DNA from: Candidatus Saganbacteria bacterium
Lineage (GTDB): Bacteria; Margulisbacteria; WOR-1; JAKLHX01
Reading direction: 5' to 3'
DNA: 32,000 nt
Assembly: GCA_026387835.1 (NCBI GenBank)
Contig: JAPLKZ010000005.1
Span: 90,001 to 122,000, forward strand
The notes under the pieces are model-generated. The model had not been told where the DNA came from and did not search any database. It saw only the letters and a list, made by a program, of their open reading frames with translations. Positions 1-32,000 of this stretch are shown piece by piece. Numbering within the stretch: position 1 is the stretch's first letter; each line of letters begins with the position of its first letter. The translations under genes were made by a program, and so were the position numbers.

Positions 1-117
1 CTCCCATAAATCATACTAATTAAAAATAGCGACAAGCATATAGAGATTATTTGTTTGAAGCAATTCGACTTAAATGTCATTTGCATTCTTCCGCGATAAG
101 CTGTTTTCTTTACTACG

Positions 118-139
118 GTTCCCTGTAGGGAACTATAAT
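118..139 (+). promoter_or_regulatory. Putative operator palindrome GTTCCCT-GT-AGGGAAC (118..133) abutting a TATAAT -10 hexamer (134..139) upstream of the XRE gene
   Basis: Perfect 7-bp inverted arms read directly from the sequence. TATAAT ends 33 nt before the ATG at 172. No convincing -35 or Shine-Dalgarno. Confidence 0.35.
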
Positions 140-171
140 ATCATGCAAATATAGTACATTCAATAATTACT

Positions 172-393
172 ATGATGTCAAATGAGAGCCTGAAAAAGGC
201 AGTTGGCAGAAGAATAACTTCCCTCCGGAAAGCCAAGAATCTTACCATTGAAAAGCTTGCTTATGAGAACGATCTTGCTAAGGGCAATCTGAGTGAGCTT
301 GAAAAGGGAAAGATTAACCCGCAACTTACGACCCTGTATAGAATTGCAAAGGGATTGGACTTGTCCTTGAAAGAATTGCTGGATATAGATTAA
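172..393 (+). CDS. XRE-family (HTH_3) transcriptional regulator, 73 aa
   Basis: The translation has the typical Cro/C1-type pattern: RITSLRKAKNLTIEKLAYENDLAKGNLSELEKGK...LTTLYRIAKGLDLSLKELL. The size matches small controller or antitoxin-type HTH proteins. Confidence 0.85.
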   Translation: MMSNESLKKAVGRRITSLRKAKNLTIEKLAYENDLAKGNLSELEKGKINPQLTTLYRIAKGLDLSLKELLDID

Positions 394-405
394 TTATTAC
401 GCCGC

Positions 406-1515
406 TTATAGTGAAATACCGGACTTCGCAAGAAGATCATTGTAAAGTTTTGCCTGTCCAGATGATCCAGGGATATATGCTTCCCGATTAAAATCACCAT
501 CTTTCAAATCGATTTTATTGAAAATATTTTGAAATTCAGTTATTGATATTACCTTGTCTGGTTTTTTAAAGCTAACGTAGATATCTTTTAATAATTTCAT
601 CAATGCAATAAATCCCGTAGATCTGTTAAGAATGGAATTCTCTTGGACTTTAGTCCACGCATCCTCCCATTTGTTTTGAATGGCCATGAAATAATTCCAA
701 ATTATCATTGTTATTATCTCGTCTTTTTCATCAATAAAAAGATTTCTGAATATAAGCTTAATTGTTTCATCCCCAACAATGCTCTTAGGTTTTCCGCCAC
801 GCTTGTATATATCCCTATCATTCATCGGGTTTTTCGTTATATACTTCATAATGTTTTGTGCCATTGTGGCTTGAGTTATTGTCTCTTTTTCTTTGTCTAA
901 TGCAGTACCAAGCAGTTTTATTTTTCCGTAAAATGGACTTCCCTTTTTGAAGTTTAATACCCGAGTAATATTATGTGCTGTCTTCTGAGGGCTTCTTGAT
1001 TTTGCATATTCAAACAGATCTATTACGAGTGATTGATTAACTTTAGTTTGAGTTTTATTAATAGTTGCGAATAGTATCGCCTGATCTTCTATTTCCATGT
1101 CGATAAAGATTGTAACGTTAAGCTGGAACTTCTCCGCTGCCATGCTATTGTCTTCAAAACCGGCAATTCTATGCTGCCCGTCTAATATTTTTGCAATATC
1201 TGGCCTTTTAATTATGGTTAATTTCTTATTATCAGGATCATAGGACACATTATCAGAGTCTATCGAAAGAATTATGCTTGTTGGAAAAGAAGCATCGACC
1301 AGATTAATGTACTGTTTTAAATCGTCAACTCTCTTTGGGGAGAGAGGCCTCTGTATTCCAATATATTTTTCTATGTCTCTCTCTTCGATTCTTCTTATGT
1401 CGCTAAACGTGATTGATAGCAGATCTTTAAAGTTTATTCTGCCGATGTAAAATTTGCCTATAGGTTGATTTACTTCTATAGAATCGATTGTTATTTTATC
1501 TGCTTTATCTGCCAT
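406..1515 (-). CDS. DGQHR-domain protein (DndB-like, ParB/Srx-fold superfamily), 369 aa
   Basis: Literal DGQHR motif (AKILDGQHRIAGF), plus the upstream IQRPLSPKRV and downstream LFATINKTQTKV motifs characteristic of the DndB/DGQHR family. The start codon overlaps the upstream stop (TAATG at 1513..1517). Confidence 0.85.
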   Translation of the reverse strand: MADKADKITIDSIEVNQPIGKFYIGRINFKDLLSITFSDIRRIEERDIEKYIGIQRPLSPKRVDDLKQYINLVDASFPTSIILSIDSDNVSYDPDNKKLTIIKRPDIAKILDGQHRIAGFEDNSMAAEKFQLNVTIFIDMEIEDQAILFATINKTQTKVNQSLVIDLFEYAKSRSPQKTAHNITRVLNFKKGSPFYGKIKLLGTALDKEKETITQATMAQNIMKYITKNPMNDRDIYKRGGKPKSIVGDETIKLIFRNLFIDEKDEIITMIIWNYFMAIQNKWEDAWTKVQENSILNRSTGFIALMKLLKDIYVSFKKPDKVISITEFQNIFNKIDLKDGDFNREAYIPGSSGQAKLYNDLLAKSGISL

Positions 1516-2135
1516 TATTTGCCCTCTGGATTTTCTGGTCCTGTTGTGTCCTTTCCAGATTCTGATTCTGGAGTTGTAGCAGCATCTTCTTCTTTAAGTT
1601 TCACCATAAGATCATCTATTTCATTGTCGCTTTCTTGTTTCAGATCGACATCGGGAAGATCTTCTTTTGATTCAAACTGGACTGAAAGGGCTCGATAAGA
1701 ACAATAAATAGAGAAACAGATTAATAATACTGAGACCCACCTTACTAAGTTTAGGTCGATGTTAATCGCAGTATTTAAAACGGGGATTATTTGTCCGGAT
1801 AAAAATATCCCACCATACATAACTGAGGAAAAAATAATAAACCATATTAAAGATATGCTTATATAATAATCGACCATCATATTCTTTTTAAGAATCCATT
1901 CTTTATTCTCATTTTCATTAAATAAAAACAATGAGGAGGATAGCAGAGCAGCACTATACAGGAAGAGATCTCCTTTATCAATAAATATATGAACTTCTTT
2001 TGGTTTTGAAATAACGCTCAATAATATCAACCCTATGATCGACGGCAAAACAGTTCCTATAACGTTATGCATCAACCCGGTAATAACTCTCCTCGTTTTT
2101 ACGATTTGCCTTTCTTTCATTTGGTTAGATCGCAT
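1515..2135 (-). CDS. Hypothetical integral membrane protein (about 4 TM helices) with an acidic, probably disordered C-terminal tail of about 55 aa
   Basis: Hydrophobic segments lie near aa 20-42, 57-72, 88-110 and 130-150. The tail is rich in D/E/K/S/T/P (ESKEDLPDVDLKQESDNEIDD...EEDAATTPESESGKDTTGPENPEGK). Both ends are coupled to neighbours by TAATG 1-nt overlaps. I recognise no family motif. Confidence 0.7.
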   Translation of the reverse strand: MRSNQMKERQIVKTRRVITGLMHNVIGTVLPSIIGLILLSVISKPKEVHIFIDKGDLFLYSAALLSSSLFLFNENENKEWILKKNMMVDYYISISLIWFIIFSSVMYGGIFLSGQIIPVLNTAINIDLNLVRWVSVLLICFSIYCSYRALSVQFESKEDLPDVDLKQESDNEIDDLMVKLKEEDAATTPESESGKDTTGPENPEGK

Positions 2136-2953
2136 TAATAGTTCCTTATGATTAATTCGTCAATCTTTTTTCGATACTCTGGTTTTCCAGAAAGAATACT
2201 ACTCCTTGTTGCCACTTCGAGATTCCCAAAATCATTATACATCTTTGCAATTTCAAAATGATTGGCGTTTAACAGTAATATTTTAGCCCCTCTTTTCCTT
2301 GCTCTAAACAAAGATCCTTTTAGGCGTAATTGATCAGCCCATGAAAATATTCTTTCGTTGTATTTCAGAAAACCGTTATTATTATGACAAACTGTATATG
2401 GAGGGTCGACAAATATAAAATCATCTTTGCCTGCCCGATCAATAACAGCTTCAAAGTCCTCGTTATTTAAGGTAGCTCTGGATAGCAAATCTGCAATGTC
2501 TGCAAAATTATCAGATTCCATTATTACATTGGTTTTTGTTCCAATAGGGACGTTGAATTCTCCGTTTTTATTAACTCTGTACAGTCCATTCCAGCATGTG
2601 CGATTCAGATATATCAATCGTGCTGCAGTTTTATAAATATCTAAGGAGATCTGTTGTCTAACATGATAATAGTATTTCTTAGAGTGATTACTGTTATGAT
2701 CTTCTAATATCTTTTTAACCTTTTTGTGATCATTTTTGATCGCTTGATATGTTGTAATCAGTTCGGAATTTAGATCAGATAGTAAAGCTTTTTGTGGCTG
2801 GATCTTAAAAAAAACTGCACCACTTCCTAGAAATGGCTCGATGTATCTTTCAAAATCAATTTTTAGCAGATCAGGGAAGTTTGCGACAAACCATCTTTTT
2901 CCGCCGGCCCATTTCAGAAAAGGTTTTACTTCCTCGTTTTTGTGATTATTCAT
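2135..2953 (-). CDS. Dam-family (D12 class, alpha group) N6-adenine DNA methyltransferase, 272 aa
   Basis: FLKWAGGKRWF N-terminal motif, EPFLGSGAVFF (FxGxG SAM-binding motif) and DPPY catalytic motif, in the order typical of Dam/DpnII-type enzymes. Confidence 0.9.
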   Translation of the reverse strand: MNNHKNEEVKPFLKWAGGKRWFVANFPDLLKIDFERYIEPFLGSGAVFFKIQPQKALLSDLNSELITTYQAIKNDHKKVKKILEDHNSNHSKKYYYHVRQQISLDIYKTAARLIYLNRTCWNGLYRVNKNGEFNVPIGTKTNVIMESDNFADIADLLSRATLNNEDFEAVIDRAGKDDFIFVDPPYTVCHNNNGFLKYNERIFSWADQLRLKGSLFRARKRGAKILLLNANHFEIAKMYNDFGNLEVATRSSILSGKPEYRKKIDELIIRNY

Positions 2954-3279
2954 GATTTTGCGAAGTGCATTTTAATATTATGAAACTAATTAACAAATAA
3001 ATCAATATCAATGACTGAAAGAATATAGACAACTTTGTTGGCGGTAGATAAATAATCGCATAAGAGTTATTGTTCACAGATGAGCTCCTTGAAGTTGTAA
3101 TCGCATAGGTTATAATTAATGGGATTAAGAAGTAACCAGTTGCGAAGTTCGTCTATCAGGGGGAGTTTCTTTTTTGTTGCGAACTAACTTTTGAGGTGGG
3201 CAGCCTAGAGGCGATGCAATCGCGTAAACTGTTCAAGTCGCACTGGCGCGCTTAATTTTATTTCCTTTACATATTAGCA

Positions 3280-3308
3280 TTGACAAATCGACAACCTTAA
3301 AGTATGTT
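3280..3308 (+). promoter_or_regulatory. Sigma70-like promoter: TTGACA (3280..3285), 17-nt spacer, TATGTT (3303..3308)
   Basis: Hexamers and spacing read from the sequence. It sits 35 nt upstream of the ATG at 3344, which is preceded by AAGGGA. Confidence 0.4.
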
Positions 3309-3343
3309 AAATTATCCGGTGTCAAACTGATAAAGGGAATATC

Positions 3344-5044
3344 ATGGAACTCAATATAAAAAAATCTATCCTTCCCGTTCTTTGTTTATCGATATTTATA
3401 TTAGCGGGATGCGGTTTATTAAATCAGCAAAGCCAAAACACTGTTTACACTACCGTTCAAAGGACTGTTGTTCCGGACGCCACTCCTTCGACCCCGATTA
3501 ATTTAACTGATTTTTCTTCATACGATGCTTATGGCTATGGCAAATGGTCGTTTGGACCGGGGCTGCCTTACGATCAGCGGCTCGATCTCATGCCCGCAAC
3601 TTTTGACGCTGCCGCCCTTAACAAAAAGACCGAACTTCTGTCATTTTTTACCATTTCCGATGTCCACATTGCCGACAAGGAAGCTCCAAACCAGTTGATC
3701 TATTGGAGCCAGCTGCATAAAACTAACTCGCTGGCGATAGCGCTTTGCTCGGGAAGTTTAATGTATTCAACACAATTTTTAGACACGGCTGTCCAAACGA
3801 TCAATGACTTACACAGACAAGATCCGTTTAATTTCGGCCTTTGTTTAGGAGACGCGGTCAACAGTTCTTCCTACATTGAAACCAGATGGTTTATTGACAT
3901 ACTTGACGGTAACCTCATCAGTCCAAGCTCCGGAGCGCATTTGGGATCTGATACGGTTGATTACCAGGAAAATTTCCAGGCAACCGGGCTCTGCAAAGAT
4001 ATTCCCTGGTATCAGGTAGTAGGCAACCACGATCACTTCTGGGGGGGCTCATTGCCTAATGCACCTGATTACCAAACCTCTTACACTGCCGGCGAGGTCC
4101 TTAAAACGAAAGATTTTCTCAATCCTTCAGACAGTACTTACTATTATTGGGGGGTATTTGACGGGATGGATCCTGTCGGTCGCATAATCGATGCCGGACC
4201 GGCCTCTTCCTTTAGTACTCCGCCTACGGTTGAAGCGGATCCAAATCGCCGTTCCCTGTCGTTAACTGATTGGATGCACGAATTTTCTAGTACAACGTCT
4301 TCCCCGGCCGGCCACGGGTTTAACTTGGCCGGTTCTGCTCCCGGCTGCTATAGTTTCGTGCCGAAACCGGGCCTTCCGCTCAAAGTGATCGTGCTGGACG
4401 ATACAGACCCGGATGACAGCGACTATACATATCTTCATGTACATGGTTATCTGGATCATGCGCGCTGGATTTGGCTTAAACAGCAGCTGGCTGACGGAGA
4501 TAGCGCCGGCCAGCTGATGATCATTGCAGCGCATGTTCCGATCGGCGTTGAACCGGCGTCTTCCTCAACGGGTTGGTCGGCAAGATCCGATGTGACCCTG
4601 GAAGATCTGGTCGCAGAATTGCAAAGCCATCCCAATTTGATAATGTGGCTGGCAGGTCATCGCCATTTAAACACCGTGAAAGCTTTTATTTCTCCCGATC
4701 CAAATCATCCGGAATACGGTTTTTGGGAAGTAGAAACCACGTCGCTCAAGGATTTTCCACAACAGCTGCGCACTTTTAAGATCGATCTAAATCAGGATAA
4801 TTCGATCTCGATTTTTGCGACCGATGTTGATCCGGCGGTCCAGGACGGATCGCTTGCCGCGAAATCACGTAAATATATGATCGGCGCGGTGCAAATATAC
4901 GGGTCGGACCTGTGGAGCAGAATTACGCAAAGCACTAATCCAACAAGTGATCCCACTATAAAAGAAATGCCGAATGGGTCATACAACGCCGAACTCGTGA
5001 AACAATTAACCCCGCCGATGGAAGCCATATTGCGGCGTCCGTGA
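3344..5044 (+). CDS. Lipoprotein metallophosphoesterase (calcineurin-like fold), 566 aa
   Basis: Signal peptide with lipobox (LSIFILAGCG). Ordered metallophosphoesterase motifs: SDVHIAD, LGDAVN, VGNHDH, AAHVP, AGHRHLN. Confidence 0.8.
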   Translation: MELNIKKSILPVLCLSIFILAGCGLLNQQSQNTVYTTVQRTVVPDATPSTPINLTDFSSYDAYGYGKWSFGPGLPYDQRLDLMPATFDAAALNKKTELLSFFTISDVHIADKEAPNQLIYWSQLHKTNSLAIALCSGSLMYSTQFLDTAVQTINDLHRQDPFNFGLCLGDAVNSSSYIETRWFIDILDGNLISPSSGAHLGSDTVDYQENFQATGLCKDIPWYQVVGNHDHFWGGSLPNAPDYQTSYTAGEVLKTKDFLNPSDSTYYYWGVFDGMDPVGRIIDAGPASSFSTPPTVEADPNRRSLSLTDWMHEFSSTTSSPAGHGFNLAGSAPGCYSFVPKPGLPLKVIVLDDTDPDDSDYTYLHVHGYLDHARWIWLKQQLADGDSAGQLMIIAAHVPIGVEPASSSTGWSARSDVTLEDLVAELQSHPNLIMWLAGHRHLNTVKAFISPDPNHPEYGFWEVETTSLKDFPQQLRTFKIDLNQDNSISIFATDVDPAVQDGSLAAKSRKYMIGAVQIYGSDLWSRITQSTNPTSDPTIKEMPNGSYNAELVKQLTPPMEAILRRP

Positions 5045-5163
5045 ATTGTGCTTGTCATGAGCGAGCGAAGCGAGTCGAATGATTAGGTATGCATAAAGAT
5101 AAAATAGGAAAATATTGAGCCGAACGAGCTTAATCCTTTTCAAATCGAAATCAGGACATCAAA

Positions 5164-5844
5164 ATGCGGATGGATAAAATTATCAGATTCACTTTCATTG
5201 TGCTTTTTCTTCTGACGGCACTGGTCATGTCAGTTTTGGCAGAAGCAAATATCTCAAGGGACGCCGCATTAAAACTGCTAAAAGACGGGAACCGCAGGTT
5301 CGCGGACATGAAATTGCTCCATCCCAATTTGAACAGTGAACGGCTGAAAGAAACCGCGGCCAACGGACAAAAACCGTTTGCGGTCGTACTGGCATGCTCG
5401 GATTCCAGGGTCCCGGTAGAATCTCTTTTTGACCGTGGCATCGGTGATATCTTTGTCGTGCGCGTTGCCGGCAATATCGCAAGCGACAGCAGTGTTATCG
5501 GCTCCGTAGAATACGGACTGGAGCACCTTCATGTCCCGCTGCTTGTCATTCTCGGTCATTCGGATTGCGGAGCTGTAAAAGCGGCTGTATCCGATGCAAA
5601 AGTTTCCGGTCATGTCGTTGAGATCAAAAATATCATTTCTTCCGTTGTCGGCCGGGTCAGGAAAAAGCAGCCCTCTATCGAGGGAGAAGACCTGTTAAAT
5701 GCTGTGATCAAAGCGAACGTTCTTGAAACCAAACAGAATCTTCTGGCAAAGAGCAGCGAGATCAGCTCTTTATTTGGAAAGAAAGAAATCAAGATAGTAA
5801 CGGCGATCTATGATATCAGGTCCGGAAAGGTGAAGTGGTTTTGA
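5164..5844 (+). CDS. Beta-class carbonic anhydrase with N-terminal signal peptide, 226 aa
   Basis: Zinc-ligand motifs ACSDSR and GHSDCGAV. Hydrophobic N-terminus FTFIVLFLLTALVMSVLAEA. Confidence 0.88.
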   Translation: MRMDKIIRFTFIVLFLLTALVMSVLAEANISRDAALKLLKDGNRRFADMKLLHPNLNSERLKETAANGQKPFAVVLACSDSRVPVESLFDRGIGDIFVVRVAGNIASDSSVIGSVEYGLEHLHVPLLVILGHSDCGAVKAAVSDAKVSGHVVEIKNIISSVVGRVRKKQPSIEGEDLLNAVIKANVLETKQNLLAKSSEISSLFGKKEIKIVTAIYDIRSGKVKWF

Positions 5845-5853
5845 GCTGCTATC

Positions 5854-5892
5854 ACTGATCTCTACAGGGCAGGGATCAGTCTTTTCATCTTT
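5854..5892 (+). terminator. Intrinsic terminator candidate after the carbonic anhydrase gene
   Basis: 10-bp stem ACTGATCTCT / AGGGATCAGT (one G-U pair) with a 7-nt loop, followed by CTTTTCATCTTT. It starts 10 nt after the stop codon. Confidence 0.5.
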
Positions 5893-5961
5893 ATATCTCC
5901 TATTCATTAATTTATACGCAAAAGTCGACTTCTGTCAAGAAAAATATTATAATGTATATAT

Positions 5962-6918
5962 ATGTATAGACCTGAGATCAAAGTCCTTGACTGCACTATC
6001 CGCGACGGGGGGCTTATCAACGAGCATCTTTTTGAAGATAAGTTCGTAAAAGCCGTTTACCGCGCGTCTTCTGCCGCAGGGGTGGATTATGTCGAGCTTG
6101 GCTACAGGCTTTCTAAAAAACAATATTCACCGGATAAGTTCGGCCGAAGCAAGTTCTGCGACGAGGATTTTCTTAAGGAGATGATCGATGGCGTAAAGAA
6201 TGGGGCAAAGATCGCGACCATGGTAGATATCGGCCGTGTGGAGCTGGACCAGATACCTCACAAAAAAGATAGTGTTGTAAATCTAATGCGCGTTGCCTGT
6301 TATGTGAAAGACGTGGACAAGGCCATCGATTACGTAAAACACCTGACGGAAAAGGGTTATGACACGACGGTCAATATAATGGCCATCTCGACCGCACTGC
6401 AACCTGACCTTGAAGAAGCGCTGGCACAGCTGTCTGAATGTCCGGTCAAGGCGGTCTATGTGGTCGACAGCTACGGGGCGCTTTTCTCGGAACAGATACA
6501 TTTTCTGGTAAACCTTTACAAGAAATATCTCCACCCGAAAAAGATAGAAGTGGGCATACATACTCACAATAACAGACAGCTTGCTTTTGCCAATACTATA
6601 GAAGCTATCCGTTTGGGAGCTAACTATCTGGACGCGTCGATATATGGTATCGGTCGCGGGCCGGGCAACTGTACGCTGGAGCTTTTACTGGCGTTCCTCA
6701 AGAACCCCAAGTTCAAACTTGATCCGATACTGGAGGTCATTGAGAAAGAATTCCTTCCATTAAAGGAAAAGATGGAATGGGGATATATCATACCTTATAT
6801 GATCACGGGGATACTCAACATGCACCCCCGCTCGGCGATCGCCCTGCGCTCGGGTAAGGACAAAGACAAATATTTAGAATTCTACCGCAGCCTGACAGCC
6901 GATATCGAACTGGTCTGA
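5962..6918 (+). CDS. DRE-TIM metallolyase / HMGL-like aldolase-type enzyme, 318 aa
   Basis: N-terminal VLDCTIRDGG motif and HTHNN metal-binding motif typical of pyruvate carboxyltransferase (HMGL-like) domains. The substrate cannot be determined from the sequence. Confidence 0.7.
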   Translation: MYRPEIKVLDCTIRDGGLINEHLFEDKFVKAVYRASSAAGVDYVELGYRLSKKQYSPDKFGRSKFCDEDFLKEMIDGVKNGAKIATMVDIGRVELDQIPHKKDSVVNLMRVACYVKDVDKAIDYVKHLTEKGYDTTVNIMAISTALQPDLEEALAQLSECPVKAVYVVDSYGALFSEQIHFLVNLYKKYLHPKKIEVGIHTHNNRQLAFANTIEAIRLGANYLDASIYGIGRGPGNCTLELLLAFLKNPKFKLDPILEVIEKEFLPLKEKMEWGYIIPYMITGILNMHPRSAIALRSGKDKDKYLEFYRSLTADIELV

Positions 6919-7013
6919 AGGCCGGTTCTTCCTTGTTCCCCGTCATTTTGGAATAGAACACCTGAAATTCACTGAATATTTAAACGATATACCAGCAGGA
7001 AAGCAATGTATTT

Positions 7014-7760
7014 ATGATAGAGAGATTATTCTTTAAATTAATAAGGCCGCGTCTGCCTGAGAGCGTAGCAGGTTACAGGAGTATGGAAAAGCCCTGGGAC
7101 AGGGCAGCGGAGGAAAGAGGGGTTTTAGGCAGGATAATGATCGATCAGAGGCGGCTGACTGTTCAGGCTCTCGGCAAAAGACCGCCGGGTATAATCGTGG
7201 ACCTTGGGTGCGGGACCGGCGCTATTATAAACGACATGAAAAGTCTTCCGGGTGTCAAAGGTGTGATCGCGTTGGACATCAACAAACAGGCGTTAGTTCT
7301 TGCCATGCAAAGGGCCCACGTTCCCGGGCACGACCTCAGGCCGTTGTATCTGAATCTGGATATGTGGCGGATTAAATTCCCGGTGAACAGGTTTGACACG
7401 GCTGTTTGTCTGGATGTGCTCAGCGAAATGCCGGAAGTGCCGGCAGCGCTCAGCATCATTCACAATTTGGTGAAACCCGGTGGCACGGTCGTGGGTAATT
7501 TTGTGGCCAGGGAAAAAGCGAATCAACTGTTCATCCGGAAATACGGGACTTTCAAGTTCCTTCAGCTCAAGACCATGTTCATGCTGGGGATGCTGTGTTC
7601 GCCCAGCAAAAAGATGTTCGAATATTTCGGAGCGAAGGGTCATGTGCGGCTGATGCCTTATAGCAGAAGCGAGGTTGAAACGTTTTTAAGCCGGTATTTT
7701 TGCAATATCAATATAGTGAGCGGTTATTATCACTGGTTCTGCGCGGAGAACAAGAAATGA
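7014..7760 (+). CDS. Class I SAM-dependent methyltransferase, 248 aa
   Basis: Motif I IIVDLGCGTGAII and a downstream acidic loop (IALDIN). The stop overlaps the next start (ATGA at 7757..7760). Confidence 0.75.
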   Translation: MIERLFFKLIRPRLPESVAGYRSMEKPWDRAAEERGVLGRIMIDQRRLTVQALGKRPPGIIVDLGCGTGAIINDMKSLPGVKGVIALDINKQALVLAMQRAHVPGHDLRPLYLNLDMWRIKFPVNRFDTAVCLDVLSEMPEVPAALSIIHNLVKPGGTVVGNFVAREKANQLFIRKYGTFKFLQLKTMFMLGMLCSPSKKMFEYFGAKGHVRLMPYSRSEVETFLSRYFCNINIVSGYYHWFCAENKK

Positions 7761-8980
7761 CGCCAAAAAGGATGATTGCATGCGTTATGGCTGCAGGCGG
7801 TGGTACCCGCCTGAAGGAAATAACCTCATCTGCCAACAGGCGCCCTCTGTCAAAGGTTATCGTTCCGGTAGGAGACAGGAGGGCCATAGATTATACTCTC
7901 GGAGCTTTGCTAAAGACGGATGTGAGGGAAACATGGATAAGCGTGCATTTTGACCCGCCGAGCATAATGGATTACGTGGTCAAAAGGTATAACAGGCATC
8001 TAGACATAACCTGGCATAATGAGAAAAAGCTTCTGGGATCGTTCGGATGCATCAAGAAGATATGCGGTCTGAGCGGGCTTGAAAGGACAGGGGCGATCGT
8101 GGTCCTCTACTCAGATATAATACACAATTTTGACCTGCAGCTGCTTCTCAATTCGCATTTCAGCTCCGGTGCGGATGTAACGATGGTCATGAACCCCGTC
8201 TATGACATGGAGAAGATCGAAAAATTCGGGACAGGAATGCTTGAAGGCATGGAGCCCCACGCAAACTTTAGCAGTACCGAGGATTATTTCCGTTATATCA
8301 GGGGTTTTGTGAAAAATCACCAGGGTACATGCCTGCCAGTCACGGCGTTCAAAGAGAAGTTGCCTTGGCCGGATGCCCTGAGCATAGTAAATGATTCCTC
8401 GATATATGTGATGTCAGCGGGAGTTGTGCTGGATTATTCATCGGAAGAACCCATGCCGGATATCAACTATCATTTTATCCCTTGGATGCTGGGTCAGAGG
8501 GGAAAATACCTTCTCAATGCATATATCCTGCCCGAAAGATATTACTGGACGGATATAGGCGACCCGATGTCTTTGTTCAAAGCGAATATGGCCGCTTTTC
8601 ATTTTACGTGGCCGGAGATACCAACATGCGGCGGAGTATGGACAAAATTTGGCAGTAACCTTATGTCCAGCGGTTCCTCGATCGATCCTTCAGCCGATGT
8701 CCAAGGCAGCATAATCGCAGACAATGTTAATATCGACAAAAACGCGACCGTGTTTGGAACGGTCATACATGAGGGAAACAATATCGGCAGGCATGCGAAG
8801 ATCACTGACTGCGTATTGTTTCCCGGATATCAGAAGGGACAGGGAGTAAATCATATAGGAGACTCCTCTCATCTTGACAGATGCATGTTCCTCGGCGGCA
8901 TACTTAAGAAAGCGAGCGCTCATCAAGACGAAGTCATCTATGAAAATAATCTCGGTAATATTTGCACAAGTATAATTTAG
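7757..8980 (+). CDS. Sugar-phosphate nucleotidyltransferase with C-terminal left-handed beta-helix domain, about 407 aa
   Basis: ACVMAAGGGTRL (GxGTRL) nucleotide-binding loop close to the N-terminus. C-terminal hexapeptide-like repeats (IIADNVNIDKNATVFGTVIHEGNNIGRHAKITDCVLF). I chose the start at 7757 (ATGA overlap) over the ORF-track start at 7700. Confidence 0.75.
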   Translation: MTPKRMIACVMAAGGGTRLKEITSSANRRPLSKVIVPVGDRRAIDYTLGALLKTDVRETWISVHFDPPSIMDYVVKRYNRHLDITWHNEKKLLGSFGCIKKICGLSGLERTGAIVVLYSDIIHNFDLQLLLNSHFSSGADVTMVMNPVYDMEKIEKFGTGMLEGMEPHANFSSTEDYFRYIRGFVKNHQGTCLPVTAFKEKLPWPDALSIVNDSSIYVMSAGVVLDYSSEEPMPDINYHFIPWMLGQRGKYLLNAYILPERYYWTDIGDPMSLFKANMAAFHFTWPEIPTCGGVWTKFGSNLMSSGSSIDPSADVQGSIIADNVNIDKNATVFGTVIHEGNNIGRHAKITDCVLFPGYQKGQGVNHIGDSSHLDRCMFLGGILKKASAHQDEVIYENNLGNICTSII

Positions 8981-9019
8981 AACAACTGACAGTATAAAAA
9001 TCCATTATCTAAAAAAACC

Positions 9020-9048
9020 TTGTCAACCGCACAAAAGGGGTATAGAAT
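9020..9048 (+). promoter_or_regulatory. Sigma70-like promoter: TTGTCA (9020..9025), 17-nt spacer, TAGAAT (9043..9048)
   Basis: Read from the sequence. It is followed by a strong GGAGGTGA Shine-Dalgarno and the ATG at 9071. Confidence 0.4.
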
Positions 9049-9070
9049 TGTCTCGATCGGAGGTGAGATC

Positions 9071-9268
9071 ATGCTCAACATGCTTAATGAAAGAGTGAAA
9101 AAACTGACGGTATGGGATATAGGACTGACAAAGATCGCCATTTTTTTCTTCACGATCATCATCGTAAAGCTGCTGCCGGTGCTTTTACAAATCAGGTACT
9201 CTGTCCTGATAATATTAGTTGTGATCTGCGGCGCAAGGCCGCTTTACAGGTTCCTGTCGGATAAATAA
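9071..9268 (+). CDS. Small hypothetical membrane protein (about 65 aa, 2 predicted TM helices)
   Basis: An ATG preceded by GGAGGTGAGATC, with two hydrophobic stretches (IAIFFFTIIIVKLLPVLL, VLIILVVICGA). The ORF-track start at 9020 is a TTG inside the predicted promoter. Confidence 0.5.
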   Translation: MLNMLNERVKKLTVWDIGLTKIAIFFFTIIIVKLLPVLLQIRYSVLIILVVICGARPLYRFLSDK

Positions 9269-9296
9269 CCGTAGCAGGCCGCTATCGTCCGGAAAT

Positions 9297-10499
9297 CTAC
9301 CGAGTAACGGAGAACGAATCCACGGTGTTCCCGTCCTTATCGATTATAGTAGCTTCCAAAGTGTCTCCCGTTATCTCAAACCGCCCGAAATGGAAAACAA
9401 AAGCGTCCTTTTGAATAATTGTCGGATCAAAAGTGCCAGCCGGTCCCCGGTCAGAATTAAGAGGAGCGCCACCGCCGCCAAGTGTCACATATTGTATTCC
9501 ATCCTTTAAACTGCGGCAGTAAGAGTGGATATGTGCCTGAAGGACCAGTTTTATATTCTTGCTTACCAAAAGCGGGTGCAGGTTCGTTTGTATGGTCGTG
9601 TTGTCATAGGCGTTACCAAATGCCGCCTCGTGGTACATTACGATCTTCCATGGTTTTGTCGAGGTTGTCAGGTCATTGGAAAGCCAGCTGTACTGGTCAG
9701 AGCCGACAGAATAGGATGTATAGTTATCGACGACCGCGACATGCAGCGGGCCGTAATCAAAAGAATAATAATAGTCTGAATAATAAGGATACTGCAGGTA
9801 CTGGTCAATAAAAGCGTTCGGATGCGTCGTGTCCAAATTTCCGCTGATATCATAGAACTCATGATTGCCGACCGTGCCCATTATAGGCATGTCGGCGAAA
9901 AGTGAAGCGATATTGGCGTAGCTATTGTTAAAATAACCGCTCGCCCAGTCGGCTTCGACCCTTCCCCTGTAAACATAATCTCCGCCGTGCAGAACGATAG
10001 TATGTCTGTTGGCTTCATCTTTGTTCATATCAGCCAGAAGAGCGGAGCTCACGGCGTCAAAATTAGCCGCGGTCCCGGTCTTTGGCTGGGAATCGCCGAA
10101 CCCGTAAAATACAATGCTGGTGGCAGAAGATGCCGGTGCCGCATAGAACGAGCCGGTTGCGCTTTTATCATCAGCCGTAATTTTGTAGCAGACTTTTGTT
10201 CCCGGAGTGAGGCCCGTTATAATGTAGCGGAAATCGTGCATGTCACTTGCTGAATAACTTTCAACAGTCACATCTGCGCTGCTGCCGTAGCTTATCGAAG
10301 ATCCCCATTCTATCTTTGAAGTCGCCGGCGTTATGTCCGTTTGCCACAGGACCTTCATCGTTGTATTATCGTTCAGGTAGATCATGTACGGTCCCTTTAA
10401 AAGCTGGGAAGCCGGGATCACTGCCTGTTTTCCGCAGGAGGAGAGGAAGATGAGAGATGCCATCAGGAAGACTAGAATTGCCTGTCTTTTAAGTTTCAT
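9297..10499 (-). CDS. Lipoprotein purple-acid-phosphatase-like metallophosphoesterase, 400 aa
   Basis: Lipobox (LIFLSSCGK). N-terminal beta-sandwich-like region, then the motifs GFGDSQ, GGDYVY, GNHEF, YHEAAF and AHIHSY. Confidence 0.8.
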   Translation of the reverse strand: MKLKRQAILVFLMASLIFLSSCGKQAVIPASQLLKGPYMIYLNDNTTMKVLWQTDITPATSKIEWGSSISYGSSADVTVESYSASDMHDFRYIITGLTPGTKVCYKITADDKSATGSFYAAPASSATSIVFYGFGDSQPKTGTAANFDAVSSALLADMNKDEANRHTIVLHGGDYVYRGRVEADWASGYFNNSYANIASLFADMPIMGTVGNHEFYDISGNLDTTHPNAFIDQYLQYPYYSDYYYSFDYGPLHVAVVDNYTSYSVGSDQYSWLSNDLTTSTKPWKIVMYHEAAFGNAYDNTTIQTNLHPLLVSKNIKLVLQAHIHSYCRSLKDGIQYVTLGGGGAPLNSDRGPAGTFDPTIIQKDAFVFHFGRFEITGDTLEATIIDKDGNTVDSFSVTR

Positions 10500-10564
10500 T
10501 CTTGATCCTTTCTTTATATCCTTTCCGTGTTATTTAAAAAAATCATTAACTTGAAGTCCATATT

Positions 10565-11065
10565 TTAGAAATTCAGGCGGTTAAGGCCTTGATCCATGCC
10601 AAACTTAAAGAGCTGCTGAAAGACAGCGGAGTCGATCGTCCAGACAATTGCAAAAGAGCCGGTAAAAATGATCACTGACAGCCATCTGGTATAGATACCG
10701 TTAGTCCTGACAAAGAGGATGACGGCCAGTATTGCCATCAATGAGGGGAATATCACCTGAATATCTCCAAGCGGTACATTATAACCGGCAATATAGCGGC
10801 TGCTTGATCCGAGATATCTTGCCAGGTCAAATTTTAGATTAAAATAAACGCAGATCAATTCGGCGATGACCGCGCCTAACATTGCCCAGGATGCCCAGAT
10901 GGTTGATTTTCCTTCTGTCCGGTATGCCTCATAAATAATGGCCGGCAGCAGTGACATAATAATGATAATGGTATTATCTTTGATTAACCCGATAATAACT
11001 CCCAGCCCGGCAATTATCGAACAAATCGTGCAGATAACGGGCGCATATTTTACCGGCTTGGCCAT
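10565..11065 (-). CDS. Hypothetical integral membrane protein (about 5 TM helices), 166 aa
   Basis: Hydrophobic throughout, with no recognisable family motif. Confidence 0.6.
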   Translation of the reverse strand: MAKPVKYAPVICTICSIIAGLGVIIGLIKDNTIIIIMSLLPAIIYEAYRTEGKSTIWASWAMLGAVIAELICVYFNLKFDLARYLGSSSRYIAGYNVPLGDIQVIFPSLMAILAVILFVRTNGIYTRWLSVIIFTGSFAIVWTIDSAVFQQLFKFGMDQGLNRLNF

Positions 11066-11144
11066 AACAAGCGGATTATAACATAAACGAAATCGACTAT
11101 AAAGACAACGAAGATGTTAAATTACTTGTCTGATACCGGCCCTA

Positions 11145-12359
11145 TTAAGGTTTTTTGCCTAGTATCGCAAGGACGTTCATCGCTTTTTCAGCGGTCGCTT
11201 CCGGGAACTCGTCGACAACATATGCACTTGCCAGCTCCCTCATTGCCAGACCGCCGCGCGGAATGACATCTATCACAAGCCTTCTTTTCGGGTCTGTGAC
11301 AGGACTCGGATGCGACAGGCAGTTGAAGGTCCTGACCTCGAAAGCGTTCAGGATCCTTATGGCGTCAAAGAAAGCTATACCCATTCCCCTGACCACATCG
11401 TCAGACGGCTTGGCACCGTGAAAATTGGATACTGGCGCGATTATCCTCATGTGGTGCTTGGACATCTGCGCCCAGGGCGCCACGAGATGGACATCACCTT
11501 CGTAGGACTTTATCGTAAGCCTTTTCTCGGCGAGAAGAGCTGTGTAATCCGCGTAAAAATCCCCGTCATATCCTTTAAGATAAGCTTCGATCGCGTTAAC
11601 GTTAGGTTCAAAAGCCCCGATCGGATCGGACATCATCTGGCTGTGAAAATGCTGCAGGGTGGCGAACGCGGAGGTCGTCTGCTCCCCGTTCTTTACCCTT
11701 CCGGTCCCGTAATTGATGCCCCAGAGCACGTTCTGGGTATTGGAAGCAAGGTCTAAACTAATCTGCCTTGCCCTTAAGAAAGCGAGCCTGATAAAATCAA
11801 TGGCGATCGCAGGCTCGTTCGTCATTTCGGAAAGGTTGTGGATGGGATCGGTGGATATGTGGACCTCATGTGACGGAGCGAATGGGAACGGGTTCGATGC
11901 CCAGCCCACCTTAAAACCGTCCGGTATCTCGCGCGGCTCTCCCCATTTTTTGAAATCACAGAAATGGCATCCTTTCGCGCGGAGCTCCTTTTGCAAAGGA
12001 GCGTTCGGATTTGCCGCCGCCGCGGCTGTTATCAGCGGCTCGGTCTCGCTTGTAAGTATCATGTGAAGCACTATCGGGCTTGTCGTCAGTTTTGCGACGG
12101 TAAGCCTTTGTTCAAATCCGGTCGCGCCGGGGTTACTGCGGATTATAGCAAGTGACTGATCAAAACCAAGCTGCCCGACCCTTTGAGAGGGTGCCGGCCT
12201 TCCGACCCTTTCCCTGTTTATTATTGAGGTGAACCTTCCTCCCAGTTCATCCTTCCTGTATTCAAATGCCGGATGCCTGAAATCCCTTTCGGCGGGAAGT
12301 TTGACAGCCCTAACCTGGGCTCCAGAATAAGTTTGACCGACAAATTTTAGTGATGTCAT
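11145..12359 (-). CDS. GalT-like nucleotidyltransferase/phosphorylase (HIT superfamily branch with HxHxQ), 404 aa
   Basis: GalT-like N-terminal pattern (YRKDELGGRFTSIINRERVGRP), CHFC Zn-type motif, NPFPF, active-site-like SAFATLQHFHSQMM (HxHxQ) and HLVAPWAQ. A strong AAGGAGA Shine-Dalgarno precedes the ATG. Confidence 0.55.
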   Translation of the reverse strand: MTSLKFVGQTYSGAQVRAVKLPAERDFRHPAFEYRKDELGGRFTSIINRERVGRPAPSQRVGQLGFDQSLAIIRSNPGATGFEQRLTVAKLTTSPIVLHMILTSETEPLITAAAAANPNAPLQKELRAKGCHFCDFKKWGEPREIPDGFKVGWASNPFPFAPSHEVHISTDPIHNLSEMTNEPAIAIDFIRLAFLRARQISLDLASNTQNVLWGINYGTGRVKNGEQTTSAFATLQHFHSQMMSDPIGAFEPNVNAIEAYLKGYDGDFYADYTALLAEKRLTIKSYEGDVHLVAPWAQMSKHHMRIIAPVSNFHGAKPSDDVVRGMGIAFFDAIRILNAFEVRTFNCLSHPSPVTDPKRRLVIDVIPRGGLAMRELASAYVVDEFPEATAEKAMNVLAILGKKP

Positions 12360-12441
12360 TTGTATTTCTCCTTGAACCTTTATCGGATGGTATTTTTGAA
12401 AATTTCACTAAATTTACCGCAAACTTAATATTTCGTGAAAC

Positions 12442-12696
12442 ATGCGAACAGATCCGGCCGAACTGCAAAAGTGCGACTCAGGCACCGGCTGGCTGCAATA
12501 TGACAATACTGTATTGAAGGGGATCGATCTGGGCCTGACCGGTTTCACTTCCCAGGGCCTGTTCTTTAACGATCCCAGTCACGGAGGGGGATGCCTGTTG
12601 ACAGCCACTCCTTGTCAATGGGAGGCGAAAATTATTACAGCTGCCGGTTCAAAGTCGATTATGATTTTTGACGGTTTATTTGTAAATAGCCGATAA
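12442..12696 (+). CDS. Hypothetical 84-aa ORF; uncertain whether it is expressed
   Basis: It is the only long ORF in a gap of about 316 nt. Its codon choice looks gene-like, but it has no Shine-Dalgarno or family motif, and its 3' end overlaps the convergent 12676..12936 ORF by 21 nt. Confidence 0.25.
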   Translation: MRTDPAELQKCDSGTGWLQYDNTVLKGIDLGLTGFTSQGLFFNDPSHGGGCLLTATPCQWEAKIITAAGSKSIMIFDGLFVNSR

Positions 12697-12936
12697 GAAC
12701 AGCGCGATGATCACCGACAAAAAACCCAGCATGCGGATGATATCAAAGACGGGGCCTGTCACTTTTTCCCGGCCGAAAATGCCGATAAGATGCGATACCG
12801 CGAAAAATGCGAACCCGATGGCTATATAGACCCCGATAATGTCCCTGTTCACCACATACGCCCAGGAGCCGAGTATTACTATCACGACACAGAAGATAAG
12901 ATTGATCAGAACTGTCTTTATATTATTGCCTTCCAT
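12676..12936 (-). CDS. Small hypothetical membrane protein (86 aa, about 3 TM helices)
   Basis: Three clear hydrophobic helices. No Shine-Dalgarno and no family motif. Confidence 0.5.
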   Translation of the reverse strand: MEGNNIKTVLINLIFCVVIVILGSWAYVVNRDIIGVYIAIGFAFFAVSHLIGIFGREKVTGPVFDIIRMLGFLSVIIALFLSAIYK

Positions 12937-12979
12937 TTTTAATTATATTAGCAGAAATCATATTTGATGACAAATATTA

Positions 12980-13858
12980 CTAGGACTCCCTGTCCTCCGG
13001 TTCCTCGTGGATATGGACGCTGCAGCGGTCGATCTTGTGCTTTATCGTGCGCTCAAGCTTTTCGGATATATTGTGGGCCTGCTCGATGCTCATCTTCGGG
13101 TTCACATGAATATTTATCTCAACAAAAGTGTCCGGTCCGGCATTCCTTATCTTTATATCATGGTACGAATGGATCCCGTGCATTTTTTTGAGGATCTTCT
13201 CGACAGTCTCGATCGCGTCTTCAGGCGCCTTGTCGACCAGGACATCGATAGCTCTTCTGCCGATCCTGAAAGCGACCATCACTACCACCCCCGCCACAAA
13301 AAGCGCCGCGATTGAATCAGCGGCGAAAATACCGAGCTTTACGCAGACAAGCCCGAAAAGCACCACAAGGGAGCTCCATATATCCGTCGAGAAATGCAGG
13401 GCATCGGCTTCAAGCGCCTGGCTGTTGTATTTTTTTGCGGTGCGGGATAGTGCTTTAGATCTTGAATAATCTATCAGTATCGATGTTAGTATAACGGCAA
13501 AACTCCAGACAGTGACCTCGATATGGAACCTGCCTGTCAAAAGCCTGTGTGACGCCTCGTAAATTATCCAGCCGCAGGTGATAAGAAGCAGGACCGTCTC
13601 TATGAACGCGGACAGGTTCTCTATCTTGCCGTGGCCGTACTGATGGTCATGGTCAGCGGGCTTGTCCGATATCCGCACCGAGAAATAGGTGACGACGGCC
13701 GCGACAAGGTCAAGCCCGGAATGCAGGGCTTCGGAAATTATCCCGAGGCTTCCTGTCAGGAGACCAATGACAAGTTTTGAACTTGTCAAAAATACCGCGG
13801 CAAAAACAGAGAGCAGCGCGACGCTCTGTTTTTCTTTTGTATGTACGCCCGTGTTCAT
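12980..13858 (-). CDS. Cation diffusion facilitator (CDF) family divalent-metal efflux transporter, 292 aa
   Basis: Six TM helices with the conserved EALHSGLD (TM2) and HFSTD (TM5) metal-site motifs, plus a C-terminal cytoplasmic domain. Confidence 0.9.
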   Translation of the reverse strand: MNTGVHTKEKQSVALLSVFAAVFLTSSKLVIGLLTGSLGIISEALHSGLDLVAAVVTYFSVRISDKPADHDHQYGHGKIENLSAFIETVLLLITCGWIIYEASHRLLTGRFHIEVTVWSFAVILTSILIDYSRSKALSRTAKKYNSQALEADALHFSTDIWSSLVVLFGLVCVKLGIFAADSIAALFVAGVVVMVAFRIGRRAIDVLVDKAPEDAIETVEKILKKMHGIHSYHDIKIRNAGPDTFVEINIHVNPKMSIEQAHNISEKLERTIKHKIDRCSVHIHEEPEDRES

Positions 13859-13919
13859 ATATAAAATAGATTATATCATTTGTTTTGTCCCTGCAAAGCG
13901 TTCTCGCGGTACAAAAACG

Positions 13920-13948
13920 TTGCATAAAGGCAGTTTTAGTTATATAAT
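13920..13948 (+). promoter_or_regulatory. Sigma70-like promoter: TTGCAT (13920..13925), 17-nt spacer, TATAAT (13943..13948)
   Basis: Read from the sequence, about 75 nt upstream of the tspO start. Confidence 0.45.
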
Positions 13949-14022
13949 TTTCATTATTATTTCGAGATAAAACTTACGAGGAGAATAATAATAATTCGGA
14001 GGATTCTAAAAGAGAAAATATT

Positions 14023-14499
14023 ATGAAGTTAACGGATATTTTCAGGCTGATATTGTCGATTGCCGTATGTTTCCTGGCCGGAGCTATCGGATCGGTCTTT
14101 ACCTATCCGAATATGCCGACCTGGTACGCGAACCTGAACAAGCCGTTCTTTAACCCGCCAAACTGGATATTCGGGCCGGTATGGACCATTTTGTACATCA
14201 TGATGGGCATAGCGCTTTTCCTCGTATGGCAGAAGAGCATTGAAGACAAAGCGGCAAGGCCGCTTTTGCCGCTGTTCTTACTCCAGCTGGCGCTCAACAG
14301 TTTGTGGTCGATAATTTTCTTCGGGGAGCACCTTCTCTTATGGGCAAGCATCGAGATAATCATTTTATGGTGCGTGATACTTCTGTTCATCATCAGGTCC
14401 TACAGAATCTCCAAGCCCGCTTCATGGCTGATGGTCCCATATATATGCTGGGTGAGCTTTGCGGCCATCCTGACGATATCGCTAAAGCTGCTGAATTAG
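14023..14499 (+). CDS. tspO: TspO/MBR family tryptophan-rich sensory protein, 158 aa
   Basis: WYANLNKPFFNPPNWIFGPVWTILYIMMGIA and WSIIFFG motifs. Five TM helices. Confidence 0.9.
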   Translation: MKLTDIFRLILSIAVCFLAGAIGSVFTYPNMPTWYANLNKPFFNPPNWIFGPVWTILYIMMGIALFLVWQKSIEDKAARPLLPLFLLQLALNSLWSIIFFGEHLLLWASIEIIILWCVILLFIIRSYRISKPASWLMVPYICWVSFAAILTISLKLLN

Positions 14500-14514
14500 A
14501 ATAGACGGTACTAA

Positions 14515-15297
14515 TTGAAGAACGCCATATATTATTTCACGGGTACCGGTAACTCCCTCGTTGTCGCGCGGGATATCGCCGAAAAACTGGGTGATACGCA
14601 GGTAATATCTATCCCTCACGCTCTAAAGACTGGCGATTTTCCCGAAGCGGAAAGGGTAGGGGTCGTCTTTCCGGTCTACATCTGGGGAATGCCTCTGATC
14701 GCCGCGAAGTTCCTGAAAAGGCTGCCGCTCAGGAAAGACGTTTATTTATTCGCTGTCGCGACATGCGGAGGATTTCCTGCCGCGACACTACTACAGGCTG
14801 AAAAGATAATTAAAGAAAAGGGATTTAAGCTTTCGTCCGGGTTCGGCATGCTTATGCCCGGCAATTACATTCCGATGTACGGCGCTAAACCTCCTCAGAA
14901 GCAGGCAAAACAGTTCAAGAAAGAAAAAGAAAAAGTCAAAAAGATAGCGGATATAGTTTCAGCTAAAAAAACGGCAAAGATCGAAAAGAATAATTTTATC
15001 GTCAATGCTTTATTCTCGGGACTTTTATATAAAGGCGCCGCAAAACAGATACACAAGATGGACAAGAACTTTTTTGCGGATGAAAAATGCAACAGCTGCG
15101 GGATATGCGAAAAGATATGCCCCGTAAATAACATCAAAATGATCAGCGGAAAACCTGTCTGGCAGGGCGGCTGCGAGCAGTGCCTGGCATGCCTGCAGTG
15201 GTGCCCTGAAGAAGCCATACAATTCGGAAAGTCTACATCAAAGAGGAAAAGATACCATCATCCCGATGTGGAACTGTCTGACATTATCAACAGGTAG
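14515..15297 (+). CDS. EFR1-family flavodoxin-like / 2x[4Fe-4S] ferredoxin fusion protein, 260 aa (TTG start)
   Basis: N-terminal YYFTGTGNS flavodoxin-type motif. C-terminal CNSCGICEKICP and CEQCLACLQWCP cluster motifs. Confidence 0.8.
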   Translation: MKNAIYYFTGTGNSLVVARDIAEKLGDTQVISIPHALKTGDFPEAERVGVVFPVYIWGMPLIAAKFLKRLPLRKDVYLFAVATCGGFPAATLLQAEKIIKEKGFKLSSGFGMLMPGNYIPMYGAKPPQKQAKQFKKEKEKVKKIADIVSAKKTAKIEKNNFIVNALFSGLLYKGAAKQIHKMDKNFFADEKCNSCGICEKICPVNNIKMISGKPVWQGGCEQCLACLQWCPEEAIQFGKSTSKRKRYHHPDVELSDIINR

Positions 15298-15334
15298 AGC
15301 ACCTGTATTCACCGGCAATATCTTTTTCTGCACG

Positions 15335-15350
15335 CCGGATAACAATCCGG
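15335..15350. terminator. Short hairpin CCGGA-TAACAA-TCCGG between convergent genes (weak bidirectional terminator candidate)
   Basis: Perfect 5-bp inverted repeat abutting the ykgJ-like stop codon. There is no strong U-tract on either strand. Confidence 0.25.
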
Positions 15351-15767
15351 TCATCTTCTCAGGCAGAAAGTATAACCGCATCCCGGGAGCAGTTTCGGTT
15401 CCTCAAAATAATCTACAAGCGGAAAGTTCCTGCAGATATTGGGCCGCCAGAAATAATTGCCGCATCTTCCGTCGGAAAGCTGATTCTTACACCTGAAGAC
15501 AAGGTCACCGACCTCATCATCGGTCCTGATGTACTCAAAATCGAAGATCCAGGATATCCACCTTACTGCGATCTCCCTGAAAAAAAAGCTTGAGTACTGC
15601 TGGCGCGTCATCTTTAAATAGATCTCCCTGCAGCATTGTCCGCATTTTTTGCATGATCCTTGAAGTTTGTATCTTGAGCCAAAAAGCCTTTTTAGTGAGG
15701 TCGTTATAAGATTGTCCAGAATAATAAAGCACATTATGAACCTTTTCAATAATCGCATACTATACAT
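15351..15767 (-). CDS. YkgJ-family cysteine-cluster protein (CxxCxxCC, putative Fe-S/Zn binding), up to 138 aa; start uncertain
   Basis: CKKCGQCC signature plus downstream C-rich motifs (RCKNQLSDGRCGNY, CRNFP). Confidence 0.7.
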   Translation of the reverse strand: MYSMRLLKRFIMCFIILDNLITTSLKRLFGSRYKLQGSCKKCGQCCREIYLKMTRQQYSSFFFREIAVRWISWIFDFEYIRTDDEVGDLVFRCKNQLSDGRCGNYFWRPNICRNFPLVDYFEEPKLLPGCGYTFCLRR

Positions 15768-15807
15768 TATATATTAATTGCGCCTATAATTAATTTGGGA
15801 GGGAAAA

Positions 15808-16089
15808 ATGAAAATAAACCATGTAACGGGAAAGAAAAAAGCGAAAGTGATGCTTTACGCGCTCAGCACCTGCATCTGGTGCAGAAAGACAAAGCAGCTG
15901 CTGAACGACCTGGGTATCGAGTATGATTATGCCGATGTGGACCTTCATGAGGGCAGCGACAAGACCGAGTTGACAAAACAGATCATAAAATGGAACCCTG
16001 ATCTGTCGTTCCCAACGATGGTCATAGATGATTCTTTCTGTATCAAGGGTTTTGATCCGGATGCTGTAAAGGAGAAACTCGGTTCATGA
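15808..16089 (+). CDS. Glutaredoxin/thioredoxin-like small redox protein, 93 aa
   Basis: CIWC (CxxC) active site after a beta-strand (VMLYALSTCIWCRKTK). FP cis-Pro-like motif (LSFPTMVI). GGGAGGG Shine-Dalgarno. The stop overlaps the next start (ATGA at 16086). Confidence 0.75.
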   Translation: MKINHVTGKKKAKVMLYALSTCIWCRKTKQLLNDLGIEYDYADVDLHEGSDKTELTKQIIKWNPDLSFPTMVIDDSFCIKGFDPDAVKEKLGS

Positions 16090-16583
16090 ATGATGATGAC
16101 AAGAAAATCGAAAGATTATTCGCCAAGTTACAAAAAGAACGCAAAGAGAGCGGATATTTTCTGAATCCTGACGAAGGTTTTACGAAGGACCTGCTCGCGG
16201 GCCTTATAAAGAACGAGGAAAGATACGGATATCAGTCCTGTCCGTGCAGGCTGGCAAGCGGTGACAGGCAAAGAGACCTTGATATTATCTGCCCGTGCGA
16301 TTACAGGGACCCCGATATAAACGAATATGGTGCCTGTTTCTGCGGTCTTTACGTGTCAAAAAAAGTGTTTGATGGGGAACAAAAACTAAGGTCTATTCCG
16401 GAAAGGAGAAAATACGTGAAAGAAACTGCAACTCAAAAAGAAAGCAAGCCGGTAAATATTTCAGGTCTTTCCTATCCTGTCTGGAGGTGCAAGGTCTGCG
16501 GTTATCTTTGCGCGAGGGATGAAGCCCCTGATATCTGCCCTGTATGTAAAGTGCCAAAAGAAAGATTTGAAAGATTTATTTGA
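16086..16583 (+). CDS. Ferredoxin:thioredoxin reductase catalytic-subunit homologue fused to a C-terminal rubredoxin-type domain, 165 aa
   Basis: Three CxC pairs (SCPCR ... ICPCDY ... ACFCG) typical of FTR catalytic subunits. C-terminal CKVCGY ... CPVCK rubredoxin knuckles. Confidence 0.8.
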   Translation: MNDDDKKIERLFAKLQKERKESGYFLNPDEGFTKDLLAGLIKNEERYGYQSCPCRLASGDRQRDLDIICPCDYRDPDINEYGACFCGLYVSKKVFDGEQKLRSIPERRKYVKETATQKESKPVNISGLSYPVWRCKVCGYLCARDEAPDICPVCKVPKERFERFI

Positions 16584-16687
16584 GAGCTTTGCACAATTAA
16601 AATAATAGATTAGTCATGATATAATTATTTCCGGTCATGAACTTCAGTCAAAGGTTCTAAACCTGCGACACCCAGACCCCGCTATAT

Positions 16688-17800
16688 ATGCACACAATAA
16701 TCGATTTTGAAAAGAAATGCTTGATCTTTGAAGATCCGAAAGAGATCATTTCCTGCCACAGAACTGCCGATGTTCCCGGCTGTTTCGGAGAAATGGAAAA
16801 AGCCGTAAGTTCCGGTTATTATCTTTCCGGCTTTTTATCTTACGAAGCGGGATATGCTTTCGAACAGTGTCTGGATGATAAGAAAGATCATGATTTCCCT
16901 CTTGTTCATATGGGAGTATATGACAAAAAAAGCGTTAAATTACTGCCAAAAAGAAAGATCAGGCCGGATAGCTTAGAGCAAAAGATCACGGATCATAAAG
17001 TCAATGTAAAGATGCAGGATTATTTCAGCAATATCAATGCGATACGGGATTATATCGCGAGCGGGGATGTCTATCAGATAACTTACTGCATTAAATTAAA
17101 ATTTGACTATTCAGCCGATCCTTTTAAGCTGTATGACCGGTTACTACATGATCAGCCGGTCCCGTATCCCGCGTACCTGCAGGCGAAAGATTTTACGATA
17201 TTATCTTTATCTCCCGAACTGTTCATCAAAAAAGATAAAGACAGAGTAACGACAAAACCTATGAAAGGTACCTGGCCGAGAGGGAGGAACAGACTTTCGG
17301 ATATCATCGCCGGCAAGAGACTTCATTTCGACCCTAAGAACAGGGCCGAGAACGTCATGATAGCGGACCTTCTGCGCAACGATCTCGGACGCATTGGCAG
17401 GGAAGTAAGAACGCCAAAATTATTCGAGGTCGCCGGCTACACCACGCTTTTTCAGATGACCTCAACAGTGACGGCAGAAGTTGACAAGGATATAAGTCTA
17501 TTCGAACTTTTTAAGGCTATACACCCTTCAGGATCAGTGACCGGCGCTCCTAAGATCAGGGCGATGGAAGTGATAAGGGAGATCGAAAAAGAAGAAAGAA
17601 AGATCTACACCGGAGCTATCGGCTATATCACTCCGCAAAAGGACCTGTTCTTTAATGTGCCGATAAGGACCATCCTGTTAAAGAACAAAAAAGGCGAGAT
17701 GGGAGTAGGGGGCGGGATAGTCTGGGACTCGACTCCAAAAGGCGAATGGGATGAATGCATGCTCAAGGCAAGTTTTATCACGCAACAAAAAAATAATTAG
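16688..17800 (+). CDS. pabB: Aminodeoxychorismate synthase component I-like chorismate-utilising enzyme, 370 aa
   Basis: SPELFIK, TKPMKGT, ENVMIADLLRNDLGRI, HPSGSVTGAPK and IYTGAIGY motifs of the chorismate-binding family. The short PabB-like length favours PabB over TrpE. Confidence 0.75.
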   Translation: MHTIIDFEKKCLIFEDPKEIISCHRTADVPGCFGEMEKAVSSGYYLSGFLSYEAGYAFEQCLDDKKDHDFPLVHMGVYDKKSVKLLPKRKIRPDSLEQKITDHKVNVKMQDYFSNINAIRDYIASGDVYQITYCIKLKFDYSADPFKLYDRLLHDQPVPYPAYLQAKDFTILSLSPELFIKKDKDRVTTKPMKGTWPRGRNRLSDIIAGKRLHFDPKNRAENVMIADLLRNDLGRIGREVRTPKLFEVAGYTTLFQMTSTVTAEVDKDISLFELFKAIHPSGSVTGAPKIRAMEVIREIEKEERKIYTGAIGYITPQKDLFFNVPIRTILLKNKKGEMGVGGGIVWDSTPKGEWDECMLKASFITQQKNN

Positions 17801-17803
17801 CGG

Positions 17804-19660
17804 CTAAATATCGATCTCCATCGCCTCGTCTTTTTCCTTTGTCACCTGTTCTTTTTCCAGTCTTCTCGTATAGAGCCCGTGTTCTTTGATATAGAAGAAC
17901 CATTTGATAAATGAGTCGATGACAATTATCAGGACAAGGACCAGCATCACGGCTGATAAGAAAGCGTTAAGATACCCGTTGAATGTCTGCTTCGGAAGAT
18001 AATTATAGAAAATATTCTCGATGCTTGCGTCGACAGTTGTTACAAGCATAAACAGCATGGGAATGAATGTCACAAGGCCGTAAAGTTTATTTTTATTATT
18101 TTTCATGATGACAGTGGTGCCTATGACAAGCGCCGTGGTCGCAAGGAGCTGGTTCGCAACGCCGAACATGGGCCATATCGTAGCGATATCCCCGTTATAG
18201 ACAAGATAACCCCAGGCCAGCACTACAAGGAAACTTGCGAAACAGACGCTCATCATGTTCTTTGTATCCCCAAGCGTTTTGGAAACTCTTCCGAATATTT
18301 CCTGAGTGATGTACCTGGCGACGCGGGTCCCCGCATCGACCGTAGTCAGGATAAATAAAGCCTCGAACATAATGGCGAAATGGTACCAATAGCCCATCAG
18401 ATTTTTCATCCCGGGTATACCCGAAAATATCTGCGACATACCGACAGCCAGGGAGACAGCGCCACCTGGTCTGGCAACGATATTTTCATGTACAAGGGAA
18501 GACAAAAACGGCAGGTTCTGGATGTGCATGCCGAGTTTGGCGAAGACTTCAGGAGTAGTGTTGATCGCGAAATAATCGGCAGGTATGAGCACGGTCGCCG
18601 CGATGAGCGCCATGAGCGCGACAAAACCTTCGACGAGCATCGCGCCGTAGCCGACCATCCTTATCTCTCTTTCATTCGATATCATCTTGGGCGTTGTGCC
18701 GGAAGCTATAAGAGAATGGAACCCCGAGATCGCACCGCAGGCGATCGTTATGCAAACAAAGGGCCAGACGCGGCCGGGGATTATCGGACCGCCGCCGAAT
18801 ATGAAAGGAGTGAACGCCGGCATCTGGATATTAGGGTGTACAAAAAATATGCCGATCGCAAGCAGTGCTATAGTCCCTATCTTTAAATATGAGCTCAAAT
18901 AGTCTCTTGGCGCCAAAAGGAGCCAGACAGGAAGCACTGATGCGATAAACCCGTATACCGGCAGGGCTAATGACAGCTGCTGTTTTGAAAAAGTAAAATA
19001 AGTTGCAAAGAAAGAACCCTGGATAAAATACCCGAAGAAAACACCTCCGAGAAGGACGACAGAACCTATAAGGGAAGCCTCGAGGATGGCGCCTTTCTTG
19101 AATGAATACATGTAATAACCCGTCAACAGTGCGGCGGGCATGCTCATTATGACCGCAAATGTTCCCCATGAACTTTCAGCCAGAGCGTTGACAACGACGA
19201 TCGAAAGTCCCGCGAGAGCGGTTATTATGATGAACAGGACCGCTATCCCGGTCGCTACTCCGGAAAGTTTTCCGATGTAGTCCCTGGCTATCTTGTGCAG
19301 AGAAAGGCCGTTGTGCCTGACCGAAGCAAAAAGAATAACGTAATCGTGCACGGCGCCTGCAACTACCGATCCGATGATTATCCATATCGCTCCGGGCAGG
19401 AACCCGAACTGCGCGGCGAGCACAGGTCCGATCAGCGGGCCTGCTCCCGCGATCGCTGCGAAGTGATGGCCGAAAAGCACCCATTTATTCGTTGGAAAGT
19501 AATCATGCCCGTCATTCAGCCTGTGGGCGGGTGTCTTTCTTGACGGATCAAGGGCGAGCACTTTTGCAGAAAGAAAAGCGCTGTAATACCTGTACGCGAG
19601 CGAAAAGACGCACAGAGCGATCAAAATAAGGACTAAAGAATTGATTGTTTGATACCTCAA
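17804..19660 (-). CDS. cstA: Carbon starvation protein A (peptide/pyruvate transporter family), 618 aa (TTG start)
   Basis: N-terminal [16 protein letters not shown] and [24 protein letters not shown] motifs. Polytopic membrane protein of typical CstA length. Confidence 0.9.
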
Positions 19661-19796
19661 GAATATTCTATATATTTAAGGATGAATAATCAAGGATTGC
19701 CGGAGCTTCGCGGAAAGACATCATCTTACTGCTGAGTGAAATTCCCCAAAAATAACGCCGATAAAGAATTACAGAATTCTTTCGGGAGGTGTTATT

Positions 19797-21449
19797 TTGG
19801 CCATACAAAGAATATTAAAAGCTGCAGGCAAACAAGCGCCTTGCCATTTTCTCCAAATAAACAGACAGTCAGAGCACAGTGCTCTTTTGCGTGAAATGTA
19901 TGGATTTGAGACATTAAATATTCACGACCAACGAAGAGCGGTTGATTTTGCGGCGCAAATCGCATCTTTGATAGCAAAGCATCCAGATTCAAATGTCTTT
20001 GATCTGTTGGAATGTCCGGGCCTGAAAACATTTAGTAATGATCTGTTAGCGCCATTAGCATCTAAGGAGGAGGCATTCCCTTTGCTTGCCGCGGGGAAAA
20101 GAAACCCTGTTTATGCAGGGCTTCAACTGTTGATGATGGCATTGCCAAAAGAAGATACTCACGTGCACATAAGCAAGTCCATGCATGAGAGCGAGATCGC
20201 GCAACTTGTTATTGAAATATCCGAAAATGACAGACGCTTGATGCTGACAGGACTGAAGGGATTTTCTAGATATAAAGATGTGCTCGCTTTGGCAGGGGAA
20301 GGAGATGCGGCAGGTCTTGGGGCGGCTTTTTCCGAAGGGGGCTTGTTAACCAAAAAGAGAGAAAGAAAATATGAGGACTTTTATGTTGTAAGCCCTTTTG
20401 CCCTTGAAGAAGCGGCAAGAACTGCCGCAGTCAGAGGGCTCCAAGACGGGGTTGTCAGCTTCAACATCAGATTTAATCCCGCAAAAAGTCAATTGTTCTT
20501 TAAAAATCCCGTCCTGACCAGGGACCAGTGGATCACTGTTGTAAGAGGGACTTCGGAAGCTGTCAGGCGCGGCATAGAAAGGGCCTTGAGGGATGTCAGA
20601 TCCTCCGGCCTTTTGGGAGAGGGAATTGATCCTAAAATAGGGACTATGTTCAGCTTTAGCAGAGATGCAAGGACTTTTGCTATGCATGGGGTCTCCGACT
20701 GTTTGAACATGTCTGGGATGGCAAGGTTTTGCCTTGAAGTCGCAGGTGACCTTGCCGACGGGTTGGATATTTCCGGGCCTGAATACGCGTATTTGGATTA
20801 TTCCGCAGATAAAATAGATCCATGGGGAGAAGTTCTGCGGTTTGCCGCGGAATCCGGAAAACAAACAACGGCTCATTTGGGGGACATGAGATTTTCAGAT
20901 AAGTCCGCTACGCTTAGCCGGCTTTCCGCTGAGGCCGAGCGGATGCAGCCCGGGCATGATCTTGACAGTAAAGTGATCGAAATGATCCTGGCTTATCTCC
21001 CGTATGTTGAGAGGTTCATAGATATAATGCCGGAAGGCTGCGGTATAGGCCACGGATATATTTTTGACCCAGTATTTCTAGTCAGTCCTCTATGGGGACA
21101 TGGCAGGTTGAATGGCATTGATATTACACAGACTCCGGAAGGAATATATGTCGAAGACAAGATAAGGGTTTTATCACAGCGTGCAATATCAAAGGGACTT
21201 TCTATTGAGACCTGTCCGGCCGCAACACTAAGAGAAACAAACAAAAAAGCCGCGGTGTACGAACAACTTTCTCTGTATAGGTGGCTTGAATCCGGCTGGA
21301 AGTTAAAGCTCGGAACAGACGCAGGGGTCTTTAGTTTTAACAGGCCGAGAGTTCTATCTGAGACAATGACCAATCTTCTTTTAACTCGTCCCGCAGGAAG
21401 GGATCCGTTGACTTTTAGGCAGCTGCTTAGATTGGTAGGGTTAGAGTAA
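19797..21449 (+). CDS. Divergent adenosine/AMP-deaminase-fold (amidohydrolase superfamily) protein with an N-terminal extension of about 115 aa, 550 aa (TTG start after GGGAGGTG)
   Basis: Ordered ADA-like motifs: ALPKEDTHVHIS (HxH), VVSFNIRFNP, GLDISGPE, TTAHLGD (in place of HAGE), GIGHGY, IETCPAA, KLGTDAG (in place of NTDDP). Confidence 0.6.
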   Translation: MAIQRILKAAGKQAPCHFLQINRQSEHSALLREMYGFETLNIHDQRRAVDFAAQIASLIAKHPDSNVFDLLECPGLKTFSNDLLAPLASKEEAFPLLAAGKRNPVYAGLQLLMMALPKEDTHVHISKSMHESEIAQLVIEISENDRRLMLTGLKGFSRYKDVLALAGEGDAAGLGAAFSEGGLLTKKRERKYEDFYVVSPFALEEAARTAAVRGLQDGVVSFNIRFNPAKSQLFFKNPVLTRDQWITVVRGTSEAVRRGIERALRDVRSSGLLGEGIDPKIGTMFSFSRDARTFAMHGVSDCLNMSGMARFCLEVAGDLADGLDISGPEYAYLDYSADKIDPWGEVLRFAAESGKQTTAHLGDMRFSDKSATLSRLSAEAERMQPGHDLDSKVIEMILAYLPYVERFIDIMPEGCGIGHGYIFDPVFLVSPLWGHGRLNGIDITQTPEGIYVEDKIRVLSQRAISKGLSIETCPAATLRETNKKAAVYEQLSLYRWLESGWKLKLGTDAGVFSFNRPRVLSETMTNLLLTRPAGRDPLTFRQLLRLVGLE

Positions 21450-21464
21450 AAGGCATATAAAAAG

Positions 21465-21492
21465 GTCTGCCATTACGGCGGGCTTTTTGTTT
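21465..21492 (+). terminator. Intrinsic terminator candidate after the deaminase-fold gene
   Basis: 7-bp stem GTCTGCC / GGCGGGC (two G-U pairs), loop ATTAC, then TTTTTGTTT. It starts 16 nt after the stop codon. Confidence 0.45.
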
Positions 21493-21538
21493 AGTATAAT
21501 ATCTATTAATGAAAGTGATCAATCGTTGCTCGTGAAAA

Positions 21539-22048
21539 ATGCTAAACAAGTTAAAAGAAACATTAAAAAGCCATAAGAATATTGTCATTGTCGGGATAGG
21601 CAACGAGATGCGCGGGGATGACGGAGCAGGCATCTATATAGCAAATAAACTTCTTGGCCATGTACAGAATGCCGCTAACAACGGACAGAAAATACAGGTA
21701 TTGATCGGCGGGGCGACGCCCGAAAACCTTACGGGGACAATAAAGAAAATAAAGCCCTCCCATATCCTGTTGATAGATGCGGCGGAAATGGGGCTTAAGC
21801 CGGGCGAAATATCGGTGCTGGACCCCGGGAACATCACAGGAATAAATTTCTCCACTCATTCTTTCTCTCTCTCGACCTTTGCCGATTATCTAAAGCGGGA
21901 AATAGGGGCGGAGACCGTCATTTTGGGGATACAAAGCAAGAAAACAGGGCTTGAGGAGCAGATGTCGGAAGAAGTGAAAGAGAGTGCCTATAAAATAATT
22001 ATCGGACTGATCCCTGTTTTGGCTCAAGTCCGCGTTGATCAACAATAG
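21539..22048 (+). CDS. hycI: [NiFe] hydrogenase maturation endopeptidase (HycI/HyaD family), 169 aa
   Basis: VIVGIGNEMRGDDGAG, LLIDAAEMG and THSFSL motifs, which carry the metal-binding E/D/H triad of hydrogenase maturation proteases. Confidence 0.85.
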   Translation: MLNKLKETLKSHKNIVIVGIGNEMRGDDGAGIYIANKLLGHVQNAANNGQKIQVLIGGATPENLTGTIKKIKPSHILLIDAAEMGLKPGEISVLDPGNITGINFSTHSFSLSTFADYLKREIGAETVILGIQSKKTGLEEQMSEEVKESAYKIIIGLIPVLAQVRVDQQ

Positions 22049-22081
22049 ATCAATGGCGATGCGGAAAAATTGCAGGCCAGC

Positions 22082-22110
22082 ATTGAATCGAAAACTTTTT
22101 TCAAGTATAA
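22082..22110 (+). promoter_or_regulatory. Sigma70-like promoter of the hydrogenase structural operon: TTGAAT (22082..22087), 17-nt spacer, TATAAT (22105..22110)
   Basis: Near-consensus hexamers with optimal spacing, 28 nt upstream of the first structural gene. Confidence 0.5.
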
Positions 22111-22138
22111 TGAATTATGTTTTGTGATATAAAAAATA

Positions 22139-22378
22139 ATGATGCATATAATCTTACTGACAATGTTAGTCGTATCCGCGTTGCTTGCGGTATCTCTCAG
22201 AGACATACTTAAAGCGGGTATCGCGCTTGGTGTCCTCAGCATAATACTCTCGGTCCTGTTCTTTAAATTTGATTCTCCTTATGCCGCGGTATTCGAGCTT
22301 TCGATCTGCGCCGGACTGATCACCGTGCTGTTCACCTCCGTAGTCAGCCTCACACAAGACAAGGACGGACAAGACTAA
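22139..22378 (+). CDS. Hydrogenase membrane subunit, MbhD/DUF4040-like (resembles the N-terminal helices of NuoJ), 79 aa
   Basis: Three TM helices. AVFELSICAGLITVLFTSVV resembles the conserved NuoJ/MbhD helix-3 pattern. First gene of the operon. Confidence 0.6.
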   Translation: MMHIILLTMLVVSALLAVSLRDILKAGIALGVLSIILSVLFFKFDSPYAAVFELSICAGLITVLFTSVVSLTQDKDGQD

Positions 22379-22380
22379 AG

Positions 22381-22614
22381 ATGGATTACAAAAAATTGAC
22401 CTTTATCGTAGGATACTGCCTGTTCTTTTTGTCTTTTGCCGTGATCGCGGTATTACTGGCAGGGGCGGTCCCGGTCCCGCTTTTTCTGAAATGTCCGGTT
22501 GATTTCGGGACGATGCTCTGGAACGAAAGAAAGCTTGATGTGGCTGTCCAGGTAGTATTGATATTCGCGTGCGCGATGGGGATCCTCACCTTTTTCGCCG
22601 AAAGGAAAAAATGA
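22381..22614 (+). CDS. Hydrogenase small membrane subunit, MrpB/MbhE-F-like, 77 aa
   Basis: Two TM helices. Assigned from its position between the MbhD-like and NuoK-like genes and weak resemblance to the MnhB C-terminal region. Confidence 0.5.
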   Translation: MDYKKLTFIVGYCLFFLSFAVIAVLLAGAVPVPLFLKCPVDFGTMLWNERKLDVAVQVVLIFACAMGILTFFAERKK

Positions 22615-22617
22615 AAA

Positions 22618-22920
22618 GTGGCGCTTAATCCGGACATATTCACGGCGGTATTGATCTTCATCATTGGATTCGCGTGCCTGCTGAGCTCCAGGAACATGAT
22701 CAGGATGATAATCGGCATCGAGATAATGGCGAGGGCCGCCACATATTCATTCATCTATTTCGGGTTCCTCAATGGCAATACATCTTTAAGCCAGGCGGCC
22801 GTTATAACAGTGATCGTAGTTGAGGTCGTGGTGAGCGCTACGGCACTGGCTTTAATAATGAATATATATAAATCAGGCAGAACGCTTGATGTCAGGCGTT
22901 TGACGAAGCTGAAAGGGTAA
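22618..22920 (+). CDS. NuoK/MrpC/MbhG-like membrane subunit, 100 aa (GTG start)
   Basis: Three TM helices with a conserved membrane-embedded Glu pattern (MIIGIEIMARAA) typical of NuoK/MnhC. Confidence 0.75.
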   Translation: MALNPDIFTAVLIFIIGFACLLSSRNMIRMIIGIEIMARAATYSFIYFGFLNGNTSLSQAAVITVIVVEVVVSATALALIMNIYKSGRTLDVRRLTKLKG

Positions 22921-22921
22921 T

Positions 22922-24730
22922 ATGTTATACGCAGCGGTAATAATATTCCCGTTCCTCGCGGCGGCATTAGTGCCGCTGGCAAGTGTTTTCGGGAAGAGGC
23001 CGATGGAAATATTTTCGGTGATAAGCGGTTTTGTGATCGCCGGCCTGACGCTTTGCCTGATCCCTTTGATCAGGCAGGGGAGCGGGATCTCCGTCCAATG
23101 GCTTCCTAATATCGCGGTCGGGATGAACCTTGACGCGCTTTCCGTCAATATTGCCGTGATCGCAGGGACGATCGGGTCGCTTATAGTCCTGTATTCCGTC
23201 AAATACATGGAAAAAGAAGAAGGCGGGATGCGCTATTACAGCCTTACGCTGATGTTCATCGGCGCGATGATAGGGCTGGTTCTTTCCGACAATTTCCTTA
23301 CATTATATATATTCTGGGAGATAGTGGGCCTCTGTTCATACGCCCTGATCGGCTTCTTTTATAAAGACCCGAAAGCCGTACGGGCCGGCATAAAAGCTTT
23401 CATCACTACGAGAGTGGGTGATATCGGGCTTTTGATCGGGATACTCCTGCTTTTTATGTACACGGGCACGTTCAATATCAACCAGACAATAGCAAGTATC
23501 GGACAGATACCGCCGGTTATCCTGACAATAGCCGCGTTCTGCTTCATGGCAGGAGCGATCGGCAAATCGGCGCAGGTGCCGCTCCACGTGTGGCTTCCGG
23601 ACGCGATGGAAGCCCCGACGACGATATCCGCTCTCATCCACGCGGCGACGATGGTCAATGCCGGCATATACCTCATGGCAAGGACAGTCCCGCTTTTCGT
23701 TTCCGTTCCCGGATGGATGATGGTCCTCAGCTGGGTCGGCGTCATAACAGCGCTTCTTTCGGCTTCTATGGCGCTGGTAGAAAAAGACCTTAAAAGAGTG
23801 CTTGCCTATTCCACGATAAGCCAGCTTGGTTTCATGATGTTCGCGATAGGGGTCGGCGGTCTCTTCGCGTCGCAGTTCCACCTGATGAGCCACGCGATAT
23901 TTAAGGCGCTTCTGTTCCTTTCGGCCGGCGCGATAATCCACGAGGTCGGCACGCGTAATATGCATGAAATGGGCGGGCTTTTCAGCAAAATGAGGATCAC
24001 TGCCGTATGTTTCGGCGCGGGGACGCTTGCTTTGATGGGTATCCCGATATTCAACGGGTTCTTTTCAAAAGACCTTATACTTGCCTCGGCTTACTCTTCC
24101 GGAAGTTATCTTCCGCTTTTCTTTGCGGCTCTCGCGGCGGTATTTACTGTGATCTATTCTCTCAGGATGTACGGTCTTGTTTTTCTCGGGCAAAAAAGGA
24201 CTGACCATGCGACCGACGCTCCGTGGCAGATGACGCTTCCTTTGATACTTCTCGCGGCTGCTTCGCTCGTGAGCTGGATGCTTGTAAAGAACTTCAACAG
24301 GGCTATGATCTTTTCCGGCATACATGTGGAACATATCAGCTTTAAAGAGTTCTTTGCGGAAATGTTCGCGAGCCCGGTCACGCTGCTTACCCTTGCTGTT
24401 ATCACGGCGGGTATTCTGATCTTCTATTTCAGAAGTACATTACTCGAAAAGTTTTCAATGATACTGAGGCCGTTTTTAAAAGCCGCGTCTAACGGTTTCG
24501 GTTTTGACGCGTTTTACGGCCGTATCATCTCCGGTTTACTGGATTGCGCGGAAAATGTCCTCAAAGTGTTCGACGAGGGCTTTTTGAACGGGCTTAATTA
24601 TATGACAGGCAGGGCCTTTGTCCGGTTCTCTTCGGCGTTCGCCCTGACGCATACGGGAGAGCTCAATATAAATCTGATGGGGATGGCGGTCGGGGTGGCT
24701 TTTGTGCTGCTCATTATTTTCTGGAGATAA
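22922..24730 (+). CDS. NuoL/MrpA-like antiporter-type subunit with C-terminal lateral-helix region, 602 aa
   Basis: Proton-conducting membrane transporter motifs (WEIVGLCSYALIGF, GKSAQVPLHVWLPDAMEAPT, AYSTISQLGFM). The C-terminal GFGFDAFYGRIISGLLD...NGLNY stretch followed by a final TM helix matches the NuoL transverse helix. Confidence 0.9.
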   Translation: MLYAAVIIFPFLAAALVPLASVFGKRPMEIFSVISGFVIAGLTLCLIPLIRQGSGISVQWLPNIAVGMNLDALSVNIAVIAGTIGSLIVLYSVKYMEKEEGGMRYYSLTLMFIGAMIGLVLSDNFLTLYIFWEIVGLCSYALIGFFYKDPKAVRAGIKAFITTRVGDIGLLIGILLLFMYTGTFNINQTIASIGQIPPVILTIAAFCFMAGAIGKSAQVPLHVWLPDAMEAPTTISALIHAATMVNAGIYLMARTVPLFVSVPGWMMVLSWVGVITALLSASMALVEKDLKRVLAYSTISQLGFMMFAIGVGGLFASQFHLMSHAIFKALLFLSAGAIIHEVGTRNMHEMGGLFSKMRITAVCFGAGTLALMGIPIFNGFFSKDLILASAYSSGSYLPLFFAALAAVFTVIYSLRMYGLVFLGQKRTDHATDAPWQMTLPLILLAAASLVSWMLVKNFNRAMIFSGIHVEHISFKEFFAEMFASPVTLLTLAVITAGILIFYFRSTLLEKFSMILRPFLKAASNGFGFDAFYGRIISGLLDCAENVLKVFDEGFLNGLNYMTGRAFVRFSSAFALTHTGELNINLMGMAVGVAFVLLIIFWR

Positions 24731-24731
24731 A

Positions 24732-26201
24732 ATGGGAATACTGGAAAACTTTTTACTGGTACTGCTTGCCCCGCTGTTCGGGGCGGTGTTCATCTTCTTC
24801 CTGGCCGGCAAATTTGGCAGGACAACGATCGGCGTTTTGGCTTTTGCCATAAGTTCCCTGACTTTCTTGTCATCGCTTGCTATTTTTCTCCGGACGCCGG
24901 TAGTAAAGACCATAACAATAGTCGCGCCGTGGGTAAATGTGCTGGGGCTCACTTTTTCTTTCTACTTCGATGTCCTGACAATGACAGTTCTTTTGATATC
25001 TACATTTGTAACGTCTGTCGCCCTTCTTTACTCGATCGGGTACTTTAAGGACCAGAATGATTTTAGCGCGGGGTCTTTTTACAGCCTTGTGCTTCTGTTC
25101 CTGACGGGTATCATAGGGGTGTTCGTGTCGGCCAACCTCATACTCTTCTATCTTTTCTGGGAGTTGATGCTCCTTCCCACATTCGCGATCACCGCTTATT
25201 TCGGGGAGGATAAGGAAAGGTCCGGAGCGATAGCGATAAAATATTTTATTTTCACGCATATCGGCGCTGTCCTGATACTGGCCGCGTCCCTGCTGCTTTA
25301 TGCCGCTGCCGGCACAGCCGACTTCATGTCCTTAAAATCCGTTCTTCCTTTGATCGATCTGTCGCTGGTAAGGGTCGCGGTGTTCATGTTTATCGTCGGT
25401 TTCGGTCTCAAGATGGCGATATTCCCGCTTCACAGCTGGCTGCCGGACACTTACACCAACGCTCCGACGCCCGCGACGGTCATAATGGCATCGGTAATGA
25501 TGAACGCGTCGATCTACGGTTTTATCAGGTTTTTCTTCACTATACTGCCGAGGGACAGCGTGAGCCCGTTCATCCCTCTGATCCTGGTGCTTGCGGTCAT
25601 CTCCCAGTATTACGGCGCGATACTCGCGATGGTCGAGAAGAATATAAAAAGGATGATAGCTTATTCCTCCATATCTCAGATGGGATATGTGCTTTTCGGG
25701 ATAGGGACGCTGACTTTTTTGGGTGTTTCGGGGGCGACTTTCCATATAATAAATCACACGATAATAAAGGCCCTGTTGTTCATGACCGTAGGAGCAGTGT
25801 TCATGGCCGTGAAAAAATATGACACGGATGATCTGGGCGGGCTGATGCCGTTGATCCCCATGGTCGCTTTGACCGGCTCGGCCGGAGCTCTTGCCATAGC
25901 CGGCGTGCCTTTGTTCGGGGCTTTCCAGAGCGAGTGGATGATATTCGCGGGAGGTTTCAGGACAGCATATCCCGTAATAGCGGGGTTCGCCGTCGCGGGG
26001 GCCCTTTTTACCGCGGCATACAGCCTGAGGTTCATTGCCGCGATATTCTTCGGGGAGCAAAAACTGCCGCAGGTGAATAAAATACCTGCCGCGATGATAT
26101 TTTCGATGTCCGTTCTCGCACTGTCCTCGCTTTTGATAGGGGTCTGTCCATGGTTCTTTTCAAAAGCGGTGCAGATAGCGGTGAAACTGTTAGGAGTATG
26201 A
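24732..26201 (+). CDS. NuoM/MrpD-like antiporter-type subunit, 489 aa
   Basis: FYLFWELMLLPT, KMAIFPLHSWLPDTYTNAPTPA and AYSSISQMGYVLFG motifs. I chose the start at 24732 (GGAGA Shine-Dalgarno, 1 nt after the upstream stop) over the ORF-track start at 24702. Confidence 0.9.
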   Translation: MGILENFLLVLLAPLFGAVFIFFLAGKFGRTTIGVLAFAISSLTFLSSLAIFLRTPVVKTITIVAPWVNVLGLTFSFYFDVLTMTVLLISTFVTSVALLYSIGYFKDQNDFSAGSFYSLVLLFLTGIIGVFVSANLILFYLFWELMLLPTFAITAYFGEDKERSGAIAIKYFIFTHIGAVLILAASLLLYAAAGTADFMSLKSVLPLIDLSLVRVAVFMFIVGFGLKMAIFPLHSWLPDTYTNAPTPATVIMASVMMNASIYGFIRFFFTILPRDSVSPFIPLILVLAVISQYYGAILAMVEKNIKRMIAYSSISQMGYVLFGIGTLTFLGVSGATFHIINHTIIKALLFMTVGAVFMAVKKYDTDDLGGLMPLIPMVALTGSAGALAIAGVPLFGAFQSEWMIFAGGFRTAYPVIAGFAVAGALFTAAYSLRFIAAIFFGEQKLPQVNKIPAAMIFSMSVLALSSLLIGVCPWFFSKAVQIAVKLLGV

Positions 26202-26202
26202 G

Positions 26203-27681
26203 ATGACGGCAATAATGCCTTTATTGATATTGTTCTTGGGAGCGTTCGCGGTGTTCCTGATATCGCGGCTTTCAAATAACAGAGGCCTGTGGGGAAGCCT
26301 GCTGTCCAGCGCGGTCATACTCGGCGCCATTTACTCGCTGTTGAGGGTAATGAAGGACCTTATCAACGATCAGGCCGTAGCGTATCCTTTGAAAGTCTTT
26401 GCGTTCTCATCGTCTTTGAGATTTGATTTTCTCAGTGTCCTTCTGAGCATGACGGTACTCATTCTCGGTCTTATGGTAGCGGTATTTTCCTGCAGGTACA
26501 TGGAAGACGATCTCAGCCAGGACAAATATTACACGCTTCTTCTGATAATGATCGGGGCCATCGTAGGACTGTCGGCAACAAAAGACCTTTTCAGTATCTG
26601 GGTCTTCTTCGAACTGATGTGTGTTTCTTCCTATATTCTTGTCTCGTTCAGAAAAGAAAAATGGGAACCGCTCGAGGCGGGGTTCAAGTACTTAATAATG
26701 AGCGCGGCAGGATCGATGCTGGTGCTGCTCGCGATCTCCGTAGTATTCGGTATGACCGGCGTTCTTGACCTTGAGGGGATCAAGTCCCTCATCAGGACCG
26801 TTCCACCGGTTCCTATGATGATAAGCATTGTGATGTTCATATGCGGATTTTCGGTGAAAGCAGCCATTGTCCCGTTCCATACATGGCTTCCCGACGCTCA
26901 TTCCGAAGCTCCTTCAGGGATATCTGCCATGCTTTCCGGCATAGTCATTGAGGCCGGGCTTTTTGCGATGATCAGAGTGCTTATGTACATGACCGGCCTT
27001 AAGGCGGATTTCGGTCTCGTTCTGATCATCATGGCTGTGGTCACGATGACTGTCGGCAATATCATGGCCCTCAGCCAGACCAGGATAAAAAGGATGCTGG
27101 CATATTCTTCCGTGGCTCAGATGGGCTATATGATCCTGGGGATAGGGATCGGGTTCCATTTTCTTATTCCCGACGGTTTTCTCGGCGGATTTTTCCATAT
27201 AGTGACACATGCCGGAATGAAAGGACTCGCCTTTCTTGTGGCCGGCGTGGTGATCCATTATGTCGGGACGTCCGAGATCAGCGAAATGAAAGGGCTGTCG
27301 CAGAAAATGCCGGCAGTCGCGCTTTCTTTTGCCGTGGCGGCTTTCGCTCTCGCGGGAGTCCCTCCGTTCTCCGGGTTCATGAGCAAATGGCTGATATATA
27401 AATCCGGATTTGATGCCGGCGGATGGGGATACGCCCTTGCCGGCATAGCGATATTTAATTCGGTACTCTCGCTCGGATATTATCTTCCGGCGGTCAATGC
27501 GATGTACGCTCCGTCGATGAGCGACAAAGTCAGGACTTCAAAGCCCGTGCCCTGGAGCGTTATGGTTCCGATAGCGCTTTTGACGATATCCGTGATTGTT
27601 CTTGGCATTCTGCCTGACATAGGCCTCGGGTTTGTCGGGCTTGCGGTAAAAAATCTGTATTGGATAATGGGAGCAAGATGA
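26203..27681 (+). CDS. NuoN/MrpD-like antiporter-type subunit, 492 aa
   Basis: VFFELMCVSSY, KAAIVPFHTWLPDAHSEAPS and AYSSVAQMGYMILG motifs. The start is 1 nt after the upstream stop. Confidence 0.9.
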   Translation: MTAIMPLLILFLGAFAVFLISRLSNNRGLWGSLLSSAVILGAIYSLLRVMKDLINDQAVAYPLKVFAFSSSLRFDFLSVLLSMTVLILGLMVAVFSCRYMEDDLSQDKYYTLLLIMIGAIVGLSATKDLFSIWVFFELMCVSSYILVSFRKEKWEPLEAGFKYLIMSAAGSMLVLLAISVVFGMTGVLDLEGIKSLIRTVPPVPMMISIVMFICGFSVKAAIVPFHTWLPDAHSEAPSGISAMLSGIVIEAGLFAMIRVLMYMTGLKADFGLVLIIMAVVTMTVGNIMALSQTRIKRMLAYSSVAQMGYMILGIGIGFHFLIPDGFLGGFFHIVTHAGMKGLAFLVAGVVIHYVGTSEISEMKGLSQKMPAVALSFAVAAFALAGVPPFSGFMSKWLIYKSGFDAGGWGYALAGIAIFNSVLSLGYYLPAVNAMYAPSMSDKVRTSKPVPWSVMVPIALLTISVIVLGILPDIGLGFVGLAVKNLYWIMGAR

Positions 27682-28004
27682 TGGGAAATACCGTATTTTC
27701 ACCGGTAGGCATATTCTTCATATTTCTGCTGACAGTAGCAGCTGTTTACTGGTTTTCCGGCCGCATAGCCCCTAAAGCAGATCCGAAAGGCGGGAAGACC
27801 AACATGTATGCATGCGGCGAGGATCTTCCGGAGATCCAGCATTCGTCCACCGCTTCGATGTTCTTTCATGTGGCGCTTTATTTTACGATAATGGACGTTG
27901 CGGCGCTTACTATCGCGACGATCCCGCCGTCAGCAGGGGTATTTCTGGGAATATTTTATATTGCAGGCATATCTTTGGCCGTACTTGCGCTGGTGTTGAG
28001 ATAA
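27678..28004 (+). CDS. NuoA/MbhI-like small membrane subunit, about 108 aa
   Basis: Three TM helices. YACGED resembles the NuoA YECG motif, and FHVALYFTIMDVAA resembles the NuoA helix-2 FDVE region. ATGA overlap with the upstream stop. Confidence 0.6.
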   Translation: MMGNTVFSPVGIFFIFLLTVAAVYWFSGRIAPKADPKGGKTNMYACGEDLPEIQHSSTASMFFHVALYFTIMDVAALTIATIPPSAGVFLGIFYIAGISLAVLALVLR

Positions 28005-28008
28005 ATAA

Positions 28009-28434
28009 ATGAAAAATATATTAAACTGGGCCCGGATCAAATCCCCGTGGGTGATCCATTTCAATTCGGGGTCATGCAACGGGTGCGATATCGAGATAGT
28101 CGCAGCGCTGACGCCGCGTTTTGACCTGGAGAGATTCGGTATAGTGCTCAAGGGTTCCCCGAGGCACGCGGACGTCCTGCTCGTCACGGGGCCGGTGAAC
28201 CACCACAGCAAGAAAAGACTTCAAAGGATCTATGACCAGATGCCCGATCCTAAGTTCGTCATAGCGATAGGCAGCTGCGCCTGTTCGGGCTGCGTGTTCC
28301 GCGGCTGCTACAACAACCTTCAGGGGGCGGATGCCGTAGTTCCGGTAGATGTCTACATTCCCGGATGCGCTCCGAGACCTGATGCGATAATCGACGGGGT
28401 CGTCAAGCTGATAAAGAAGTTAAAAGGAAGTTAA
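28009..28434 (+). CDS. Group-4 [NiFe] hydrogenase small subunit (NuoB/MbhJ/HycG-like), 141 aa
   Basis: Four cluster-ligand cysteines in the motifs GSCNGCDIE, GSCACSG and PGCAPRP. Confidence 0.92.
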   Translation: MKNILNWARIKSPWVIHFNSGSCNGCDIEIVAALTPRFDLERFGIVLKGSPRHADVLLVTGPVNHHSKKRLQRIYDQMPDPKFVIAIGSCACSGCVFRGCYNNLQGADAVVPVDVYIPGCAPRPDAIIDGVVKLIKKLKGS

Positions 28435-28435
28435 C

Positions 28436-28921
28436 ATGAACGAAGAATTAAAACAAAAGATAGAAACAAAGTTCGCGGATACGGTCCTCGACTATAAAAG
28501 TCCGAGGGAGAAACGCATCTATATGAGAATAAAGAAGGAACAAATAAAGCCCGTCCTCTCATATGTGATGAACGAGCTGGGATTTTCACACCTGAGCACA
28601 ATAACCGGCGTCGACCTGAAGACCGAGTTCGAAGTGCTCTATCACGTTGTAAAAAGCGGGCTTTGCCTTACGATCGCCATCAAAGTGGACCGTAATGACC
28701 CTCATGTCGATACGATAACGGATATTATCCCCGGAGCGATCTGCTATGAAAGGGAACTCCAGGACTTTTTCGGAATAGAAGTCGACAATATCCCTGACGG
28801 AAGAAGGCTGATAATACCGGAGGACTGGCCGGAAGGGCAGTATCCGCTGCGCAAAGACTGGAACAAAAGCATGCTTCCGGAGTCTTTTAACGACGGGTTG
28901 AGGAGGAAGTGGACGGAATAA
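28436..28921 (+). CDS. NuoC/MbhK-like subunit, 161 aa
   Basis: ERELQDFFGIEV motif and NuoC-like length. Start 1 nt after the upstream stop. Confidence 0.88.
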   Translation: MNEELKQKIETKFADTVLDYKSPREKRIYMRIKKEQIKPVLSYVMNELGFSHLSTITGVDLKTEFEVLYHVVKSGLCLTIAIKVDRNDPHVDTITDIIPGAICYERELQDFFGIEVDNIPDGRRLIIPEDWPEGQYPLRKDWNKSMLPESFNDGLRRKWTE

Positions 28922-28933
28922 ACCCCCTCTAAA

Positions 28934-28955
28934 TCTCCCCCTTATCAGGGGGAGA
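28934..28955 (+). other. Perfect intra-operon hairpin TCTCCCCCT-TATC-AGGGGGAGA in the 70-nt NuoC-like / large-subunit spacer
   Basis: 9-bp perfect inverted repeat with a 4-nt loop, read from the sequence. No U-tract follows it. Confidence 0.6.
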
Positions 28956-28991
28956 CTTGAAGAAATGATGGGGTGAGTTAAAGGAGAAACG

Positions 28992-30191
28992 ATGCACAAT
29001 CAGGAACATAGGAATGATATAAGAATACCGGTAGGGCCGCAGCACCCGGCTCTCAAAGAACCCGAGTTCTTCAGTTTCAAGGTGGAAGGCGAAAGGGTCC
29101 TTGAGGCGGATGTGCGCCTGGGGTACAGCCACAGGGGCATTGAAAAAGGCTGTGAGGACAGGAATTTTATACAGTCTTTATATCTTGTCGAGCGCATCTG
29201 CGGCATCTGCTCGCATTCCCATGCGACGGTCTTCATCCAGGGTGTTGAAGAACTGCAGGGAACCGAGATACCGAAAAGAGCAAAATATATAAGGACGATA
29301 GTAGGAGAACTTGAGAGGATACATTCTCATCTTTTGTGGGTCGGCGTAGCGGCGCACGAGGTCGGGTACGATACTATGTACATGTATGCGTGGCGCGACA
29401 GGGAGGTCGTGATGGACCTTCTGGAGCTTGTCACCGGGAACAGGGTTAATTATTCGATGAACACCCTTGGCGGTGTCAGAAGAGATATCACTAAGGACAT
29501 GGCGGACAAGATAAGGGACGGACTGAAAATACTGGAACAAAAGACGATGTATTATCTGAACACCGCACTGCAGGAAAAGACCTTCATCATGAGGACCGAA
29601 AATGTGGGGATCATGCCTACCGATGTCGCAAGGAAGCTTGGGGCAGCGGGTCCAACGGCGAGAGGTTCTAACATTCCGGATGACGTAAGAAAGGACGATC
29701 CTTACGCCGCTTACGGCGAGATACCGTTCAATGTGGTCACGTCAAAAAGATGCGATGTGCTCGGCAGGGCTCAAGTGAGAGTGGGGGAGCTGCTTGAAAG
29801 CTACAAGATAATAAAATACGCGCTTGACAACATACCTGATACTCCACTTGCGGTAAAGACTTCAAGGAGAGTCCCGGAAGGAGAAGTGTTAAGCAGATAT
29901 GAGACGCCAAGGGGCGAGCTTATACATTATATAAAATCTAACGGGACAGACAAGCCTGAGAGGGTAAAAGTAAGGGCGCCGTCTTTAGGCAATGTTGCTC
30001 CTGTTAAATACATGCTCGAGAACTATTTCATCGCGGATATACCGATCATCCTGGCTGCGATAGACCCGTGTTTCTCGTGCGCTGACAGGATGGTCAGGGT
30101 CGCGGAACCCGATCACGAGCATGTGATGACATGGGAGGCACTGAGCAAATTCGGAATAGAATGGTACAAGAAAAATGGAAATAATATTTAA
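28992..30191 (+). CDS. Group-4 [NiFe] hydrogenase large (catalytic) subunit (NuoD/MbhL/HycE-like), 399 aa
   Basis: Both Ni-Fe ligand motifs are intact: N-terminal RICGICSHSH and C-terminal DPCFSCADR, the latter followed by a C-terminal extension of about 33 aa. AAGGAGA Shine-Dalgarno. Confidence 0.93.
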   Translation: MHNQEHRNDIRIPVGPQHPALKEPEFFSFKVEGERVLEADVRLGYSHRGIEKGCEDRNFIQSLYLVERICGICSHSHATVFIQGVEELQGTEIPKRAKYIRTIVGELERIHSHLLWVGVAAHEVGYDTMYMYAWRDREVVMDLLELVTGNRVNYSMNTLGGVRRDITKDMADKIRDGLKILEQKTMYYLNTALQEKTFIMRTENVGIMPTDVARKLGAAGPTARGSNIPDDVRKDDPYAAYGEIPFNVVTSKRCDVLGRAQVRVGELLESYKIIKYALDNIPDTPLAVKTSRRVPEGEVLSRYETPRGELIHYIKSNGTDKPERVKVRAPSLGNVAPVKYMLENYFIADIPIILAAIDPCFSCADRMVRVAEPDHEHVMTWEALSKFGIEWYKKNGNNI

Positions 30192-31110
30192 ATTATTCTA
30201 TCTTCTGATATTCCCGGGATTTTTATTCCTGGTATTTTACGGTCTTTTCCTTGAATGGATCGACCGAAAGCTTCTGGCAAAATTCCAGAACCGCGTGGGG
30301 CCTCCGTGGTTCCAGCCTGTCGCGGATTTCATAAAGCTTTTCGCGAAAGAAGATACTGTGCCGGCTAAGGCCGACAGGGCAATGTTCGCTCTCGCGCCGG
30401 TATTTGCTCTCGCGGCGGTATTGACCACAATTGCTTTTATCCCGGTCATTGTCCCGGCGTTATATTCTTTTCCCGGGGATATAGTCGTGATCGCCTATCT
30501 TTTAATGGTCCCGACATTTGGCCTGTTCCTGGGCGGCTGGTACTCGGCAAATTATTTTGCTTCCATAGGAGCCGTGAGAACGACTCTCCTGTTATTTTCG
30601 TATGAAGTCCCGCTTTTAATGGCACTGCTCGGGCCCGCGATCCTTGCAGGGTCATGGAGCATCGAAGGTGTGATCGCTTTTCAGGCGGCCCATCCCTGGA
30701 TCATACTCTATCAGCCTCTTGGCTTCATCGTTGTGCTGGTGTCTATTGTCGGCAAGCTCGAAAGGATCCCGTTCGACATACCGGAAGCCGAGACCGAGAT
30801 AGTCGAAGGTCCGCTTTGCGAATACTCAGGAAAGAAGCTCGCTCTTTACAGGCTGATGTTCGATGTAGAGACTGTGATAGGAGCTTCGCTTATCAGCATA
30901 TTCTATCTGGGCGGTTTTTACGGCGCGAACATCCTGTTGACAGCGGCAATATTTCTTGTAAAGACCTTGGTCGTCCTATTCATGATATCCCTGGCAAAAG
31001 CCGTATTCGGAAGGATCAGGATAGACCAGATGATAGAGTTCTGCTGGAAGATCCTGATGCCCACAGCGATACTCCAGTTTTTGCTGATAATAATAGCGAG
31101 ATTGTGGTAG
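30175..31110 (+). CDS. NuoH/MbhM/HycD-like membrane subunit, 311 aa
   Basis: WIDRKLLAKFQNRVGPP N-terminal motif, PFDIPEAETEIVEG motif and about 8 TM helices. Overlaps the upstream gene by 17 nt. Confidence 0.9.
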   Translation: MEIIFKLFYLLIFPGFLFLVFYGLFLEWIDRKLLAKFQNRVGPPWFQPVADFIKLFAKEDTVPAKADRAMFALAPVFALAAVLTTIAFIPVIVPALYSFPGDIVVIAYLLMVPTFGLFLGGWYSANYFASIGAVRTTLLLFSYEVPLLMALLGPAILAGSWSIEGVIAFQAAHPWIILYQPLGFIVVLVSIVGKLERIPFDIPEAETEIVEGPLCEYSGKKLALYRLMFDVETVIGASLISIFYLGGFYGANILLTAAIFLVKTLVVLFMISLAKAVFGRIRIDQMIEFCWKILMPTAILQFLLIIIARLW

Positions 31111-31119
31111 GAGAAAAAA

Positions 31120-31500
31120 ATGCTTGGAGCTTTGATACCTGAATCAATAAGACAGCTTTTTAAGAAGGCCGCGACAAACATGTATCCTGCGGAACAATTT
31201 GCGACGCCGGCTGACTTTCGGGGTAAGCTTGTCGCTGACATAAAGAAATGCATCGGCTGCAAACTTTGCATGCGGGACTGCTCCGCGCAGGCGATAGAAG
31301 TCATAGACGTAACGCCTCCTCCGCCGCCGGAAGCTCAGGAAAAACAGAAGAAGAAATTTAAGCTTAACATCTATCTTGACCGTTGCGTCTATTGCGGCCA
31401 ATGCATGGAGAATTGCCCGACAGACACCCTTTCGATGGAGTCAACGCACGATCTTGCCTCTTATGACAGGGCATCGTTGAAGACTGAATACGAGTTTTAG
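31120..31500 (+). CDS. NuoI/MbhN-like 2x[4Fe-4S] ferredoxin subunit, 126 aa
   Basis: CIGCKLCMRDC and CVYCGQCMENCP motifs, separated by a Pro/Lys-rich insert (TPPPPPEAQEKQKKK). Confidence 0.9.
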   Translation: MLGALIPESIRQLFKKAATNMYPAEQFATPADFRGKLVADIKKCIGCKLCMRDCSAQAIEVIDVTPPPPPEAQEKQKKKFKLNIYLDRCVYCGQCMENCPTDTLSMESTHDLASYDRASLKTEYEF

Positions 31501-31501
31501 T

Positions 31502-32000
31502 CTATCTTCTCTTATCCGGTGAAAGGTATTTCTTGCGGGTCGTGACGTTCTTGTAGGCCGGCCGTATTATGCGCTTTGATACCATCAGTTCCTCTATCCT
31601 GTGCGCCATCCAGCCGGAGATGCGCGCCATGGCGAACAGCGGAGTGTAAAGGTCCTGCGAGATGCCGAGGCAGTTGTACACAAAGCCGGAGAAAAAATCG
31701 ACATTAGGAGCGATTATCTTAGTATTCTGTTTTACCTCAAGGAAGGTCTGCGGGACCAGCTCTTCCATGTTCAGATACAGCTGTAATTCCTGCTCGTGTC
31801 CTTTTTCCTGGGCGAGGCGGATGGCGTACTCTTTCAATATTACTGCTCTCGGGTCCGATTTTGTGTAGACGGCATGCCCGAAACCGTAGATCTTCCCGCT
31901 CCTGTCCCCGACTTCGCAGCGCATCAATTTCGCGATGTAATTTTTCAGCTCTTCCTTGTTCGTCCAGTCCTTGACGTTCTTCTTGATATCTTCCATCATC
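31502..32000 (-). CDS. gltA: Citrate synthase, C-terminal part only (5' end lies beyond the window)
   Basis: GFGHAVYTKSDPRA, APNVDFFSGFVY and LFAMARISGWMAHRIEE motifs. The ORF is open to the window edge. Confidence 0.85.
   Translation of the reverse strand, partial: MMEDIKKNVKDWTNKEELKNYIAKLMRCEVGDRSGKIYGFGHAVYTKSDPRAVILKEYAIRLAQEKGHEQELQLYLNMEELVPQTFLEVKQNTKIIAPNVDFFSGFVYNCLGISQDLYTPLFAMARISGWMAHRIEELMVSKRIIRPAYKNVTTRKKYLSPDKRR

Follow-up and report, generated by a model that had tools for sequence, protein, structure and literature searches.

A three-gene operon encoding a Dam/DpnM-type DNA methylase, a membrane (TM) protein and a DGQHR protein, located on the minus strand of the window (the whole 32,000-nucleotide stretch of Candidatus Saganbacteria DNA analysed here), is a copy of a widespread, horizontally mobile and so far unnamed module. 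The conserved core of this module is the obligate pair formed by the TM and DGQHR proteins, and the methylase is an exchangeable partner encoded upstream of the pair or convergently with it. On the features described below, the chance is about even that the locus represents a widespread, horizontally transferred conflict module linked to DNA modification.

The operon and its three proteins

The methylase gene (2135..2953, 272-aa ORF), the TM protein gene (1515..2135, 206-aa ORF) and the DGQHR protein gene (406..1515, 369-aa ORF) all lie on the minus strand, and at both junctions the stop and start codons overlap as TAATG, as read from the sequence. At the methylase/TM junction (2133..2137) the TAA occupies 2137..2135 and the ATG 2135..2133, and at the TM/DGQHR junction (1513..1517) the TAA occupies 1517..1515 and the ATG 1515..1513. 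The downstream starts are preceded by SD-like motifs, AAGGA at 2147..2143, 7 nt before the TM-gene ATG, and GAGGG at 1526..1522, 6 nt before the DGQHR-gene ATG. The methylase is co-transcribed and translationally coupled with the pair, and the three genes and two overlaps of the earlier note match both the ORF list and the sequence. The NCBI annotation starts the TM protein at Met6 (201 aa), and another gene caller uses the TAATG start. The AT-rich setting noted previously was also found, the GC fraction being 0.33-0.35 across the trio (34 %) versus about 0.45-0.50 (~47 %) in the remaining window, and the trio is on the margin of an AT-rich island that spans 13 kb or more.

To judge from its sequence, the methylase is a Dam/D12-class, DpnM-like N6-adenine DNA methyltransferase. 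It matches PF02086 (7e-49, 167 bits, cutoff 22), TIGR00571 dam (237 bits, cutoff 115) and the generic MTase_II models of PADLOC (2.6e-103). The description of a complete Dam-family m6A enzyme agrees with these scores above cutoff and with the location of the three motifs, KWAGGK at aa 14-19 (2897..2914), the SAM motif FLGSG (FxGxG) at aa 41-45 (2819..2833) and the catalytic DPPY at aa 183-186 (2396..2407). The best relative of solved structure is DpnM (2dpm, 4.4e-49), with E. coli Dam next (~1e-26), and the GATC-reading hairpin NGLYRVNKNGEFNVPIG at 2540..2590 is kept in both of these GATC enzymes. The methylase is probably GATC-specific; DpnII nucleases are linked at sister loci.

The DGQHR protein scores 209.6 bits against TIGR03187 (cutoff 58.85) and 55 bits against PF14072 (Pfam DndB). 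Its QR (aa 55-56, 1345..1356), DGQHR (aa 112-116, 1168..1182) and FATINKT motifs (FxxxN, aa 149-155, 1051..1071) are all invariant in a 21-sequence alignment (A1), and the DGQHR domain with its QR, DGQHR and FxxxN(K)T set stands as it was first read. Foldseek relates the N-terminal domain to PadC, sulfiredoxin and ParB, with a probability of up to 0.99 (PadC), and no solved structure was matched by sequence at E up to 1. The N-terminal half has the ParB/sulfiredoxin NTP-binding fold with an intact set of NTP-pocket-like motifs and all signature residues invariant, and the C-terminal half is a helical DndB-type domain. In PADLOC, only the DpdB and DndB models were matched. No recognisable nuclease domain was found, with no DUF262, DUF1524 or HNH match at E up to 0.1.

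An HEPN RNase domain has been suggested for DndB (Makarova 2013). Such a domain was considered for the C-terminal half of the DGQHR protein and rejected, since hhalign treats the whole protein as one DndB-type unit, with aa 21-363 aligning to the DndB-type unit of a 766-aa paralogue whose HEPN_Swt1 domain is extra and falls outside the alignment. The invariant R174-x6-H181 motif, which together with that suggestion had pointed to HEPN, is not kept in that paralogue, and neither Pfam nor Foldseek returned an HEPN match for the DGQHR protein.

The AlphaFold2 model of the TM protein (pLDDT 90) contains four TM helices and a cytoplasmic helix, the conserved C-terminal helix at aa 165-187, and an inner-membrane location with both termini cytoplasmic is predicted. 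A conserved motif, G[DE]FxLYSA, is represented here by KGDLFLYSA at 1950..1976. The acidic tail to which attention had been drawn is present in this protein (net -12), but it is lineage-specific, the family median being about -1. As first described, the protein has no family signature: no Pfam, NCBIfam or PADLOC model was matched, KwaA included, Foldseek gave no match to PDB or BFVD at E <0.7, and similarity to a known pore, holin or defence effector was not detectable in PADLOC or in Foldseek searches of PDB and BFVD. A word-index homology search returned only the protein itself and, with a profile, 20 distant 'hypothetical' proteins, and an exhaustive phmmer search returned 60 representative clusters, all of stand-alone proteins of 100-200 aa with no fusions.

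Recurrence of the pair and its linkage to DNA methylases

Confirmed relatives number 234 in 185,579 species genomes, the best 120 protein matches being full length and 51-60 % identical, and 80 loci from more than ten phyla were fetched. A TM homologue (150-235 aa, multi-TM) is encoded directly upstream of the DGQHR gene at every one of the 78 loci with upstream DNA, where these homologues form a single BLAST cluster, and occupies the -1 position at all 15 IMG/VR loci. The spacing from TM to DGQHR gene is 15 nt or less in 75 of the 78 loci, 25 of which have an overlap. Recurrence of the trio outside this genome had been set beforehand as a test, and the same order and tight spacing were found in dozens of unrelated genomes, which places the trio beyond chance.

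A DNA methylase is present within six genes of the pair at 74 of the 78 loci. It is a Dam/DpnM-like enzyme directly upstream at 53 of them, the spacing from Dam to TM gene being 30 nt or less in 50 of 50 loci. At 8 of the 15 loci from viral contigs Dam instead lies downstream and is convergent, so the linkage is independent of orientation. At some loci Dam is replaced by N6_N4, MT-A70 or long D12 enzymes, and DGQHR identity is not positively correlated with methylase identity across loci (rho -0.19). These figures bear on the proposal that the association with methylation is incidental and that the pair serves in mobile-element DNA handling (partition of the ParB kind, attachment to the membrane, entry exclusion). 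The ParB/Srx fold and the loci that lack a methylase speak for it, but a methylase nearby at so many loci in more than ten phyla and in two orientations, and pairs inside R-M operons, make it scarcely credible. With ParB partition proteins in particular only the fold is common: the DGQHR protein has no Pfam ParBc or HTH match, no recurrent ParA was found in the flanks examined, and there are no notable repeats, parS-like and other repeats around the trio matching only at chance level apart from the 9-mer described below.

At three loci (L009, L034, L065) the pair has no methylase within some 8 kb, and a fourth has a truncated Dam only (L024). These loci argue against strict lethality of the pair when no methylase is linked to it, though a Dam encoded elsewhere may be present. 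Relatives occur on conjugative or mobilizable plasmids and prophage-like contigs, and the immediate flanks, R-M genes aside, hold mostly housekeeping genes and no classic defence island.

The trio might be a pure addiction (post-segregational killing) module of a mobile element with no anti-phage role. The TM protein would then act as a toxin at the membrane, restrained by the DGQHR protein and by methylation, and cells that lost the element would die. In favour, toxins of the small polytopic membrane type are common, addiction is also a behaviour of R-M systems, and the module is carried by plasmids and prophage-like contigs and lies here at the border of an island. This is improbable, as the arrangement is atypical of toxin-antitoxin systems, with the putative toxin upstream and conserved as well as its partner, and as some loci carry the pair without a methylase. 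It also largely overlaps the conflict-module explanation and leaves room for it.

Known systems and the proposed mode of action

Restriction endonuclease models matched neither the trio nor the other ORFs of the window, and dnd, dpd and ssp genes were absent from the window and not recurrent in the flanks of the 78 related loci. The absence of such genes from the window had been claimed before, and it had been asked whether homologues of this DGQHR clade always sit beside dnd, dpd or ssp genes; at these loci they sit beside DNA methylases. PADLOC-DB v2.0.0 holds no model for the trio, no named system had all of its components matched, and the searchable literature (DGQHR, DndB-like, PF14072, ParB-like plus methyltransferase) gave no description of it. 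The initial impression that the trio is not a named system is borne out by both sources, the one related statement being a passing mention, for Mycobacterium abscessus, of a link between a DGQHR gene and a DpnIIA methylase.

One of the closest relationships is to Type II R-M cassettes. The trio shares with DpnII-type cassettes a DpnM-like methylase, and with these and the BglII/BstYI-type cassettes a compact, translationally coupled operon on mobile DNA, but it differs in having TM and ParB-fold proteins in place of an endonuclease, none being present in the window. At some loci the pair lies inside dpnM/R.DpnII/dpnA-like cassettes. The order Dam-DpnII-TM-DGQHR(-DpnA-like MTase) is found at three loci (L045, L063, L064), and at a further locus (L039) the genes of the Dam-DpnII-TM-DGQHR cassette are present with three others separating DpnII from the pair. 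Nucleases of the BglII/BstYI type occur at L048 and on plasmids pTR3_1 and pRiA4, and the adjacent Type II nucleases that match named families are all GATC-core (DpnII or BglII/BstYI). The frequent position of the pair inside such cassettes indicates that it is better regarded as a derivative of or accessory to R-M than as a free-standing invention. Other conflict-type neighbours are DGQHR-HEPN_Swt1 paralogues between Dam and the pair (L003, L030), homologous 768-809 aa proteins adjoining the pair (L001, L056), and an AAA_21 ATPase with an HNH nuclease (L046).

The DGQHR/DUF262 relatives DndB, DpdB, SspE and GmrS are NTPases that act on or near modified DNA. With DndB and DpdB the DGQHR protein shares the DGQHR domain, the Pfam DndB match, the ParB/Srx NTPase fold and an association with DNA modification. 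It differs from DndB in having no dnd genes nearby and in matching, among NCBIfam models at E up to 0.1, only TIGR04172, TIGR03187 and DpdB; it differs from DpdB in scoring 79.7 bits against NF041060 (cutoff 300), with no Dpd match in the window ORFs or flanking genes. We know of no membrane partner of DndB or DpdB.

A further parallel is TIGR04172, 'DNA phosphorothioation-associated DGQHR protein 1'. Homology to this model is full length (aa 11-362 to model 2-377, 210 bits), at three plasmid loci an unannotated multi-TM protein of 171-185 aa is likewise encoded directly upstream, overlapping or within 12 nt, and both DGQHR proteins are attached to a DNA-modification module. The DGQHR protein of the trio nevertheless falls below the cutoff of 450 bits, is ~28 % identical and has no phosphorothioation (PT) genes nearby, and the partners differ, being PT machinery (DndC/D/E-type, CxC ATPase, FtsK-like) for TIGR04172 and an m6A methylase for the trio. 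The TM profile (A2) did not detect the PT-linked Ruegeria TM protein (E 0.71), the one of the three PT-linked proteins that was tested. On pAU20f the sister pair is divergent and lies beside dndC/dndD, with no DndB annotated in the stretch fetched. The clade of the trio has no dnd, dpd or ssp genes at its side, but a related, more distant TM + DGQHR pair does accompany phosphorothioation genes.

An alternative is that the pair governs DNA modification in the manner of DndB and does not act against foreign DNA, the DGQHR protein being an NTP-dependent DNA-binding regulator. This protein would curb or direct methylation, or serve as a repressor of the methylase operon, and the TM protein would only localise or sequester it. 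In favour are the full-length homology to DndB/DpdB-type proteins, the reports of DndB as an ATP-modulated repressor that limits phosphorothioation and of DpdB as an ATPase that assists modification, the pAU20f arrangement, and an enrichment of GATC upstream of the Dam genes, which is weak (31 observed vs 21 +/- 4.4 expected, z about 2.3, with a site in 19 of 48 regions). A Dam methylase, however, requires no cofactor, and a pure transcription factor has no need of a membrane partner that is invariant in 78 of 78 loci. The pair also accompanies four unrelated methylase families in both orientations, unlike a promoter-specific repressor, and is embedded among nucleases and HEPN paralogues. A purely regulatory role is considered unlikely.

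SspE, GmrSD and BrxU resemble the DGQHR protein in a ParB-like NTPase domain with a DGQ[QH]R motif, which in those proteins reads the modification state of DNA; in them DUF262 is fused to a DUF1524/HNH nuclease, whereas the DGQHR protein has neither and is encoded beside a membrane protein. The DUF262 ParB-like NTPase domain of SspE is reportedly stimulated by the host's own modification. By analogy, m6A-GATC on self DNA could activate the DGQHR NTPase and thereby license the pair to attack unmarked DNA. The tight methylase linkage fits such licensing as well as it fits a protective role of methylation, and the SspABCD-SspE system is described in the title of its study as combining DNA phosphorothioation with SspE as the sensing component; a paper that cites the study equates SspE with DndB. 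The HNH/DUF1524 nuclease domain of SspE is absent from the DGQHR protein, and activation by self-methylation is given little probability here, although sequence data alone do not separate it from the explanation that follows.

Kiwa consists of a small polytopic membrane protein, KwaA, and a cytoplasmic DNA-binding protein, KwaB, with no methylase. It is like the trio in architecture only, with no PADLOC KwaA/KwaB match and no significant Foldseek match in PDB.

In the preferred, conflict-module explanation, the methylase would place m6A on GATC in resident DNA, and the TM protein would tether the DGQHR protein to the membrane via its conserved cytoplasmic C-terminal helix. The DGQHR protein would work as an NTP-driven switch that binds DNA and senses its methylation state, and on meeting unmethylated incoming DNA it might nick or sequester it or, alternatively, trigger its TM partner to collapse the membrane (abortive infection). 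The pair would in this way replace or back up the endonuclease of a GATC-type R-M system, and by the logic of that replacement the module would be addictive for its host. The division of labour first proposed, in which methylation would protect, the DGQHR protein would sense or nick and the TM protein would anchor or kill, agrees with all of the evidence. We put forward more tentatively, as a possibility somewhat short of even, that the membrane-anchored ParB/Srx-fold NTPase switch forms a new class of modification-reading effector that replaces the endonuclease in GATC-type R-M, and that the sister pair would have the same role for phosphorothioation, giving restriction-like immunity at the membrane without a classical nuclease. 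Several points count against the conflict-module explanation: the lack of a recognisable nuclease domain in the DGQHR protein, the lack of detectable similarity between the TM protein and known effectors, the loci where the pair has no complete methylase nearby, the mostly housekeeping flanks, and the reported role of DndB, the most thoroughly studied relative, as a regulator and not an effector.

Should the pair prove to be an effector that depends on methylation state, many Dam methylases classed as "orphan" in Bacteroidota, Chloroflexota, Acidobacteriota, Proteobacteria and candidate phyla would turn out to supply the modification for an immunity or addiction system that has gone unrecognised. 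The DGQHR clade, with its thousands of members, and the TM partner, which has no Pfam family, would gain a first function, a role would be suggested for the phosphorothioation-associated "DGQHR protein 1", and self/non-self discrimination by DNA modification would have a non-nuclease, membrane-linked form of enforcement. Since cultivable bacteria and small plasmids carry the module, the hypothesis is directly testable.

Neighbouring regulator and upstream region

An XRE-family HTH gene (172..393, plus strand, 73 aa, HTH_19/HTH_3 match) is convergent with the DGQHR gene, and its product matches the PADLOC 'Control_protein' model (1.9e-10) among many generic HTH matches. This neighbour had been noted earlier and is present as described, but it lies outside the module and was rejected as a conserved controller, since tblastn finds a homologue at only 2 of 80 related loci.

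GATC is not avoided in the host DNA (O/E 1.11). The upstream region of the operon (2954..3160, minus strand) contains promoter-like hexamers, assigned by consensus only, at 3005..2977 and 2996..2969, in a scan that was not above shuffle expectation. It also contains two copies of the 9-mer ACTTCGCAA, at 2958..2966 and 3140..3148. This 9-mer is not conserved at the loci of other organisms; it occurs three times in the 32 kb, where 0.31 occurrences are expected, and every one of them is at the trio.

Gene order and protein families of the trio

Three minus-strand genes, referred to here as the trio, encode a DNA methylase (2135..2953, 272 aa), a small transmembrane (TM) protein (1515..2135, 206 aa) and a DGQHR protein (406..1515, 369 aa), as reported in the earlier note and confirmed by the ORF list and the sequence. 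The two TAATG junctions described there were also found in the sequence, each with one base common to stop and start: on the minus strand, the methylase TAA (2137..2135) overlaps the TM protein ATG (2135..2133), and the TM protein TAA (1517..1515) overlaps the DGQHR ATG (1515..1513). Shine-Dalgarno-like sequences, AAGGA (2147..2143) and GAGGG (1526..1522), lie 6-7 nt 5' of the overlapping ATGs. The NCBI annotation starts the TM protein at Met6 (201 aa), and from that start the two genes would not be joined by TAATG; the overlapping ATG, which was chosen by the gene caller of the contig collection, has the better Shine-Dalgarno-like sequence.

The methylase matches PF02086 (7e-49) and TIGR00571 'dam' (237 bits, cutoff 115) and contains the motifs KWAGGK, FLGSG and DPPY. 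Its closest solved relative is DpnM (2dpm, 4.4e-49), which methylates GATC in the DpnII system, followed by E. coli Dam (about 1e-26). The hairpin NGLxRxNxxGEFNVPxG, the GATC-reading element in the E. coli Dam structure, is conserved with both enzymes, and by sequence the methylase is DpnM-like.

The TM protein gave no family match in Pfam, NCBIfam or PADLOC. An AF2 model built with 49 sequences (pLDDT 90) has four TM helices followed by a cytoplasmic C-terminal helix (aa 165-187), and both termini are predicted to be cytoplasmic because the N-terminus is basic. Nothing significant was returned by Foldseek searches against PDB and BFVD. The only conserved soluble segment in the family is this helix, with the consensus ...VDxxxESxxxVDxIMxxL. 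The acidic tail noted earlier is present here (net -12 over 52 residues) but is not a family-wide feature, the median tail being 25 residues with a charge of about -1; a strongly acidic tail is peculiar to this lineage. The phmmer matches of the protein end at aa 182.

The DGQHR protein scores 210 bits against TIGR03187 (cutoff 59) and also matches PF14072 (DndB), but falls under the cutoffs of TIGR04172 (210 vs 450) and DpdB NF041060 (80 vs 300); its PADLOC matches are confined to the DpdB (2.9e-25) and DndB (4.7e-7) models. In 21 relatives of 51-60% identity, the QR, DGQHR and EDQ...FxxxN motifs and many residues towards the C-terminus do not vary. In the AF2 model (pLDDT 77) the N-terminal domain resembles ParB/Srx-fold proteins, namely PadC (probability 0.99), then sulfiredoxin and ParB; no structural match was found for the helical C-terminal half, and a profile search for solved structures related by sequence returned none. 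The model shows a ParB/Srx fold bearing the intact signature motif set. A HEPN assignment, proposed in the literature for DndB, was considered for this protein and rejected. At two related loci the called DGQHR ORFs (L033, 2098-3495; L045, 7989-9386) are 465 aa, with ~90 aa extra at the C-terminus, and stand just ahead of a DpnA-like methylase gene.

Recurrence of the trio and its modification partners

A pattern search of one genome per species across 185,579 species gave 234 confirmed relatives of the DGQHR protein. Eighty loci (designated by L numbers) were fetched from Bacteroidota, Acidobacteriota, Gemmatimonadota, Chloroflexota, Planctomycetota, Desulfobacterota, Elusimicrobia, Cloacimonadota, Ca. 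Aerophobus, Bacillota, Campylobacterota and Alpha- and Betaproteobacteria, and protein matches added Patescibacteria and Ignavibacteriae. All 78 loci with upstream DNA and an intact DGQHR ORF have an ORF of 149-235 aa, with 2-4 hydrophobic segments, ending -14 to +42 nt from the DGQHR start. By BLAST the 78 ORFs fall into one cluster, which occurs only at position -1, and 75 of them lie within 15 nt of the DGQHR gene. A Dam/DpnM-like methylase gene lies immediately 5' of the TM gene at 53 loci (50 by clustering, and L013, L016 and L077 by tblastn), within 30 nt in 50 of 50 measured. The recurrence in unrelated genomes that the earlier note had asked about is established, and the conclusion that the trio is real and widespread is well supported.

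A methylase of any family is encoded within six genes at 74 of the 78 loci, and a merely incidental linkage to methylation is considered very improbable indeed. The TM and DGQHR pair is intact at L009, L034 and L065, where the nearest 8 kb or so encode no DNA methylase; L060 ends at a contig end. A truncated Dam retaining only its last ~80 residues was seen at L024 (7263-7502), and a DUF4145 (HEPN-type) protein is encoded directly downstream at L065.

The module is mobile. All 15 prophage-like contigs from IMG/VR carry the pair and 13 carry Dam, which in eight (L093, L096-L100, L102, L104) is downstream and convergent, on the strand opposite to the DGQHR gene, a second conserved layout of the trio. 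Relatives are also contained in 63 plasmid records. Carriers that can be cultivated include Echinicola vietnamensis, Tenacibaculum adriaticum DSM 18961 (L016), Flavobacterium anhuiense FLA4 (L057) and Variovorax sp. UC74_104 (L074), and Acinetobacter plasmid pTR3_1 (L081) is a further source.

The methylase is an exchangeable partner, because, across loci, identity to the window's DGQHR protein is not positively correlated with identity to its methylase (rho -0.19) and the closest copies differ, being proteobacterial for the methylase (52-54%) and from Bacteroidota for the DGQHR protein (55-59%). An N6_N4 methylase replaces Dam at L044, L051, L066 and L069, an MT-A70 methylase at L025, L048 and L068, and a long D12 enzyme is the partner at L046, L053, L056, L067 and L073, of which L046 also encodes an AAA_21 ATPase and an HNH nuclease. 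Among the 123 immediate flanking genes, 135 Pfam families were detected, the recurrent ones being DNA methylases, extra DGQHR paralogues, DpnII, Mrr and HNH (Mrr-type and HNH nucleases in a few flanks); no dnd, dpd or ssp family recurred.

All adjacent Type II nucleases that match a named enzyme family are GATC-core. DpnII (PF04556) occurs at L045, L063 and L064 in the order Dam - R.DpnII - TM - DGQHR, followed at some distance by a DpnA-like methylase, and at L039, where three other genes stand between it and the pair; BglII/BstYI enzymes occur at L048 and on plasmids pTR3_1 (Acinetobacter) and pRiA4. At L033 the order is Dam - TM - DGQHR - DpnA-like methylase, which resembles a DpnII cassette with the pair in the nuclease's place. 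Large DGQHR paralogues of 760-809 aa adjoin the pair at L001 (278-2584), L003 (4968-7268), L030 (5100-7379) and L056 (1502-3931), lying between Dam and the pair at L003 and L030. In each, a DGQHR/DndB unit accompanies an N-terminal region of about 230 aa without a known domain; Pfam also recognised HEPN_Swt1 at the C-terminus of the L003 protein, and the other three are homologues of like length.

Distant DGQHR proteins (about 28% identity), annotated as 'DNA phosphorothioation-associated DGQHR protein 1' or 'DGQHR domain-containing protein', are encoded on Ruegeria, Mesorhizobium and Aureimonas plasmids beside phosphorothioation (PT) genes for DndC, DndD, a DndE-family protein, a 'small protein', an FtsK-like protein and a PT restriction enzyme. 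Each is preceded by a gene for a 171-185 aa multi-TM 'hypothetical protein', with an overlap or a gap of at most 12 nt (L083, 8438-10212; L088, 7468-9197; L089, 5411-7248), so that those PT loci, too, seem to have the membrane partner as a component that had been overlooked. A Bacillus thuringiensis plasmid encodes a 169-aa four-TM protein and a DGQHR protein near a dcm gene. It follows that the pair predates its association with Dam, and it joins various DNA-modification modules.

Relation to known systems and possible mechanism

As the earlier note had stated, no dnd, dpd, ssp or restriction endonuclease gene was matched in the window outside the trio. The locus is none of the dnd, dpd or ssp systems, nor is it Kiwa or ParABS; the lack of a restriction endonuclease in the window excludes a canonical Type II restriction-modification (R-M) system, and the lack of an HNH domain excludes a GmrSD/SspE enzyme. 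PADLOC-DB v2 contains no model for the TM protein or the trio, and full-text literature searches found no description of the trio. The sole trace, a passing mention for Mycobacterium abscessus, lists a DGQHR gene, a DpnIIA methylase and two resolvases as a clade-specific accessory locus. The trio is best read as a probable modification-based self/non-self module with a putative non-canonical effector pair.

The architecture, coupling, conservation and partner pattern of the trio are established. The methylase would mark self DNA at GATC, the TM protein would tether the DGQHR protein through the conserved cytoplasmic helix, and the DGQHR protein would be an NTP-dependent DNA-binding switch that tells methylation states apart; DndB, DpdB, SspE and GmrS are all NTPases acting on or near modified DNA. 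The pair would then act on unmarked DNA directly, or the membrane protein would kill the cell. This mechanism as a whole is given roughly even chances. Against it stand the reported role of DndB as a regulator, the lack of a recognizable nuclease domain, the dissimilarity of the TM protein to any known effector and the few loci at which the pair occurs without a methylase. That the pair is instead a DndB-like governor of methylation is thought unlikely, and SspE-like licensing, in which the self mark licenses the pair, is less likely still; a pure addiction module is given a similarly small probability.

Genomic surroundings

The AT-rich setting described earlier was confirmed, with GC of 0.33-0.35 over the trio vs about 0.45-0.50 in the remaining window. 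An XRE-family gene (172-393, plus strand) is convergent with the DGQHR gene, its end separated by 12 nt from that gene's stop codon; among its PADLOC matches are R-M 'Control_protein' models (1.9e-10) and many generic HTH models. It is not a conserved part of the module, such a gene being detected in only 2 of the 80 related loci. The 9-mer ACTTCGCAA has three copies in the 32-kb window vs 0.31 expected, all at the trio: two 5' of the methylase start (2958-2966 and 3140-3148, minus strand) and one at the 3' end of the DGQHR gene, beside the XRE gene (423-431, plus strand). It is not conserved at the loci of other organisms and may be an operator.

Elsewhere the window encodes housekeeping functions (NADH dehydrogenase/hydrogenase subunits, CstA, citrate synthase and similar). 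The longer contig from the same Candidatus Saganbacteria MAG (L085) places the trio at one end of an AT-rich stretch (33-40% GC) of 13 kb or more, which extends beyond the left end of the window (L085, 7482-17156) and continues for 10 kb or more after the XRE gene. This island encodes a MORN-like protein, SSB, SpoVG, HTH proteins and a faint RepA_N match, together with a 603-aa N6_N4 methylase and a SNF2/ResIII helicase, and resembles a mobile element or a second modification-linked system.
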